Source: Acidimicrobiales bacterium | GTDB lineage: Bacteria > Actinomycetota > Acidimicrobiia > Acidimicrobiales > Aldehydirespiratoraceae | Assembly: GCA_033344915.1 (NCBI GenBank) | Contig: JAWPML010000001.1 | Coordinates: forward strand, 3,032,369 to 3,096,368 | Length of the DNA: 64,000 bases | Direction: 5' to 3' | Shown here: positions 1 to 64,000 of the stretch, one piece after another | How the letters are laid out: each line of letters starts with the position of its first letter | Numbering within the stretch: the stretch's first letter is position 1 | The notes under the pieces: generated by a model | The model's input: the letters and a program-made list of their open reading frames with translations, nothing else | The model's database searches: none | Told to the model about the DNA's origin: nothing | Translations under genes and position numbers: made by a program

Positions 1-640
1 GATCCTGCGGCGCGCCGTCGAGCAGGGCGTCGTGACGGGCGAACCCCGTGATGCGGATCTTGTCGGTGTCGGTGCCGTAGAACCAGTGGCCCTGGGTCGC
101 GTGGGTCGGCGAGCACGCCATCAGCAGATCCGGTACGGGGAGGTGCCAGGGCAGGACGATGCGCCAGAACAGACGCTGCAGGGCCGATCCGTGGAACAGC
201 TGGTAGAGCCGATGATCGGTGGCGTCGATCGCCCGCTCGATCTTCTTGATCCCGATGCCGTGGCGCAGGAGCACGAGGTTGGCGCCGCGCGACGTCCAGA
301 AGTTGATGTCCTTCGGCAGCGAGTCGTAGACGAACACGCCCGACCGCAGCGTCCACCAGATACCCGCCGGCGACCACGCCGTGTAGGCCCGATGTCCCTC
401 GGCACGCAGCTGGGCCCGGATCACCGGCTCGTTGGTGATCCACGCGATGGACACGCCGTCGACCGGGTGCTCGCTCAGATGCTCGAACACCGCGCCGGCA
501 TTGTCACCGAAGCGATGGCCACTCCAGCAACCGAACGACCACTGCCCGGCCCGGCGCGGCACCAACCCCGCGAGCGCGTAGAGCAGGAACTGTGCCGGCC
601 GCAGCACGACGGAGACGACGCTCCACACGCGTGCGCTCAA
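1..640 (-). CDS. CDP-glycerol glycerophosphotransferase family protein (TagB/TagF-like), N-terminal part only; the 3' end lies left of the window
   Basis: Not in the ORF track because there is no stop in the window. My own minus-strand translation from about 640 down to 2 gives LSARVWSVVSVVLRPAQFLLYALAGLVPRRAGQWSFGCWSGHRFGDNAGAVFEHLSEHPVDGVSIAWITNEP...LLRHGIGIKKIERAI...DLLMACSPTHATQGHWFYGTDTDKIRITGFARHDALL. This is the typical TagF-family layout. The start is uncertain (TTG at 640 or GTG at 628). Confidence 0.65.
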   Translation of the reverse strand, partial: MSARVWSVVSVVLRPAQFLLYALAGLVPRRAGQWSFGCWSGHRFGDNAGAVFEHLSEHPVDGVSIAWITNEPVIRAQLRAEGHRAYTAWSPAGIWWTLRSGVFVYDSLPKDINFWTSRGANLVLLRHGIGIKKIERAIDATDHRLYQLFHGSALQRLFWRIVLPWHLPVPDLLMACSPTHATQGHWFYGTDTDKIRITGFARHDALLDGAPQD

Positions 641-795
641 CGCCCGCTGCCTCGCTGCATCCTGTCGGTCGTCCCTTCGTGATCGTGCCGACGATTCGCC
701 GGACGGTCCAACGTAGTATGGGAGTGACCACGCTCTGCGGCAAGACCGGGCCCGGGGTGACGGGCGTCGATTCCCGTCTCGCATAGGCTCCCGGC

Positions 796-2034
796 GTGTC
801 GAACGTCCAGGCCGCGGGCCGAGCATCGCTGACGGTGCTCGCCCAGGGACTCTCGAGCGTCACCAACTTCGCCGCCGGCGCGTTCGCCCTCGACGCCGCC
901 GACGGTGACATCGGCGCGTTCGGCCGGTTCGCGATCGCGTTCCAGCTGTGTCAGGTGGTCATCGCCATCGGGCACGCGTCGAGCGGCACGACCGTCCTCA
1001 TCCACGGCGCGAAGAACGACGCGGACGGCAGCGTCGACCAGCTCCGCGCCGGCGCGGCCACGGCGGCCATCGTGATCGGCGGCGGGCTCGCTGCCGTCAT
1101 CACGGTCGGTGGCCTCGTCGCCGGCTCCGACCTCGGGACGACGCTCCTGCTCGCCGCCGGCGCGCCCGCGCTCACCTCGCAGTACACGCTGCGCGCCTCG
1201 TACTTCGCCCAGAACAACGCGGCCGGTGTCGTCCGGGCCGACGCGATCTGGCTCGCCGTGCTGCTCGCCGCGGCCGCAGGCGACGCCATGGGCGGTTGGC
1301 ACCCCTCGCCGGACGACTATCTCGCCGTGTGGCTGATCGGGGCCGCCGTGAGCGCGCTCCCCTCCCTGCTCGTGGGACTGGGCCGGGGCCGCCGTCACCT
1401 CGGCCTGTTCTGGGCCACCACCGGTCCACAGGCGATCCGCACCGGGGCCGACTCGCTGCTCGCCCGCAGCGTCTTCGTCTTCACGCTCTTCGCAGCCGAA
1501 CGGATCGTCGGCGTGGAGGCCAGTGGCGTGATCGCGGCCGCCGTCCTGGTCTTCTCGCCCCTGACCGTCGTCCACACGTCGTCGGCCGCGGTCGTGATCC
1601 CGGCCAACATCCGCCGCCGGGGCATCCACATCCCGTCACCGAGGCTCCCGCTCCAGGCCGCGGCGGCCATCGCGGCGATCACGCTCGGCTGGGCGGCCTT
1701 CCTGCTCGTGTTCAACGAGACCCGCTACGCCTTCGGTCCCTTCGACCTCGACTCGGCCGGGGTCACCGGTGCCCTGTTCGCCGCGACACTCGTCCGCTTC
1801 CTCGCCATGGCGTTCTGGCGAGGACCCGAACTCGCCCTCCGGATCGCGGATGCGGCCACCGCGAGCCTGCAGGCGCGCATGGTCGGCACCTGCGTGCAAT
1901 GGATCGTGCCGGTCATCGGCTTCGCGGTCGCCGACGTGAACGGCGGTGCCTTCGGCCTCGGCATCGCCACCTGGGTCGGTGCCCTCGTGGCGTGGGAGCG
2001 CTACCGCCAGCTCGGCCCGCCCTCCCCCGCCTGA
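796..2034 (+). CDS. Polytopic membrane protein, possibly a polysaccharide flippase (MOP/Wzx-like)
   Basis: 412 aa, hydrophobic throughout with about 12 predicted helices by eye. It diverges from the TagF-like gene and is followed by a glycan-related lipoprotein. The family assignment rests on context and topology only. Confidence 0.5.
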   Translation: MSNVQAAGRASLTVLAQGLSSVTNFAAGAFALDAADGDIGAFGRFAIAFQLCQVVIAIGHASSGTTVLIHGAKNDADGSVDQLRAGAATAAIVIGGGLAAVITVGGLVAGSDLGTTLLLAAGAPALTSQYTLRASYFAQNNAAGVVRADAIWLAVLLAAAAGDAMGGWHPSPDDYLAVWLIGAAVSALPSLLVGLGRGRRHLGLFWATTGPQAIRTGADSLLARSVFVFTLFAAERIVGVEASGVIAAAVLVFSPLTVVHTSSAAVVIPANIRRRGIHIPSPRLPLQAAAAIAAITLGWAAFLLVFNETRYAFGPFDLDSAGVTGALFAATLVRFLAMAFWRGPELALRIADAATASLQARMVGTCVQWIVPVIGFAVADVNGGAFGLGIATWVGALVAWERYRQLGPPSPA

Positions 2035-2076
2035 CGATCGCTCACATCCGGGGTCGTCGCGGTCGATGGCATCGGC

Positions 2077-3525
2077 ATGTGGCGTGTCGCGGTCAGGAGT
2101 CTCGTCGGCCTGTCGGGCCTCGCACTGCTCGCCGCGGGATGCGCCGACGCACCCGATGAGGTCGCCACGACCGGTGTCGAGCGCATCGCCGGCGTCGCGC
2201 CCACCACCGAGCCGCCCCTGATCGATGCCGGCGCGACCGCGTCCCCCGCGCTCACGCCGACGCTTCCTCCGACGACGACGATCGCCGCGACCACCACGAC
2301 GATCCCGGCACCGGCCCCGACCCCGACGACCACCCCGACCGCCACCTCGACCGCCACCTCGACCGCACCCCCAACGCCCACCACCACTACGACCACCTCC
2401 ACCACCGCCACCGTGCCCGACGCCGGCTGTTGCGGGGAGGGTCGGCTGGAGATCTTCGTCACCGCGAAGTCCGCCTTCGACGTGTGGACCAGCGGCGGGC
2501 ACTGGGACTGGATGAACGAGCACTACGACTCGATGGTGGTCTGGGAGCCGTACTGGGATTCCCGACTGGACTCCTACGACGACGTGACGGTCTACCGCGA
2601 CGCCTACGCGATCAAGACGAACACCGACAAGGACCGCCGTTCGGTCGACCATCCCGACTGGCTTCTGCGCGACGCGGCCGGCGACCCCGTCTACATCCCG
2701 TTCGCCTGCAACGGCGGGTGTCCCCAGTTCGCGGCCGACGTCGGCAACCCGGCCTTCCGCGACGACTGGATCGCCCGGGTGCAGGCCTCCGTCGACCGGG
2801 GCTACCGCGGCCTGTTGATCGACGACGTGAACATGCTCTGGCGGTTCAGCGACGTGAACGGCGGCGACATCGAGCCGATCGACCCCCGCACGGGTGCGGT
2901 GCTGACCCTCGCCGACTGGCAGCGCTACATGACCGAGTTCATGGAGCAGGTGCGCGCCGCGTTCCCCCAGCTCGAGATCTGGCACAACTCGATCTGGTAC
3001 GCCGACTCCCCCACGTTCGACAACGCCCTCGTCGACCGTCAGATACGGGCCGCCGACGTGATCCAGCTCGAGCGCGGGATGAACGATCTCGGCCTCAAGA
3101 GCGGAACGTCGAAGTACGGCATGCAGACGTTCATGACCTTCATCGACCGGGTGCACGCCAACGGCGCCGGCGTCGCCCTACTCGACGAGAACGCCGTCGA
3201 CATCCAGGGCCAGTGGTACAACATCGCCGGCGGTCTGCTTGTCAACAACGGACGCGACCTGGTGACCACCGAGGACTGGGATCTGATCGCGCCGGGCGGG
3301 CTGTTCGACGGGTATCTCACCGATCTCGGCCACGCCCTCGGTCCCCGCGCTGTGGTCGACGGCACGATCCAGCGGGAGTTCACGGGCGGACTCGTCGTCA
3401 TGAACGAGCCCCGGTCGGATCCGGTGACCGTCGATCTCGGCGGCTCCTGGCTGACGCCCGAGGGCGACGCGGTCACCTCGGTCACCCTCGACACCCGCGA
3501 GGCCATCGTCCTCACGCGCCCCTGA
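2077..3525 (+). CDS. Lipoprotein with a Pro/Thr-rich linker and a glycoside-hydrolase-like TIM-barrel domain (GHL15-like)
   Basis: Lipobox LLAAGC, then a PTTTP/ATST low-complexity linker, then a C-terminal region (WDWMNEHYDSMVVWEPYWD...GYRGLLIDDVNMLW...EIWHNSIWY) resembling the hypothetical glycosyl hydrolase-like family 15. The family was recalled from memory. Confidence 0.55.
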   Translation: MWRVAVRSLVGLSGLALLAAGCADAPDEVATTGVERIAGVAPTTEPPLIDAGATASPALTPTLPPTTTIAATTTTIPAPAPTPTTTPTATSTATSTAPPTPTTTTTTSTTATVPDAGCCGEGRLEIFVTAKSAFDVWTSGGHWDWMNEHYDSMVVWEPYWDSRLDSYDDVTVYRDAYAIKTNTDKDRRSVDHPDWLLRDAAGDPVYIPFACNGGCPQFAADVGNPAFRDDWIARVQASVDRGYRGLLIDDVNMLWRFSDVNGGDIEPIDPRTGAVLTLADWQRYMTEFMEQVRAAFPQLEIWHNSIWYADSPTFDNALVDRQIRAADVIQLERGMNDLGLKSGTSKYGMQTFMTFIDRVHANGAGVALLDENAVDIQGQWYNIAGGLLVNNGRDLVTTEDWDLIAPGGLFDGYLTDLGHALGPRAVVDGTIQREFTGGLVVMNEPRSDPVTVDLGGSWLTPEGDAVTSVTLDTREAIVLTRP

Positions 3526-3543
3526 TCGCACCAACGGTTGTCG

Positions 3544-3587
3544 AGGTGAAGCGGGGGTCAGACCCCAGTTGAAGCGCGGGGTCAGAC
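3544..3587. repeat. Two tandem copies of a dispersed intergenic element (AGGTGAAGCGGGGGTCAGACCCC / AGTTGAAGCGCGGGGTCAGAC)
   Basis: Read directly. The same 23-mer recurs in forward and inverted orientation at 23209-23263, also between convergent genes. The second copy contains the stop codon (tca at 3582-3584) of the minus-strand gene. Confidence 0.6.
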
Positions 3588-5582
3588 GAGGAGGGCGTCG
3601 GTGATGACCTCGACGAGCGCGGGACCGTTGTGGGCGAGGGCGTCGGCGAGCGCGGCGTCGAGCTCGTCGAGTGACGTCACCCGGAAGCCCTTGGCCCCGC
3701 ACAGCTCGGCGAAGGCCGCGAACGACGGATTGTGCAAGGAGGTCTGCCACACGTCGAGGTCGGCGGCCCGCTGTTCCTTCGAGATCTTGCCGAGCTCGCT
3801 GTTGTTCATCACCACATGGATGATGTCCATGCCGTACTTCACCGCGGTCGTCATCTCCATGGCGTACTGGCCGAGGCCACCGTCGCCGGACACGGACACG
3901 ACCGGCCGCCCGGCGAACGCCGGCTGGCTCTGCGTGGCGGCCCACGATCCCATCGCCGCCGGCAGCGCGAACCCGATCGAGCCGAGATAGCCGGACATCA
4001 GCACCGACTGCTCCCGCACCTCGAAGTACCGACCGAACGAGTACGTGTTGTTGCCCACGTCGACCGGCATGATCGCGTCTGCGGGCACGAGACGACCGAG
4101 CGCGTCGAACAACGCCGCGGCATTGATGCCCGCGCCATGGTCGTCGGCCCGGCGGCTCGCCTTCTCCTCTCGCCAGATCGCCCAGCGCTCCGCGACCTCC
4201 GCCTCGGTGGACCGGCCCGCGTCCGCACACGCGTCGCGCAGCGCCCGGGCCGTCACCCCCACATGGCCCTGCACCGGGTGGGTGACAGCGTGGAAACGGC
4301 CGAGCGCCATCGGATCGAAGTCGACCTGCACGATCGGCTTGTAGTCGCTGATGCCCGTGTGGTTCGAGAACGACACGCCGAAGGTGACGAGCAGGTCGCT
4401 CTCGTTCATGAACCAGCTCGCGACGGGCGTGCCCGAACGGCCGAGCACACCACCGGCGAGCGGGTGGTGATCGGAGATGAGCCCCTTCGCCTTGAAGGTG
4501 GTCGCGACCGGCGCGTCGAGCTTCTCCGCGAGCGCCACGATGTCGGCCATCCCTTCGCGGGCGCCGTTCCCCACGATGATCACGGGCCGCTCCGCAGCGT
4601 CGATCGCGGCGATCGCGTCGGCCAGTGGGCCGGCGGGCGGGGCGATCTCGCGGCTGCCGGTGCGGCCCTCGGGTGACCCCACGCGGGCGCGGTCGGCGGC
4701 CGGTAGTTCCTGCACCTCGTCGGGGAACACGAGCTGGGCGACGTCTCGCTCGACCAGCGCCGTCTTGCACGCGAGCGACATGATCTCGCCGTGGTCGGAT
4801 CCGGCTTGCACCGTGGCCGAGTACCGGGCCACATCCGCGAACGCGGCGGCGAGATCCGTGTCCTGGAACGCCCCGCGGCCGCGCACCTTGCTCGGCACCT
4901 GGCCGCAGAGGGCGAGCACCGGCGCCCGATCCGTCTTCGCGTCGTAGAGGCCGGTGAGCAGGTTCGTCGAGCCCGGCCCGGCGATCGCGAAGCAGCCGGC
5001 GAGCTTGCCGGTGAGCTTGCCGTAGGCCGTGGCGGCGAACGACGCCGCGCCCTCGTGCCGGATCCCGATGTAGGTGAGATCACCGCGCTCCTCGGCGACG
5101 CGCATCGCGTCCGCGATCCCGAGATTCGAGTGCCCGACCATGCCGAACACATGGGTCACCCCCCAGGCGATCATCGTCTCGACCATCACGTCCGACACGG
5201 TGCGCACCCGGGCGGACTCGGTGGGCAACGCGACATAGACACCGTCCTCGCGCACCTCCGTGCGGTACGCATCGGGACCGTCGTTGAACGCGCCGGGCGG
5301 CTCACCGTTCTTCGGCGAGAAGTCGTAGCCGTGCCACGGGCACCGCAACCACCCCTTCTCGATCGAACCCTCCCCCAGCGGTCCGCCCTGATGCGGACAG
5401 GCGTTGTCGATGCAGCCGAAGCCGCCCTCGGCGGTGTTCGACACGCACAGTGACTCGTGGCCGATGGTGACGGTCGTGACCCGACCCTCGGGCAGCTCGT
5501 CGACCTCGATCAGCTTGTGCCACGCGAACGCCCCCTCGGGGAGCGCCGGCTCGGTCGTGGACGGGATCTCGTCGGAACTCAC
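3582..5582 (-). CDS. Rieske [2Fe-2S] domain fused to a TPP-dependent pyruvate-oxidase/PoxB-like enzyme
   Basis: The ORF-track entry 3582..5843 was trimmed to the GTG at 5582, which overlaps the upstream stop as GTGA. Rieske signature: CPHQGGPLGEGSIEKGWLRCPWHGY. TPP N-domain: VMVETMIAWGVTHVFGMVGHSN...GPGSTNLLTGLYDA. TPP-binding motif: GDGGLGQYAMEMTTAVKYGMDIIHVVMNNSELG. Confidence 0.8.
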   Translation of the reverse strand: MSSDEIPSTTEPALPEGAFAWHKLIEVDELPEGRVTTVTIGHESLCVSNTAEGGFGCIDNACPHQGGPLGEGSIEKGWLRCPWHGYDFSPKNGEPPGAFNDGPDAYRTEVREDGVYVALPTESARVRTVSDVMVETMIAWGVTHVFGMVGHSNLGIADAMRVAEERGDLTYIGIRHEGAASFAATAYGKLTGKLAGCFAIAGPGSTNLLTGLYDAKTDRAPVLALCGQVPSKVRGRGAFQDTDLAAAFADVARYSATVQAGSDHGEIMSLACKTALVERDVAQLVFPDEVQELPAADRARVGSPEGRTGSREIAPPAGPLADAIAAIDAAERPVIIVGNGAREGMADIVALAEKLDAPVATTFKAKGLISDHHPLAGGVLGRSGTPVASWFMNESDLLVTFGVSFSNHTGISDYKPIVQVDFDPMALGRFHAVTHPVQGHVGVTARALRDACADAGRSTEAEVAERWAIWREEKASRRADDHGAGINAAALFDALGRLVPADAIMPVDVGNNTYSFGRYFEVREQSVLMSGYLGSIGFALPAAMGSWAATQSQPAFAGRPVVSVSGDGGLGQYAMEMTTAVKYGMDIIHVVMNNSELGKISKEQRAADLDVWQTSLHNPSFAAFAELCGAKGFRVTSLDELDAALADALAHNGPALVEVITDALLV

Positions 5583-7204
5583 AGCGTCACGCCTCCGTAG
5601 GCAATACCCGTGAGATGGGCCATCTCGCGGTCGAACGTGGTCAGGTCGTCGCGGCAGAACTCGTCGAGGTGGGTGTGACCGCAGGCCCGGGCCAGCACGC
5701 CCATCAGTTCTACGCTCGCCGCGAAGAAGCGGTGGAGCCGGTCGGCGGCCTCGTCGACCGGCAGCCGCGCCCGCAGCTCCGGCTTCTGGGTCGCGATCCC
5801 GACCGGACAGTTGTTGGTCGAACACGCCCGCATGCCGATGCAACCGATGGCCTGCATCGCCGCGTTCGACACCGCCACCGCGTCGGCGCCGAGGGCCAGC
5901 GCCTTGGCGAAATCGGTGTGGGTCCGCAGCCCGCCGGTGATCACGAGCGTGATGTCCTGGCGACCGCGGGCATCGAGATGGCGCCGGGCCCGGGCGAGCG
6001 CGGGGATCGTCGGCACGGAGATGTGGTCGCGGAAGACGACCGGGGCGGCGCCCGTGCCGCCACCACGCCCGTCGAGGATCACGTAGTCGACGCCGACGCG
6101 GAGCGCAGCGTCGATGTCGTCCTCGATGTGCTGGGCCGAGAGCTTCACCCCGATCGGGACGCCGCCGGACGCCTCGCGCACCTCGTCGGCGAGACGGCGG
6201 TAGTCGTCCTCACAGTCGAGATCCTCGAACGTCGACGGCGAGATCGCGTCCTCCCCCGGCTCGAGCCCGCGGACCTCGGCGATCTTCCCCTGGACCTTGA
6301 TCCCCGGCAGGTGGCCACCGGTGCCGGTCTTCGCTCCCTGTCCGAGCTTGAAGTGGAAGGCCTGCACCCCGCCACCGTTCTCGGGCCGCACCTTGTCGAG
6401 CGACCAGCCGAACTTCCCGCTCGCGAGCTCGTAGAAGTAGCGGGAGTTGGCGTCGCGCTCCTCCGGGAGCATCCCACCCTCACCCGAGCAGATGCCGGTG
6501 CCGGCGAGCTCCGCCCCCCTGGCCAGCGCCACCTTCGCCTCCTCGCTGAGCGCGCCGAAGGACATGTCGCTGACGAACAGCGGGATGTCGAGGCGCAGCG
6601 GCGAGTCGGCGTTCGGGCCGATCACGACGTCCGTCGCCACCGGCACCTCGTCGAGCTGGGGCTTGCGGGCGAGCTGGGCGGTGACGAACTGGATGTCGTC
6701 CCACCGCGGCAGCTCCTCGCGGGACACCCCCATCGACGTGACCGGGCCGTGGTGTCCGAGATAGTCGAGCCCCTCGTTCGCGAGCTGGCGGATCAACCCG
6801 ACGTGGGGCTCCGCCGGGTCGCCGTGCGGGTCCTGGTAGGCGCCCTGGTACGCGTCGCGGTCGTACGGCTGGGGGTGTTCCTTCGTCCAGAGGCGGATCT
6901 CCTCGGCGTCGACGAGGAGATCGTCGTCCTCGATCCACGAGGAGAACTTCGCGAGCCGTTCGCTGTTGTCGTAGCTCGACACCCCGGTGTGGAACACATA
7001 GTCCCAACCGTGCAGTCCGCAGATGAGATCGTCGCCGTCGACATGACCGTCCGCCATCAAGGCACCGCGGTGCAGACACCGGCCGTAGAGGACCGAGTGG
7101 TTGTCGTCGAAGCGCACGATGACGAGATCCACACCGTCCACGAACGCGCCGACGGGCTCCCGATCCGGTACCTCGCTCCAGTTCGCGATCTTCACTGCCT
7201 GCAT
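5579..7204 (-). CDS. Rieske [2Fe-2S] domain fused to a glutamate-synthase-type FMN/3Fe-4S domain (GltB domain-2-like)
   Basis: Trimmed to the ATG at 7204, which is preceded by GAGGAGG (7210-7216 on the minus strand). Rieske signature: CLHRGALMADGHVDGDDLICGLHGW. GltS FMN-domain motifs: FHFKLGQGAKTGTGGHLPG, ILDGRGGGTGAAP, and the C-x5-C-x4-C triad in GCIGMRACSTNNCPVGIATQ. Confidence 0.8.
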   Translation of the reverse strand: MQAVKIANWSEVPDREPVGAFVDGVDLVIVRFDDNHSVLYGRCLHRGALMADGHVDGDDLICGLHGWDYVFHTGVSSYDNSERLAKFSSWIEDDDLLVDAEEIRLWTKEHPQPYDRDAYQGAYQDPHGDPAEPHVGLIRQLANEGLDYLGHHGPVTSMGVSREELPRWDDIQFVTAQLARKPQLDEVPVATDVVIGPNADSPLRLDIPLFVSDMSFGALSEEAKVALARGAELAGTGICSGEGGMLPEERDANSRYFYELASGKFGWSLDKVRPENGGGVQAFHFKLGQGAKTGTGGHLPGIKVQGKIAEVRGLEPGEDAISPSTFEDLDCEDDYRRLADEVREASGGVPIGVKLSAQHIEDDIDAALRVGVDYVILDGRGGGTGAAPVVFRDHISVPTIPALARARRHLDARGRQDITLVITGGLRTHTDFAKALALGADAVAVSNAAMQAIGCIGMRACSTNNCPVGIATQKPELRARLPVDEAADRLHRFFAASVELMGVLARACGHTHLDEFCRDDLTTFDREMAHLTGIAYGGVTL

Positions 7205-7317
7205 CGACGCCTCCTCGGCCCGGTCGGGTGCCATACCCTGCCTCACGGGGCTCCCCGGCGCAGAAGGAACTACCGCAGCGCCGGATTCGTTCCCGAACGC
7301 CAGGAGGGGTGGACACG

Positions 7318-8580
7318 GTGAGCACGTCGGACATCGCGATCATCGCCGGCTTCGTGATCGCCTACGGGCTCGTGTCGCGCCGCGTCGAACACTCGTTGCT
7401 GACCGGCCCGATGCTGTTCGTCGGATTCGGGTTGCTCGTCGGCAGCGCGGGGTTCGACGTGCTCGACTTCGGGCTCGACTCGACCGGCGTCGAGGTGCTC
7501 GCCGAGGCGACCCTCGGGCTGCTCCTGTTCACCGACGCGACCCGCATCGACACGGCCCGACTGCGCTCGGACGTCGTCCTGCCGGCGCGGATGCTCCTGC
7601 TCGGTCTGCCCCTGGCGATCGCGCTCGGCACGGGCCTCGCCGCCGTCCTGTTCGACATCCCGATCGCGGTCGCCGCGCTCCTCGCCGCGATCCTCGCGCC
7701 GACGGATGCCGCCCTCGGCGAGGCGGTCGTCAGCAGTCCGTCCGTGCCGGTGCGCGTGCGGCAGTCCCTCAACGTCGAGAGCGGACTCAACGACGGCATC
7801 GCCCTCCCCGCCGTGACGGTCTTCGTCGCCCTCGCCGCCGAGGACGAGGCGTTCTCGACCGCCAGCAGCTGGGCTCGTTTCGCGGCGGAGCAGGTCGGCT
7901 ACGGCGTGGCGCTCGGCGTCGTCGTCGGCTGCGTCGGCGCCGTCCTCGTCCGTGACGCGAGCCGGCGCGGGTGGATGGAGGGCATCTATCGCCAGCTCGG
8001 GGTGCTCGCCCTCGCGACGCTGACCTTCGCGCTCGCGACCCAGGTCGGGGGCAACGGTTTCATCGCCACGTTCGTCGGCGGTCTCGCCTTCGGCGCGATC
8101 GCCCGGGTCGAGTGCAACACCGTGGCGGAGTTCACCGATGATGTCGCCCACCTGCTCGCGATGCTCAGCTTCATCGTGTTCGGCGCCCTGATCGTCGGAC
8201 CCTCGCTCGACGAGATCGACTGGCGGGTGGCGGTCTACGCGGTCGGCAGCCTCGTGCTCGTCCGACCGGTGGCGATCGGGCTCTCGTTGCTCGGCGCCGG
8301 ACTTCAGCCGCCGACCGTCGCCTTCTTCGGTTGGTTCGGGCCGCGGGGCCTCGCATCCATCCTCTTCGGGATCGTGGCGCTCGAGGAGGCCCACGGCACG
8401 GACCTCTCCATCGTGTTCGTCGTGATGTCGTGGACGGTGCTGCTCTCGATCGTCGTCCACGGCATGACCGCGGGAATCGGCGCCGAGGCTTATGGACGCT
8501 GGTGGTCGGACCGACGGGATGACGCGATGCCCGAGTCCCTGCCCATGCCCGAACAACGCCGCCGCGGCGAGGCTCCGTGA
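7318..8580 (+). CDS. Na+/H+ (cation:proton) antiporter, CPA1 family
   Basis: Trimmed to the GTG at 7318, 8 nt after AGGAGGGG (7302-7309). Polytopic, with LAAILAPTDAALG and NVESGLNDGIALP motifs typical of NhaP-type exchangers. Confidence 0.8.
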   Translation: MSTSDIAIIAGFVIAYGLVSRRVEHSLLTGPMLFVGFGLLVGSAGFDVLDFGLDSTGVEVLAEATLGLLLFTDATRIDTARLRSDVVLPARMLLLGLPLAIALGTGLAAVLFDIPIAVAALLAAILAPTDAALGEAVVSSPSVPVRVRQSLNVESGLNDGIALPAVTVFVALAAEDEAFSTASSWARFAAEQVGYGVALGVVVGCVGAVLVRDASRRGWMEGIYRQLGVLALATLTFALATQVGGNGFIATFVGGLAFGAIARVECNTVAEFTDDVAHLLAMLSFIVFGALIVGPSLDEIDWRVAVYAVGSLVLVRPVAIGLSLLGAGLQPPTVAFFGWFGPRGLASILFGIVALEEAHGTDLSIVFVVMSWTVLLSIVVHGMTAGIGAEAYGRWWSDRRDDAMPESLPMPEQRRRGEAP

Positions 8581-9788
8581 GCACGTCCGCGGACGTCGCG
8601 ATCGTCGGCGCCGGCATCCTCGGGCTCACCACGGCGAGAGCACTGCTCGCCCGCGATCCACGGCGCCGCATCGTCGTCCTCGACAAGGAGGACACGCCGG
8701 CGCACCACCAGACCGGTCGCAACAGCGGCGTCATCCACTCCGGGATCTACTACCGGCCCGATTCCGGGAAGGCGGCGATGGTCGCGGCGGGACGTGACGA
8801 CCTGTTGGCGTTCCTCGAACAGCACGGCATCACCTACGACATGTGCGGCAAGGTCGTCGTGGCCGTCTCCCCCGACGAGGTCGGCCGCCTCGACGCACTC
8901 GAGGTCCGCGCCGCGGAGAACCATGTCGCCACGGAGCGGCTCGACCGGGCGGCCCTGCGCGAGCGCGAACCCCACATCGAAGGCGTGGCGGCGCTGCTCG
9001 TGCCGAGCGCGGGCATCGTCGACTACGCCGCCGTGTGTGACGCCCTCGTCGCCGAACTGGCCGCGGCCGGCGTGGAGATCCGACTCGGCACCGCGGTGCG
9101 CGGCGCGGTCGCCGACTCGAACGGGGTGACCGTCACCACCGACGGCGGCAGCCTCACCGTCGGGTCGATCGTGAACTGCGGCGGGCTGCACTGTGATCGG
9201 GTCGCCGTTGCGGCCGGGGCGGACACCGAGGGCGTGCGGGTCATGCCGTTCCGGGGCGAGTACTACGAGCTCGCCCCCCATGCCCGTGGCCTCGTCAACC
9301 ATCTCGTCTACCCGCTCCCCGACCCCGACTTCCCGTTCCTCGGCGTGCACCTGACCCGCATGATCGACGGCTCGATCCATGCCGGCCCCAACGCGGTGCC
9401 CGCGCTGGCGCGGGAGGGCTACCGCTGGCGTGACATCTCGCCGCGCGACACCGCGGAGATCGCGTTCGCTCGGCGCACCTGGGTCCTGGCCCGCCGCTAC
9501 TGGCGCAAGGAGGTCGGCGAGATCCACCGGTCACTGAGTCGCCGGGCGTTCCTGAAGGCGCTGCGGCGGCTGTGCCCGGACCTCTCGGCGGGCGACCTCG
9601 AGCCGTCGGCGTCCGGCGTGCGGGCCCAGGCCATCGCGCCGGACGGCACGCTGCTCGACGACTTCGCGTTCGCCGAGAGCCCCCGGGCCGTCCATGTGAT
9701 GAACGCGCCATCCCCGGCGGCCACGGCCAGCTTCGCCATCGCGGAGACCGTGGCCGACCGGCACGAACGCGTGCTCTCGCCGGGCTGA
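8577..9788 (+). CDS. lhgO: L-2-hydroxyglutarate oxidase/dehydrogenase (FAD-dependent)
   Basis: N-terminal DVAIVGAGILGLTTA Rossmann fold. HQTGRNSGVIHSGIYYRPDS and REREPHIEG...LLVPSAGIVDY align closely with E. coli LhgO as I remember it. GTGA overlap with the antiporter stop. Confidence 0.8.
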   Translation: MSTSADVAIVGAGILGLTTARALLARDPRRRIVVLDKEDTPAHHQTGRNSGVIHSGIYYRPDSGKAAMVAAGRDDLLAFLEQHGITYDMCGKVVVAVSPDEVGRLDALEVRAAENHVATERLDRAALREREPHIEGVAALLVPSAGIVDYAAVCDALVAELAAAGVEIRLGTAVRGAVADSNGVTVTTDGGSLTVGSIVNCGGLHCDRVAVAAGADTEGVRVMPFRGEYYELAPHARGLVNHLVYPLPDPDFPFLGVHLTRMIDGSIHAGPNAVPALAREGYRWRDISPRDTAEIAFARRTWVLARRYWRKEVGEIHRSLSRRAFLKALRRLCPDLSAGDLEPSASGVRAQAIAPDGTLLDDFAFAESPRAVHVMNAPSPAATASFAIAETVADRHERVLSPG

Positions 9789-9823
9789 CAATTCCGAGAA
9801 AAACCCTGTTCAGGGGTTGCTAG

Positions 9824-9839
9824 GCGAACATATGTTCGC
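9824..9839. promoter_or_regulatory. Candidate LexA SOS box: perfect 16-bp palindrome GCGAACATATGTTCGC
   Basis: Read directly. The core CGAAC-N4-GTTCG matches the Gram-positive/mycobacterial SOS box. It lies 12 nt upstream of the DUF222/HNH gene start, in a locally AT-richer spacer. Confidence 0.6.
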
Positions 9840-9851
9840 TATGGTGATCGT

Positions 9852-11081
9852 ATGTTCACGGCGACGATCACGGCGATGCGAGAGGACCGACTCGACGGTC
9901 TTTCGCGTGCCGAGCTCGTCGGCCGGGTCGAGGAGCTGCGGCGGTTCCGCGGCGCGGTCGCGGACTACGAAGCGCGGCTGGTGCGGGCGATCGACGCGTT
10001 GGACGACAACGGGCTCGACGGACGCGGTGTGCTGCGCTCACACGGGCGGGTGTCAGGCAAGACGGCTCATCGGGCGGCGCGGACCGCGCACGGGTTGGCC
10101 GACATGCCGCGTGCGGAAGCCGCGCTGGCGGCCGGGCGGATCACCGCGGAACATGCCCATTCGCTCACCAAGGCCGGTCGTGAGATTCACCCCGAGTCGG
10201 CTGACGCGGAGTTGGTCGAGATCGCGGAGACGTCGCCGGCGGACCTGTTCGCCAAGCGCACCACCGAATGGATCAGCAAGCGGAAGAAGTCCGACCCGAA
10301 GCCTGATCACGACGCCCAACGACGAGCCCGCACCCTGAAGCGCTGGGACGACAAGGCGACCGGGCTGCGCATGTTCCTCCTCGGCGTCGACCAAACCACC
10401 GGGGCACTCCTCGACGCCGACATCAACCGACTCGAACAAACCCTCTGGAACGACGACGGCGGCCGCAACGCCGACCCCACAACCGCCCGCACCCACGACC
10501 AACGCCTCGCCGACGCCGTCACCCAACTCATCACCGGCGCCCGGCGCGACACCGACCGGCCACCCCATCCCAAGTCCAACGTCACCGTCCTCATCGACAT
10601 CGCCGCCATGACTTCCGAGGACGGGAACCCGCTCGCCACATGCGTCCAGGACGGACAGCCGCTGCCGGCATCCGTGCTCGACCGGCTCACCTGCGTCTCC
10701 AGCATCACCCCGATCCTGTTCAACGGACCAGCCAACCCGATCTGGGTCGGCCGCGACCACCGCCACGCCACCCTCACCCAATGGCGCGCCCTCATCGCCC
10801 GCGACCGCGGCTGCATCGGCTGCGGCGCCACCCCCGACCGCTGCGAAGCCCACCACATCGACCACTGGGAACACCACGGCGACACCGACATCGACAACCT
10901 CGTCCTCGTCTGCACCCGCTGCCACCACAACATCCACGACCGAAACCACACCCTCCACCGGACCAACGGCCGCTGGACCATCCGACCACCCGGCGCACCA
11001 CCACCCGACACCACCGCCGACGCACCCATTCGCGACTTCCCCACCGACACCGAGCCCGAGTACCTCACGCTCACCGCCTGA
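9852..11081 (+). CDS. DUF222 domain + HNH endonuclease protein (REP13E12-type)
   Basis: N-terminal DUF222-like region (RLVRAIDALDDNG...RITAEHAHSL). C-terminal HNH: CIGCGATPDRCEAHHIDHWEHHGDTDIDNLVLVCTRCHHNIHD. Confidence 0.85.
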   Translation: MFTATITAMREDRLDGLSRAELVGRVEELRRFRGAVADYEARLVRAIDALDDNGLDGRGVLRSHGRVSGKTAHRAARTAHGLADMPRAEAALAAGRITAEHAHSLTKAGREIHPESADAELVEIAETSPADLFAKRTTEWISKRKKSDPKPDHDAQRRARTLKRWDDKATGLRMFLLGVDQTTGALLDADINRLEQTLWNDDGGRNADPTTARTHDQRLADAVTQLITGARRDTDRPPHPKSNVTVLIDIAAMTSEDGNPLATCVQDGQPLPASVLDRLTCVSSITPILFNGPANPIWVGRDHRHATLTQWRALIARDRGCIGCGATPDRCEAHHIDHWEHHGDTDIDNLVLVCTRCHHNIHDRNHTLHRTNGRWTIRPPGAPPPDTTADAPIRDFPTDTEPEYLTLTA

Positions 11082-11192
11082 GCACTGCTTGCCTCCGTCG
11101 CGGTCGCTTGCACCTTGACAACTGAAGACCAGGCGTCTGCACGACATCTTCACATCGGGCGCGGGACTCCTGCACAGGGAGGTCTCTACGGT

Positions 11193-11870
11193 GTGGTCGT
11201 GGGGAACATTCTCGTCGTCGAAGACGAACCAGCCATCGCGACCGCGGTCGCCGCCCGGCTCGAAGCCGATGGGCACGCGGTGGAGATGTGTCACGACGGT
11301 GCGGAGGCGGTGGAGCGATGCGCCGAACTCGAGCCGGATCTCGTCGTGCTCGATCTCCTGCTGCCGAGCCTCGACGGTCTCGAGGTCTGCCGTCGGATCC
11401 AGGCCGGCCGACGGGTCCCGGTCGTGATGCTCACGGCCCGCGACGACGAGACCGACATGCTCGTCGGGCTCGCGGTCGGCGCGGACGACTACATCACCAA
11501 GCCGTTCTCGCCTCGTGAACTGGTCGCCCGGGTCAACGCGGTGCTGCGTCGGGTCTCCGAGGAAGGCAGCGGCCCGAGCGGCCCGGATCACCAGCTCGGC
11601 GCGGTGGAGATCTTCCGGGCGAGCCGGCGCATCCGGGTCGACGATCGCGAGGTGCACCTCACGCCGACCGAGTTCGACCTCCTCGCCCAGCTGGCGGCCG
11701 CCGCGCCGGCGGTGCTCACCCGCCAGCAGCTGCTCGTGGCCGTGTGGGGCTATCGAGACGGGTCCGGGGCGCGCACGGTCGACAGTCATGTGCGGGCCGT
11801 TCGCCGCAAGCTCGGCGACGAGGTGATCCGCACGGTCCACGGTGTCGGCTACTCGATCGGCGATCTCTGA
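11193..11870 (+). CDS. OmpR/PhoB-family response regulator
   Basis: Trimmed to the GTG at 11193, after GGGAGG. Receiver: ILVVEDEPAIA...DLVVLDLLLPSLDG. Winged-helix output: LTPTEFDLLAQLA...VDSHVRAVRRKLG...IRTVHGVGYS. Confidence 0.85.
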   Translation: MVVGNILVVEDEPAIATAVAARLEADGHAVEMCHDGAEAVERCAELEPDLVVLDLLLPSLDGLEVCRRIQAGRRVPVVMLTARDDETDMLVGLAVGADDYITKPFSPRELVARVNAVLRRVSEEGSGPSGPDHQLGAVEIFRASRRIRVDDREVHLTPTEFDLLAQLAAAAPAVLTRQQLLVAVWGYRDGSGARTVDSHVRAVRRKLGDEVIRTVHGVGYSIGDL

Positions 11871-12889
11871 TGGCGAAGATCCGTCCGCTCGACGTCCTTC
11901 CGTCGATCAAGCTCAAGCTGTCCGCCGTCATCATCGGGGCGATCGCGATCGCCGCGTTGGTGAGCACGATCGGCTTCCGGCTCGACTGGCCGGTCTGGAT
12001 CCGCCCGGTCATCTCCGGGGCGATCGGCGTGGCGATCATGTGGTTCTTCGCCGGCGGCATCGTGTCGCCACTGCGGGAGATGGCCGCCGCCGCGACCCGC
12101 ATGGCGAGAGGCGACTATCGGGCACGGGTCACGGCCACGTCGGCCGACGAGGTCGGCGAGCTCGCCCGGGCGTTCAACGCGATGGCGCTCCAACTCGAGG
12201 AGGTGGATCGGGACCGGCGGGATCTGATCGCGATGGTGAGCCACGAGCTGCGCACGCCGATCACCGCCCTCCAGGCGAACCTGGAGAACATCGTCGACGG
12301 TGTGACCGCGGCGGACGACGAGGTGCTCGCCACCATGCTCACCCAGACCGAGCGGCTCGGCCGGCTGGTGTCCCAACTCCTCGACCTGAGTCGGCTCGAG
12401 TCGGGTGCGATCCCGCTGACCCTCGAACCGGTGGAACTCGGCAGCCTCGCCCGGGAGGCTGCGCAGGAGGTGCGGCTCCACCGACCGGATCAGGCGATCC
12501 ACGTCGAGATGGAGCCGGCCGATCTGACGGTCGTCGCCGATCGCGAGCGACTGCACCAGGTGATGGCGAACCTGCTCGACAACGCGTCCCGGTTCAGTCC
12601 GGACGACGAATCGGTGATCGTGCGGGGCCGGGTGCGCGGCGACGACGCCCGCATCGAGGTGATCGACTGCGGCCCCGGCATCCCCGAAGGCGACGCCGTG
12701 CGGATCTTCGAGCGCTACCAGCGCGGCAGCCATGCCCGGTCCACCGAGTCCGGCGGCACCGGACTCGGTCTGGCCATCGCCCAGTGGGTCGTGGAGCTCC
12801 ACCACGGCACGATCACCGCCCAGCCGGGATCGCCCTCGGGCTGTCGGATCGAACTCGACCTGCCGTTGACGGGAGCGACCGACCGATGA
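11870..12889 (+). CDS. Sensor histidine kinase (HAMP + HisKA + HATPase_c)
   Basis: The ATG at 11870 overlaps the regulator's TGA by 1 nt. Two N-terminal TM helices, a HAMP domain (EVGELARAFNAMA), H-box SHELRTPITAL, and G-box GGTGLGLAIA. Confidence 0.85.
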   Translation: MAKIRPLDVLPSIKLKLSAVIIGAIAIAALVSTIGFRLDWPVWIRPVISGAIGVAIMWFFAGGIVSPLREMAAAATRMARGDYRARVTATSADEVGELARAFNAMALQLEEVDRDRRDLIAMVSHELRTPITALQANLENIVDGVTAADDEVLATMLTQTERLGRLVSQLLDLSRLESGAIPLTLEPVELGSLAREAAQEVRLHRPDQAIHVEMEPADLTVVADRERLHQVMANLLDNASRFSPDDESVIVRGRVRGDDARIEVIDCGPGIPEGDAVRIFERYQRGSHARSTESGGTGLGLAIAQWVVELHHGTITAQPGSPSGCRIELDLPLTGATDR

Positions 12890-14352
12890 CCTCGACGCTG
12901 CCACCGCCCCCGAGCACGCCGCCCCCACCCCGCGCCGAGGAACGGCTCTTCGCCCCGCCGCACGATCTCTGGCGCATCACGCCGGGGCCGCGGCTCCTCG
13001 GCGGGCTCGTGCTCGGCGGTGTGGCGGTCGATCTCGGCGTGCGTCATCCCGTCGGGGCGTTGTCGCTCGTCGCCGTCGCGCTGCTCGTCGCCGCCGGCCG
13101 CGCCGGCGGGTGGGTGCAGGGCGACCTCGCCCGTCGACTGCACCTCCTCGCGCTCGTTCCGGCCGCCCTGCTGTGCCTGCGGGCGACGCCGTGGCTGGTT
13201 CCCCTGAACGTCATCGCGACGCTCGGCCTGCTCGCCCTCGCGGCCGCGGTGCGCGACGAACCAGGGGCGCTGGGCCGCGCCGTGCTCCGCCTCGTCCGCC
13301 CGACGACCGCCCTCGAGCCGGCCGTCCTCTCCCACCAACTGGCGACCCGTTCCGTGGCGGCCACGGTGCGAGGGCGGGACACGCTCGCCCGGCGGATCGT
13401 GCGGGCCCTGACCGGGCTCGCGATCGTGGCACCCGTCGCCGCGGTGCTGATCGCCCTGCTCGCCGCGTCGGACGCCCTGTTCCGATCCTGGATCAGCGTG
13501 CCGTTCGATCTGCCGACGGTCACCGGCCATCTGGTCGTCGTGGGCCTCGGGGCGATGATGACCGCCGCGCTCGCCGGGCACGGCGGGTGGGCGATCGTCG
13601 ATCGCGTGCGCGAACCCCGCCGGATCCTCGGCTCGACGGAGGCCACGATGGTGCTCGGTGTGGTCGTCGCGATCTACGCCGTGTTCGTGGCGGCCCAGGT
13701 CGTCGCGATCAGCGCAGGTGAGCGCTACGTCGAGCGCAACACGAGCCTTGACTACTCGGAATACGCCCGCAGCGGCTTCTTCCAACTGCTGGCCGCGTCC
13801 GTGCTGACCCTCGCGGTCCTGCTCGCGGTCGATCGGTGGCGCCGCCGCGGCACGGAGCCGGCGACCCGTCGGATCCGCCGCCTCGAACTGGCCACGATCG
13901 GACTCACCCTCGTCGTCGTCGGCGTGGCCATCCGCCGGCTGTTCCTCTACGAAGCGGAGTTCGGGCTCACCATGCTGCGGCTCTACACGATCGTGTTCGC
14001 CGCGTTCATCGGCGTCGTGTTCCTCGTGGTCGCCGCGCATCTGCAGGGCCGGCTCCGCCACCACCCGGTCGGCGTGGTGGCAGGCGTCGCCCTCACGCTC
14101 CTGCTGGCGATGAATCTGGTGAACCCGGAAGCACTCGTGGCCCGACGGAACCTCGACCGATTCGCCGAGACGGACCAACTCGACGTTGCCTATCTCGTCG
14201 ATCACCTGGGTGTCGACGCCATCCCGACCATCCTGGACGACCCGACGGCACGAGCCGAGGTGTGCGCCCGCGCCGTCACGATCGACGATCGAGTGATGGT
14301 GTTCAACTGGGGGCGCGTCGACGCGGCCCGAGCCATCGACGACGCCTGCTGA
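12886..14352 (+). CDS. Polytopic membrane protein (DUF4153/DUF4173-like) coupled to the two-component system
   Basis: ATGA overlap with the kinase stop. About 488 aa with many TM helices. The YSEYARSGFFQLL motif resembles DUF4153/DUF4173 proteins. The domain name is from memory. Confidence 0.6.
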   Translation: MTSTLPPPPSTPPPPRAEERLFAPPHDLWRITPGPRLLGGLVLGGVAVDLGVRHPVGALSLVAVALLVAAGRAGGWVQGDLARRLHLLALVPAALLCLRATPWLVPLNVIATLGLLALAAAVRDEPGALGRAVLRLVRPTTALEPAVLSHQLATRSVAATVRGRDTLARRIVRALTGLAIVAPVAAVLIALLAASDALFRSWISVPFDLPTVTGHLVVVGLGAMMTAALAGHGGWAIVDRVREPRRILGSTEATMVLGVVVAIYAVFVAAQVVAISAGERYVERNTSLDYSEYARSGFFQLLAASVLTLAVLLAVDRWRRRGTEPATRRIRRLELATIGLTLVVVGVAIRRLFLYEAEFGLTMLRLYTIVFAAFIGVVFLVVAAHLQGRLRHHPVGVVAGVALTLLLAMNLVNPEALVARRNLDRFAETDQLDVAYLVDHLGVDAIPTILDDPTARAEVCARAVTIDDRVMVFNWGRVDAARAIDDAC

Positions 14353-14358
14353 CCCGGG

Positions 14359-17300
14359 TCAGACGGTGACGGTCAACGGCTCGCCACAGGCCGCGGCGAA
14401 CGCCGTGCGCCACCCGAGCGTGTCCAGACCGAGCGCACTCGCGGTCTTGATCGCCCGCACCTCGGCGGCCGCTGCGTCCTCCGCATCGAGGGTCGCCAGA
14501 CACTGCGCTTCCGCGAGCGCCACCACCGTGGGGTGCACGCGATCGCCACCGGCGGGGATGGCGTCGTAGGCCCGGCCGAGTGCCACCCGGCACCCTTGTT
14601 CGTTGCCGGAACGGGCCGCCACGCAAGCAAGCGCGAGACGGGCCAGCACGCGGTCAGCGTAGGTGGTCCGCGTCGACGACTCGACCACATCGGCGAGGGA
14701 CTCCACGTCCTTCTCGACGACGGCGGCGACGAGGGCGAGCACGGCCCACCCCCAGGTCGATCCTTCACCGGGTGTGTCCGGCATGACATCGAACAGGCGC
14801 ACGGCGACGTCCACGTCCCCCCGCTGAAGGCTGATCAGCGCCATGGCCACGGTCTGGTCGGACTCCCCGAGCCGGTCGTCGTCGAAGCCGACGACCTCGC
14901 GGAACGTGCGGCGACCGATCATCACGTCGCCCACGGTGGCGGCGGCCGCGGCCAACGCGGTCTCGAGGATCTGGGCGCCGGGGTGACCGGGCTCCTTGGC
15001 GAGCTCACCGGTGAGGATCCGGAACCCCTCGGCGATGCGCCCCGCACGGATGAGGGCGCGGGCCTCGACGGCGATCGCCTGCACGAGGCCCATCGGATCC
15101 GAGTCGAGGGGCATGATCTGCTGCGCCCGCTGCGCTCGACGGACGGCTTCGTCGACCCGCCCCGTCCACAGCGCCGAGATCGCCAGGGCGACGTGCATCA
15201 TCCCCTGGGCCCAGCGGTCACCACGGTCGCGCGCCTCCGCCAGCGTGCGGGTGGCGAGCTCGTCCGCCTCCGCGAATCGACCGGCATGGATCCGCACATA
15301 GGCGAGCAGGCCCCGCGACCAGGCCATGCCGGCGAGGTCACCGAGCTCCTCGAACGCGTCGACCGCCTGTTCGAGCCGCACCTCCGCGTCGCCCATCTCG
15401 CCGGACACGTACGAGATCCAGGCAAGGTTCTGACGGGCCCAGGCCATCCCCCGAGGATCGCCGGCCTCCCCGTAGGCGTCGTACGCGAGGTTGATCGACG
15501 ACTCGGCCATGTCGTGTTCGCCCCGGAAGAGCCGCACCATGCCGACGCGCCGCAGGCCATCGGCCTCGAGCACGGGATCCTGCAGCGAGTGCGCCAGCTC
15601 GAGCGCGTTCTCCCCGATACGCAGCGCCCCGTCCTGGTCGCCGAGCCATTGGGCCACCTCGCTGCGCAGGAGCTGGATGCGCACATCGAGTCGCGGGTCG
15701 TCCACCCGTTCGAGGAGCGGCCCCGCCGCGTCGAGATCGCGGGCGGCGATGGCGACGTCCAACCGGCTGAGGGCGGACTCGGCTCGTTCCAGCAGCACCT
15801 CCGCCTTGCGAACGTCGTCGTCGTCCATCAGTCCGAGCGCTTCGCCGAACAGTTGCTCGGCCCGCTCGACGGCACTCGCACCCGAGGTCGCCCGGCCGGC
15901 GGCGAGTGTCCATTCGATCGCCTTCTCGGTCAGGTCGTCGCCGATCCCGTCGATGCCACCGAGCTCGCGGTTGTGCAGCGCCGCCCGGCGGTAGTGGTAC
16001 GAGATGATCTCCGCCCCGCCGGCGTGCTTGTTCGCCTCGATCCAGCTCGCGATGCCGGCGTGGCGCCAGGCCCGATCCGTCTTCGTGAGGCGGCTGTAGA
16101 CCACGTCGCGCACGAGGTTCGCCCGAAACGCCCAGGTCCGCCCGGTGTGCTCGAGCAGATCGAGCCGCTCGAGCGTGCGCAAGGCGCTCACGATGTCGGC
16201 CTCACCGCGTTGGATCTCGGCCATCCGTTCGAGCGCCACGACCTCCCCGCGCAGACCGAGCACGGCGGCGTCTTCGATCACGTGGCGGGCCACGTCGTCG
16301 AGAGCATCGAGTCGACTGCTGATCACGCTGCGGACGTTCGCCGGGAGATTGCCGATCTCGTCGAGGTCGGCCTCCTCGACCATGCGGGCCATCTCCTCGA
16401 GGAACAGGGGGTTGCCGCCCGCCCGTTCGACGATCTGGGCCCGCACCTCGTCCGAGGCGTCCGGGAGCAGGACGCGGGCGAGCCGGTCACCGGCGTCGGC
16501 GTCGAGCGGTTCGACATTGAGGCTCATGACGTTGAAGCGACCGGGCTTCGGGTTCCAGCGATCGAACATCTCGGCCCGACCGGTGACCAGCAGCACGACC
16601 CGGCGCCGGCTCAGCCGGTCCAGGAAGTCGTCCAGGAGGCGCAGCACGGGATCGTCGGCCCAGTCGATGTCGCTCAACCAGACGAACACGGGCCCGTTGC
16701 GCGACAAGGCGTTGAGCAGCGCGATCGCGGCCCGGGTGCCCTCCTCCGCGGCCCGCTCGTGGTCGAGTCGGGCGAGCCCGGTCTCGTAGCCGAGGAGATG
16801 GCGCAGCCCCTCGGCGGTACGGGCGACGTTGACCGGATCCGCGTCCGGTCCGAACGCCGAAGCCACGCCATCGGCGACGAGGTCGGGAACGTCCTCCGGG
16901 GCCGTCGACGCGTCGATGTCGAGTGCGCCCCGCGCCGCTTCGGCCACCGGCCACCACACGTTCGCCTCGCCGTAGGGCAGGCACCGACCGTGTAGCACGA
17001 GGGCGCCGAAGTCGGTGCGGGCGACCGTGGCGACCTCCTCGGCCAGCTTGGTCTTGCCCAGACCCGATTCGCCCGTGAGCACGATCAGCTGGGCGCGGCC
17101 CCGGCGATACGCCGCGGCGACGGCGCGACGCAGCACCGCGAGCTCGGGATCGCGCCCGATCAGCGGCACGTCGGGTCGGTCGCGACGTTCGCCGGGTCGA
17201 CCGACCGGTTCGACGGCGCGGAACGCGTTGACCGGTTCTTCGCGACCGCGGGCGTGGAGCTGCCCCATCGAACGGAAGTGGATGACCTCGGCGGTGGCGG

Positions 17301-17829
17301 CGTGGGTGGCCGCGCCGACCAGCACGGTGCCGGGTTCGGCGGCGGTCTGGAGCCGGGACGCCGTGTTCACCACGTCGCCCATGGCGGTGTAGTCGTCGCC
17401 GGCGGAAATGGCACCGACCACCACTTCGCCGGTGTTGATACCGATACGCACCCGGATGCCCACCCCGGTCTCGTTGTCGAAGCGGGTGACGGTCTCCTGC
17501 ATGCGCAGACCGGCCCGCACCGCGCGTTCGGCGTCGTCCTGGTGAGCCACGGGGGCGCCGAAGAGGGCGACGATGGCGTCGCCGATCACCTTGTCGACGC
17601 GCCCGCCGAAGGCGGTGATGTCGTCCGCCAGCAGGGCGAAGCAGCGGTCGACGAGGTTCTTGACCTGTTCCGGGTCGCGGGTCTCCGACAGGCCCGTGAA
17701 ACCGACGATGTCGGCGAACAACACCGTGACGAGGCGCCGTTCGTCGTGCCGACGCGCCATCTCGTGCCCGCAACTGCTGCAGAAGCGCGCCGCGTCGGCC
17801 TCATCGCTGCGACAGTTGGGGCACTCCAT
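14359..17829 (-). CDS. Zn-ribbon / class III adenylate-guanylate cyclase / AAA(AAA_16) ATPase / TPR multidomain regulator
   Basis: N-terminal CPNC...CSSCG. Cyclase domain: VTVLFADIVGFTGLSE...GDAIVALFGAP...RIGINTGEVVVG...GDVVNTASRL. P-loop: LTGESGLGKTKLA. The long C-terminal half is helical and TPR-like. No LuxR-type HTH at the C-terminus. Confidence 0.85.
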   Translation of the reverse strand: MECPNCRSDEADAARFCSSCGHEMARRHDERRLVTVLFADIVGFTGLSETRDPEQVKNLVDRCFALLADDITAFGGRVDKVIGDAIVALFGAPVAHQDDAERAVRAGLRMQETVTRFDNETGVGIRVRIGINTGEVVVGAISAGDDYTAMGDVVNTASRLQTAAEPGTVLVGAATHAATAEVIHFRSMGQLHARGREEPVNAFRAVEPVGRPGERRDRPDVPLIGRDPELAVLRRAVAAAYRRGRAQLIVLTGESGLGKTKLAEEVATVARTDFGALVLHGRCLPYGEANVWWPVAEAARGALDIDASTAPEDVPDLVADGVASAFGPDADPVNVARTAEGLRHLLGYETGLARLDHERAAEEGTRAAIALLNALSRNGPVFVWLSDIDWADDPVLRLLDDFLDRLSRRRVVLLVTGRAEMFDRWNPKPGRFNVMSLNVEPLDADAGDRLARVLLPDASDEVRAQIVERAGGNPLFLEEMARMVEEADLDEIGNLPANVRSVISSRLDALDDVARHVIEDAAVLGLRGEVVALERMAEIQRGEADIVSALRTLERLDLLEHTGRTWAFRANLVRDVVYSRLTKTDRAWRHAGIASWIEANKHAGGAEIISYHYRRAALHNRELGGIDGIGDDLTEKAIEWTLAAGRATSGASAVERAEQLFGEALGLMDDDDVRKAEVLLERAESALSRLDVAIAARDLDAAGPLLERVDDPRLDVRIQLLRSEVAQWLGDQDGALRIGENALELAHSLQDPVLEADGLRRVGMVRLFRGEHDMAESSINLAYDAYGEAGDPRGMAWARQNLAWISYVSGEMGDAEVRLEQAVDAFEELGDLAGMAWSRGLLAYVRIHAGRFAEADELATRTLAEARDRGDRWAQGMMHVALAISALWTGRVDEAVRRAQRAQQIMPLDSDPMGLVQAIAVEARALIRAGRIAEGFRILTGELAKEPGHPGAQILETALAAAAATVGDVMIGRRTFREVVGFDDDRLGESDQTVAMALISLQRGDVDVAVRLFDVMPDTPGEGSTWGWAVLALVAAVVEKDVESLADVVESSTRTTYADRVLARLALACVAARSGNEQGCRVALGRAYDAIPAGGDRVHPTVVALAEAQCLATLDAEDAAAAEVRAIKTASALGLDTLGWRTAFAAACGEPLTVTV

Positions 17830-17922
17830 TTCTCCAGCGTATGCGGGATCCTCCCTGCGAATGACCCCTGGTCATCGCATCGGATGATGTTCGCGACCCC
17901 ATCGAATCCGTACGGTGGGGGC

Positions 17923-19107
17923 ATGAACCCGGCGCGCGCGGCCATGCAATGGATCCAGGCGCACCCGCGGGTCGCCGACTGGTTGCTCGTCGCCCTGTTG
18001 ACCGCGATCACGATTCCCGTCGCGGTCTGGGCGGTGCCGGACGGCAACCAGCGCTCCCTCGGCCCGCTCGGCTGGGTTCTCGTGCTCGCCATGAACGTGC
18101 CGGTCGCCTGGCGTCGCACCGCACCCATCGCGGCGCTGTGGGCCACGGCCGCGCTCACGGCGCCCTACTGGGTCCTCGACTACCCCGACGACGCGACCGG
18201 CCCCGCCCTGATCATCCTCGTCTACAGCATCGCGGCGCACGGACGCCGGCCCCAGGCGGTCCGCCACTTCTGGGCCGCCTTCCTCCTGCTCACCTCGGTG
18301 ATGATCGCCGGCGTGATCTCCGACCAGGACGACGTGCCGTGGGTCGCGGTGCCGGCGAACGTGATCATCTTCGGCACCGCGTGGATTCTCGGCGACAACC
18401 TGCGCACGCGGCGCCAGTACCTCGCCGAACTCGAGGAGAAGGCCGCGCGCTCCGAGGAGCAACAGGCCGCGGAGGCCGAGCGGGCCGTCGCCGAGGAACG
18501 CACCCGCATCGCCCGTGAACTCCATGACGTCGTCGCCCACTCGATGAGCGTGATGGTGGTGCAGGCGGGCGCGGCGCGGCGGGTCATCGACCAGAACCCG
18601 GTGCAGGCCGGCACCGCGCTCGCGGCGATCGAGGAGACCGGCCGCGAGTCGCTCACCGAGATGCGGCGGGTCCTCGGTGTCCTGCGCGGCGAGGGCGATA
18701 CCGCCGAGCTCGCCCCGGCGCCCGGCCTCGCCGACTTCGATCGGCTGCTGCACCACTGCGAGGAGGCGGGCATGCCCGTCGAACTGATCGTCACCGGCGA
18801 CGTCCGCCGTCTCTCCCCCGGCTTGGAGATGAACGCCTACCGGGTCGTACAGGAGTCGCTCACCAATGCCCTCAAGCATGCGGGACGAGCCTCCGCGACG
18901 GTCACGCTCCACTACGCATCGGACACCCTGCACGTGTCCGTGCACGACGACGGACGAGGTGCCGCCGCGATCACGGCGGGCGCCGGCCAGGGCATCGTCG
19001 GCATGCGGGAGCGGGTCGAGGCCTACGACGGCACCCTCGCCGCGGCGCCGCGTCCGGGCGGCGGGTTCGCGGTCGAGGCGACGTTCATGATCGGGGACGA
19101 GCGATGA
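17923..19107 (+). CDS. Sensor histidine kinase, NarL/DesK type (HisKA_3)
   Basis: Trimmed from ORF 17254..19107, whose 5' part is antisense to the cyclase gene. The ATG at 17923 is preferred; 17884 is possible. About five TM helices, H-box RELHDVVAHSMSVMVVQ, and ATPase motifs NALKHA and GQGIVGMRERV. Confidence 0.8.
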   Translation: MNPARAAMQWIQAHPRVADWLLVALLTAITIPVAVWAVPDGNQRSLGPLGWVLVLAMNVPVAWRRTAPIAALWATAALTAPYWVLDYPDDATGPALIILVYSIAAHGRRPQAVRHFWAAFLLLTSVMIAGVISDQDDVPWVAVPANVIIFGTAWILGDNLRTRRQYLAELEEKAARSEEQQAAEAERAVAEERTRIARELHDVVAHSMSVMVVQAGAARRVIDQNPVQAGTALAAIEETGRESLTEMRRVLGVLRGEGDTAELAPAPGLADFDRLLHHCEEAGMPVELIVTGDVRRLSPGLEMNAYRVVQESLTNALKHAGRASATVTLHYASDTLHVSVHDDGRGAAAITAGAGQGIVGMRERVEAYDGTLAAAPRPGGGFAVEATFMIGDER

Positions 19108-19769
19108 GTGACACCCTGCGGGTCGTCGTGGTGGACGACCAGGCGCTCATGCGGACCGGTTTCCGGATGATCCTCGAGTCCGCCGACATCGCGGTGGTCG
19201 GCGAGGCCGAGAACGGCCTCGAGGCCATCGACGTGGTCGGGCGGGAGCGGCCCGACGTCGTCCTCATGGACATCCGCATGCCCGAACTCGACGGCGTGGA
19301 GGCCACCCGGCGCATCATCGCCACCCAGCCCGCCACCCGCGTCCTCATCCTCACCACGTTCGATCTCGACGAATACGTCTACGACGCGTTGCGCGCCGGC
19401 GCCGCCGGATTCCTGCTGAAGGACACGCCGCCCGAGCGGCTCATCGATGCCGTCCACGTCGTGGCGACCGGCGAAGCGCTGCTCGCGCCGAGCGTCACGA
19501 GGCGACTGGTCGAGCAGTTCACCGCGGCGGCGCCGGCCACGCCGGTCCCGGCCCCCGGCCTCGACCAGCTCACGGAGCGCGAGACGGAGGTGCTCCAGGC
19601 GATGGCCCGCGGGCTGTCGAACGCGGAGATCGCCGAGGCCCTCTTCGTGGGCGAGACCACGGTCAAGACCCATGTCGGCCGGGTGCTCATGAAACTCGGC
19701 GTACGCGACCGCGTGCAGGCCGTCGTCGTGGCGTACGAGTCCGGCATCGTGCGTCCCGGCCAGGGTTGA
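19104..19769 (+). CDS. NarL/LuxR-family response regulator
   Basis: ATGA overlap with the kinase. Receiver: VVVVDDQALMR...DVVLMDIRMPELDG. LuxR HTH: LTERETEVLQAMARGLSNAEIAEALFVGETTVKTHV. Confidence 0.9.
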   Translation: MSDTLRVVVVDDQALMRTGFRMILESADIAVVGEAENGLEAIDVVGRERPDVVLMDIRMPELDGVEATRRIIATQPATRVLILTTFDLDEYVYDALRAGAAGFLLKDTPPERLIDAVHVVATGEALLAPSVTRRLVEQFTAAAPATPVPAPGLDQLTERETEVLQAMARGLSNAEIAEALFVGETTVKTHVGRVLMKLGVRDRVQAVVVAYESGIVRPGQG

Positions 19770-19879
19770 CCCCGAGTCGATCCCTGAGTCGACCCTGAGG
19801 CCGAATCCTCCTTGCGGACGACCCGCAATCCACTTGCAGCCGGACGACGCAGGACGCTCTCATCCGTACGGTCGAAGAC

Positions 19880-20650
19880 ATGACAGTCCTCGATCTCCCA
19901 ATCGACACATCCATCCACCCCCACACGAACATCGCGGCCAGCGCGGTCGGTGTCTCGAAGACCTACGGGTCCGGCGACACGACGGTGCGAGCACTCGACG
20001 ATGTCGACGTCGACTTCGTGACGGGCCACTTCACCGCGATCATGGGGCCATCGGGCTCCGGCAAGTCGACGCTCATGCACTGCCTCGCCGGGCTCGACAC
20101 GGTCAGCGCCGGCCAGGTCTTCATCGGCGACACGGACCTCTCGTCGCTGTCCGAGCGCGAGCTCACGCTCCTGCGCCGTGACCGAATCGGGTTCATCTTC
20201 CAGGCGTTCAACCTCGTGCCGACGCTGTCGGCCATGGAGAACATCACCCTGCCGATGGACCTCGCCGGGACGGAGCCGGACGCCGACTGGCTCGCCCAGG
20301 TCATCGAGACCGTCGGGCTCGCCGACCGGACCAGCCATCGTCCGAACGAACTCTCCGGTGGTCAGCAGCAGCGCGTCGCCGTCAGCCGGGCGCTGGCGAG
20401 CCGGCCGCAGATCATCTTCGCCGACGAACCGACCGGCAACCTCGACTCCACGACCGGCGCCGAGATCCTCGACTTCATGCGTCGGGCCGTGCGCGAGCTC
20501 GGCCAGACGATCGTGATGGTCACCCACGACCCGGTCGCCGCGTCCTACGCCGACCGCGTCGTGTTCCTGGCCGACGGCAAGATCGTCGACGAGATCCACG
20601 CCCCCACCCCGGAGACCGTGCTCGACAGCATGAAGGCGCTGGGGAACTGA
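19880..20650 (+). CDS. ABC transporter ATP-binding protein (MacB/LolD-type)
   Basis: Walker [10 protein letters not shown], signature [15 protein letters not shown], Walker [13 protein letters not shown]. Confidence 0.9.
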   Translation: MTVLDLPIDTSIHPHTNIAASAVGVSKTYGSGDTTVRALDDVDVDFVTGHFTAIMGPSGSGKSTLMHCLAGLDTVSAGQVFIGDTDLSSLSERELTLLRRDRIGFIFQAFNLVPTLSAMENITLPMDLAGTEPDADWLAQVIETVGLADRTSHRPNELSGGQQQRVAVSRALASRPQIIFADEPTGNLDSTTGAEILDFMRRAVRELGQTIVMVTHDPVAASYADRVVFLADGKIVDEIHAPTPETVLDSMKALGN

Positions 20651-20653
20651 CCG

Positions 20654-23200
20654 ATGCTGCGACTCACCCTCCGCAACCTCGCGGCCCACAAGGCCCGGTT
20701 CGCCATGACCACCTTCGCGGTGGTCCTCGGCGTCGGCTTCGTCGTCTCCAGCTTCGTCATGAGCGACGGCCTCCGGTCGACGTTCGACGACCTGTCCGAG
20801 GACATCACGAGCGGCACCGACCTGCTCGTCCGCCCCACGAGCGAGTTCGGCGATCCGATGCCACTCGACGAATCGCTGGTCGAACAGGTCATCGCGATCG
20901 ACGGTGTCGAGAACGCCGTCGCCTACATCGAGAGCGACCAGAACGAGATCCAGCCGATCAAGGCGGACGGCTCGACCATCACCACCTCGGGTCCTCCGCA
21001 GATCACGTTCGCGTGGATGGATGACGCCTCGATCGGCACGTTCACGATCGTCGAGGGCCGTGCCCCGCTCGGTCCGGACGAGTTCTCGATGGATCTCGAC
21101 GCCGCAGCGCGCCACGACTTCGTCGTCGGTGAGACCTACGACATCATCACGCCGTCCGGCGTGTGGGAGGACGTGGAGCTCACGGCCACCACCCGCTTCG
21201 GCGAGGACAACACCACGGTCGGCGCCACGTTGATGCACGTTTCGATCGACGAGGCCCAACGGCTCTTCGGCGAGCCCGGCGCCATCGACGAGGTGCCTCT
21301 CAGCCTCGAGCCCGGCGCCGATGCCGACGCCGTCATGGCCGACATCCAGGCGCTGCTCGGCGCCACGTCGGCCGAAATCGTCGACCAGGCCACCGTCACC
21401 GCCGAGCAGCAGGCCGAGTTCGACGAGGGCGTCACGATCATCGGCAACGTGCTGCTCGGGTTCGCGATCATCTCCCTGTTCGTCTCGATCTTCATCATCT
21501 ACAACACGTTCGCGATCGTGCTGGGCCAACGGGTCCGGGAGATGGGCCTGCTCCGGGCGATCGGCGCCGACGCGGCCCAGCTGCGCCGGTCCGTCCTCGG
21601 CGAAGCGATCATCGTCGGCCTCGTCGCGAGCCTCATCGGCCTCGTGGCCGGCGTCGGCATCGCCGCCCTGCTCAACGCGCTCTTCGAAGTCCTCGGCGCC
21701 CAGCTCCCGGCCTACCCCACGATCCTCGCCACCCGCACGATCGTGTTCGCACTCGTCCTCGGCGTCGGCGTCACCCTCGTCTCGTCGATCGCCCCCGCGC
21801 GCGCCGCGGCCTCGGTCTCCCCCATCGAGGCGCTGCGCGACGGTGGAACGGTCACGCCCGAGGACGGGCGCAGGCGCCTGACGCTCGGCGGCACCACCCT
21901 CGCCGCCGGGCTCGCCCTCGGCGCCTTCGGCCTCTTCGGTCCGAGCCTGTCGACGATCGGGTTGATCCTCACCCTCGGCCTCGCCGCGGTGATGGTCTTC
22001 CTCGGGCTGACCCTCGCCAGCCCGGTCGTCGCCCGTCCGCTCACGGGCGTACTCGGCTGGCCGCTCTCGAAGGTCATGGGCTCGGCGGGTGCGCTGGCCC
22101 GGGGCAACGCGAGTCGCAACCCGCGCCGCACGGCCACCACCGCCGCCGCGCTCATGATCGGGTTGTCGCTCGTCACCATGGGTTATGTGGTGGGCGAGTC
22201 CGTGAAGACGAGTCTCGGCAACCTGATCGCCCGGTCGGTCACCGCCGACTATGTGATCGCCGGCAACGAGGACAACTCGGGGATCTCCCCCGCACTGGCC
22301 GACGAGCTCGCCGCCACCGGCCGGTTCTCCGCCGTCACCGGCATGCGCTACGACGAGGCTCGACTCGGACCCGACGTGCGGGAGGTGACGGCGCTCGACC
22401 TCGGCACGATCGACGAGCTGTTCGACATCGATCTGCAGGCCGGGACGATCCCCGACAGCGACGCGACGGACGTGATCCTGCTCCACGACGAGCTCGCGGC
22501 CGATCTCGGCGTCGGCGTGGGCGACACGGTGCCGATCGAGTTCGCCGCCGGGACGACGACGGATCTCGAGGTCCGCGGCATCTACGCCGACAAGACGATC
22601 TTCGAGGACCCGCTCGTGCCGGACCAAGTGTTCGACGACGGCCTCGCCGCCACGACGGACGAATGGATCGCGGCGTCGCTGCCAGACGGCGTGTCGACGG
22701 CCGACGTCGCCCCCCTCCTCGCGCAGCTGCAGGCGACCTACCCGCAGGTCGACATCTCGACGACCTCGGAGTTCCAGCAGTCGTTCGAGGACACGATCGA
22801 CTCGTCCCTGCTCGTGGTGAACGCCCTGTTGGCGCTGGCGATCGTGATCGCCCTCATCGGCATCGCCAACACCCTGGCGCTGTCGGTCCACGAGCGCACC
22901 CGGGAGATCGGTCTCCTGCGGGCGGTCGGCATGACCCGGCGCCAGACGAGGCGGATGATCCGCTGGGAGGCCGTGCTGGTCGCCCTCTTCGGCGCCGTCC
23001 TCGGCGTCGGCGCCGGGACGGTCTTCGGGTGGGGCGTCGTGCAGGCGCTGCCCCAGGACAGCTTCGGCGGATCGCTCACCATCCCGGTCGCGCCGATCAT
23101 CCAGGTCGTCGTGCTCGCCGCCCTCGCCACGCTGGTCGCCGCATGGCTACCGGCCCGACGCGCCGGCAAGCTCGACGTCCTCGATGCCATCAGCCACTGA
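20654..23200 (+). CDS. ABC transporter permease with two FtsX modules (MacB-like extracytoplasmic domains)
   Basis: 848 aa with two repeats of TM - large extracytoplasmic domain - FtsX helices (GLLRAIGADAAQLRRSVLGEA and GLLRAVGMTRRQTRRMIRWEA). Confidence 0.9.
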   Translation: MLRLTLRNLAAHKARFAMTTFAVVLGVGFVVSSFVMSDGLRSTFDDLSEDITSGTDLLVRPTSEFGDPMPLDESLVEQVIAIDGVENAVAYIESDQNEIQPIKADGSTITTSGPPQITFAWMDDASIGTFTIVEGRAPLGPDEFSMDLDAAARHDFVVGETYDIITPSGVWEDVELTATTRFGEDNTTVGATLMHVSIDEAQRLFGEPGAIDEVPLSLEPGADADAVMADIQALLGATSAEIVDQATVTAEQQAEFDEGVTIIGNVLLGFAIISLFVSIFIIYNTFAIVLGQRVREMGLLRAIGADAAQLRRSVLGEAIIVGLVASLIGLVAGVGIAALLNALFEVLGAQLPAYPTILATRTIVFALVLGVGVTLVSSIAPARAAASVSPIEALRDGGTVTPEDGRRRLTLGGTTLAAGLALGAFGLFGPSLSTIGLILTLGLAAVMVFLGLTLASPVVARPLTGVLGWPLSKVMGSAGALARGNASRNPRRTATTAAALMIGLSLVTMGYVVGESVKTSLGNLIARSVTADYVIAGNEDNSGISPALADELAATGRFSAVTGMRYDEARLGPDVREVTALDLGTIDELFDIDLQAGTIPDSDATDVILLHDELAADLGVGVGDTVPIEFAAGTTTDLEVRGIYADKTIFEDPLVPDQVFDDGLAATTDEWIAASLPDGVSTADVAPLLAQLQATYPQVDISTTSEFQQSFEDTIDSSLLVVNALLALAIVIALIGIANTLALSVHERTREIGLLRAVGMTRRQTRRMIRWEAVLVALFGAVLGVGAGTVFGWGVVQALPQDSFGGSLTIPVAPIIQVVVLAALATLVAAWLPARRAGKLDVLDAISH

Positions 23201-23208
23201 GACGAAGC

Positions 23209-23263
23209 AGGTGAAGCGGGGGTCAGACCCCGCTTCACCTGGGGTCTGACCCCCGCTTCACCT
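23209..23263. repeat. Palindromic copy pair of the dispersed element (forward 23209-23231, inverted 23241-23263); possible bidirectional terminator
   Basis: AGGTGAAGCGGGGGTCAGACCCC gcttcacct GGGGTCTGACCCCCGCTTCACCT. It can fold as a 13-bp hairpin (23209-23240) or a 23-bp hairpin with a 9-nt loop. It sits between convergent genes, and its last 3 nt are the stop of the PhyH gene. Confidence 0.6.
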
Positions 23264-24108
23264 CAGGCGTCGTAGAAGCCCGGCGGGTGGAGGCCGACGA
23301 GGCGACGTTCCCGGTCGGTCTTCGCTCGCCGGACCGCGGCATAGCGGAGATGGTTGACGTGTTCGGTGAGCTCGATCCGCTGGGCGAGGTCCCGCCGGCC
23401 GTAGTGGACCTGCAGGAAGAACCGGCCGGTGTCACCGCTCGGGATCGGGGGCAGGCGGCGGTGCCACGTGTCCGACACGAACATCGCCACGTCGCCCGCC
23501 TCGCCGGTGAGCGGCACCGGACCCCGGTTCTCGTAGAGCACCCCGAGGCGGCTCACGGGCCGCAACGGCGGCGCCTGCCCGGATCGATGGCTCCCCGCCA
23601 GCACGCCGGTCGGCCCGCACGCGAGCGGACAGTCCTGCAGCAGGATGTGGACGCCGATCGCGAACACCGGATACGGAATGCGGTCGTCCCACGGCACGCC
23701 GGGCGCCCGGGGCACGTGGGGCCCGGCGTCGCAGTGCCACGCACCCCCGTCGACGGCCCGCGGATCGTGGGGCTGGTTGCGCCAGCTGGTGTTCGCGATG
23801 ACATGGCAGTCCTCGCCGAGCAGTGGCTCGATCACGTCGAGGATGCCCCGATGCCCAGCCGCCTCCTGCGCGGCGGCGCTCTTGTTCAGCATGCCGTGGC
23901 GGAAGTCCGCGTAGTCCGCGGCCGTTCGTCCCCGGACCCGGACCGGCGGCCGTTCGGTGGCGAAGACCGCTTCGATCTCACGACGCAGCCGGGCGATCTC
24001 GGCACCGGTGAACACCGCCCGCAGCACGGCGTACCCCTCGCGTTCGAGCTGGTGCGACGCCTCCGGCCCGTCGTCGCGGAGGAACAGGTATCCCGCTCGC
24101 GTCAGCAC
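23263..24108 (-). CDS. Phytanoyl-CoA dioxygenase (PhyH) family Fe(II)/2-oxoglutarate oxygenase
   Basis: 281 aa. GYAVLRAVFTGAEIARLRREIE, WHCDAG (H-x-D), GPTGVLAGSHR and the overall length fit the PhyH family. Confidence 0.75.
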   Translation of the reverse strand: MLTRAGYLFLRDDGPEASHQLEREGYAVLRAVFTGAEIARLRREIEAVFATERPPVRVRGRTAADYADFRHGMLNKSAAAQEAAGHRGILDVIEPLLGEDCHVIANTSWRNQPHDPRAVDGGAWHCDAGPHVPRAPGVPWDDRIPYPVFAIGVHILLQDCPLACGPTGVLAGSHRSGQAPPLRPVSRLGVLYENRGPVPLTGEAGDVAMFVSDTWHRRLPPIPSGDTGRFFLQVHYGRRDLAQRIELTEHVNHLRYAAVRRAKTDRERRLVGLHPPGFYDA

Positions 24109-24212
24109 AGGGCGATGCTAGGTGACGACGTGACCACAGACCATCGCCGAAGTCGCCACGCTGTCGCACCCGCTGCGTAAGGTTTGACGGTCCATCCCCC
24201 ACTGGAGTTCGC

Positions 24213-24956
24213 ATGACGCAAGCCACTGTCACCGCCGGCACGGCGGCCCGCGCCGTCGGCGCCACCAAGATCTACGGCGAGGGCGACACCGAGGTGCGCG
24301 CCCTCGACGGTGTCGACGTCGAGTTCGAGCGGGCGAAGTTCACCGCGATCATGGGGCCGTCCGGCTCGGGCAAGTCCACCCTGATGCACTGTCAGGCGGG
24401 GCTCGACACGCTCACCGCCGGCCAGGTCTTCATCGGCGACACCGACCTGTCGTCGCTCGCCGAGCGCGACCTCACCCTCCTGCGGCGGGACAACGTCGGC
24501 TTCGTCTTCCAGGCGTTCAACCTCGTGCCCACCCTCTCCGCGCTCGAGAACATCACCCTCCCGATGGACCTCGCCGGCACCACCCCCGACCCGGCGTGGC
24601 TCGAGGAGGTCATCCGCACCGTCGGGCTCGCGGATCGCGTCGATCACCGGCCCAACGAGCTGTCGGGCGGCCAGCAGCAGCGCGTCGCCGTCAGCCGCGC
24701 GCTGGCGAGCCGGCCGCAGATCATCTTCGCGGACGAGCCGACCGGCAACCTCGACTCGACCACCGGCAACGAGATCCTCGACTTCATGAGGAAGGCGGTC
24801 GACCAGCTCGACCAGACCATCGTCATGGTCACCCACGATCCGGTCGCCGCGGCCTACGCCGACCGGGTCGTCTTCCTGGCCGACGGCAAGATCGTCGACG
24901 AGATGATCGACCCCGACGCCGAGCAGGTCATCGACCAGATGAAGCGACTGCGCTGA
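24213..24956 (+). CDS. ABC transporter ATP-binding protein (MacB/LolD-type), close paralogue of 19880..20650
   Basis: Same Walker A, signature and Walker B strings. By-eye alignment of the core shows about 23 differences over about 186 residues. RBS GGAG lies upstream. Confidence 0.9.
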
Positions 24957-27900
24957 TGATCTGGAAGCTCATCCGGCGCAACGTGGCGGGGAAGCCCTTC
25001 CGCTTCCTCCTCACCTGCTCCGCGGTCACCGTCGGCGTGATGTTCACCGTCGGTGTCTTCGTCTTCACCGATGCGCAGCGTTCCCAGTTCGCGGCCCTCG
25101 CCGAGGACATCGAGGGAGGGACGGACTACGCCGTCCGTACGTCGATCGAGTTCGGCGACGACACGTTGCGACCGCCCTTCGATCTCGCCGTGAGCGATCA
25201 GATCGCCGCCGTACCGGGCGTGACCAACGTCCAGCCCTACGTCCTCAAGTTCGACGTGATCCCCCGGATCGACGACGAACGGTTGATCGCCTCCTTCGGC
25301 GTGAACATCGGACTCAACTGGCCGACGGACTCGGCGACACCTCGCCTGTTCATCAGCGACGGCGAGCCCCCCGCCACCGGAACCGAGTTCGCGATCGACA
25401 GCCGCGCCGCGGAGGACTTCGGCTTCGAACTCGGCGGGACCTACACCATCGACACGCCGACCGGGCCGGGCGACTTCGTCCTCGTCGGGATCTTCCATTT
25501 CGCGGATCCCGAAGTGAGCCAGCTGTTCGGCGACACGATCCAGGTCGCCTTCGACACCGAGACGGCCGTCGAGGTCCTCAACGGCGGGGTCGGGATCGAT
25601 CGCGTCGAGTTCTCGACCACGGCCGACCTGACCGATGACGAATTGTTCGCCGCCCTCGAGCCGATTCTCCCACCGACGCTCGAGATCGTCACCGGCGAGC
25701 AGCTCGTCGAGGAGCAGGAGTCGGACTTCGGCGAGTTCGTCGACATCTTCCGGACGGTCCTGCTCGCGTTCGCGATCATCATCCTCGCGGTGTCGGCGTT
25801 CGTCATCTTCAACGTCTTCACCATTCTCATCGGTCAACGGGTCCGCGAGCTCGGTCTGCTGCGGGCCATCGGCGCCTCGGGCAACCAGGTCACGAAGGCA
25901 CTGCTCGGCGAGGCGCTGCTGGTCGGGGTGGCGTCCACGGCCATGGGCATCGTCCTCGGGATCGGGTTCGGGTGGTTCATGGGGTGGCTGCTCGGCACCC
26001 TGCAGTTCGGTCCGTCGACCAGCGAGTTGATCATCACCCGCACCGCGCTGATCTGGGGCGTGGCGGTCGGCGTGATCGTGACGATGGCGAGTGCGATCGT
26101 CCCCGCCCTGCGGGCCCGGCACCTGACACCGATGATGGCGCTGCGCGAGGACGGCCGCCTGCGCCAGATCGTCCCCGTGCGCAATCTCGCGATCGGCGTG
26201 CCCCTGGTGATCGGGGCCTGGGCGCTCTACGTCATCGGCATCGCGATCGGCGGCGACTCCGACTGGCCGGTCTGGATCGTGATCCCGTTGTTCGGCTTCG
26301 GCGCCGCGTTCGCGAACGCCTACGGCCTCCGTCGCATCGACGCCGCCGCGGGTCGATTCGCCATGCTCGGGTTCGGCGCCATCTCCATCGTGCTCACCGT
26401 GGTGCTGGATCTCGACGTCGGCGAACTCCTGCTCCTGCTGGCCGTCGCCGCGGTCACGCTCTTCCTCGGGGTCAACGCCATCAGTCCGCGGCTGGCGCGG
26501 CCCGTGAGCCACTTCCTCGGACGGTGGCCGCTCGCGATCCTGCTGCTCCTCGGCGGCATCGCGCTCACCCTCGCCGGGGTCGGCGCCCTGGTCGGCGCGG
26601 CCGTGCTCCTGGTCCAGCTCCTCGCCGATGTCTTCGGAAGCGGCGACGCCACCGCGATGGGCGCCCTGGCCGTCGTGCTCCTCGGCCTGTTCGGCGCTCT
26701 GATCGCGCGGGTGGGTTACCGCACGGTGGACGCCAGCCTCATCATGGGCTGGTCGTGGCCGGCCGGGCTCGGCGGCGTCATCGTCTTCGGCATCGGCGCG
26801 ATCGGTGTGATCAGTCTGGTGACCGGGGTCATCGGTGTCCTCACGTTCGACTTCGGCGCCGCCACGATCACCTCGCTCCTCGTCGGCGCGGTCGCCACGG
26901 TGCTCGCGGCGGTGGCCCGCAGGAAGCTGCCCACGACCATGAAGGCCAACGCCCGCATGGCCCGTGAGAACGCGGGCCGGAGCCCGCAGCGGACCGCGTC
27001 CGCGGCCGCGGCGCTGATGATCGGCCTCGCTCTCGTCACCACCGCCGCCGTCGTCACCGACTCGTTCAAGGCGACCTTCGCCGACGTGCTCGAAGAGCGC
27101 GTGATCTCGGACTTCTTCATCTCCCACGAGAACTTCGCCCCCAACACCTCGTTCAGTCGCGAGCTCGCCGGCGACCTGAACGACGTCGCCGAGGTGGAGT
27201 CCGCGATCAGTTTCCGATTCGCCTTCGAAGCCTTCCGATTCAGCGTCGACGGGTCGACGCGCGACGCCTCGGCGGTCGAGCTCGAGACCTCCCTCGACCA
27301 CTTCGACCCCGGATTCCTCGACCTCGATCCCTCGCTCGTCGGGCCCGGCTCGATCTGGATCCACGAGGACGTCGCCGCCGACACCGAACTGAGCGTCGGT
27401 GACGCCCTCGGGATCACCTTCAACGACGGGTCGATCGAGCAGGTGCGAGTGGCGGCGATCTACGAGGATCTGAGCATCTACGGCTCGGCGGTCGTGGACC
27501 TCAGCCTCTGGGAATCCCACTTCCCGACGGCCAACGACCAGTTCGTGAGCCTGCTCGTGGCCGACGGGGTCGACACCGAGGACGCCCGCGCCGCGATCGA
27601 GGCCGTGGCGGTCGACTACCCGGTCAACGTCGACACCCGCGACGAGTTCCAGGAGCGCCAGGAAGGGATCATCGACCAGTTCCTCCAGACCTTCACCGTG
27701 CTGCTCCTCGCCGCGATCCTCGTCGCCGTGCTCGGTATCTCGATCACCCTCGCGCTGTCCGTCTTCGAACGGACCCGCGAACTCGGCCTGGTCCGCGCCG
27801 TCGGCATGACCCGTCGCCAGATGATGCGCATGGTGCTCTTCGAGGGCGCGATCATCGCCGCGTTCGGCGGCTTTCTCGGCGTCGTCCTCGGCACGGTGTT

Positions 27901-28075
27901 CGGCGCCGCGGCGGTGACCGTCATCCCCGACACGTTCATCAGCTCCGTCTCGATCCCGGTCGGCACGCTCGCCGCCTACCTCGCCCTGGCATCGATCGCC
28001 GGCATCGCCGCGGCGATCATCCCGGCTCGCCGCGCCGCCCGGCTCAACGTCCTCGAGGCGATCTCGCAGGGCTGA
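24956..28075 (+). CDS. Oversized ABC transporter permease (two FtsX modules plus an extra central TM bundle)
   Basis: Trimmed from ORF 24596..28075. The ATG at 24956 overlaps the ATPase TGA by 1 nt. 1039 aa. FtsX motifs: GLLRAIGASGNQVTKALLGEA and GLVRAVGMTRRQMMRMVLFEG. Confidence 0.85.
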   Translation: MIWKLIRRNVAGKPFRFLLTCSAVTVGVMFTVGVFVFTDAQRSQFAALAEDIEGGTDYAVRTSIEFGDDTLRPPFDLAVSDQIAAVPGVTNVQPYVLKFDVIPRIDDERLIASFGVNIGLNWPTDSATPRLFISDGEPPATGTEFAIDSRAAEDFGFELGGTYTIDTPTGPGDFVLVGIFHFADPEVSQLFGDTIQVAFDTETAVEVLNGGVGIDRVEFSTTADLTDDELFAALEPILPPTLEIVTGEQLVEEQESDFGEFVDIFRTVLLAFAIIILAVSAFVIFNVFTILIGQRVRELGLLRAIGASGNQVTKALLGEALLVGVASTAMGIVLGIGFGWFMGWLLGTLQFGPSTSELIITRTALIWGVAVGVIVTMASAIVPALRARHLTPMMALREDGRLRQIVPVRNLAIGVPLVIGAWALYVIGIAIGGDSDWPVWIVIPLFGFGAAFANAYGLRRIDAAAGRFAMLGFGAISIVLTVVLDLDVGELLLLLAVAAVTLFLGVNAISPRLARPVSHFLGRWPLAILLLLGGIALTLAGVGALVGAAVLLVQLLADVFGSGDATAMGALAVVLLGLFGALIARVGYRTVDASLIMGWSWPAGLGGVIVFGIGAIGVISLVTGVIGVLTFDFGAATITSLLVGAVATVLAAVARRKLPTTMKANARMARENAGRSPQRTASAAAALMIGLALVTTAAVVTDSFKATFADVLEERVISDFFISHENFAPNTSFSRELAGDLNDVAEVESAISFRFAFEAFRFSVDGSTRDASAVELETSLDHFDPGFLDLDPSLVGPGSIWIHEDVAADTELSVGDALGITFNDGSIEQVRVAAIYEDLSIYGSAVVDLSLWESHFPTANDQFVSLLVADGVDTEDARAAIEAVAVDYPVNVDTRDEFQERQEGIIDQFLQTFTVLLLAAILVAVLGISITLALSVFERTRELGLVRAVGMTRRQMMRMVLFEGAIIAAFGGFLGVVLGTVFGAAAVTVIPDTFISSVSIPVGTLAAYLALASIAGIAAAIIPARRAARLNVLEAISQG

Positions 28076-28180
28076 CCGGACGTGCTGGTGGGCCGTACGG
28101 CCCAGAAATCCCCTCAGTTCGGGTCCAGAAACGCCGACAGAACCACCGATGGAGCGGTTCGGACCCGAGACGGGCATGCC

Positions 28181-28816
28181 ATGACAACTCACCCTGTGAC
28201 CGTGGTGGTCGCCGGCGACCGTGGTCTCGGCGATGCGCTCCAGGCCCCCCGTGGAGACGGCATCGACGTCATCGACCACGTGACCACCGGCAACGACGCC
28301 GTCGCCCGCGTCCTCGCCGAGCTCCCCGACGTCCTCCTACTCGACGCCCGGATCGAGGAGGTCGACGCCCGCGCCGTCTGTCGTCGACTCCGCGAATGGG
28401 CGCCGGCCACGCGCGTGCTCGCCGCCACCCACCTCGACGACGAACGGGCCTACACCACGATGGTCGCCGGCGCGACGGGCGCCGTGCTCCTCAGCGACGA
28501 CGAAGCCACCGTCGCCCGGGCCGTCCACGACATCGCTCGCGGCGAGGCGTTGCTGCTCTCGCGGATGGCCGTGCGCCTGCTCCACGACCTGGACGCGTGG
28601 GCCGAGCGCTCGGCCGACCCGCTGTACCCCCCGCCGACCCTCACGGCCACCGAGCGCGAGGTGCTCACCTCCATCGGCGCCGGCGACGACAGCCGCACCA
28701 TCGCGGCGACGCACGCCGTGACCCCCCACCTCGTGAACCTCCACGCCGGCTTCGCCGTCACCAAGCTGCACCGCTACGTGCACGGCGCCGAACGCCTCGC
28801 CGCCCAACAGCAGTAG
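28181..28816 (+). CDS. LuxR-family regulator with an atypical receiver-like domain (orphan)
   Basis: Trimmed to the ATG at 28181. Receiver-like N-terminus (VVVAGD...DVLLLDARIEEVDA...VLAATH) and C-terminal LuxR HTH (LTATEREVLTSIGAGDDSRTIAATHAVTPHLVNLH). No cognate kinase is adjacent. Confidence 0.6.
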   Translation: MTTHPVTVVVAGDRGLGDALQAPRGDGIDVIDHVTTGNDAVARVLAELPDVLLLDARIEEVDARAVCRRLREWAPATRVLAATHLDDERAYTTMVAGATGAVLLSDDEATVARAVHDIARGEALLLSRMAVRLLHDLDAWAERSADPLYPPPTLTATEREVLTSIGAGDDSRTIAATHAVTPHLVNLHAGFAVTKLHRYVHGAERLAAQQQ

Positions 28817-28817
28817 C

Positions 28818-28883
28818 TCAGCCGCCCCGCTGGCAGCGTTCAGCCGCCCCGCTGGCAGCGTTCAGCCGCCCCGCTGGCAGCGG
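28818..28883. repeat. 22-bp tandem repeat x3 (TCAGCCGCCCCGCTGGCAGCGT/G) duplicating the 3' end and stop codon of nei
   Basis: Read directly, with a period of 22 (28818, 28840, 28862). It explains why three minus-strand ORFs in the track end at exactly those positions with the shared C-terminus ...CQRGG. Confidence 0.9.
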
Positions 28884-29632
28884 GGGCACCACCACGTCGT
28901 GCGGCCCTGCGTCCCACCATCCGCGGTTCTGATCCCGGTCCCGCACACCCGACACCCCTGCCCGTGTCGGCCGTAGACCGCCAGGCCGCCGCGGAACGTC
29001 TCGCGCCGCCAGCGTCCGAGGTTCGCCTGGAGTTGGGTGGCGGCGGTCTCGTACAACGTTCGCACGGTCGCCGCGTCGACGTCGCCGAGTCGGACGTGGG
29101 GATCGACACCACAGGCGAACAGGGCCTCGCACTTGTAGACGTTGCCGATTCCCGCCGCGAGCCGCTGATCGAGCAGCACATCGCCGATCTGGGCATCCGG
29201 GTCGGCCCACGCGTCGACCCGTCGGACGACCTCGTCGATGTCGACCGGAGGACGACACAGGTCCGGCCCGAGATGATCGAGCGCGCCGTCGCCGCGACGC
29301 CCGATCTCGACCACCGGGGCCGCGAAACACACCGCCGTCGCGTCCGCGGTCTCGAGCACGGCCCGGGCGAGATGGCGCGGTCGACGCCAGCGGGCACCGC
29401 GCTCGTAGAGGTGCCAGGCCCCGGTCATCCGCAGGTGGGTGCGCAGGATCAGACCCCGCTCCACCTCGATCTCCAGATACTTGCCGCGGGCTCGGACCTC
29501 GGTGACCACGTCGCCGGGCTTCAGCCGGTCCATGCCCCGCAGCCGCGGGAACGACACGTCGGTGAGCGTGCGACCGTCGAACGCGGGGCCGAGTCGGAGC
29601 GCCAGGTTGTGGAGCGTGTCGCCCTCGGGCAC
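28862..29632 (-). CDS. nei: Fpg/Nei-family DNA glycosylase (endonuclease VIII, Nei2-like)
   Basis: Trimmed to the GTG at 29632, giving the N-terminus (M)PEGDTLHN with the catalytic Pro2. Helix-two-turn-helix region: LLDQRLAAGIGNVYKCEALF. Zinc finger: CRVCGTGI...WWCPRCQ. Confidence 0.85.
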   Translation of the reverse strand: MPEGDTLHNLALRLGPAFDGRTLTDVSFPRLRGMDRLKPGDVVTEVRARGKYLEIEVERGLILRTHLRMTGAWHLYERGARWRRPRHLARAVLETADATAVCFAAPVVEIGRRGDGALDHLGPDLCRPPVDIDEVVRRVDAWADPDAQIGDVLLDQRLAAGIGNVYKCEALFACGVDPHVRLGDVDAATVRTLYETAATQLQANLGRWRRETFRGGLAVYGRHGQGCRVCGTGIRTADGGTQGRTTWWCPRCQRGG

Positions 29633-29634
29633 CG

Positions 29635-30675
29635 TCAGTCGACGCCGAGTACCGCGGCCACGTCCTCGGCCACCCGGTCCACCGCGCGACGCGCTTCCCG
29701 GCTGATCCCACCGAACACGGTGAAGGAGTGGGTGAGCGAAGTCTCGCACCGGTGCGTGACCGGCACCCCGGCCGCCGCGAGCGCCTCCGCGTAGGCGTTG
29801 CCCTCGTCGCGAATCGGATCGAAGCCCGCCGTGACCACCACGGCCGGTGCCAACCCCCACAGCTCGGTGGCGAGACCGGGGCTCGCCCGGACATCGGTGC
29901 CCGCGCTCGGGTCCGGGAGGGCGTGGTGATCGAAGAACGCCAGCGCGTCGGCAGAGAGCGGGAACACCTCGGCGCAGGAGTCCCGACTGCCGCCCGTGTA
30001 GGTGTGGTCGATGCCGGGGTAGAGCAGGATCTGGGCGACGGGCTGGCGCACACCTCGGCCCCGGGCCTGCTGGCACACGACGGCGGAGAGCATGCCCCCC
30101 GCGGAGGTGCCGGCGACGGCGACCCGGGCCGGGTCGACCCCGAGGCCCTCCGCATGTTCGACGACCCACTCGTGCGCAGCCACCCCGTCGTCGACGAAGG
30201 CCGGGAACGGGTACTCCGGGGCGAGGCGGTAGTCGACCGACACGATCACCGCGCCGCAGCGCTCGGCCAGCGTGGTGCACAGGGCGTGATCCGAATCGAG
30301 ATCGCCGATCACGAACCCGCCCTGGTGGTACCAGACGATCGCCGGCGCGGCCCCCGTGGTCGCGGTCGGATGGTAGATCCGCACGGGAAGGTCCCCGCCG
30401 GGCCCGGGGATGGTGCGGTCATGGGTGGAGACCGACTCGACGGGCTCGTGCTGGGTGATCTTCACCATCTCCGCGAACCCCTCCCGCATCGACTCCGGCG
30501 TCGGTTCATCGCCGGCCATCTGCTTGAGCGCGGCGGCCGCGAACACCTGCATCTGGAGGTCGAGGGTGTTGCCGTCGATCACCAGCGGTTCGCCGGCCAT
30601 GCGGCGCAGGACGCGTTTCGGGAGCCGGCTCGTGGTGCGGGCGGCGGCGCGAGCGATTCGGGTGCGGGCGGACAC
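29635..30675 (-). CDS. Alpha/beta-hydrolase esterase/lipase (hormone-sensitive-lipase family)
   Basis: Trimmed to the GTG at 30675, immediately after the guaB stop. Oxyanion motif VWYHQGGF, nucleophile elbow GTSAGG, DYRLAPEYPFPA. Confidence 0.8.
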   Translation of the reverse strand: MSARTRIARAAARTTSRLPKRVLRRMAGEPLVIDGNTLDLQMQVFAAAALKQMAGDEPTPESMREGFAEMVKITQHEPVESVSTHDRTIPGPGGDLPVRIYHPTATTGAAPAIVWYHQGGFVIGDLDSDHALCTTLAERCGAVIVSVDYRLAPEYPFPAFVDDGVAAHEWVVEHAEGLGVDPARVAVAGTSAGGMLSAVVCQQARGRGVRQPVAQILLYPGIDHTYTGGSRDSCAEVFPLSADALAFFDHHALPDPSAGTDVRASPGLATELWGLAPAVVVTAGFDPIRDEGNAYAEALAAAGVPVTHRCETSLTHSFTVFGGISREARRAVDRVAEDVAAVLGVD

Positions 30676-30677
30676 GG

Positions 30678-32126
30678 CTACTCGTCTCGGAGGACGGCCA
30701 CGTCGTGCGGGTGGCTCTCCCGCAGGCCGGCGCCCGTGATGCGCACCAGTCGGGTGCGGTGGCGCAGATCGTCGAGATCGGCGGCCCCCGCGTAGCCCAT
30801 GCCCGAGCGGAGCCCACCCATGGTCTGGGCGATCAGCTCGGCCATCGGTCCCGCGTAGCGCACGCGGGCCTCGACCCCCTCGGCGACATGCTTTCCCGGT
30901 GCCTGGCCGGTGCCGTAGCGGTCCGTGGCCCGACCCCGCATCGCGCCGGCCGAACCCATGCCCCGGTAGGTCTTCCACATCGCGCCGTCGACGAGCTCGA
31001 GGTCTCCCGGTGCCTCGTCGACGCCGGCCAGCAGGTTGCCGAGCATCACACAGTCGGCGCCGGCGACGAAGGCCTTCACGATGTCGCCGGAAGTGACCAC
31101 GCCGCCGTCGGCGATCACGGGCACGCCGAGGTCACGAGCCGCCGCCGCGCACTCGTGGATCGCCGTCATCTGGGGCATGCCCGCCCCGGCGACGACGCGT
31201 GTCGTGCAGATGCTGCCCGCCCCGACGCCGATCTTGATGACGTCGGCACCAGCCTCGGCGAGGGTCTCGACCCCCTGGCGGGTGACGACGTTGCCGCCCA
31301 CGACGGGGAGGTCGGGCCAGCCCTTCTTGATCGTGCGGACGGCATCCACGACACCCTGCGTGTGGCCGTGGGCGGTGTCGATGACGAGCATGTCGACCCC
31401 CATCGCCTCCAGGGCCTCGGTGCGTTCGGCGGTGTCGGTGACACCCACGGCGGCCGCGACCCGGAGCCGGCCGTCGCCGTCGAGCGTCGAGTCCGGGTTC
31501 TCGATGCGCTTCGTGATGTCCTTCACCGTGATGAGACCGGCCAGGCGGCCATCGTCGTCGACCAGGGGGAGCTTCTCGATCCGATGCTTGTGCAGGATCG
31601 CCACCGCATCCTCGATCGCGGTGCCCACCGGCGCGGTGACCAGCGGCGCGGGGGTCATGAACTCGGTGACCGGCTTCGCGTACTCGTCGGCCGTGCAGAA
31701 CCGGATGTCGCGGTTGGTGAGGATGCCGGCGAGGCGCCCGTCGGGCTCACAGATCGGGACGCCGCTGATGCGGTGGCGGTGCATGAGCGCCTCGGCATCG
31801 TCGAGGGTGGCCGTGGGCGGGAGGCTGATCGGCGCGGAGATCATGCCGGCCTGGGCCCGCTTGACCCGGTCGACCTCGTCGGCCTGCTCCTCGATCGAGA
31901 AGTTTCGGTGGAGCACACCGATCCCACCGGCGCGCGCGATCGCGATCGCGAGTGGGGATTCGGTGACCGTGTCCATCGCCGCGGACATGAGCGGAACCCG
32001 CAGTTCGATCCCGGCGAGAGAGGTGGAGGTGTCGACCTCGGAGGGCAGGACCTCGCTCCAGCCGGGAACCACGAGCACATCGTCGAAGGTGAGCGCTTCC
32101 GCGCCAGCGAAGATCTCGTCGTTCAT
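30678..32126 (-). CDS. guaB: Inosine-5'-monophosphate dehydrogenase
   Basis: Trimmed to the ATG at 32126 (MNDEIFAGAEALTFDDVLVVPG). CBS pair region, catalytic loop IKIGVGAGSICTTRVVAGAGMPQ, GGIGVLHRN. Confidence 0.9.
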   Translation of the reverse strand: MNDEIFAGAEALTFDDVLVVPGWSEVLPSEVDTSTSLAGIELRVPLMSAAMDTVTESPLAIAIARAGGIGVLHRNFSIEEQADEVDRVKRAQAGMISAPISLPPTATLDDAEALMHRHRISGVPICEPDGRLAGILTNRDIRFCTADEYAKPVTEFMTPAPLVTAPVGTAIEDAVAILHKHRIEKLPLVDDDGRLAGLITVKDITKRIENPDSTLDGDGRLRVAAAVGVTDTAERTEALEAMGVDMLVIDTAHGHTQGVVDAVRTIKKGWPDLPVVGGNVVTRQGVETLAEAGADVIKIGVGAGSICTTRVVAGAGMPQMTAIHECAAAARDLGVPVIADGGVVTSGDIVKAFVAGADCVMLGNLLAGVDEAPGDLELVDGAMWKTYRGMGSAGAMRGRATDRYGTGQAPGKHVAEGVEARVRYAGPMAELIAQTMGGLRSGMGYAGAADLDDLRHRTRLVRITGAGLRESHPHDVAVLRDE

Positions 32127-32185
32127 CTGGTCACGATAGACGCTCGGATGACTTGAGACGGGATCGTGCCCGCCGATGATGAGAC

Positions 32186-33199
32186 ATGACGTGGAAGCTG
32201 TGGATCGCGGGCCTGGTCGTTGCCGCGTCCTGTGCCGCACCGCAACCCCCCGATGCCTGGTCGGTCGACCGCGTCGCCACGGACGAGGAGGTCCTCACCG
32301 ACGCGTTGTGCGGCGACGTCGCCGAACTCGCGCTCGGGTCCCTCGCCGACCAAGCCGATCTGCAGGTCGTCCTCGACGAACTCGCCCGGCTCGGCGCGCT
32401 CGCCGGGGCGACCGGTGCGCTACCGACGATCGTCGCGATCGAGACCACCCTCGCCGACGAGTCGTTGAGCGAACACCGGGCCTCCGTGCAGCTGCACGAC
32501 CTTCTCGTCGAGGCGGCGGCCGAGCTCGACGAGGCCACGAGCGCGGCCTGCGACATTCCCGCGTTCAGCGCGATGTACGCCGCGACGGGCTTCGGCGATT
32601 GCCATCTCGAGCTCGAGATTCCGATCGCCGCCTACACCCTCGCCGGCGAACCCGGCACCTGCAGCACCGACGATCTGCCGCGGCACCTGCCGTGCTGGAG
32701 CAATGACGGGAACCACCTCGCGGTCGACTGTGTGACCTCCCTGATCGTGCAGGTCGTGGACGGGGAATGGCGACCGGCCGGTGAACCGCGGGAGATCTCG
32801 ATCGACCGGGTGGATCCCGACGCCCCACCACCGCCGGACACATTCGTCCTCACGGACACGCCCGAATGCGTTGCCGTGGCATCGCTCTTCCTCGACGGGC
32901 CGACCCCGAACGGGGCGATCCCCGACTACGACCGGCTCCGGCTCGCGGTGGCCGGGCTCGACGCCGTCACCCGAGCGCTGGTCGACGACTTCATCGCCGC
33001 CGCGTCGGACCCGCCGAGCCTCGACGAGTTCCAGGCGTTGGTCTCGTCGCTCGACGAAGCGACGGTGGACGCCTGCGGGCTCCCGCTCGTCAGCGCCTGG
33101 GCGACGGTGACCTCGACGGTGTCCGAGCTGCCCTGCTGGGTGGCCACGGACCGGGCCTACCCGGCCTATCGCGCGGCGGCGTGCCCCGAGGGCACCTGA
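32186..33199 (+). CDS. Cys-rich lipoprotein of unknown function with an internal two-module repeat
   Basis: Lipobox VVAASC. Ten further Cys residues. Repeated strings: LDEATSAACDIPAFSAMYA / LDEATVDACGLPLVSAWAT and LPCWSNDG / LPCWVATD. Confidence 0.55.
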   Translation: MTWKLWIAGLVVAASCAAPQPPDAWSVDRVATDEEVLTDALCGDVAELALGSLADQADLQVVLDELARLGALAGATGALPTIVAIETTLADESLSEHRASVQLHDLLVEAAAELDEATSAACDIPAFSAMYAATGFGDCHLELEIPIAAYTLAGEPGTCSTDDLPRHLPCWSNDGNHLAVDCVTSLIVQVVDGEWRPAGEPREISIDRVDPDAPPPPDTFVLTDTPECVAVASLFLDGPTPNGAIPDYDRLRLAVAGLDAVTRALVDDFIAAASDPPSLDEFQALVSSLDEATVDACGLPLVSAWATVTSTVSELPCWVATDRAYPAYRAAACPEGT

Positions 33200-34192
33200 T
33201 CAGACGCCGAGCCGGTCCGCGTCGTCCGGCGTGATCGGCAGACCCGCGACTCCTTCGTCCTCGAGCTCGCGGTAGAGATCCCGATAGCGGGCGTCGAACG
33301 CGGCCGCGCGGGCGGACGACATCTCCGCCCGCCACCGGCCGGTGTGTGCCTTCTCGGGATCGACGGCGCGGGCGAAGTAGCGCTCGATCGCCTTCGTCCG
33401 TTCGAACCCCGCGCACGCAAGTACCTCGTCGAGGCGTTGCTCGCGGTGAGTGAGGGCGAACTCCTCGAAGCGCACCCGCATGACCCGGTCCGCATCGGCT
33501 CGCGCCATCGCGGCGTGGCCGGCCCGCACCCGGGCGGCCCACCAGTCGAGGGCGTCGTCGGGCGAGTCCGGGCCCCAGGCCATGGTCACCACGCTCGCGG
33601 CGACGTCGCGCCCGTCACGGACGATGTCGAACACCCGGGCGCGGGGGAACACCTGCAGAAGGACGTCCGTGGCCGCGGTGTTGTCCGGGGTCGTCTCCAC
33701 CCAGGTGCGGGCCCCGCGACCGTGGGCGTACGGGTCGACCAACCGGTGCGCGAAGGCGCGCAGCGCACTGGCGGGATCGCCGCCGTCGGCGCGGAGTCGT
33801 TTGGTCGCCTCGCTGAGCTCGCCCGACGTGGCGAGGAGGAGCAGCCCTTTCGGGCTGCCGCTCGCGCCGGCGATGCCGTACCAACGCGACCGGACCCGGT
33901 CAGTGAACTCGTCGATGCTCTCCTCGCCGCGCAACACTCGGCCGAACCCACCCTCCGAGGAGTGGAACCGCAGCTCGGTGCGGATGACGGCGACGTCGGG
34001 GTGCTGGCCCAGCAGACGACCGAGCATCCAGGTGCCGCTGCGACCCGTGCCCCCGACGAAGAACGGTCCGGGCGCGGCGTCGTCGATCTCGTCGGCATCC
34101 GCCTCGGCTCGGCGGAGCCGGGCGCGGAGGTAGTTCACCTCCTGCTCGAGGTCGGCAACGGTCCGGCGGAGGGAACGCTCGTCGTCGGCCAT
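33200..34192 (-). CDS. Sulfotransferase-family protein with an N-terminal coiled-coil segment
   Basis: Trimmed to the ATG at 34192, which overlaps the upstream TGA by 1 nt. PAPS 5'-phosphosulfate loop FFVGGTGRSGTWMLG, 3'-phosphate motif IVRDGRDVAAS, and an N-terminal heptad-like stretch SLRRTVADLEQEVNYLRARLRRAEAD. Confidence 0.7.
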   Translation of the reverse strand: MADDERSLRRTVADLEQEVNYLRARLRRAEADADEIDDAAPGPFFVGGTGRSGTWMLGRLLGQHPDVAVIRTELRFHSSEGGFGRVLRGEESIDEFTDRVRSRWYGIAGASGSPKGLLLLATSGELSEATKRLRADGGDPASALRAFAHRLVDPYAHGRGARTWVETTPDNTAATDVLLQVFPRARVFDIVRDGRDVAASVVTMAWGPDSPDDALDWWAARVRAGHAAMARADADRVMRVRFEEFALTHREQRLDEVLACAGFERTKAIERYFARAVDPEKAHTGRWRAEMSSARAAAFDARYRDLYRELEDEGVAGLPITPDDADRLGV

Positions 34193-34989
34193 CAGTCCTC
34201 CCGGTCCTCCTGCTCGGCCGCGCGCTTCTCGGCCTGAGCGGCGCGCCGGGCGCGGCGCTCGACCATGTCCTCGCGGTAAGCCGTGACCACCTCGCCGGCG
34301 TCGCCCCACATCACCTGGCGGCCCGCGTCGATCCAGAGTGCGACATCGCACCGGCGCTTGATCGTCGACAGCGAGTGGCTCACCAGGAACACCGTGGACG
34401 CGCCGTCGACGAGCTGCGACACCCGCTCGTTGCTGCGGTCCTTGAACTCCTCGTCGCCGACGGCGAGCGCCTCGTCCACGAGGAGGATGCGAGGTTGGAC
34501 CGCCGTGGACACCGCGAACTGCAACCGGGCCTTCATCCCCGACGAGTACGTCTTGAAGGGGCGGTCGATCGCGTGGTCGATACCGGCGAACTCGATGATC
34601 TCGTCGAGCTGATCGAGCATGGACTTGCGGCTCGCGCCGAGTGCCGTTCCTCCCAGCACGATGTTCTCCCGGCCGGTGAGATCACCCTTCAATGCGGCGC
34701 CGACCCCGAGCAGGACCGGGAAGTCGGTCACCTGGATCGATCCGGCCCGCACCGGCATGAGTCCGGCGACGGCGCGCAGCAGGGAGCTCTTTCCCGAACC
34801 GTTCCGGCCGATGACGCCGACCGTCTGGCCCTCGTAGGCGGTGAACGACACGTCGTCGACCGCGATCACGAACCGACCGCGGTCGGTGGAGGTCGCCGCC
34901 GCCCGTTTCGCCTTGCGCGACTGGCGGCCGGCGACGCGGTAGGCCACCTGGACGTTCTCCACGACCACGGCCGGAGTGGGCTCAGACAC
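34192..34989 (-). CDS. Polysaccharide/teichoic-acid export ABC transporter ATP-binding protein (Wzt/TagH-like, short form)
   Basis: Walker A GRNGSGKSS, signature YSSGMKARLQF, Walker B LLVDEALAVGD. No C-terminal carbohydrate-binding extension (265 aa). Confidence 0.85.
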   Translation of the reverse strand: MSEPTPAVVVENVQVAYRVAGRQSRKAKRAAATSTDRGRFVIAVDDVSFTAYEGQTVGVIGRNGSGKSSLLRAVAGLMPVRAGSIQVTDFPVLLGVGAALKGDLTGRENIVLGGTALGASRKSMLDQLDEIIEFAGIDHAIDRPFKTYSSGMKARLQFAVSTAVQPRILLVDEALAVGDEEFKDRSNERVSQLVDGASTVFLVSHSLSTIKRRCDVALWIDAGRQVMWGDAGEVVTAYREDMVERRARRAAQAEKRAAEQEDRED

Positions 34990-35806
34990 CGCCGTACTCC
35001 AGCTCGTGACGACGGAAGAACCAGAGCGCGACGATCACGATGCCGACCGCCCACACGATCCCGACCAACCACCGCCACCCGGAGGTGGTCCCCTCGAGCA
35101 GGGCGTCGCGCCCGATGGTGAGGTACACGTTGGCCGGATTGGCCTCGAAGAGGACGCGCCACTCGTCACCGAGCTTGTCCTCCACCCGGCTGATCGGATA
35201 CAGCACGCCAGACATGTAGAACCACAGCCGCAGCAGAAAGGGCAGCAGTTCGTCGAGGTCGCGGAAACGAACCGTCGCCCGTGACGCCGCCAGAGCCAGC
35301 CCCGCGTTGAACACGAGCTGCACCAGCACCAGCGGCACGAGCAGGAACCACGTCAGGGCGAACGGTTCACCGGTCGCGATGACGACGGCGACGATGACGA
35401 TGATCGAGGGGAGGAAGATGAGCAGCTCGGCGAGCACCGTGGCGATCGGCAGCACCACCCGGGGGAACCGGATGCTCTGCAGCAGCGACCGGTTGTTCAG
35501 GATCGCCCGGGCGCCCGACGACATCGACTTGCGGGTGAACGTGAACATGAACACGCCGATGACGAGGAACCCCAGATAGTTGTCGAGTCCCCGGGTCACG
35601 TCGAAGAGCACGCCGAAGATGAGGTAGTAGACCCCGACGAGCAATGTCGGATTGAGGATCTGCCACAGGCTTCCCAGCGCGGTGTCGACATGATGCGCCC
35701 GGGCGTCGGCGCGCGCCAACGAGGTCGTGAAGTCGCGATATCGCCAACTCTCCCGCAGGTAGGCCGCGGTGGAAGGCACCTCCCCGACGTCACGCAGCGC
35801 AGTCAT
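34982..35806 (-). CDS. ABC-2 type polysaccharide export permease (Wzm/TagG-like)
   Basis: Trimmed to the ATG at 35806. Six TM helices by eye, with LGSLWQILNPTLLVGVYYLIFG typical of ABC-2 permeases. 8-nt overlap with the ATPase gene. Confidence 0.8.
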   Translation of the reverse strand: MTALRDVGEVPSTAAYLRESWRYRDFTTSLARADARAHHVDTALGSLWQILNPTLLVGVYYLIFGVLFDVTRGLDNYLGFLVIGVFMFTFTRKSMSSGARAILNNRSLLQSIRFPRVVLPIATVLAELLIFLPSIIVIVAVVIATGEPFALTWFLLVPLVLVQLVFNAGLALAASRATVRFRDLDELLPFLLRLWFYMSGVLYPISRVEDKLGDEWRVLFEANPANVYLTIGRDALLEGTTSGWRWLVGIVWAVGIVIVALWFFRRHELEYGGV

Positions 35807-35871
35807 GTGGTCCTCGCCATGCGCCGAGAGGCTAGCGGCTGCCCGCAGGGGCCCCGATCCGCGACGGTAAC

Positions 35872-36981
35872 GTGAGGTCGCTTTGGACGGAGGGAGACCG
35901 CGTGGACCGCCCATGTGTGATGTTGTGCACGGCGAATGGCGTCGGCCTCGGTCACCTGTCGCGCATGATGGCGATCGCGCGCGAACTGGAATCGCGCGCC
36001 GACGTCATCATCTTCACGCTCTCTCAAGCGGTTGCGATCCCGGTCGAACACGGGTTCCACACCGAGTTCGTCCGTTCGCCGGAGTACGGCCACGTGAGTG
36101 GCAGCGAGTGGAATGCCTTCTACGCGCGACGGCTCGCGGGAATGATCGAGCTCTACCAACCGTCGGTGATCGTCTTCGACGGGTCCCACCCCTACAGCGG
36201 TCTGTGCAAGGCCGCCCGGGACCATCCCGACCGGCACTGGGTGTGGTGCCGGCGCGGCATGTGGCGCGACGGCGCGGGCCACGCGGCGATCGACCGCACC
36301 GACAGCTTCTCGCTGATCCTCGAGCCCGGCGAGTACGCCCGCGACTACGACATCGGCCTCACGGCCCGTCGCCGCGACGAGTCGCTCGAGGTCGGCCCGA
36401 TCACGTTCGGCACCCCGGACGCGGTCATCCCCCGTACCGCGGCCCGCGCCGAACTCGGACTGGACCCGGACCGCCCCGCCGCCCTCCTCCAACTCGGCGC
36501 CGGCCAGATCAACGACGTCGCGTCGCTGAGCGGGAAGGTCATGTCGGCGCTGCGCCGGCGCGACGACATCCAGATCGCCGTCGCCGAGAGCATTCTCGTG
36601 CGCGACCCGGTCGAACTGCCGCCCGACGTCGTGCGGGTCCAGCGCTACCCGCTGGCCTGGTACGTCGATGCGTTCGACCTCTCCTTCATGGCCTCGGGCT
36701 ACAACTCCTTCCACGAGGCGCTGTCGCTGCGCCTGCCGACGCTGTTCATCCCGAACCTCAACACGAAGATGGACGACCAGGGCGCGCGGGCCCGCTTCGC
36801 CCACGACGCCGGCGTCGGACTGCGGTGGAGCGAGACGGAGGAGGTCGCGATCGAAGGGGTGGTCGAGCAGCTGGCCGACCCGGCCGAACAGGCCCGGATG
36901 CGCGACACGATGGCTGCGCTCCCGCCGGCGGACGGCGGGTCCGGCGCCGCCGACGCGATCATGATGTGGGCCGGTCTGTGA
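35872..36981 (+). CDS. MurG-like glycosyltransferase (GT28/GT1 fold)
   Basis: N-terminal ANGVGLGHLSRMMAIAREL (G-x-G-H loop). C-terminal SGYNSFHEALSLRLPTLFIPN resembles the Glyco_tran_28_C region. The start is uncertain (35872, or a downstream GTG). Confidence 0.6.
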   Translation: MRSLWTEGDRVDRPCVMLCTANGVGLGHLSRMMAIARELESRADVIIFTLSQAVAIPVEHGFHTEFVRSPEYGHVSGSEWNAFYARRLAGMIELYQPSVIVFDGSHPYSGLCKAARDHPDRHWVWCRRGMWRDGAGHAAIDRTDSFSLILEPGEYARDYDIGLTARRRDESLEVGPITFGTPDAVIPRTAARAELGLDPDRPAALLQLGAGQINDVASLSGKVMSALRRRDDIQIAVAESILVRDPVELPPDVVRVQRYPLAWYVDAFDLSFMASGYNSFHEALSLRLPTLFIPNLNTKMDDQGARARFAHDAGVGLRWSETEEVAIEGVVEQLADPAEQARMRDTMAALPPADGGSGAADAIMMWAGL

Positions 36982-37472
36982 CCGTCCGCCGCACCGCCAT
37001 CGGATGGGCCCGCCGCGTCTACCGCCGCGGGCTGAAGCTGCTCCCGAAGCGCGCGTCGACCGCCATCGCCACGGTCGTGTCGAGGGTGCGGCTGCAACAG
37101 GACCTGCGGCGCCCGCCGGATCCGCTGATCCTGCCCGGGACGGGACCGGTCACGCTGGTCGATGCCCGGGGCGTGGATCTCGAGACGCTCGATCGGATGG
37201 CGGAGCGGATCGCGGCCGGCCCCGATCCGGCGCGACGCATCCTGTTGATCGACCGACCCGACTTCCTCGGGCTGCGGTCGCTGGGTATCTCGTTCGAGTA
37301 CGTGCCCCCGCCGACCGCTGTCACGCCGTGGTACGCCGGCGACGAACGCTACGAGGCGTTCATCGACCGTCGCCTCGCCGAGATCCGCGCGGCCTACGGG
37401 ATCGAGGGCCCGCTCGACCGATCATTGCGCGACCAGTCATTGCGCGACCAGTCATTGCGCAACGACGTCTGA
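36978..37472 (+). CDS. Hypothetical protein (164 aa) ending in an (SLRDQ)n repeat
   Basis: The GTG at 36978 overlaps the glycosyltransferase stop as GTGA. I recognise no family. The coding call rests on this coupling and on a plausible composition. Confidence 0.45.
   Translation: MTVRRTAIGWARRVYRRGLKLLPKRASTAIATVVSRVRLQQDLRRPPDPLILPGTGPVTLVDARGVDLETLDRMAERIAAGPDPARRILLIDRPDFLGLRSLGISFEYVPPPTAVTPWYAGDERYEAFIDRRLAEIRAAYGIEGPLDRSLRDQSLRDQSLRNDV
37422..37463. repeat. 15-bp tandem repeat x2.8 (TCATTGCGCGACCAG)
   Basis: Read directly. It encodes SLRDQSLRDQSLR at the C-terminus of the plus-strand gene. The third unit supplies the stop (tca at 37452-37454) of the convergent minus-strand gene. Confidence 0.85.
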
Positions 37473-38099
37473 CTCCCCGAACAGCCGGGCCAACGCCCGC
37501 ACCAGGCGAGTCGGTCGCCGCCGCGGCGGCGGTCCCGCCGTGACGATCGGCAACCACGCCGGATGCTCCGGTGGTGCCGGCCCGGCGACCGCGGTGACGG
37601 CGGCATGCAGTCGGTCCACAGCCGCGAGGTCGACCGGTTCGTCACGGCGCCGCCGACGGACCCGCTCGAGATCCTGCACCATCGGCGCCCGGGCGGCGTC
37701 GACGGTCACGTCGCCGCCGGTCGAGCGCAGGGTCAGCGCCTCGGCATCGGCCCGCACCGCGTCCGTGCGCCGCCGAACGAGGGCCTGCAGGGCCTCCCAG
37801 ACCCGTTCGCGGCGCACCGAGAGCGTTTCGCCACCGGGGCCGACCAGCGCGACGATCCACACATCCGTGCCGTGGTCGTCGGGCAGGATCTCGGTGTGGG
37901 CCACACCGGCATCGACCGACGCCGGGCTGACGAGCCAGGCCACCAGCTCGGGCTGATCCGTGATCGACATCGCGAGGGCGGTCGGCCCCGCCGGGTCGGC
38001 GACCGCGGCGGGTTCGGTGAGCACCGGGGCGGCGTCCACCGGCACGTCCATCAGGCGGGCGGCCACCAGTCGGACCTCGGACGGGACGGCGAGCGTCAC
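37452..38099 (-). CDS. Hypothetical protein (215 aa)
   Basis: The GTG at 38099 overlaps the upstream stop as GTGA. I recognise no family. It overlaps the convergent gene by 21 nt at its 3' end. Confidence 0.45.
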   Translation of the reverse strand: MTLAVPSEVRLVAARLMDVPVDAAPVLTEPAAVADPAGPTALAMSITDQPELVAWLVSPASVDAGVAHTEILPDDHGTDVWIVALVGPGGETLSVRRERVWEALQALVRRRTDAVRADAEALTLRSTGGDVTVDAARAPMVQDLERVRRRRRDEPVDLAAVDRLHAAVTAVAGPAPPEHPAWLPIVTAGPPPRRRPTRLVRALARLFGESDVVAQ

Positions 38100-40189
38100 G
38101 ACTCCACGATCCGATCCAGGTTCTCGAAGGCTTCGGCGTACGCCCGCTCGTTCGTGTCGTCGATGGGCCCCAGCTCGGTGGCGATCTCGGGCAGGACCGT
38201 CGAGTACACGACGAGCCCGGCCCGAACAGAGGCGGCGAAGGCACGGGCGATCACGTCGGGCCCGGGCCGCAGTCGCAGCCGGCGGGCGACGTCGGTCGGC
38301 AACAGCAGCGTGGTCGGGCCCGATCGCTGGAGGAACGCGTCATCGGCCCGCCCGTCCAGCTCGAGATCGACGCCGAGTTCGGTGACGTGCACGAGGGCGG
38401 GACCGGCCGCGACCACATCGGCACCGACCCGGACCCGCACGGCTTCGATCGCGTCGGCGGCCCCGTCGGCGCAGTAGAGCTCGGCGGGCCGCAGCAGCAC
38501 CCAGCCGGCCGACGCGGTGGTCATCGCGTCGGCGAACCGTTCGGCGTCGTCGGGGAGACCCCCGTCGCCGATCGCGATCACCGCCGTCGTCGCCGTTGCG
38601 GCACCGACGACCTCGGCCACCGCCGCGGTCCGCGCCGGGCCGGCTGCCGCGAACTCGTCGACGGCGTCGATCGAGGAGCCCAGGGCACGGGGCGTCGTCC
38701 CCATCGCGGCGGCCACCGCATGGATCCGGGCCCGGTTGACGCTGCCGCCGCACAGCGAGCTGGAGAGCACCGGTGTCGAGCCGTCGAAGACGGAGGTGAG
38801 CGGTTCCGCGATGACACCGAGCGCGGCGGCGACCTCCGGCCGCGCCGCGATCACGGCACCGGACTCGACCGCCTCGGTGAAGTCGGCCCACCAGGCGTCG
38901 TCGGTGTCCACGGCGACGATCGGCACGACGAGTCGATCGACCGCCGGCGGCTGCCAGAACGCGTAGGCGTCGTCCGGTGTGATCGTCGGCGTGTGGCGCA
39001 CGGCCACCCCGGCATGCGCCCAGCGATCGGCGGCGACCGGGTCGTCGGTCACCGCGAGGTCCACGAGATCCGCGGCGAGGTCCGTCGCCTCCGGCGCCGC
39101 GACGACCCGCGTCCCGGCCGCCCGCAGCGAACGCAGCACCCGAACGACGGCGGGCGCGTCGTCGGCCCGGGTGGCACCGACCACCACGACGACGGGGGCC
39201 ACCGCCGGATCCTCGTGCGGCGTGAGCCGGCCGACGTCGGGCCCGGATGCGAGGGCGGTGGCGCCGATGACGGCGAGCGGCACCGAGGGGACCGCCGGCG
39301 GGGCGAGATGGTCGCGGCGGCGCCGGAGCAGACCGCCGACGAACGGACGGACGGCGCCGATGATCGCCAACGGCCGGCGACGGGTCGCATACAACGCGCG
39401 GGCGACACGCACGGCGTGCGACGGGTACCGCTTGCGCATCGCGTCCTGCGGCACCGCGAGGCGTGCGTCGCGGGCGGCGGTCGACACGCCGGCGGCCGCG
39501 AACGCCGCCTCCCAGAGGTCAACGAGATCCGCGGCCTCGCGGGGACCCGAGTCGTCCGCCCGCCGCGCCTCGACCGCGGCGAGGCGCTCACCGAGTTGGT
39601 AGGGCCGGCGGGCGACGCGCGCCGGCGGCTCGCCGGCGGGCAAGGCCGCCTCCACGACGGCGAGTCGGGCCTCGATCTCGTCCAGTTCCGTCGCCTCGTC
39701 GGCGCGGGTCCGGTCCACCGCGCGGCGATGGGCCGTGATCTCGGCGTCCGCGGCGGCCAACTCGTGCAGGCGGGTCGCCGCCGCGGCGACGAGCCGATCC
39801 CAGCGACGGTCGATCTCGTCGGCGGACGGCGACGGACCGTCGAGTCGAGCGACGAGCGCGGGGAGCGCGTCGGCGACCGGGACGAACACGACCTGCGAGG
39901 CCCGCCCGAGCACCGCCGCGATCTCGGCCCCCTCCGCCGCCGGATGGCCGAGCGAGATGTCCGCATCGTTCCCCGGGGTGCTGCGCAACCGGACGAAGCC
40001 GGGACCGGGCCCGAGGGTCAGGGCGACGACCTCCGGCTCGCTCCCGCCGTCGTCGACCTGAGCGAGGCGGTCGATCTCCCGATCGATGGCGGTGTTCACC
40101 CGATCGCGCACCGGGCCGGACACCCGTCGGGCGTACGCGGCGTGGAGCTCCGCGTCCCACCGCAGGGCACCGTCGGTCGACGGGGTCAC
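38096..40189 (-). CDS. Large hypothetical protein (about 697 aa) with a central coiled-coil-like region
   Basis: Trimmed to the GTG at 40189, which overlaps the upstream stop as GTGA. Helical stretch: IDRRWDRLVAAAATRLHELAAADAEITAHRRAVDRTRADEATELDEIEARLAVVEAAL. One predicted internal hydrophobic segment (LAIIGAVRPFVGGLL). No family recognised. Confidence 0.5.
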   Translation of the reverse strand: MTPSTDGALRWDAELHAAYARRVSGPVRDRVNTAIDREIDRLAQVDDGGSEPEVVALTLGPGPGFVRLRSTPGNDADISLGHPAAEGAEIAAVLGRASQVVFVPVADALPALVARLDGPSPSADEIDRRWDRLVAAAATRLHELAAADAEITAHRRAVDRTRADEATELDEIEARLAVVEAALPAGEPPARVARRPYQLGERLAAVEARRADDSGPREAADLVDLWEAAFAAAGVSTAARDARLAVPQDAMRKRYPSHAVRVARALYATRRRPLAIIGAVRPFVGGLLRRRRDHLAPPAVPSVPLAVIGATALASGPDVGRLTPHEDPAVAPVVVVVGATRADDAPAVVRVLRSLRAAGTRVVAAPEATDLAADLVDLAVTDDPVAADRWAHAGVAVRHTPTITPDDAYAFWQPPAVDRLVVPIVAVDTDDAWWADFTEAVESGAVIAARPEVAAALGVIAEPLTSVFDGSTPVLSSSLCGGSVNRARIHAVAAAMGTTPRALGSSIDAVDEFAAAGPARTAAVAEVVGAATATTAVIAIGDGGLPDDAERFADAMTTASAGWVLLRPAELYCADGAADAIEAVRVRVGADVVAAGPALVHVTELGVDLELDGRADDAFLQRSGPTTLLLPTDVARRLRLRPGPDVIARAFAASVRAGLVVYSTVLPEIATELGPIDDTNERAYAEAFENLDRIVES

Positions 40190-41151
40190 TCGTACCCCAG
40201 ACGAGCCATCAGCTCGCCGCACACCCGCTCGAACACCTCCGTCTCGTCGTCAACCCACGGGGCGGGCGACGAGCCGGCGTTGACCCGGGCCGGCAGATCG
40301 AGATCCTCCAGGCGCAAGCAGGTGGCGGCGTGGTTCGCGATCTCCTCGTTCCAGTACCGCCAGTACCAACAGATGCGCTCGAACCGCCCCATCTCCGGCG
40401 TGTGGACGGGAAGCACCTGATTGCGATAGCCGAGATCGCCGGGCACATCGGCGTAGAGCGAGCGGGCCTGGAAGGACTTCACGACCGAGCGCCCGTCGCG
40501 CACGAGGTGGACGATCTGCGCGGCCGGATAGGCGCGGCGCAACTCGGGCAGCAGGCCCTTCCAGAAGTGGCTCGTCTCGCCGTAGAGGGCCTGGCCCGCG
40601 GCGCGACGGGCGACGTTCTCGATCGCCGGCGTCGCCCCGTCGGGTTCGTGGAGCAAGCCGTGGGCATCGGCCACGGCCTTCGATCCGGAGCGGCCGACGG
40701 ACACGTGGAACACCATGGGCGGGTGGGGGTCGGCGGGTTGGGCGACGAGCCGGTCGGCCGGAACGCGGTCCCACAGATCGAGGCGGGGCGAGCCGGCTCC
40801 GGCGGCCAGCACGAGGGCGAGGTGACGGGTCGCCCTCCGGGGGCCGACGAACACCGCGTGGTCGACGATGTCGGCGGCACCGTCCAGGAACGCGAGACGG
40901 GCGCCGAGCGTCGGCTGCTCGTCGAGATCGACGTCGATGACGACCCGCTCACCGTCGCGCAGGCTCGCCGTGATGCGCTCGGCCGCGGGGTCCGACCACG
41001 AGGTGACCTCGGGCAGGACCGCACCGAGATCGGAGATCACGAGTCCGGCGGCTCGCGCCGAGACCCAGGCGACGCGATCGCGCAAGGTGTCGACGAGGGC
41101 GCCCGACGCCAGTCGGCCGGCGTGGAGCTCGCCGAGGAGCTCGGGCGTCAC
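40186..41151 (-). CDS. Sulfotransferase-like protein with an N-terminal domain of unknown function
   Basis: The C-terminal half carries HVSVGRSGSKAV (5'-PSB-like loop) and VHLVRDGRSVVKS (3'-PB-like), parallel to the motifs in 33200..34192. The N-terminal ~135 aa are unassigned. Confidence 0.55.
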   Translation of the reverse strand: MTPELLGELHAGRLASGALVDTLRDRVAWVSARAAGLVISDLGAVLPEVTSWSDPAAERITASLRDGERVVIDVDLDEQPTLGARLAFLDGAADIVDHAVFVGPRRATRHLALVLAAGAGSPRLDLWDRVPADRLVAQPADPHPPMVFHVSVGRSGSKAVADAHGLLHEPDGATPAIENVARRAAGQALYGETSHFWKGLLPELRRAYPAAQIVHLVRDGRSVVKSFQARSLYADVPGDLGYRNQVLPVHTPEMGRFERICWYWRYWNEEIANHAATCLRLEDLDLPARVNAGSSPAPWVDDETEVFERVCGELMARLGYE

Positions 41152-41315
41152 GCGGCCCCCGGCCCGGTGGCCGGCAGCTGGGAGACGGGAGGGAGAACGC
41201 GTTCGTACATGCGGAGGGAGGGCCGGGAACGGCCACTGTACCCCTTGGCGAAGGCGCCCGAACGAGAGGGTGATGGCCTAGAGTGACCGCCCGAACCCCC
41301 ACGGAAAGCGACTCC

Positions 41316-42578
41316 ATGTCCGAATTGGATCTCGTCATCGTCGGCCTTGGCTATGTGGGCCTTCCCCTCGCCCAGGAGGCGGTCGCCTCCGGGCTCCAGG
41401 TGACCGGCTTCGACGTCTCCACCCGTGCGGTCGACGGCCTCAACAACGGCTCGTCCCACGTGGACGACCTCAGCGACGACGACATCGCCACGATGCTCGC
41501 CGGCGGCTTCTCGGCGACCACCGACCCGGCCTGCATCGCGGGCGCCGACGTGGTCGTCATCTGCGTGCCCACCCCGCTGCGCGACGACACGACGCCGGAC
41601 CTCGGCGCCGTCGAGTCATCCGCGGCGGCGATCGCCGCCAACCTCACCGCCGGCACGCTGGTGGTCCTCGAGTCGACGACCTACCCGGGCACGACCGACG
41701 ACGTGGTTCGGCCGATCCTGGAGTCCGGAAGCGGTCTGACGGCCGGCACCGACTTCGCCCTCGCCTACTCGCCCGAGCGCATCGATCCGGGCAACCCGCA
41801 GTACGGCCTGCGCAACACGCCGAAGGTCGTGGGTGGCTACACCGACGCTTGCACCGAGCGCGCCGTGGCGTTCTACGGCCAGGTCGTCGACACCGTGGTA
41901 CCGACCGTCGGCACCCGCGAGGCCGAGATGGCGAAGCTGTTGGAGAACACCTACCGCCACGTGAACATCGCCCTCGTCAACGAGATGGCGATCTTCAGCC
42001 ACGACCTCGACATCGACCTGTGGGCGGCGATCGACGCGGCCAAGACCAAGCCGTTCGGCTTCCAGGCCTTCTACCCCGGCCCGGGGGTCGGCGGTCACTG
42101 CATTCCCATCGACCCGAACTACCTCTCCTACGCCGTGCGCTCGCTCGGCTACCAGTTCCGGTTCGTCGAGCTCGCCCAGGAGGTCTCCGGCCGGATGCCC
42201 GCCTATGTCGCGGCCCGGATCCAGACGCTGCTCAACGACCACAAGAAGCCGGTGAACGGCTCCAAGGTCCTCCTCCTCGGGGTCACCTACAAGGCCGACA
42301 TCTCCGATGAGCGCGAGACCCCGGCTCGACCGCTCGTCACCCGGCTCCAGGCGATGGGCGCGGACGTGTCCTTCTTCGACCCCCACGTCGAGCGCTTCGA
42401 GGTCAACGGGCAGGAGCTGCCCCAGGCCGCTGACCTCAACGCCGCGATCGCGGATGCCGACGTCGTCGTGCTCGTCCAGACCCATTCGCAGATCCTCGAG
42501 GAGGCCGACTTCTCGGCTGCTGCGGCAGTCCTCGACACCCGCGGCGCCCTCGAGGGACCCAACATCGTCAGGCTCTGA
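41316..42578 (+). CDS. Nucleotide-sugar dehydrogenase (UDP-glucose/GDP-mannose dehydrogenase family)
   Basis: Trimmed to the ATG at 41316. Rossmann fold LVIVGLGYVGLPLA, AKLLENTYRHVNIALVNE, catalytic Cys in PGPGVGGHCIPIDP. Confidence 0.85.
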   Translation: MSELDLVIVGLGYVGLPLAQEAVASGLQVTGFDVSTRAVDGLNNGSSHVDDLSDDDIATMLAGGFSATTDPACIAGADVVVICVPTPLRDDTTPDLGAVESSAAAIAANLTAGTLVVLESTTYPGTTDDVVRPILESGSGLTAGTDFALAYSPERIDPGNPQYGLRNTPKVVGGYTDACTERAVAFYGQVVDTVVPTVGTREAEMAKLLENTYRHVNIALVNEMAIFSHDLDIDLWAAIDAAKTKPFGFQAFYPGPGVGGHCIPIDPNYLSYAVRSLGYQFRFVELAQEVSGRMPAYVAARIQTLLNDHKKPVNGSKVLLLGVTYKADISDERETPARPLVTRLQAMGADVSFFDPHVERFEVNGQELPQAADLNAAIADADVVVLVQTHSQILEEADFSAAAAVLDTRGALEGPNIVRL

Positions 42579-42583
42579 GTGCT

Positions 42584-43630
42584 GTGCGGGTGCTCGTCGC
42601 GACGATCGTGCATCGTCCCGAAGATGCCCGCATCCGCCATCGGCAGATCCCGGCGCTGCTCGAGGCCGGCATCGACGTCACGTATGTCGCGCCCGACGGC
42701 GACACCAGCCCCGGCCACGACCGGCTCGAACGCATCGTCGTGCCCGGAGCCCGCGGCCGCGATCGGCTCCGCGCCCTGCGGGCCGTCCGCCCCGTCCTCC
42801 GCGAAGCCTCGGCCCGTGCCGACTTGACGGTCCTGCACGATCCCGAGCTGCTGCTCGTCGCCGGTGCGATCACCGGGCCCGTGCTCTGGGACGTCCACGA
42901 GGACCTGGCCGCCCAGATCGGGGACAAGTCCTGGATCCCGGGACCGCTGCGGGGGATCGGCTCGATCGGGGCCCGGATGCTCGAGCGACGGGGCCGCTCG
43001 CTGCCCCGCACCATCGCCGAAGCCGGCTACCGCGACCGCCACCCCGACGCCGTGCTCGTCCCGAACTCCGTACGGGTCCCCGACGAGGTGCGCCCGCCCG
43101 GCACGACCCGGCTCGTCTACCTCGGCCGGGTGTCGAGCGGACGGGGGGCCGACGTGCTCGTGGAGGTCGCCCGGCGGATGCCCGACGATCTCGTGCTCGA
43201 CGTGATCGGCCACGCCGACCCCGGGGTCGAGCTCGATGCCCCCCGGCTGTCGAGCTGGGGGTTCGTCGCCAACGACGTCGCCCTCGACGCGGTCGAAGGC
43301 GCGCTGGCCGGCCTCTCACTCCTGCAGGACCTCCCGAACTACCGGCACTCCCTTCCCACCAAGATCCTCGAATACATGGCCCGGGGGGTGCCCGTGATCA
43401 CGACGCCCCTGCCGAGCGCGGTCGAGGTGGTCGAGACCCACGACTGCGGCATCGTCGTCGGGTTCGACGACGCCCGGGCCGTGGCCGACGCGGCCGGGCG
43501 CCTCCGCGACGACCCCGAGCTGCGGGCCCGCCTCGCCGCCAACGGCCGCGCCGCGGTGGCCGCTCACCACAACTGGGCGATCGACGGCGCCCGGATGGTC
43601 GACTACTACCGCGAGCTCGCCGGCGGGTGA
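42584..43630 (+). CDS. Glycosyltransferase, GT-B fold (GT4/family 1-like)
   Basis: C-terminal LPTKILEYMARGVPVITTPLPSAVEVVE...GIVV motif region typical of Glycos_transf_1. Confidence 0.7.
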   Translation: MRVLVATIVHRPEDARIRHRQIPALLEAGIDVTYVAPDGDTSPGHDRLERIVVPGARGRDRLRALRAVRPVLREASARADLTVLHDPELLLVAGAITGPVLWDVHEDLAAQIGDKSWIPGPLRGIGSIGARMLERRGRSLPRTIAEAGYRDRHPDAVLVPNSVRVPDEVRPPGTTRLVYLGRVSSGRGADVLVEVARRMPDDLVLDVIGHADPGVELDAPRLSSWGFVANDVALDAVEGALAGLSLLQDLPNYRHSLPTKILEYMARGVPVITTPLPSAVEVVETHDCGIVVGFDDARAVADAAGRLRDDPELRARLAANGRAAVAAHHNWAIDGARMVDYYRELAGG

Positions 43631-43631
43631 C

Positions 43632-46600
43632 TCAACCCCGGAAGGTCATACCCCGGTAGCCCGGCGAGAAGCCGGCGGACTCGAGCCGGGCGGCCCACTC
43701 GGTCTCCCGGATGGACACGCCGTCGACCTTGGCGATCTCGAGCTTCTTCAGCCGGCCGTTCTTGACGAGCTCCTGGAGGGCGCCGATCCACGCCGGGCCG
43801 TCGGCCGCGCCGGGGAAGGTGATCAGCGACTTGCCGCCCCGTTCGAGCTCGACGAGCGGACGGCCGTCCTGGAGCACGACGAGCGCCCCGGCGGCCCGCA
43901 CCGGACGACCGGCGGACTCCGGCCAGGCCACCGCAGCCCCGTAGGGCTGGGCGGGATCGGTCGCGGCGAGGACGAGCGGCTCGGTGTCGACGTCGACCTC
44001 GCGCACCGCCCGCAGCCGGTCCACCGCGCCCGGGAGGGCGAACTGGGCGGCGCCGAGCCCCGCCACGAAATAGCCACGGCGCACCTCACCGCGCTCCTCC
44101 AACGCCTTCAACAGTGGATAGACACCGGCGAACCCGCCCTCGTGCCCCTCGCCCAACGCCGCCTCCCGGGTGAGGACGCCATAGCGGTCGAGGAGTTGGT
44201 GCGCCCGGGCGTGGGCCGTCTCGGTGGGGGTCGGCACGGGCGACCGCAGCGGGGCCACGAGCGACCAGCGACCGGCGGCGGCCGGCGGGCCGAGCCGATT
44301 CAGGCCGCCGGGACGGGCCCGGCGGCGCCGCCCGCCCGCAGCCGCCCGCCCGCCCGACTTCGTGGTGGTACCCGCCACCATCGCCCGCAGCGGCGCCAGC
44401 GTGTCGTTGGTGACCTCGCCGGCCCAGACGAGATCCCACAGGGCCGCGAGCACGGTGACCTCGTCGTAGGGCAACTCGGCCGCGGCGACTGCAGCGACGA
44501 GCTCCGGCCAGAAGGACGCGCCGCGCGAACCGAGATGGGACCGCAGGGTGTCGTGGATCGGCTCGGCCGGGGCATCGTCGGCGGGCGGGGCGAGCAGGCC
44601 GACCTGGTCGCGATACAGCAACCGCACCCGACCATCGGTGGCGCCGACCGCGCCGGCACCGACCCACACCACCTCGCCGGTCGTGCACAGCGTGTCGAGA
44701 TCGCTGGGCTGATAGCCGCCGACCCGGGCGGGCAGGACGTCGACCTCGAGAACCGACGCGGCGATCGGCGCGCCCTGGAGCTGCGTGACCACTTCGGCGA
44801 GGCCGTCGACGCCGCGCCGGCGGCTCCCCACGCCCTGCCAGGCCGGGAGGAACCGGGCCAGCGCCTCCGCCTCGACCGGCTCGATCTCGTGGCGCAACAC
44901 CGCGAGCGAGCGCCGGCGCAGCTGCCGGAGCACGTCGTCGTCGCAGTACTCGCGCTCGATCCCGCCCGGCCGGAACTCGCCGCGCACGACCCGCCCGTCC
45001 GCGAGCAGGCGCTCGAGGGCGACGGTGACCCGGTCGACGGTGATGCCGAGCCACCGGGCGATGTCGCGGGCGAGGAAGGGGCCGTGGGTGCGCGCGTAGC
45101 GCGAGCAGAGATCACCGAGGGGGTCGTCCACCGGATCGGTGAACACGGCGGGCAGGCCCACCGGCAGCGCGGCCCCGACGGCGTCACGGAGGCGGGCGGC
45201 GTCGTCGGAGGCGGCGATCCGGTCCGCGCCGCCGCCGGCCGCGTCGCCGATGCGGACCTCGAAGGCCCGCCGCTCCTCGAGCAGCTGGCGCACCCACCCA
45301 CTCACGTCCGCCCCATCCACCGCGCGGGCGTCGAGGTCCGGGAGCGAGAGCGGCCCGAGGCGCCGCAGCAGGTCGTGGAGTTCGTCGCGGTCGCGGGCCT
45401 TACGGCCGTCGACCAGACACTGGAGTTCGAGCTCCACGTCGGCGAGCACCTCGGCCGACAGGAGCTCGCGCAACTCCTCGGCGCCGAGCAGGTCACGGAG
45501 GAGGTCGCGGTCGAGGGCGAGGGCCGCGGCCCGGCGCTCCGCGATGGGGGCATCGCCCTCGTACATGTAGACGGCGATCCACGAGAACAGCAGGGACTGG
45601 GCGAACGGAGACGCCTTCGGCGTGTCGACCGGCACGACCCGGATCCTGCGGCTCCGCAGGTCCCGCATCACCTCGCGCACGGCCGGGAGGTCGAAGACGT
45701 CGTTGACACACTCCCGGGTGGCCTCCAGCAACATCGGAAACGACGGGTACTTGGCGGCGACCGACAGGAGGTCCGCCGCCCGTTGACGCTGCTGCCACAG
45801 CGGGGTGCGCTGGTCCGGCCGGCGACGGGGCAGCAAGAGCGCCCGCGCCGAACACTCGCGGAACCGCGACGCGAACATCGCGGTGTCGGGCAGGCGGCTG
45901 ATGATCAACTCGTCGATCTCGTCCGGGTCGAAGAGCAGCTCGTCGACCGGGAGCTGGTCCATCGCCTCCGGGAGGCGCATCACGATGCCGTCGTCGCTCC
46001 ACATCAGCTCGACGTCGGTGCCCCATTCCTCACCGAGCCGCGCCTGCAGCGCCATGCCCCAGGGCGCGTGGACCTGGGCGCCGAAGGGCGTCAGGATGCA
46101 GACCCGCCAGTCGCCGATCTCGTCGCGGAACCGCTCGACCACGACCGTCTGGTCGTCGGGGATCGCCCCACTCACCTCGAACTGCTCGTCGAGGTACCCC
46201 ATCAGGTTCTGCGCCGAGAGCTCGTCGAGGCCGTGGCGCTCACGCAGACGCGACAGCGGGTCCTTCTCCGTGCGGATCTCGCGGACGAAAGCGCCGATGG
46301 CGCGGCCCAGCTCGAGCGGCCGACCCGGCCCGTCGCCGTGCCAGAACGGCATCTTGCCGGGTTGACCGGGCGCGGGGGTGACGACGACGCGCTCGAAGGT
46401 GATGTCCTCGATGCGCCAGGTGGACGCGCCGAGCAGGAAGGTCTCCCCCACCCGGCTCTCGTAGACCATCTCCTCGTCCAGCTCGCCGACCCGGGTGCCG
46501 TCGGGCAGGAACACGCCGAAGAGTCCGCGGTCCGGGATGGTGCCGGCGTTGGTGACCGCGAGCCGCTGGCTCCCCTTGCGCCCCCGCAGGGTGCCCGTGA

Positions 46601-48197
46601 CGCGGTCGTAGACGATGCGGGGACGCAGCTCCGAGAACTCCTCGGACGGGTAGGTGCCCGACAGCAGGTCGAGCACGTTGCCGAGAACCTCGTCGGAGAG
46701 ATCGGCGAAGTTGGCGCTGCGGCGGACGACCCGGCTGAGCTCGTCGACGTCCCAGTCGTCCATCGCGCACATCGCGACGATCTGCTGGGCGAGGACGTCG
46801 AGCGGATTGCGCGGGTAGCGCGTCTCCTCGATCAGGCCCTGGTGCATCCGGTCGACAACGACCGCCGCCTCGAGCAGGTCCGCCCGGTGTTTCGGGAAGA
46901 TCTTGCCCCGGCTCGGCTCGCCGACCTGGTGGCCGGCCCGACCGATCCGCTGCATGCCGGAGGCGACACTGCCCGGCGACGCGACCTGCACCACGAGGTC
47001 GACGGCGCCCATGTCGATGCCGAGCTCGAGCGACGAGGTGGCGACGAGCCCCTTCAGGTCCCCGCGCTTCAGCTCGTCCTCGATCTGCAGGCGCCGTTCC
47101 CGCGAGAGTGAGCCGTGGTGGGCTTTCACCAGCTCCTCGCCCTCGGCGGCGCCGCGGCCGGTCTGCTCGTCGGCCGCGCCGACGATGACGGGCGGAGCGG
47201 CGAGCGGGGTGCCGTCCTCGCGGTGCCTGGCCTCGATCGCGAGCTCGTTGAGCCGGGTGGCGAGCCGTTCGCTGAGGCGACGGGCGTTGGAGAAGATCAG
47301 GGTCGACCGATGGGTCTCCACCAGCTCGAGCAGGCGGGGGTGCATGGACGGCCAGATGCTGCGCCGCCCCGGCGATGCCGCGGCCGGCCCGTCGATGGGC
47401 GCCTCGACCCGCTCGCCGAGGGCGCCCATGTCCTCGATGGGCACGACGACCTCGATGTCGAGCTCCTTGCGGGCGCCCGCGTCCACCACGGTGACCGGCC
47501 GGGGCGTGAGCGTGCCGTCCGCGGCCACGTCGGCGCCGCCGAGGAAACGGGCGATCTCGTCGAGGGGACGCTGGGTGGCCGAGAGCGCGATGCGTTGGGG
47601 GGACACCGCGGTGCGCTCCTCCAGCCGTTCGAGCGACAGCATGAGGTGGGCGCCGCGCTTGGTGCCCGCCATCGCGTGGATCTCGTCGATGATCACGTGC
47701 TGCACGTTGCCGAGGGTCTCGCGCGCCTGCGACGTGAGCATGAGGTACAGCGATTCGGGCGTCGTGATCAGGATGTCGGGCGGATGGCGGACCAGCTGGC
47801 GCCGCTCCCGGGTGGGCGTGTCGCCCGTGCGGATGCCGACCGTGGGGATGTGGACGTCGGCGCCGAGCCGCTCGGCCGCGAAGCCGATCCCCTGGAGCGG
47901 GGCCCGCAGGTTCTTCTCGACGTCGACCGCGAGGGCCCGCAGCGGCGACAGGTAGACCACCCGGGTGCGGGCCTGTTCGTCCTCCGGGACCGGGTCCACC
48001 GAGAGCCGGTCGAGCGCCCAGAGGAAGGCCGACAGGGTCTTGCCCGTGCCGGTCGGCGCCAGGATCAGCGTGTGGTCGCCGTCGGCGATCGCCGGCCAGC
48101 CCTCGACCTGTGGCGGTGTGGGCGCGCGGAAGGTCGTGGTGAACCACTGGCGGACCGGTTCGGAGAACCGTCCGAGCGCATCCATTGCATCGACCAC
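43632..48197 (-). CDS. lhr: Lhr-type large ATP-dependent DNA helicase (DExH box) with a long C-terminal extension
   Basis: 1521 aa. Walker A LILAPTGTGKTLSAFL, DExH box VIIDEIHAMAG, HHGSLSRERR, and the Lhr-characteristic length. Confidence 0.9.
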   Translation of the reverse strand: MVDAMDALGRFSEPVRQWFTTTFRAPTPPQVEGWPAIADGDHTLILAPTGTGKTLSAFLWALDRLSVDPVPEDEQARTRVVYLSPLRALAVDVEKNLRAPLQGIGFAAERLGADVHIPTVGIRTGDTPTRERRQLVRHPPDILITTPESLYLMLTSQARETLGNVQHVIIDEIHAMAGTKRGAHLMLSLERLEERTAVSPQRIALSATQRPLDEIARFLGGADVAADGTLTPRPVTVVDAGARKELDIEVVVPIEDMGALGERVEAPIDGPAAASPGRRSIWPSMHPRLLELVETHRSTLIFSNARRLSERLATRLNELAIEARHREDGTPLAAPPVIVGAADEQTGRGAAEGEELVKAHHGSLSRERRLQIEDELKRGDLKGLVATSSLELGIDMGAVDLVVQVASPGSVASGMQRIGRAGHQVGEPSRGKIFPKHRADLLEAAVVVDRMHQGLIEETRYPRNPLDVLAQQIVAMCAMDDWDVDELSRVVRRSANFADLSDEVLGNVLDLLSGTYPSEEFSELRPRIVYDRVTGTLRGRKGSQRLAVTNAGTIPDRGLFGVFLPDGTRVGELDEEMVYESRVGETFLLGASTWRIEDITFERVVVTPAPGQPGKMPFWHGDGPGRPLELGRAIGAFVREIRTEKDPLSRLRERHGLDELSAQNLMGYLDEQFEVSGAIPDDQTVVVERFRDEIGDWRVCILTPFGAQVHAPWGMALQARLGEEWGTDVELMWSDDGIVMRLPEAMDQLPVDELLFDPDEIDELIISRLPDTAMFASRFRECSARALLLPRRRPDQRTPLWQQRQRAADLLSVAAKYPSFPMLLEATRECVNDVFDLPAVREVMRDLRSRRIRVVPVDTPKASPFAQSLLFSWIAVYMYEGDAPIAERRAAALALDRDLLRDLLGAEELRELLSAEVLADVELELQCLVDGRKARDRDELHDLLRRLGPLSLPDLDARAVDGADVSGWVRQLLEERRAFEVRIGDAAGGGADRIAASDDAARLRDAVGAALPVGLPAVFTDPVDDPLGDLCSRYARTHGPFLARDIARWLGITVDRVTVALERLLADGRVVRGEFRPGGIEREYCDDDVLRQLRRRSLAVLRHEIEPVEAEALARFLPAWQGVGSRRRGVDGLAEVVTQLQGAPIAASVLEVDVLPARVGGYQPSDLDTLCTTGEVVWVGAGAVGATDGRVRLLYRDQVGLLAPPADDAPAEPIHDTLRSHLGSRGASFWPELVAAVAAAELPYDEVTVLAALWDLVWAGEVTNDTLAPLRAMVAGTTTKSGGRAAAGGRRRRARPGGLNRLGPPAAAGRWSLVAPLRSPVPTPTETAHARAHQLLDRYGVLTREAALGEGHEGGFAGVYPLLKALEERGEVRRGYFVAGLGAAQFALPGAVDRLRAVREVDVDTEPLVLAATDPAQPYGAAVAWPESAGRPVRAAGALVVLQDGRPLVELERGGKSLITFPGAADGPAWIGALQELVKNGRLKKLEIAKVDGVSIRETEWAARLESAGFSPGYRGMTFRG

Positions 48198-48269
48198 ACC
48201 CGCAACCTACCGACCCCCGGTGACACCGTGCCCTCGGCGTTTGCGGAGCGGTGTTTTAGACTGACCCGT

Positions 48270-48941
48270 ATGGCCGAGTACGAGTCACCCGAGTGGCACC
48301 CGGCGTTCGAGGAATACTGCGAGACGATCTTCGAGCTCGCGGAGGACGACTTCGACGTCATCCAGGCCCGCATCGCGGAGCGCCTCGACGTCAGCCGCCC
48401 CGCGGTCTCCGAGATGGTGAAGCGGATGGAGGCTGAGGGCCTCGTCGAAGCCGGACGCCAGATCACGCTGACCGACAAGGGTCGCCACCTCGCCGAGACC
48501 GTCGTGCGTCGTCATCGGCTCGCCGAGCGCTTCCTCACCGACATCCTCGGTCTGTCGTGGGCCGATGCCCATCAGGAAGCGGGCAAGTGGGAGCACGTGA
48601 TCTCCCCCATGGTCGAGGCCGCGATGATGGCCCGGTTGGACGACCCCACCACCTGCCCCCACGGCAACCCGATTCCGGGATCGGGCTACGAAGCCCCCGA
48701 CCTGGTCACCCTCGACACCATCGCGGTGGGTGCCGACTTCACGGTTCGGCGGATCCCCGAGGAGCTCGAATTCACCCACGGGATGCTCGACTTTCTCGAA
48801 CAGTCGTCCATCACCCCCGGCTCCACGGGCCGGATGACGGCGATGTCACCCGATGGCACGGCGACGGTCGAGATCGACGGGTCCGCGGTCGGGGTCGGCG
48901 AGTTCGCCTCCGCCCGCATCCTCGTCACCTCCGCTCAGTAG
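48270..48941 (+). CDS. DtxR/IdeR/MntR-family metal-dependent transcriptional repressor with an SH3-like (FeoA) C-terminal domain
   Basis: Trimmed from ORF 47115..48941, whose 5' part is antisense to lhr. IQARIAERLDVSRPAVSEMVKRMEAEGLV (HTH) and RRHRLAERFLTDILGL...EAGKWEHV align with DtxR as I remember it. Confidence 0.85.
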   Translation: MAEYESPEWHPAFEEYCETIFELAEDDFDVIQARIAERLDVSRPAVSEMVKRMEAEGLVEAGRQITLTDKGRHLAETVVRRHRLAERFLTDILGLSWADAHQEAGKWEHVISPMVEAAMMARLDDPTTCPHGNPIPGSGYEAPDLVTLDTIAVGADFTVRRIPEELEFTHGMLDFLEQSSITPGSTGRMTAMSPDGTATVEIDGSAVGVGEFASARILVTSAQ

Positions 48942-50527
48942 ACATCACTGCGGCGAAGGACGACGGCCCAGGTCAGCACCGCGCTCAGCGCGATCAACAC
49001 GAGGGCGGCCAACGACTCCTGGGCGAGGTTGAGCCGCTCGCCCGCGCTCCAGATCTCCGTGGCCAGCGTCTCGAATCCCGGCGGCGACAGCAGACGCGTC
49101 GCCGGCAGCTCCTTCATCGTCGAGAGCATGACGAGACCGGCACCGGCGAGGAGTCCCGGCGTCATCAACGGCAACTCGACGGTGAGGAACCGGCGCACGC
49201 GGCCGGCGCCGAGCGTGGCGGCGGCATCGCCGAGCCGGTCGGGCACCGCGCCGACCGCGACGTGTGCGGCGCGGGTGGCCTGCGCACCGAAGTGCAGGAC
49301 ATAGGCGACGATCATGAGCGGGAGGGTCTGGTACCAGCTGCCGAGGATCGGCGACTGGAGGACCCAGAACACGAGCGACAACGCGATGACGACGCCCGGG
49401 AGGGCGAAACCGGCGACGACCATGCCGTTGGCGGCACCGCCCACGCGGGAGCGGTAGCGGGCGGTGAGCCAGGCGACCGGGAGGACGACCGCGATGGCGA
49501 CGGCGGCCGTGATCAGGCCCGTCTGGGCCGTGTTCAACGCCGGTGACACCAGGTCGCCGACGTCGGTGCGCAGGCCCGGTGAGGGATTGTCGGCCGACAG
49601 CCCCCGCCACGACCAGAAGCCGAACACCGCCATCGGACCGAGCAGGGCGTTGGCGAGGACCGCGCCCCCCGCGAGCATCGCCGGCCACTTCCAGCGGCCG
49701 AGCGGCACGATCATCGGGTCACGCGTGCGGACGGCCTCGACGCGTTGGCGGCGCCGGTCGAGCGACCGTTCGGCCATCACGACGGTGAGCGCGACCACCC
49801 CGAGCACGAGCGAGAGCCCCATCGAGCGGGCCTGGTCGAAGACCCGGTCCGAGTAGATGTCTCGGGTGAGCGTGCTGTAGCCCATGCGCTCGACCGCGCC
49901 CCAGTCGCTGATCGTGTAGAGGAACACGAGCAGGGCGCCGGCCCAGATCGCGCCGGCGGACTGGGGCAGGACGACGGTGCGGAAGACGGTCCACGGTGAC
50001 CGGCCGAGCAGGCGGGCCGACTCCTCCAGCGAGGGCGACAGCGACGACATCCGCGCCGCCACCGGGAGGTACACGTAGGGATAGGTGAAGAGGGTGAGCA
50101 CGAGCCACGCCCCGCGGAAGCCCCGCATGTCGGGCAGGTCGGTGATGCCGATCGGCGAGAGGATCTCCTCGGCGAGTCCTCCGGTCGCGAACGCGGCGAT
50201 CAGCGCCGACGCGCCGACGAAGCTCGGGATCACGAGCGGGAGTGGGGCGAGGATCCGCCAGACCCGGCGGCCCGGGATGTCGGTGCGAAACGTCAACCAG
50301 GCGAGCCCGGTCCCGACGACCGCGGCACTGAAGGCCACGGTGGTGCCGAGCCACAGCGACCGGCGGAGAGGATCCCACGTGTCGCGGGACCAGATGATCG
50401 AGCCGAAGTCGGTGCCCAGATCGACGTTGCGGGAGACGACGTACGCGAAGGGACCCAGAAAGACGAGGCCGGTCGCCAGACCGACGAGCAGTAAGGCGAC
50501 CGGCGGCCGCCTACTCCTGGATGCCAC
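48935..50527 (-). CDS. Fe(3+)-type ABC importer permease (duplicated FbpB/ThiP-like)
   Basis: 530 aa with two tandem binding-protein-dependent permease modules of about six TM helices each. Confidence 0.8.
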   Translation of the reverse strand: MASRSRRPPVALLLVGLATGLVFLGPFAYVVSRNVDLGTDFGSIIWSRDTWDPLRRSLWLGTTVAFSAAVVGTGLAWLTFRTDIPGRRVWRILAPLPLVIPSFVGASALIAAFATGGLAEEILSPIGITDLPDMRGFRGAWLVLTLFTYPYVYLPVAARMSSLSPSLEESARLLGRSPWTVFRTVVLPQSAGAIWAGALLVFLYTISDWGAVERMGYSTLTRDIYSDRVFDQARSMGLSLVLGVVALTVVMAERSLDRRRQRVEAVRTRDPMIVPLGRWKWPAMLAGGAVLANALLGPMAVFGFWSWRGLSADNPSPGLRTDVGDLVSPALNTAQTGLITAAVAIAVVLPVAWLTARYRSRVGGAANGMVVAGFALPGVVIALSLVFWVLQSPILGSWYQTLPLMIVAYVLHFGAQATRAAHVAVGAVPDRLGDAAATLGAGRVRRFLTVELPLMTPGLLAGAGLVMLSTMKELPATRLLSPPGFETLATEIWSAGERLNLAQESLAALVLIALSAVLTWAVVLRRSDVY

Positions 50528-51530
50528 TCTCGCGGATCAGCTCGATCGTGCCCTGGAGGCCGTCGCCGAGCGCATCGAGTTCGATCGTGTCCGTCGTGTA
50601 GCCGTCGAGGGCGGGAAGGCCCTCGGGAGCGGCGACGCCCGGAAGCAGCGGGTACTCCTGGGTCTCCGCCGCGAACGTCGCCTGGGCATCCGCGCTGAGG
50701 AGGAACTCGATCAGCTGCTGCGCCTCGTCCTGGTGGTCCGAGGACTCGAGGACGGCGCCGCCGGTGACGATCACGAGCGAGCCGAGGTCGTCCGGCGCGA
50801 GGAAGTGGTTCAGGCTCGGCAGGGACGGATCGGCTTCGAGCGCCCGCAGGTTGTAGTAGTGGTTCACGAGCCCCATGGGGATCTCGCCGCGGCCCACGGC
50901 CTCGACGATCGCGGAGTTCTTCGGATAGTTCGGTGAGCCGTTGGCGGCCATGCCCTCGAGCCAGGCGCGGGTGGCCTCGTCACCGAGCTCGCTGCGCATC
51001 GCGGTCACGAAATCCTGGAACGAACCGTTGCCAGGGGCGACGCCGACCTGGCCGGCGTACTGCTCGTCGACGAGATCGAGCACCGAATCGGGCAGGTCCG
51101 CCGCGTCGACCAGCTCGTCGTTGTAGACGAGCACCCGCACGCGGCCCGTGATGCCGACCCAGGTGCCGTCGCTGGCGGAGAAGCCGGGATCCACGAGATC
51201 CGTCAGCGTGTCGTCGAGCGTGACGAGCCGATCCTCGCCGGCGAGCAGACCGAGCGCCCCGGGGCTCTGGGAGATGAAGACGTCGGCCGGCGAGTTGTCG
51301 CCCTCGGTCTGGATCAGCAGGGCGAGATCGGCGGAGCCTTCGTACTTCGCCTCGACGTCGATTCCCGTCGCCTCGGTGAAGGCCTCGAGCAACGGCTCGA
51401 TGAGCTCCTGGTCGCGACCGGAGTAGACGGTGAGGGTGATGTCGCCGTCACCGCTGCTGTCGTCGCTGCACGCGGTGGCGAGCAGGGCAACGGTGAGGAC
51501 GATGGAAAGGATGCGTGTGAGTTTCTTCAT
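50511..51530 (-). CDS. Fe(3+)-type ABC importer substrate-binding lipoprotein (FbpA/AfuA-like)
   Basis: Trimmed to the ATG at 51530, giving MKKLTRILSIVLTVALLATAC (lipobox). TLTVYSGRDQELIEPLLEAFTEATGIDVEAKYEGSADL...SPADVFISQSPGAL is typical of iron(III) binding proteins. Confidence 0.8.
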   Translation of the reverse strand: MKKLTRILSIVLTVALLATACSDDSSGDGDITLTVYSGRDQELIEPLLEAFTEATGIDVEAKYEGSADLALLIQTEGDNSPADVFISQSPGALGLLAGEDRLVTLDDTLTDLVDPGFSASDGTWVGITGRVRVLVYNDELVDAADLPDSVLDLVDEQYAGQVGVAPGNGSFQDFVTAMRSELGDEATRAWLEGMAANGSPNYPKNSAIVEAVGRGEIPMGLVNHYYNLRALEADPSLPSLNHFLAPDDLGSLVIVTGGAVLESSDHQDEAQQLIEFLLSADAQATFAAETQEYPLLPGVAAPEGLPALDGYTTDTIELDALGDGLQGTIELIRESGIQE

Positions 51531-51571
51531 GGGCGGGACGGTAACGCGTTCTCGTTCGATGTTAGGCATCC

Positions 51572-52660
51572 TTAACGTGTGGCGTTCGTCACATACGATT
51601 CGGCGCTGAACGATACGGCGGGGTCGCCGCGATGCGTGACCGCTACCGTGTCGCCCGGCTGGAACGCCGACGCCCCCGTCATCCGGCTGCGCACGATCGT
51701 GCCGTCGGGGAGGGCGACGGTGCTGAGCGCGTCGTGGCCGTAGTACTCGACCTCCGTCACGACGGCCCCGACCCCCGGCGTGATCACGATCTCCTCGGGC
51801 CGCAGGAGCACCCGGACCGGCCCGGTGGTCGGCTCGACCAGCGGCACGACGCCGAGTGCGGTCGTGGCTCGGTCACCGGTCGCGTCACCGTGGAGCAGTT
51901 CGGCTTCGCCGACGAACTCGGCGAGCCACGGATCGGCCGGGCGGGTGTAGAGCTCGGCCGGTGGTGCCTGCTGGACGACGACGCCGTCGCGCATCACCGC
52001 CACCTCGTCACCGAGGACGAATGCCTCGTCCTGGTCGTGGGTCACGAAGATCGCGGTGATGGCGAGGTCGCGCAGGAGGGTCTGCACCTCGGCGCGCACG
52101 TCGGCACGCAGATGGGTGTCGAGACTCGAGAACGGCTCGTCGAGGAGCAGCACGGTCGGACGCGGTGCCAGCGCCCGGGCCAGCGCGACCCGCTGCTGCT
52201 GACCGCCACTGAGCGAGCCGGGCAGCCGCAGGGCGAGATCGGTCACGCCGACCATCTCGAGCAGAGCCAGCACCCGTTCACGGGCCTTGGGGTTCCGCCG
52301 GAACCGTCGGCTGCGGATCCCCTTCGGGAGTCCGTAGGCGATGTTGGCCGCGACGGTGAGGTGGGGGAACAACGCCCAGTCCTGGAACACGAGTCCGACG
52401 GAGCGCTCCTCGGGCGCGACCTGCCGACCGTCGCCGGCGACCCGGTTCTCGCCGAGCCAGATCTCCCCGTGGTCGATCGGCTGGAGTCCGGCGATCGCGC
52501 GCAGGAGCGTCGTCTTGCCGCAGCCGCTCGGACCGAGGATCGCCAGCTGGGACCCGGCGGTGATGTCGAGCGACACGCCCCGCAGCACGGGCGCGTCCGA
52601 CAACTCGACGCGCACGTCGCGCACCGAGACACCAGGGGCACCCTCCGTGATGTGAGGCAT
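51572..52660 (-). CDS. ABC importer ATP-binding protein (FbpC/PotA-like, with a C-terminal TOBE-like domain)
   Basis: Walker A GPSGCGKTT, signature [15 protein letters not shown], Walker B LLLDEPFSSLD. Confidence 0.9.
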   Translation of the reverse strand: MPHITEGAPGVSVRDVRVELSDAPVLRGVSLDITAGSQLAILGPSGCGKTTLLRAIAGLQPIDHGEIWLGENRVAGDGRQVAPEERSVGLVFQDWALFPHLTVAANIAYGLPKGIRSRRFRRNPKARERVLALLEMVGVTDLALRLPGSLSGGQQQRVALARALAPRPTVLLLDEPFSSLDTHLRADVRAEVQTLLRDLAITAIFVTHDQDEAFVLGDEVAVMRDGVVVQQAPPAELYTRPADPWLAEFVGEAELLHGDATGDRATTALGVVPLVEPTTGPVRVLLRPEEIVITPGVGAVVTEVEYYGHDALSTVALPDGTIVRSRMTGASAFQPGDTVAVTHRGDPAVSFSAESYVTNATR

Positions 52661-52759
52661 GCCTTACACGCTACCGGTCGCGAGGGAGCGGCCAAAACCG
52701 GAACCGAGCCGGTTCTCGGCGTGTAGGGCAGCTACAACGTACGAATCGCAGGAGGTGCT

Positions 52760-53320
52760 CTGGACGACGAGGCCTGGGTCCGCCGGGCCCAGCAGGGTGA
52801 CGATCGGGCTTTCGAGGAGCTCGTCCGTCGGCACCAACGCGCCGCGATTCGCCTCGCCGCGACCATCGCCGGCTCGGCGTCGGCGGTCGACGCGGCCCAG
52901 GAGGGTTTCCTGCGAGCCCACCGGGCGCTCTCCCGGTTCGACCCTTCCCGTCCCTTCCGCCCATGGCTGCTCCGCATCGTCGCCAACGCCGCGAAGAACG
53001 AGGTCCGCTCCTCGGTACGCCATCTCCGGCTCGTCGGCCGCGCTCGGTCCGTCCGGATCGACCTCGCGCCGGACGAGGATCCGGTCGTTCGCGACGAGGC
53101 GCGTACGGCGTTGATCGACGCCCTCAGCCGGCTCTCCATCGACGATCGCACCATCATCGCTCTGCGCTGGTTCGAGGAGATGAGCGAGGCCGACATGGCC
53201 GAGGTGCTCGACGTCCGACCCGGCACCGTCAAGAGCCGGCTGCATCGGGCCATGGCGCGCCTTCGCGCCGAATTGGAAGGCGCCGAATTGGAGGAGAAGG
53301 AGGGGGACGGGCATGACTGA
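52760..53320 (+). CDS. ECF (sigma-70 family group 4) sigma factor; apparent non-canonical CTG start
   Basis: The ORF track only calls 53111..53320 (the region-4 part). My own in-frame translation upstream, back to the stop at 52724-52726, gives ...AGGALDDEAWVRRAQQGDDRAFEELVRRHQRAAIRLAA...FRPWLLRIVANAAKNEVR..., a complete sigma region 2. There is no in-frame ATG, GTG or TTG before 53111. AGGAGGT (52750-52756) precedes the CTG at 52760. Confidence 0.7.
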   Translation: MDDEAWVRRAQQGDDRAFEELVRRHQRAAIRLAATIAGSASAVDAAQEGFLRAHRALSRFDPSRPFRPWLLRIVANAAKNEVRSSVRHLRLVGRARSVRIDLAPDEDPVVRDEARTALIDALSRLSIDDRTIIALRWFEEMSEADMAEVLDVRPGTVKSRLHRAMARLRAELEGAELEEKEGDGHD

Positions 53321-54020
53321 CGCCGAACTCGGTGAACGCCTCGGCGCTCTGCGCGACGCGATCGAACCCGTCGATGTCCAACTCCGCATCGATCTGGCGC
53401 GTGATCGTCCGAATCGGGGGCGACCGATCGTGCAGGTCGCTGCCGCGGTGTTGCTCCTCGTCGTCGCCTCCGTGATCGTCATCGCCCCGGCCCGCACCGC
53501 CGTCGCCGACTGGCTCGGCATCGGCTCCACCTCGATCGACATCGAGGACGAGCTCCCCCCCGCCACGACCATCGACCCGCCGGCCACACCGAGCGACGAC
53601 GCCGCCCCCACGATCGAGGAAGCCGCCGCCGACGAGCTCGAATTGACCGTCCGGCTGCCGCGGCACCCCGATCTCGGCGATCCCGTCGGCTGGGAGATCC
53701 GAAGCATCGAGGGTGGGGTCCGTGAGCTCGTGGTCGACTGGTCCGGCCCGGCCGGCGACGTTCGGCTCACGGCGTGGTCGGCGACCGCCGATGTCGCCTT
53801 CCGCAAGATCGTCACCAGCGAACCGGTCTTCGACGAACGACTCGACACCGACGGCGACCCTGCTGTCTGGCTGAGCGGGCCCCACGTCCGGGACCTCGGC
53901 GACGATGCCGTGCTGGTCGACTCCACCCTGCTCTGGATCCGGGATGGGGTCGAGTACCGGCTCTCCGGCCCCGAGCTCACGCTCGAACGTGCGGTCGAGC
54001 TCGCGGCCACCCAGCCCTAG
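53313..54020 (+). CDS. Putative anti-sigma factor (single-pass membrane protein, DUF4367-like ectodomain)
   Basis: 8-nt overlap with the sigma gene. One TM helice (IVQVAAAVLLLVVASVIVIAP). C-terminal LLWIRDGVEYRLSGPELTLERAVELA resembles DUF4367-type anti-sigma ectodomains (from memory). No zinc-binding HxxxCxxC motif. Confidence 0.55.
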   Translation: MTDAELGERLGALRDAIEPVDVQLRIDLARDRPNRGRPIVQVAAAVLLLVVASVIVIAPARTAVADWLGIGSTSIDIEDELPPATTIDPPATPSDDAAPTIEEAAADELELTVRLPRHPDLGDPVGWEIRSIEGGVRELVVDWSGPAGDVRLTAWSATADVAFRKIVTSEPVFDERLDTDGDPAVWLSGPHVRDLGDDAVLVDSTLLWIRDGVEYRLSGPELTLERAVELAATQP

Positions 54021-54080
54021 ATCACCCAGGCTTCGGGCTCAGGTGTCCGACGCCGCCCGCGAGATTTCGTCTCACGTAAT

Positions 54081-54125
54081 GCGACATGCGACAAGCGGCG
54101 GGCCGGTGTGGTTGTCGCATGTCGC
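54081..54125. promoter_or_regulatory. Perfect 14-bp inverted repeat built from GCGACA hexamers (GCGACATGCGACAA - 17 nt - TTGTCGCATGTCGC)
   Basis: Read directly. It lies in a locally lower-GC spacer upstream of the small gene at 54194. Its role as operator or hairpin is inferred. Confidence 0.4.
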
Positions 54126-54193
54126 ACTACGTGGGACTGATGTACTCCGGCACCCGCAACTGCCCTGTCACACGGCCGTTCTACGGTCGGACC

Positions 54194-54529
54194 ATGAACT
54201 GGCGAACGAGGATGCCCTACCGACCCGAGGTCACCGGAATCCTGCTGCGCTACGCGCTGCTGGACGTGATGCACGGGGTGACCCAGCCCACGTCGGTGGA
54301 CGAGATCGTGCACGCGATCGAGCGACTCGGCGTGACGATTCCCGAACGCAAGGGCAAGTGGGTGTCGGACGCGCTGCGCACCGAACACAAGAAGGGCCGG
54401 ATCATCCGGGTCGGGCGCAACCGATACGTGGGCACCGAGATCCCGCGGTCCACCCGCTATCGGGCCAAGCGGGCGATTCGCGACCACCGAGCCCGGGTGG
54501 AGGGAACCTTCTGGGAGAACGTCGGGTAG
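54194..54529 (+). CDS. Small basic protein, possibly a winged-helix DNA-binding protein (111 aa)
   Basis: Trimmed from ORF 54086..54529; the start is uncertain. SVDEIVHAIERLGVTIPERKGKWVSDALRTEHKKGRIIRVGRNRY looks like a helix-turn-helix plus wing. No family recognised. Confidence 0.4.
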   Translation: MNWRTRMPYRPEVTGILLRYALLDVMHGVTQPTSVDEIVHAIERLGVTIPERKGKWVSDALRTEHKKGRIIRVGRNRYVGTEIPRSTRYRAKRAIRDHRARVEGTFWENVG

Positions 54530-54548
54530 GAGGCCCGGAGGTTCTCAC

Positions 54549-55349
54549 ATGTCCACGACCGCACCGACTCGTCGCCGATTCCTGACCGCCGCCGTCGCCC
54601 TGCCCGTGGTGGGCGCGGCGGGCGCGGCACCGTTCGTCCTCGATCGGCTCAGGGAACCGGGCATCGAGACGAATCGCACCCAGGAGCTGCGGATCACCTC
54701 GAACAACGGCCGCTACGAGGCCTGGGCCGATCCCCTCCCGGAGGGCGCGACGATCTACGCACCCGGGCCCCGCAGCCAGTCGACCATCACGGTGCGGGAC
54801 AGACTGACCGGAGCGGACCGCACCCTGACGCTCCAGCGGAATCTCGAGCCGGAGGCGTTCTCTCCCGACGGCTCGACCCTTTTCGCGATCGACCATCGTC
54901 CGGCACTGGCACCGGAGATCTACCAGGTGAGCACCATCGACGTCGCGGCGGGTGCCGTCACCGACACACTGGGCCCGCGCAAGCTCGAACTGATCGAGGA
55001 GATGCGGGGCGAGGGCCGTCAACAGGTGTGGTCACCCGCGGGCGACCAGCTCTACACGCTCTACATCCGCCAATGGCACGATCACGCCCGTCACTCCGAT
55101 GACACGCACGACGAGATCCACTTCACGGACGCGTTCGTGCATGTCCTGGACGTCGCGAACGACTGGGCCCTGTGCGTCGAACTGCCCGACGGAATCGGCC
55201 TCGGGCCGGCCGGGTCGACGGCGATCATCATCGACGAGACCGGCACGACGATCACGGTGGTCGATGATGCGCTCGGTGCCCGGGTCGACGTCACCCGCCT
55301 CGAGGACGAGGGTGCCTTCGCGGTGGGCGGTCTCACCCGGTTCGGCTGA
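54549..55349 (+). CDS. Tat-signal secreted protein of unknown function
   Basis: AGGAGG-like RBS. Twin-arginine signal MSTTAPTRRRFLTAAVALPVVGAAGA. The mature part is beta-rich (PDGSTLFAIDH..., SPAGDQLYTLY...). Confidence 0.6.
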   Translation: MSTTAPTRRRFLTAAVALPVVGAAGAAPFVLDRLREPGIETNRTQELRITSNNGRYEAWADPLPEGATIYAPGPRSQSTITVRDRLTGADRTLTLQRNLEPEAFSPDGSTLFAIDHRPALAPEIYQVSTIDVAAGAVTDTLGPRKLELIEEMRGEGRQQVWSPAGDQLYTLYIRQWHDHARHSDDTHDEIHFTDAFVHVLDVANDWALCVELPDGIGLGPAGSTAIIIDETGTTITVVDDALGARVDVTRLEDEGAFAVGGLTRFG

Positions 55350-56268
55350 TCGACCGCACGAGCCACTCGGCGCCCGGCTTGGCCGGGAGCCCACCCGGCG
55401 CGCCGCAGGCGATGGTCGGCACGGCCCGGCCCGGCTCGACCTCGACACCCCATGACCCGGACGGGGCCGCGACCACCGCGGACCCGTCGACGACCGCAAC
55501 CGTGCGGCGCTGCTCGTCGAAACCCCAGTCGTCCGCCTCGGCGAAGGCCGCCCGCTCGGCCATCTGGGCGACGCCCGGCGCCGCCCCGATCCACCCGCGA
55601 CAGCGATGGGCGAGCGAACTCGGTGGGGCCGAGTGATGGAGGATCGCCATCATCTCGTCGGCGCTGACCATGCCCCACATCCGACCGTCGGGCAGGGTCA
55701 GGCCGGTGGGGGCCATCCGGTGGCCGCCGGTGTGGGAGACCCGCCGAACCGACGTCCAGCCCCGATCGGCGAGCTGGGCGCACAGCGCGGCCCCCCGGGA
55801 ACCGCAGCACACGTCGTGGCTTCCCTGGGTGCACAGGAGGAGCTCCCGCTGCGGGGTGCGGTCGACGACGGACGCGGGCTCGGCATCGGGACCGTCGACC
55901 AGCAGCGCCGTGAGGAGGTCGCCGACCCGATCGGGCGCCACGTGATGCTCGGCGCGGGCCAACGACGCGCCGTCGACCAGTCGGTGGACGACGACCCGCC
56001 CGATACCGTCGGCGAGCGGCACGGCGGCCAGCACCCGTACCCGCCGTCCGGCGGTCTCCGCATCGAGAACCAGCTCGGGCACGGCGGTGAAGCCGTCCTT
56101 CGCCCAGACCGGCTTCGGCCAGGGCAGCGGCACGTCGACGACGATCAGCTCGTCGACCCAGAGCGCCGAACCGCCCGGATCGAGCTCGAGCCGCTCGGCA
56201 TGGGCCGCGCAGCGTTCCGAGACGTCGGCGGGCGGGAGGAGGGAAGCGTCATAGGTCATGGGAGTCAT
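55333..56268 (-). CDS. Sucrase/ferredoxin-like (thioredoxin-like [2Fe-2S]) family protein
   Basis: LLLCTQGSHDVCCGSRGAAL...VSHTGGHRMAP matches the Suc_Fer-like family signature as I remember it. ATGA overlap with the helD stop. Confidence 0.6.
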   Translation of the reverse strand: MTPMTYDASLLPPADVSERCAAHAERLELDPGGSALWVDELIVVDVPLPWPKPVWAKDGFTAVPELVLDAETAGRRVRVLAAVPLADGIGRVVVHRLVDGASLARAEHHVAPDRVGDLLTALLVDGPDAEPASVVDRTPQRELLLCTQGSHDVCCGSRGAALCAQLADRGWTSVRRVSHTGGHRMAPTGLTLPDGRMWGMVSADEMMAILHHSAPPSSLAHRCRGWIGAAPGVAQMAERAAFAEADDWGFDEQRRTVAVVDGSAVVAAPSGSWGVEVEPGRAVPTIACGAPGGLPAKPGAEWLVRSISRTG

Positions 56269-58346
56269 GCGTCAGCCAGAATCGCAGGCAACGGCTCTCG
56301 ATGCACCACCGCGATCCGTTTCGTCGCCCGCGTCAACGCGACATACAGCGAACGGATGCCCTGACGCTCCTCGGCAACGATGCGGGCCGGCTCCACGATC
56401 ACTGCAGCATCGACCTCGAGTCCCTTGACCAGACGAACGGGGACCACGGTGACCTGCTGATCGAGCCCGTGGCGGGTCGGCCCGCCCACGGGCATCTCGT
56501 GGGCCTCGAATGCGGCGTGGACCTCGTCGACCAACGAGTCCGGCACCACCACCGCCACGTTGCCCTCCGACACCGCACCCAGCTCGGCCCGAACGACCTC
56601 GACCAGATCGTCGCGTAGGTCGCGCGCGGCAACGATCCGCGGCGGGTCGCCGTCCTCGCGCACCGGTTGGGGTGGACGCAGGCCGGGGGCGGCGACCGGC
56701 AACACCCGGTTGGCGAGCTGCATCGCCGGGCCCGGGATGCGATAGCCGATCGTGAGCTCGCGGGTGCGGGGCGGGCGCTTCTCGGGCAGGGCCGCCACGA
56801 TCGCGTCCCAACCCTCGTTGGCCCACGCGCCGGTCGCCTGGGCGATGTCGCCGACGACGGTCATCGAGCCGTTGAGTGATCGACGGGCGACCATGCGCAG
56901 GTCCATCGGCGAAAGGTCCTGGGCCTCGTCGATGCAGATGTGGCCATAGGTGCGCACCGCGTCCTGGTCGCGCTTGCCGGGCCGGTAGCCGAGCAGGGCC
57001 CGCGCCTCGTCGAGCAGCGGCACGTCCGGGAACCGCCAGATGACGTCGTCGGCGTGGCCCGATCGGGGACGGTGCAGACGCTGGATCTCCTCATCGGTGA
57101 ACCGGCCCCGGTTGGCGGAGCGCAGCAACGCCCGGGAACCGTACAGATCGTGCAGCAGGTGGGCGGGCGACAGCACGGGCCACATCGCGTCGAGCGCCTC
57201 CCGCACGGGGATCTCGTGGCGGATTCGCTCGCGCACCGTGGCGGCGTCCACATGGCGCCGGGCGCTCGCGGCCAGCCGCTCGAAGAACAGCTCCTCGACG
57301 ACCTTGCGCCCGGAGTTGTGTCCCCGGCTGCGCCGCCGGGCCTCCTTGATGATGCCGACCGTCTGCTCGGCGGAGATCCGGAGGTTCTGGACGCCGAAGC
57401 CGATCTGGAAGTCGTCCCGCAAGGGCCGTTCGCGATCGTGGACCGCCTGGCTGAGCACCTTGACCATGCGGGCATCGCCCTTGACCCGAGCCGTCGGCTC
57501 GCCGTCGAGCTTGTCGACGCGGACCTTCGGCCGCAGCAGGTCCGCGAGCACGGCGATGTCGACCCCGGCCTCGCCGAGCGAGGGCAGCACCTGCTCGATG
57601 TAGGCGACGAAGAGGCGGTTGGGGCCGACGACGAGCACGCCCTGGCCCTCCAACGGGAACCGATGGGTGTAGAGGAGGTAGGCCGCCCGGTGCAGCGCCA
57701 CCACCGTCTTGCCCGTTCCCGGACCGCCCTGCACGACGAGGACCCCGGGCATGTCGGCGCGGATAATCTCGTCCTGCTCTGCCTGGATCGTGGCGACGAT
57801 GTCACCCAACCGGCCGGTGCGGGACGCCTCGATGGCCGCGATCAGCGCGCCCTGGCCCCGGGTGCTGAGTTCCTCCGCGTCGACGTCACGCAGATCGCCG
57901 AACAGTTCGTCGTCGAGTCCGAGCAGGGTCCGCCCCCGGGTGGCGAAGTGGCGTCGACGCTCGAGGCCCATGGGCTCACGGCCCGTGGCCCGGTAGAACG
58001 GCTCGGCGACCGGCGCCCGCCAATCGACGACGACCGGATCCTGGGCCCGGTCCCACACGCCGAGGCGCCCGATGTAGAACCGCTCGTCGGTCTCCTCGGC
58101 GTGCTCCGGGTCGAAATCGATGCGGCCGAAGACGAGCGACCGATCACCGAGGTTCAGCTGTGCCAGGCGGTTGACCGCGCCCTCGATCATCGACTCCCGC
58201 TCGAAGCGGTGCTGGGTCGTACCGCCCTGCTGGGGATCGTGTGTTTCCGTGGCGCTGGTCGCGCGCTCGCGAGCGACCTCGAGGCACGCGTACGCGAAGT
58301 CGAGATACGCCTGCTCGGCGTCGAGTTCGGGATGACGGTCGGACAC
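56265..58346 (-). CDS. helD: HelD-type (helicase IV-like) UvrD-family ATPase
   Basis: Trimmed from ORF 56265..59354 to the GTG at 58346. FGRIDF...RFYIGRLGV...VVDWRAPVAEPFYRAT, Walker A VVQGGPGTGKTVVALHRAAYLL, ICIDEAQDLSP. Confidence 0.8.
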   Translation of the reverse strand: MSDRHPELDAEQAYLDFAYACLEVARERATSATETHDPQQGGTTQHRFERESMIEGAVNRLAQLNLGDRSLVFGRIDFDPEHAEETDERFYIGRLGVWDRAQDPVVVDWRAPVAEPFYRATGREPMGLERRRHFATRGRTLLGLDDELFGDLRDVDAEELSTRGQGALIAAIEASRTGRLGDIVATIQAEQDEIIRADMPGVLVVQGGPGTGKTVVALHRAAYLLYTHRFPLEGQGVLVVGPNRLFVAYIEQVLPSLGEAGVDIAVLADLLRPKVRVDKLDGEPTARVKGDARMVKVLSQAVHDRERPLRDDFQIGFGVQNLRISAEQTVGIIKEARRRSRGHNSGRKVVEELFFERLAASARRHVDAATVRERIRHEIPVREALDAMWPVLSPAHLLHDLYGSRALLRSANRGRFTDEEIQRLHRPRSGHADDVIWRFPDVPLLDEARALLGYRPGKRDQDAVRTYGHICIDEAQDLSPMDLRMVARRSLNGSMTVVGDIAQATGAWANEGWDAIVAALPEKRPPRTRELTIGYRIPGPAMQLANRVLPVAAPGLRPPQPVREDGDPPRIVAARDLRDDLVEVVRAELGAVSEGNVAVVVPDSLVDEVHAAFEAHEMPVGGPTRHGLDQQVTVVPVRLVKGLEVDAAVIVEPARIVAEERQGIRSLYVALTRATKRIAVVHREPLPAILADA

Positions 58347-58433
58347 GATGGGCGGTGTTCTCCCGGGGGGTGGGGAAACCGTCCAGTGTAGCGGTGCCCG
58401 AATGGCGCCCGGCGGCCGTACCATCTCGACCAG

Positions 58434-59381
58434 ATGTTCTCGATCGGACTCGTTCTCAGTGCCGGCGGGCCGCTCGGCGATCCCTGGCATTCCGGCGTCG
58501 TCGGCCGCCTCCAGGAGGTCACCGGGTGGGATGCACGCGACGCCGATCTCGTGGTCGGCACCTCCGCCGGATCGATCACCGCCACCGCCCTGCGGGCCGG
58601 CGTCGCGCCGGTCGACCGGAAGCTCCACTTCAGCGGCGGCCCCATCTCGGCGGACGCGCAGGCGATCTACGACCGGATCACGACGCCCTACACCGAGCCG
58701 GTCGTCGACCGGGTCTGGCGCCCGAGCTCCCCGAAGATGGTGCTCACGGCAGCATGGCCACCGTGGAAGATCGATCCGTTGCGCGTCGCGGTGGCGAAGC
58801 TCCCCCGCGGCACGAAGTCGGGTGAGCCACTCGAGCAACGGATGAACCAGCTGCTTCCCGCCCCGTGGCCGGACCGGCCCACATGGATCGTCGCCGTGCG
58901 GCTCTCCGACGGTCGCCGGATCGTGTTCGGCCGCGATGACGTGCGGGGCACCATCGGCCAGGCCGTCCGCTCGTCCGCCGCGGTTCCCGGCGTCTACACG
59001 CCCGGTCGGGTCGGCGAACGCGAGTACGTCGACGGCGGCGTGCACTCGTCCACGAACGCCGACCTGGCTGCCACGCTCGGCTTCGACCTCGTGATCGTCA
59101 GCTCCGCGATGACGGCGAGTGAGGGCAGCCGCAGCTGGATCACGGACCCGACGCGCGCCTATTTCTCGGGCAAGCTCGACGACGAGGTCGCCGAGATCCG
59201 CCGTCGGGGCACCCCCGTAGCCCTCGTCCAGCCCGACGCCGACCTGCTCCCCGCGCTCGACAAGACCGCGGACGACGCACGGGTGCACGCCACGAACGCG
59301 GGCGCGGCGGCCGTCGACGCCTTGCTCGCCGGGCCCGACGGGTCCGGCCTCCACGAGCTGATCGCCCGCGGCGCGGCCTAG
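58434..59381 (+). CDS. Patatin-like phospholipase
   Basis: LSAGGPLG oxyanion region, GTSAGS nucleophile elbow, YVDGGV catalytic Asp motif. Confidence 0.8.
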   Translation: MFSIGLVLSAGGPLGDPWHSGVVGRLQEVTGWDARDADLVVGTSAGSITATALRAGVAPVDRKLHFSGGPISADAQAIYDRITTPYTEPVVDRVWRPSSPKMVLTAAWPPWKIDPLRVAVAKLPRGTKSGEPLEQRMNQLLPAPWPDRPTWIVAVRLSDGRRIVFGRDDVRGTIGQAVRSSAAVPGVYTPGRVGEREYVDGGVHSSTNADLAATLGFDLVIVSSAMTASEGSRSWITDPTRAYFSGKLDDEVAEIRRRGTPVALVQPDADLLPALDKTADDARVHATNAGAAAVDALLAGPDGSGLHELIARGAA

Positions 59382-60166
59382 CAGCCACTGCCCGAGCCGC
59401 TCGGAATGTCCGGGATGCTCGGGTCCACGACCTCGATGTGGACGTGCGGGTTCGAGGGCTCGGCCGTGAACCGGTCCACCTGTGAGACGAACGGCAGGCG
59501 CCGCGAGTTGGGGGAGATCGGCGTGACGCCTGCCTCCACACGGTCACCGACCTCCACGTAGATCGTCTCCATGTGGAAGACCTTGACCTCCCAGCCGGGG
59601 GCGTCGTCAGGTTCGATCACGACGAAATGATCTTCGTGGTCGCAGTACAGGACGTAGCCGCCGGCCCGGATCACCGTGCCGGTCACGGGAGAACGGATCT
59701 CCGCCGTCGGGTCGACGACCACATCGGCGGCTCCGGTGAGCGCCGTGTTGCGGCCGCGGTCGTCGAGCACGGTCGACGGCGCGGCATGGTCCACGATGTC
59801 CTGGCCCTGCGACCCGTCGTGGCCGGACTGGTGGAAACCGATGTGTTCGACCCTCGCCGCCGGGTGGGTGAGGGTGATCGCGCCGACGGTCGTCATCGGG
59901 GTGTAGTCCTGCACGTGGTACACGGCGGGCGGCGTGGTCGCGTCCGGGGCGGCCACGGTCGTCGGGGTGGGCACGGTCGTCGTGACGGTCGTGGTCGGTG
60001 TCGTCGCGATCGTGGTCGTCGTCGTCGTCGGAGCCAGGGTCGTCGTCGGAGCCAGGGTCGTCGTGGACGGGGCGAGCGGTTCGACGACGACGTCACCGTT
60101 GCCGCAGGCCGCCGCGCCGAGGGCGGCGACCAGGAGCATCGCCAGGGGGCGGGCGGGCGTCGACAT
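59378..60166 (-). CDS. Lipoprotein with a Thr/Pro-rich linker and an M23/LytM-like peptidase domain
   Basis: Trimmed to the ATG at 60166 ([21 protein letters not shown]). [14 protein letters not shown]...[24 protein letters not shown]...PHVHIEV resembles the M23 beta-fold and its HxH motif. The upstream HxxxD motif is not clear. Confidence 0.5.
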
Positions 60167-60230
60167 CGGCACGACGATAGTGGTGGGCCCACTGCCGCTC
60201 GGCGCGCCCGCCATCGGTAGCCTCGGCTCC

Positions 60231-61271
60231 ATGAGCGGCCGCTTCGACGATCATCCCTTCATCCGCGCGTGCCGCGGCCTGCCCCACGACCGGGTTCCGG
60301 TGTGGTTCATGCGCCAGGCGGGCCGATCGCTGCCCGAGTACCGGGCGATCCGGGGCGAGGGCACGATCCTCGATGCGATCGCCGATCCGGACCTGTCGAC
60401 CGAGATCACCCTGCAACCCGTGCGCCGCTACGGCGTCGACGCGGCCATCCTCTACTCGGACATCGTGGTGCCGGCCCATGCCGTGGGGTTCGGCGTGACG
60501 GTCACACCGGGTGTCGGCCCGGAGGTCGAGCACCCGTTCCGCCGAGCCGATGATCTCGACCGGCTCCGACCGCTCGACCCCGAGGCGGACACGCCCTACG
60601 TGCTGGAGACCGTCCGCCAGCTGGTCGCCGAGCTCGACGTGCCCCTGATCGGCTTCGCCGGGGCGCCGTTCACCGTGGGTTCGTACCTGATCGAGGGTCG
60701 GCCGTCGCGGGACTATGTCAACACCAAGGGCCTGATGTTCACCGACGAACCGCTCTGGCACGCGTTCATGGACCGCCTCGCGGACATGGCCATCGCCTCG
60801 CTGCGGTCCCAGATCGACGCGGGTGCGTCGGCGATCCAGCTGTTCGACTCCTGGGCGGGCGCCCTGAGTCCGCCCCAGTACGAGCGCTACGTGCTCCCCC
60901 ACTCGTCGAAGGTGCTCGCCGGCGTCGCCGACACGGGCGTTCCCCGCATCCACTTCGGGGTGACCACCGGCGAGCTGCTCGAGCTGATCCGCGATGCCGG
61001 CGCCGATGTGGTCGGCGTCGACTGGCGTGTGCCCCTCGACCGGGCGCGGGCCCGTCTCGGCGACATCCCCCTCCAGGGCAACCTCGACCCCACCATGGTC
61101 CTCGCCGGGCTCGGCCCCGCGGTGGAGGGCACGCGTGACGTGCTCGTCCGCAACGACGGCCACCCCGGACATGTCTTCAACCTGGGCCACGGCGTCACCC
61201 CGGACTGTGATCCCGAGGTGCTCGAAGAGGTCGTCCGCGTCGTCCACGCCGAGGGTCGCGTCGACTCGTGA
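60231..61271 (+). CDS. hemE: Uroporphyrinogen decarboxylase
   Basis: Trimmed to the ATG at 60231. [32 protein letters not shown], and GHVFNLGHG are typical HemE motifs. Confidence 0.9.
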
Positions 61272-62608
61272 GCGGCCGCACGGTCATCGTCGGTGGTGGG
61301 ATCACCGGCCTCGCCGCGGCACACGAACTCCACACCCAGGGCCGCGAGTTCGTGGTCCTCGAGGCCGACACCCGCGTGGGCGGGAAGGTCGCGGCCGGCC
61401 CGATGGACGGTGTGGCGTTCGATGTCGACACGGCGGCCGACGGGTTCCTCGCCCGCGAGCCCGAGATGACCGACCTCTGCATCGAGCTCGGGCTCGAATC
61501 CTCGCTCACGTCACCCCGGCCCGGCGGGGCCTACCTCTGGGTCGACGGCGCCCTCCGGCGCATCCCACCGGGGGTGTTGGGCGCACCGCTCGACCCGGAC
61601 GCGGTCGCGGCAGCCGGCATCGTGAGCGACGACGGCGTCGCCGCGTTGCGGACGGCGCTCGCGGCGGACCTGCCGCCGCTGGAGGGCGACGCCTCGGTGG
61701 GCGAGGTGCTCCGGCCCCGCGTCGGCGACGAGGTCTTCGAACGCATGGTCGACCCGTTGCTCGGCGGGATCAACGCCGGCAACGCGGACGACATGTCGAT
61801 CCGCTCGGGGGCGGCCGCACTCGCGAACGCGGCGGCGAGGGGCGGGCCGTTCATCGAGGCGCTCCGGGCCCACGTCGCGGCGGCCACACCCGGCCCCGTG
61901 TTCCACGCGATCGAGGGGGGAAGTCAGCGGATCATCGACGCCCTCGGCGAGGAGCTCGGCGACCGGGTCCACCCCGGCGAAGCCGTGTTCGACCTCGAGC
62001 GCACCGGCGACGGATGGGTCGTCCGCACCGACGCCGCCGCCCACGACGCGGACCGCGTGATACTCACGACCCCCGGCTGGGTGTCCGCCGGCCTCCTCGC
62101 CCCCCATGCGCCCGAAGCGGCGGCGGTGCTGGCCGGGCTGACGTACGGCGACGCGGTGCTCGTCACCTTCGTCGCCCGGCGCGACCAGATCGCCCATGAG
62201 CTCGACGGGGCCGGTTTCCTCGTGCCGCGCGACCAGGGACTGCTCATGACGGCCACATCCGTCGCGTCGCACAAGTGGGCGCACTACGACGACGGCGAGC
62301 ATGTCGTGCTGCGGGTGTCCGCCGGCCGGACCGACGATCGACGCTGGACCGCCATGGCGATCGACGACGTGGTCGCGCAGCTCCGATCCGAACTGGAGAC
62401 GACGATCGGCCTCACGGGCGACGTGACCCATCGCGTGAGCGAGTGGCGCCGCTGCCTTCCCCAGTACCGGCCGGGGCACCTCGACCGATGCGACGGGATC
62501 GACGAGTGGCTCGCCCGCGACGCCCCGGGCGTCACCGTCGCCGGCGCGAGCATGCGCGGTCTCGGCCTGCCCGCCTGTGTCCGCCAGGGGCGCGCCGCGG
62601 CGGGCTGA
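61268..62608 (+). CDS. hemY: Protoporphyrinogen/coproporphyrinogen III oxidase (HemY/CgoX, FAD-dependent)
   Basis: GTGA overlap with hem[17 protein letters not shown]...[13 protein letters not shown] dinucleotide fold. Length and position after hemE also fit. Confidence 0.85.
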
Positions 62609-62665
62609 TCCGGCAACTAGCGAGTAGCCCTCGCAAGCTTTCCACGACTGTCCTACGGTGGGCCG

Positions 62666-63472
62666 ATGACCGAGGAGAGGCCCCGTCCGAAAAAGCGGCG
62701 ACCCCGCGCCGAACTCAAGGAGCTCATGCTCCAGGGCGGCGTGGAGGTGCTCGCGGCGCACGGCATCGAGATGCAGATCTCCTCGGTCAGCTACGCCAGG
62801 GTGTTCGAACACCTCGAGGACACCAGAGGGGTGCGGATCACCTACGGCTCCGTCCACGAACGCATCTGGGACAGCCTCCAGGAGTATCAACTCGCGGTGA
62901 TCGAACGCGCCGGCCTCTGGGACTCGTCGACCAGTCGTGCACGGCCGCGCGCCGCAGTGCAGGAGGCGATCGACGCCGCCGAGACGGCAGCCCCCGCCGA
63001 CCGGCCCCACGCCGCCCGGGAGGTCTGGCGCCGGTTCGCCAACGACGCCGTCGACGCCGGCCGCCAGAACGACGACTGGGGCCGGTATCTCAAGACCGTC
63101 GTCACGATGAGCACCCAGCCCCGGGGCACCCTGGCGCGCGACGCCGCGGTCGAAGGCGCCCGGAAGTCCTACGCCGACCTCGAGGCGCGGGCACGCGAGC
63201 GTCTCTCTGCCGGGCTCGCGCTCGGCTCGGGCACCGGCGGCGCTGCGTTTCCGGCCGACGCCGACCTTGCGGCGATCCTCGCCCGCGTGTCGATCGCGGT
63301 CGCCGAGGGGCTCGATCTGCGCAGGACGTTGACCGAGGACGACGAGCCCACCCTCCTCCTGCGCACGGGTCCGAACGGTGAACTCCAGGAGTGGAACCAC
63401 TATGGCGTCGCCATGTGGGCGATCGTGCACGCCTGCACCGAGGCCCGATCCGGCGACGGTCGGCCGTCGTGA
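62666..63472 (+). CDS. Hypothetical protein, weakly TetR-like at the N-terminus
   Basis: 268 aa. The N-terminal LKELMLQGGVEVLAAHG...VSYARVF...ITYGSVHERIWDS is loosely reminiscent of a TetR HTH with an insertion. Function not supported beyond this. Confidence 0.35.
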   Translation: MTEERPRPKKRRPRAELKELMLQGGVEVLAAHGIEMQISSVSYARVFEHLEDTRGVRITYGSVHERIWDSLQEYQLAVIERAGLWDSSTSRARPRAAVQEAIDAAETAAPADRPHAAREVWRRFANDAVDAGRQNDDWGRYLKTVVTMSTQPRGTLARDAAVEGARKSYADLEARARERLSAGLALGSGTGGAAFPADADLAAILARVSIAVAEGLDLRRTLTEDDEPTLLLRTGPNGELQEWNHYGVAMWAIVHACTEARSGDGRPS

Positions 63473-63478
63473 GGCCAT

Positions 63479-63494
63479 TGTGACTTCGTTCACA
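63479..63494. promoter_or_regulatory. Perfect CRP/FNR-family consensus site TGTGA-N6-TCACA
   Basis: Read directly: TGTGActtcgtTCACA, extended to the 8+8 palindrome CATTGTGA/TCACAATG. It sits in an AT-richer patch about 155 nt upstream of the Rpf-like gene. A second TGTGA half-site is at 63507-63511. Confidence 0.55.
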
Positions 63495-63648
63495 ATGTTG
63501 CAATTGTGTGACGAACACCCTCTACCTTGTCCGTCGCTGAGGCGTCGGTGGTCGCCGCGCACCCCTGCCCACGACCAACGAGTCGTGTGACCGACCACCC
63601 GAGATCACGCCACGACACGGGCCATCGCCCGAGGAGGCAGCACCCCCC

Positions 63649-64000
63649 ATGCGTCGACGAATCCGCGTACTCGCGTTCGCCCTGACCGCCCTGTTCTTCA
63701 CCACCGCCTGCTCCCCCCAGGAGCTGGCGCTCTACCTCTCGTCCACCGAAGAGGTCCGCGACGTCCTGTCGAACGAAGAGCTCCACCGACTCCGCATGTG
63801 CGAGTCGACCGACAACTACGAGGCGATCTCGTCGAGTGGCACCTACCGCGGTGCCTACCAGTTCGACCAGACCACCTGGGACGGCGTCGCCGAACGCCAC
63901 TTCCCGTGGCTCGAGGGCCTCGACCCGATCACCGTCGAGCCCTGGTGGCAGGACGCGATGACGCGGGCGCTGTGGTCGGAGCGGGGCAAGCAGCCCTGGC
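63649..64000 (+). CDS. Resuscitation-promoting-factor-like transglycosylase lipoprotein (5' part; runs off the window)
   Basis: Not in the ORF track because there is no stop in the window. My own translation from the ATG at 63649 (RBS GAGGAGG at 63631-63637): MRRRIRVLAFALTALFFTTACSPQ...LRMCESTDNYEAISSSGTYRGAYQFDQTTWDGVA... This gives a lipobox plus the Rpf/transglycosylase-like core (CES...G.YQF...TW). Confidence 0.75.
   Translation, partial: MRRRIRVLAFALTALFFTTACSPQELALYLSSTEEVRDVLSNEELHRLRMCESTDNYEAISSSGTYRGAYQFDQTTWDGVAERHFPWLEGLDPITVEPWWQDAMTRALWSERGKQPW

Follow-up and report, generated by a model that had tools for sequence, protein, structure and literature searches.

A Rieske–GltS-type protein and a Rieske–PoxB-type TPP enzyme encoded side by side: a candidate electron sink and its candidate source

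Why should two enzymes of quite different families each begin with a Rieske [2Fe-2S] head and be encoded by overlapping genes, and might they pass electrons to one another? This is the question raised by genes A and B on the minus strand of the window, by which we mean the whole 64-kb stretch of Acidimicrobiales DNA that was analysed. Our answer is a tentative yes, held with somewhat less than even confidence: A and B may be functionally coupled as a redox pair, B supplying the electrons and A taking them up.

Two enzymes, each with a Rieske head

Gene A (5579..7204, minus strand; 541 aa) starts at ATG 7204, with GAGGAGG 7 nt upstream, and encodes a Rieske [2Fe-2S] head followed by a GltS-type FMN/[3Fe-4S] synthase domain, an architecture that the sequence-only reading had proposed and that Pfam, together with the conserved motifs and cysteine triad, bears out. 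The head (6875..7204, minus strand; residues 1-110) matches the Pfam Rieske family over residues 4-74 with an E-value of 3.3e-12 and carries its ligands as C43-x-H45, 16 intervening residues and C62-x-x-H65, unchanged in 84/84 A orthologs and in both A subfamilies. The FMN barrel (5681..6616, minus strand; residues 197-508) matches Glu_synthase, PF01645, with an E-value of 1.6e-88; GQGAKTGTGGHLPG at residues 288-301 and DGRGGGTGAAP are both conserved, and an invariant triad, C455-x5-C461-x4-C466 (5807..5842, minus strand), aligns with the GltS cluster cysteines. The closest PDB sequence matches are GltS alpha subunits, and the AF2 model (pLDDT 85.6, pTM 0.73) has its top fold matches in the GltS FMN domains 7MFM, 1OFD and 1EA0, with the Rieske head modelled at a pLDDT of about 90 and residues 111-170 as a low-confidence linker.

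With the GltS alpha subunit and ferredoxin-dependent Fd-GltS (1OFD, 1EA0, 7MFM), A shares the FMN TIM barrel, the C-x5-C-x4-C [3Fe-4S] ligands and the need for an external one-electron donor, at about 30% identity over about 300 residues. In a phmmer alignment to 1LLW/1OFD, E242, Q289, K292 and R312 of A, all invariant, are the equivalents of Synechocystis Fd-GltS E903, Q969, K972 and R992, whereas the position of GltS Q978 is H298 in the A subfamily and the PHHD stretch is altered. Of the remaining parts of GltS, the Ntn amidotransferase domain, the central domain and the C-terminal GXGXG beta-helix are all missing from A, and there is no GltD; the donor domain of A, its Rieske head, is instead fused in cis, and any ammonia that it uses would need to be taken from solution. 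The absence of amidotransferase and GltD, already suspected, holds across the window, which has no amidotransferase, GXGXG or GltD gene: the sole match to E. coli GltB is to GltB residues 863-1125, within gene A, and a GltD query returned zero matches across the 64 kb. Split archaeal GltS-like proteins have a 4Fe-4S ferredoxin domain fused to Glu_synthase. The N-methylglutamate synthase component MgsC is, like A, a stand-alone Glu_synthase-domain protein and keeps the Lys and Arg equivalents, but the [3Fe-4S] cysteines are missing from it, as they are from a YerD-like relative, and MgsC is always accompanied by mgsA, mgsB and gmaS, whereas no such genes adjoin A.

Gene B (3582..5582, minus strand; 666 aa) starts at GTG 5582 and shares GTGA (5579..5582, minus strand) with the TGA stop of A, an overlap that can be read directly in the sequence and is, on that footing, probable translational coupling. 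Its product joins a Rieske [2Fe-2S] head to a PoxB/POX/PQO-type TPP enzyme with three domains, and Pfam confirms all four of the domains that had been expected. The head (5223..5528, minus strand; residues 19-120) matches Rieske over residues 21-94 with an E-value of 6.5e-17, as well as Rieske_2, and its ligands, C62-x-H64, 16 residues and C81-x-x-H84, are unchanged in 34/34 B orthologs. Both signatures are thus complete, as first read, and since their ligands are invariant in the orthologs of A and B alike, the motif is not due to chance. Behind the head lie TPP_enzyme_N, the Pyr domain (4854..5201, minus strand; E 4e-32); TPP_enzyme_M, the central domain (4239..4622, minus strand; E 2.2e-31), which by analogy with PoxB and POX would bind FAD; and TPP_enzyme_C, the PP domain (3606..4061, minus strand; E 2e-33), with G566-D-G-G ... 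N593-N594. The D567-G-G residues are invariant, and so is the catalytic Glu177, which the alignment equates with PoxB E50.

The likeness of B to PoxB and the pyruvate oxidases has likewise stood up. The top NCBIfam model is pyruvate oxidase PRK08611 at 386.7 bits, short of its cut-off of 742, and B scores under every NCBIfam equivalog cut-off; the closest PDB sequences are C. glutamicum PQO (9EV3-6), L. plantarum POX and E. coli PoxB, and the AF2 model (pLDDT 80.8, pTM 0.78) has PoxB (3EYA), POX and PQO as its top folds. With these enzymes (PoxB also as 3EY9) B shares the three-domain TPP/FAD fold, the catalytic Glu and the GDG...NN motif, at 27-29% identity. In the alignment B ends about 40 residues before the C-terminus of E. 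coli PoxB, and therefore lacks the amphipathic, lipid-binding peptide that in PoxB is both membrane-binding and autoinhibitory; in exchange it carries, at its N-terminus, a Rieske domain of about 120 residues. In the model favoured below, this head would be the way out for electrons from B, in place of the PoxB membrane tail.

Both heads resemble the Rieske-type ferredoxins (BphF, T4moC, HcaC, AndAb) and NirD-like Rieske_2 domains in their C-x-H ... C-x-x-H ligands, size and fold, and neither has the additional cysteines that form a disulfide in Rieske proteins of the bc1 type. The ferredoxins of ring dioxygenases are free shuttles with reductase and oxygenase cognates, whereas the heads of A and B are fused to their client enzymes and no such cognates are found near A-B. 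One earlier claim has fallen: the heads had been called matched, but they are just 21% identical over 56 residues, and the B head is nearer, at 34%, to that of a membrane ferric-reductase-Rieske (FRD-Rieske) protein, so that a co-evolved matched pair is not indicated. In close relatives of A from Vibrio, which stand alone with no B, a double CDGSH 2Fe-2S head replaces the Rieske domain, and P0259 has a CDGSH plus Rieske head on an A-type protein; the A head is therefore exchangeable for another 2Fe-2S domain, which fits a role purely as an electron port.

A recurrent but facultative partnership

At least 588 species genomes, mostly marine and from more than 10 phyla, contain an ortholog of A with 67-87% identity; A is 67-70% identical between phyla, and its copies on haloarchaeal megaplasmids are 63% identical. 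The sequence-only reading had proposed a search for neighbourhood conservation. Once run, it placed B no more than 10 kb from A in 24 of 42 well-flanked loci, which come from more than 10 bacterial phyla and show the gene orders A-B, B-A, A-DUF5996-B and A-FRD-Rieske-x-B, and it found both genes together on three haloarchaeal megaplasmids. In addition, there is a second subfamily of Rieske-GltS-like proteins, only 43% identical to A, whose genes have a Rieske-TPP gene beside them in 5 of 7 contexts, and this repeated adjacency makes the functional link look old and robust. Pairwise identities of A and of B over the loci are correlated (r = 0.69; Mantel 0 of 2000).

The link is nonetheless facultative, not obligate. 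With linked copies counted, B is absent within 10 kb in 18/42 well-flanked A loci, and A is a stand-alone gene in 12 of the 42; among B-seeded loci, again with linked copies counted, A is nearby in 11/39 and 28/39 are without it within 7 kb. On a Halorubrum plasmid 17 kb separates the two genes, and plasmids of Haloferax and Mycobacteroides have B with no A nearby. Other partners recur as well, namely a DUF5996-like protein, a CPA1 antiporter and the FRD-Rieske protein, all of which the sequence-only reading had passed over. Recurrence as neighbours in many phyla and in haloarchaea still points to a common redox function of A and B, and our literature searches found no paper on the pair and no pathway assigned to it, in line with the earlier statement that no characterised example was known.

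Where the electrons may go

Enzymes of the PoxB/PQO family decarboxylate a 2-oxoacid on TPP and pass two electrons to FAD. In the reading that we tentatively favour, B would do the same, and its FAD would then hand the electrons singly, one after the other, to the low-potential Rieske cluster at the N-terminus of the same protein, a hand-over that we infer because B has no amphipathic C-terminal tail with which to reach membrane quinone. Transfer from B to A might be direct, head to head, or run via a shared small carrier, and the electrons would enter A through Rieske, [3Fe-4S] and FMN, the wire that GltS uses downstream of GltD or ferredoxin. A would then reduce an imine at the site that retains the GltS 2-oxoglutarate residues, the likeliest substrate being 2-iminoglutarate, which 2-oxoglutarate would yield with free ammonia and which A would reduce to glutamate with no glutamine involved; H298 in place of GltS Q978 and the changed PHHD stretch mean, on the other hand, that the substrate may be a different one. 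The logic of a PoxB-type donor serving a GltS-type acceptor, which the sequence-only reading had put forward, is sensible and chemically plausible, while which way the electrons run, what the substrates are and any contact of A with B are matters that we infer. Domain content, ligand conservation and conserved synteny support such a pair, as does the [3Fe-4S] triad that A retains and redox-neutral MgsC does not, and a self-contained donor and acceptor would explain why most A-B loci, and the 64-kb window, have no conserved third redox-partner gene such as a reductase or ferredoxin. The facultative linkage and the dissimilar heads speak against it.

Could B have no redox role at all? It might belong with CybE, BbmA and the HACL-type enzymes among the TPP carboligases and lyases, with the heads acting as redox or iron sensors or as structural domains, and well-scoring PoxB-fold carboligases and lyases do exist (8X3X HKA synthase, acetolactate synthases, 2-hydroxyacyl-CoA lyases), as would suit the scores of B under every equivalog cut-off. 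We consider this very improbable, however, given that the top sequence and fold matches (PQO, POX, PoxB) are all FAD-dependent oxidoreductases, that none of the four Rieske ligands varies in either A or B, that relatives replace the A head with another redox-active 2Fe-2S domain, and that A has a full [3Fe-4S]/FMN wire in need of an electron partner. A less remote alternative, though still on the doubtful side, is that A and B plug separately into general redox partners, for example an NAD(P)H-dependent ferredoxin reductase or a respiratory component, and are co-located and co-regulated only as a mobile stress or habitat module, which adds a CPA1 antiporter and DUF5996, with neither electrons nor metabolites passing between them. 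Either gene often occurs where the other is not close by, A stands alone in Vibrio and elsewhere, and the module is mobile, given its plasmids and the 67-70% identity of A between phyla. Its partners also vary: a DUF5996-like protein occurs in 20/80 A-seeded and 31/80 B-seeded loci, antiporter homologs adjoin A or B in 18/80 and 10/80 respectively and are also found near them in Halorarius and on a Mycobacteroides plasmid, and haloarchaeal surroundings include pyridine-nucleotide-disulfide-type reductases and stress or sulfur-trafficking genes. Co-regulation alone, however, hardly explains an adjacency kept in two A subfamilies, both domains of life and several orders; no reductase gene is conserved beside A or B; and the meeting of an obligate electron producer with a typical consumer would be coincidental.

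The last alternative keeps A and B functionally linked but turns A round, an opposite reading with which the data are also compatible. Here the GltS half-reaction would run in reverse: A would oxidise an amino or N-substituted dicarboxylate, glutamate itself or a related compound, to a 2-oxoacid plus NH3 or an amine, and B would then decarboxylate the 2-oxoacid oxidatively (for example 2-oxoglutarate to succinate and CO2). The Rieske heads would serve both enzymes as outlets to one shared electron acceptor, for which the membrane FRD-Rieske protein and the respiratory chain are examples. We judge such consecutive oxidations unlikely, since the acceptor for four electrons is not encoded in most A-B loci, GltS-type FMN/[3Fe-4S] sites are usually reductive, and Rieske motifs that lack disulfide cysteines, as in low-potential ferredoxins, would suit a donor to A better than a quinone outlet. 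The FRD-Rieske protein, which recurs as a partner together with a 260-aa membrane protein, cuts both ways, adjoining A or B in 10/80 A-seeded loci and in 0/80 B-seeded ones. In favour, the product of A would belong to the substrate class of B, translationally coupled neighbours often catalyse successive steps, and A retains the 2-oxoglutarate/glutamate-binding residues. The neighbourhood also recalls the 2-oxoglutarate/glutamate node: the 2-oxoglutarate-forming LhgO lies beside the A-B locus in the window, and in haloarchaea A shares its operon with M20 hydrolases, while B has an AstE-like (succinylglutamate desuccinylase-like) protein beside it, neighbours that release glutamate-type products and so fit breakdown better than synthesis. 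Divergent from A and B in the window is a CPA1-family cation/proton antiporter (7309..8580, plus strand; Pfam Na_H_Exchanger, E 6e-32; maximal ORF from 7228, homology from near 7333), whose top NCBIfam models, under their cut-offs, are K+/H+ antiporters, and the hosts, going by record names and sources, are mostly marine or hypersaline. If consecutive oxidation were the true course, A and B, together with a K+/H+ antiporter, would clear K-glutamate in salt-adapted cells.

Two familiar catalytic cores behind Rieske heads

Gene A, encoding a Rieske-fused protein with a glutamate synthase (GltS)-type FMN/[3Fe-4S] core, occupies 5579-7204 on the minus strand (541 residues) and starts with an ATG at 7204, preceded by the ribosome-binding site GAGGAGG, in a window of ~70% G+C. 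Downstream lies gene B (3582-5582, minus strand; 666 residues), encoding a Rieske-fused, PoxB-type thiamine pyrophosphate (TPP) enzyme, whose GTG start at 5582 overlaps the TGA stop of A as GTGA at 5579-5582, just as the sequence-only reading had it. The domain make-up proposed there, Rieske plus Glu_synthase and Rieske plus TPP_enzyme_N/M/C, is borne out by Pfam, which places a Rieske domain at residues 4-74 of A (E 3.3e-12; 46.6 bits against the PF00355 gathering cut-off of 20.3) ahead of the FMN-binding synthase domain PF01645 at 197-508 (E 1.6e-88), and another at residues 21-94 of B (E 6.5e-17; 61.7 bits against the same cut-off) ahead of TPP_enzyme_N, _M and _C. The cluster ligands have exactly the spacing that had been claimed, with C43-x-H45, 16 residues and C62-x-x-H65 in A, invariant in 84 orthologs, and C62-x-H64, 16 residues and C81-x-x-H84 in B, invariant in 34. 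AlphaFold2 models of A (pLDDT 85.6, pTM 0.73) and B (pLDDT 80.8, pTM 0.78) are confident, including the beta-rich heads of both.

The closest folds to the model of A are the FMN domains of GltS, and its C455-x5-C461-x4-C466 triad, already suspected of being a 3Fe-4S site, aligns with the [3Fe-4S] cysteines of the solved GltS structures and is invariant, even in a second subfamily only 43% identical to A. We take E903, Q969, K972, R992 and Q978 of the Synechocystis ferredoxin-dependent enzyme (Fd-GltS) to be the residues around bound 2-oxoglutarate. A phmmer alignment to that protein matches the first four with E242, Q289, K292 and R312 of A, all of them invariant, and places H298 of A's subfamily at the position of Q978. 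These residues are no proof of glutamate synthase activity, because MgsC, from the mgsABC-gmaS cluster of Ruegeria, also keeps the Lys and Arg equivalents; MgsC lacks the three cluster cysteines, as does a YerD-like Bacillus-type protein that is also without the Lys and Arg equivalents, and for this reason A comes closer to a true GltS core, consuming or producing electrons, than to the redox-neutral relatives.

A works like the synthase core of GltS, yet fails membership of that family. The only part of E. coli GltB matching the window is residues 863-1125, inside gene A; residues 1-862 have no match across the 64 kb and Pfam finds no amidotransferase domain (GATase_2, PurF-type Ntn, Cys1) in A. 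The chain stops at residue 541, just past the barrel, and GltB 1126-1486, which would supply the central domain and the C-terminal GXGXG beta-helix, is likewise unmatched in the window. No GltD homolog occurs in the 64 kb either, so the earlier statement that amidotransferase and GltD partner are missing is correct for the whole stretch. With these domains and GltD missing, and a score of 138 against the NCBIfam equivalog cut-off of 1047 (NF008730), A is ruled out as a bona fide GltS. It is ruled out equally as MgsC of the N-methylglutamate synthase MgsABC, since MgsC has no Fe-S cysteines and is encoded with mgsA (amidotransferase-like), mgsB (GXGXG) and gmaS, whereas A has the triad and no mgsA, mgsB or gmaS neighbours in 80 loci.

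The PoxB-like nature of B, also proposed from the sequence, stands: the closest folds to its model are E. coli PoxB, L. plantarum POX and C. glutamicum PQO, and it keeps the catalytic Glu (E177) and the GDG...NN motif (D567-G-G, N593-N594). By analogy with these nearest relatives, all of them FAD enzymes, we infer that the central domain of B would bind a redox-active FAD. In PoxB and PQO, pyruvate is oxidised on TPP, FAD is reduced and the electrons are delivered to membrane quinone, which both enzymes reach by an amphipathic C-terminal peptide. That peptide is absent from B in the alignment; B is 29% identical to E. coli PoxB and ends ~40 residues short of its C-terminus, with PDB alignments stopping near chain residue 534 of 564-581. 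B also falls below every NCBIfam equivalog cut-off (386.7 against 742 for the pyruvate oxidase model PRK08611, 296 against 893 for PRK06546 and 290 against 792 for PRK09124). It works like PoxB and PQO but is no equivalog of them, and an ordinary PoxB/PQO is ruled out by the scores, the missing membrane tail and the extra Rieske head.

A widespread pair and an apparently exchangeable head

By its nearest homologs, the window belongs to an Acidimicrobiia bacterium. Relatives of A occur in at least 588 genomes in a scan with one genome per species, and each protein search returned thousands of matches; the names now in use are just 'glutamate synthase-related protein' and 'thiamine pyrophosphate-binding protein'. 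The best 80 relatives from these 588 or more genomes are 67-87% identical to A over their full length, so that the whole group collapses to one representative in a library clustered at 50% identity, and they span Acidimicrobiia, Gamma- and Alphaproteobacteria (including Roseibium, Yoonia and Cognatiyoonia), Myxococcota (Plesiocystis pacifica), Nitrospirota, Planctomycetota, Gemmatimonadota, Chloroflexota, a cyanobacterium and others, in hosts that are mostly marine or sponge-associated. Such high identity across phyla implies strong constraint together with horizontal transfer. Haloarchaeal megaplasmids (Halorubrum, Halorarius, Salinirubellus) carry A at 63% and B at 58-60% identity, both with Rieske heads. 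Exchange of the family crosses phyla and even domains of life, and overall its hosts, genomes and contigs alike, are mostly marine, sponge-associated or hypersaline.

How faithfully the two genes travel together depends on which of them one starts from. Around relatives of A (A-seeded loci, with at least 5 kb on either side), a Rieske-headed B lies within 10 kb in 24 of 42 species-genome loci, in orders that include A-B, B-A, A-DUF5996-B and A-(FRD-Rieske)-(260-aa protein)-B (FRD-Rieske being a ferric-reductase-domain membrane protein), with some divergent pairs; around relatives of B (B-seeded loci, at least 2.5 kb on either side), A lies within 7 kb in only 11 of 39 metagenome loci. These adjacencies (57% and 28%) are lower bounds for co-occurrence in a genome, and both sets hold the matches most similar to the window's own proteins rather than random samples. 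The strongest argument for a conserved pairing comes from the second Rieske-GltS-like subfamily, 43-44% identical to A and found in Chloroflexota, Nitrospinota and some Acidimicrobiia, which adjoins a Rieske-TPP gene (54-58% identical to B) in five of seven contexts, one of these with a DUF5996-like gene in between. The expected conservation of the two architectures as neighbours is borne out, without being obligate. Pairwise identities of A and of B correlate over the 32 loci holding both (r = 0.69, Mantel 0/2000), which shared descent alone could also give. The association, we conclude, is an ancient and functional one, though facultative.

Two loci deserve a remark of their own. In two Chloroflexota-type contigs (L176 8643-10600 and L177 4766-6719, both minus strand) gene calling divides the Rieske-TPP gene into two ORFs, one with Rieske+TPP_N and one with TPP_M+TPP_C; the cause is a frameshift or an error of assembly, or else the enzyme is really split. 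Plasmid 1, a mobilizable plasmid of the clinical mycobacterium Mycobacteroides abscessus subsp. bolletii 50594, carries a B ortholog (L085 9034-10935; 56% identical, Rieske head present) among genes for a cation:proton antiporter, a flavodoxin-family protein, a TetR regulator and a DUF4331 protein, with no A within 9 kb.

The heads tell a story of their own. Those of A and B had been called matched, a description that has to be given up: they share only 21% identity over 56 residues, which rules out a match by duplication, and the head of B is 34% identical to that of FRD-Rieske. Close relatives of A in Vibrio, Photobacterium and Pseudoalteromonas match its residues 132-541 at 57-67% identity, and the 60%-identical one on Vibrio fortis plasmid pLMG21557 (L082 8680-10230) has two CDGSH-type [2Fe-2S] motifs instead of the Rieske domain (zf-CDGSH, E 9.5e-22); it is a lone gene, flanked by a GNAT gene on one side and DMT transporter genes on the other, with no B annotated within 9 kb. 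This double CDGSH is an analogous replacement of the electron-port domain. Another relative, P0259 (754 aa), stacks CDGSH motifs, a Cys-rich segment and a Rieske domain, and P0244 (631 aa) has CDGSH motifs only, which suggests a wider family of enzymes made of an Fe-S head and a GltS core. Given such replacement and stacking, the head looks like an interchangeable 2Fe-2S electron port.

The company the pair keeps

Recurrent partners go beyond the sequence-only reading: DUF5996-like proteins, a CPA1 cation/proton antiporter and FRD-Rieske with its 260-aa companion. No other neighbour accompanies B as often as DUF5996 and DUF5996-like proteins of ~280 aa (31 of 80 B-seeded and 20 of 80 A-seeded loci; for example L028 8970-9809, L070 11635-12489, L103 3616-4559 and L173 8730-9467). 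The DUF5996-like motif WPHHFD...SPGD..EPYFY belongs to a pattern, WP(H/E)HFD ... SPGD ... EPY(F/L/W)Y, that DUF5996 shares with two divergent DUF5996-like groups. The window has no DUF5996, and a sequence search of a DUF5996-like protein against the PDB gave no significant match.

The CPA1 antiporter is found in 18 of 80 A-seeded and 10 of 80 B-seeded loci, adjoins B in Halorarius and lies close to it on the Mycobacteroides abscessus plasmid. In the window it is divergent from A (~7309-8580, ORF 7228-8580, plus strand) and overlaps by 4 nt the gene for LhgO (8577-9788, plus strand), a bona fide L-2-hydroxyglutarate oxidase by score (NCBIfam NF008726, 517 bits against a cut-off of 299), so that the A-B operon has an enzyme producing 2-oxoglutarate next to it; the other loci did not show this link to LhgO.

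In FRD-Rieske, a membrane protein, a ferric-reductase/MsrQ-like di-haem domain is joined to a Rieske domain at the C-terminus (for example L058 6654-8479, L051 14000-15842 and L022 15748-16900, the last on the minus strand), and a 260-aa membrane-anchored protein without family assignment always comes next. The two adjoin A or B in 10 of 80 A-seeded loci, as in the order c2-A-B-FRD-Rieske-x of Roseibium, and may form a trans-membrane electron outlet. A 2013 survey of ferric-reductase domains lists the architecture and assigns it no function. All-against-all ORF clustering of 167 loci, with Pfam scans of the window genes, found no other conserved reductase or ferredoxin near A or B, and this one in 10 loci only.

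In haloarchaea (L084 15012-19270 on a Halorarius halobius plasmid; L083 11351-15967 in Salinirubellus), A comes first in what looks like an operon, joined by genes whose annotations are dihydrofolate reductase, M20 metallohydrolase and TauE/SafE exporter, with 4-nt overlaps between several of them. Many genes for sulfur trafficking and stress (TusA, rhodanese, DsrE, YeeE, MerA, peroxiredoxin) lie around it, and an AstE-like enzyme adjoins B in haloarchaea. A promoter and terminator consensus scan found nothing, and a hairpin just past the stop codon of B is no better than shuffled sequence (z = -1.24). The gene convergent with B (2077-3525, plus strand) probably encodes a secreted or lipid-anchored protein, in which a long linker rich in Thr and Pro accompanies a match to GHL15 (hypothetical glycosyl hydrolase 15, E 5.7e-11). 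Two further ORFs probably have nothing to do with the pair: one at 9852-11081 (plus strand; 409 aa, with a putative HNH-like Cys/His motif near the C-terminus, picked out by eye) and one at 14359-17829 (minus strand), which encodes a 1156-aa regulator of the adenylate/guanylate cyclase-AAA-TPR type.

A proposed electron flow and its meaning

According to a review, GltS passes single electrons from its donor through [3Fe-4S] to FMN, which reduces 2-iminoglutarate. The model that we prefer, with somewhat less than even confidence, is that 2-oxoacid oxidation by B would drive imine reduction in A, most likely 2-oxoglutarate + NH3 -> glutamate; substrates, electron direction and physical contact are all presumed. 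The Rieske head of B would be an electron outlet, replacing the missing membrane tail, and that of A an electron inlet, replacing GltD or ferredoxin. This model is favoured by the way in which an enzyme that must release electrons is paired with one that typically consumes them, by the lack of a conserved third redox gene in most loci, by the translational coupling in the window and by the deep synteny. Against it stand the facultative linkage and the dissimilar heads. A rather unlikely rival is that A and B are independent Rieske-tagged enzymes gathered in one mobile habitat or stress module, a reading that has the synteny to reckon with.

Also against the preferred model are His298 in A, where GltS has Gln978, and neighbours suggesting that glutamate is released or broken down rather than made, namely the haloarchaeal M20 hydrolases in an operon with A, the AstE-like enzyme by B and LhgO in the window. 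Here one might think of consecutive oxidative steps, in which an amino acid becomes a 2-oxoacid and this in turn an acid + CO2 while A and B each export electrons, an unlikely scheme in our judgement, in which the typically electron-consuming core of A would have to run as a producer. That B is a non-redox carboligase and the heads are sensors we consider very improbable, given FAD enzymes as its nearest relatives and the invariant cluster ligands of both heads.

The preferred model has an extended form, a long shot by our own reckoning, in which the pair would be a self-contained, oxygen-compatible '2-oxoacid-driven glutamate synthase': a TPP/FAD enzyme, analogous under aerobic conditions to pyruvate:ferredoxin oxidoreductase, would charge its fused Rieske cluster, and a minimal, amidotransferase-free GltS would aminate 2-oxoglutarate with free ammonia. 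Together with the cation/proton antiporter and DUF5996, this would make a horizontally mobile module of cation/glutamate homeostasis common to bacteria and haloarchaea, mostly marine or hypersaline.

While both catalytic cores are of known kinds, their fusion to electron ports is new, as is a conserved association of several genes that is so far uncharacterised. Literature searches on Rieske, GltS, TPP and DUF5996 found no description of either fusion, of the pair or of DUF5996, in keeping with the earlier remark that no characterised example of the pairing was known. If the coupling is real, it would reveal two new ways to wire well-known flavoenzymes: a PoxB/PQO-type enzyme feeding a fused low-potential Rieske cluster instead of membrane quinone, and hence an oxygen-tolerant TPP/FAD counterpart of the 2-oxoacid:ferredoxin oxidoreductases, and a GltS catalytic core that dispenses with the glutamine-handling domains and is fed by a Rieske or CDGSH head in cis. 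The A-B neighbourhoods also offer the first functional context for DUF5996, and the family is large, with a relative of A in at least 588 genomes.
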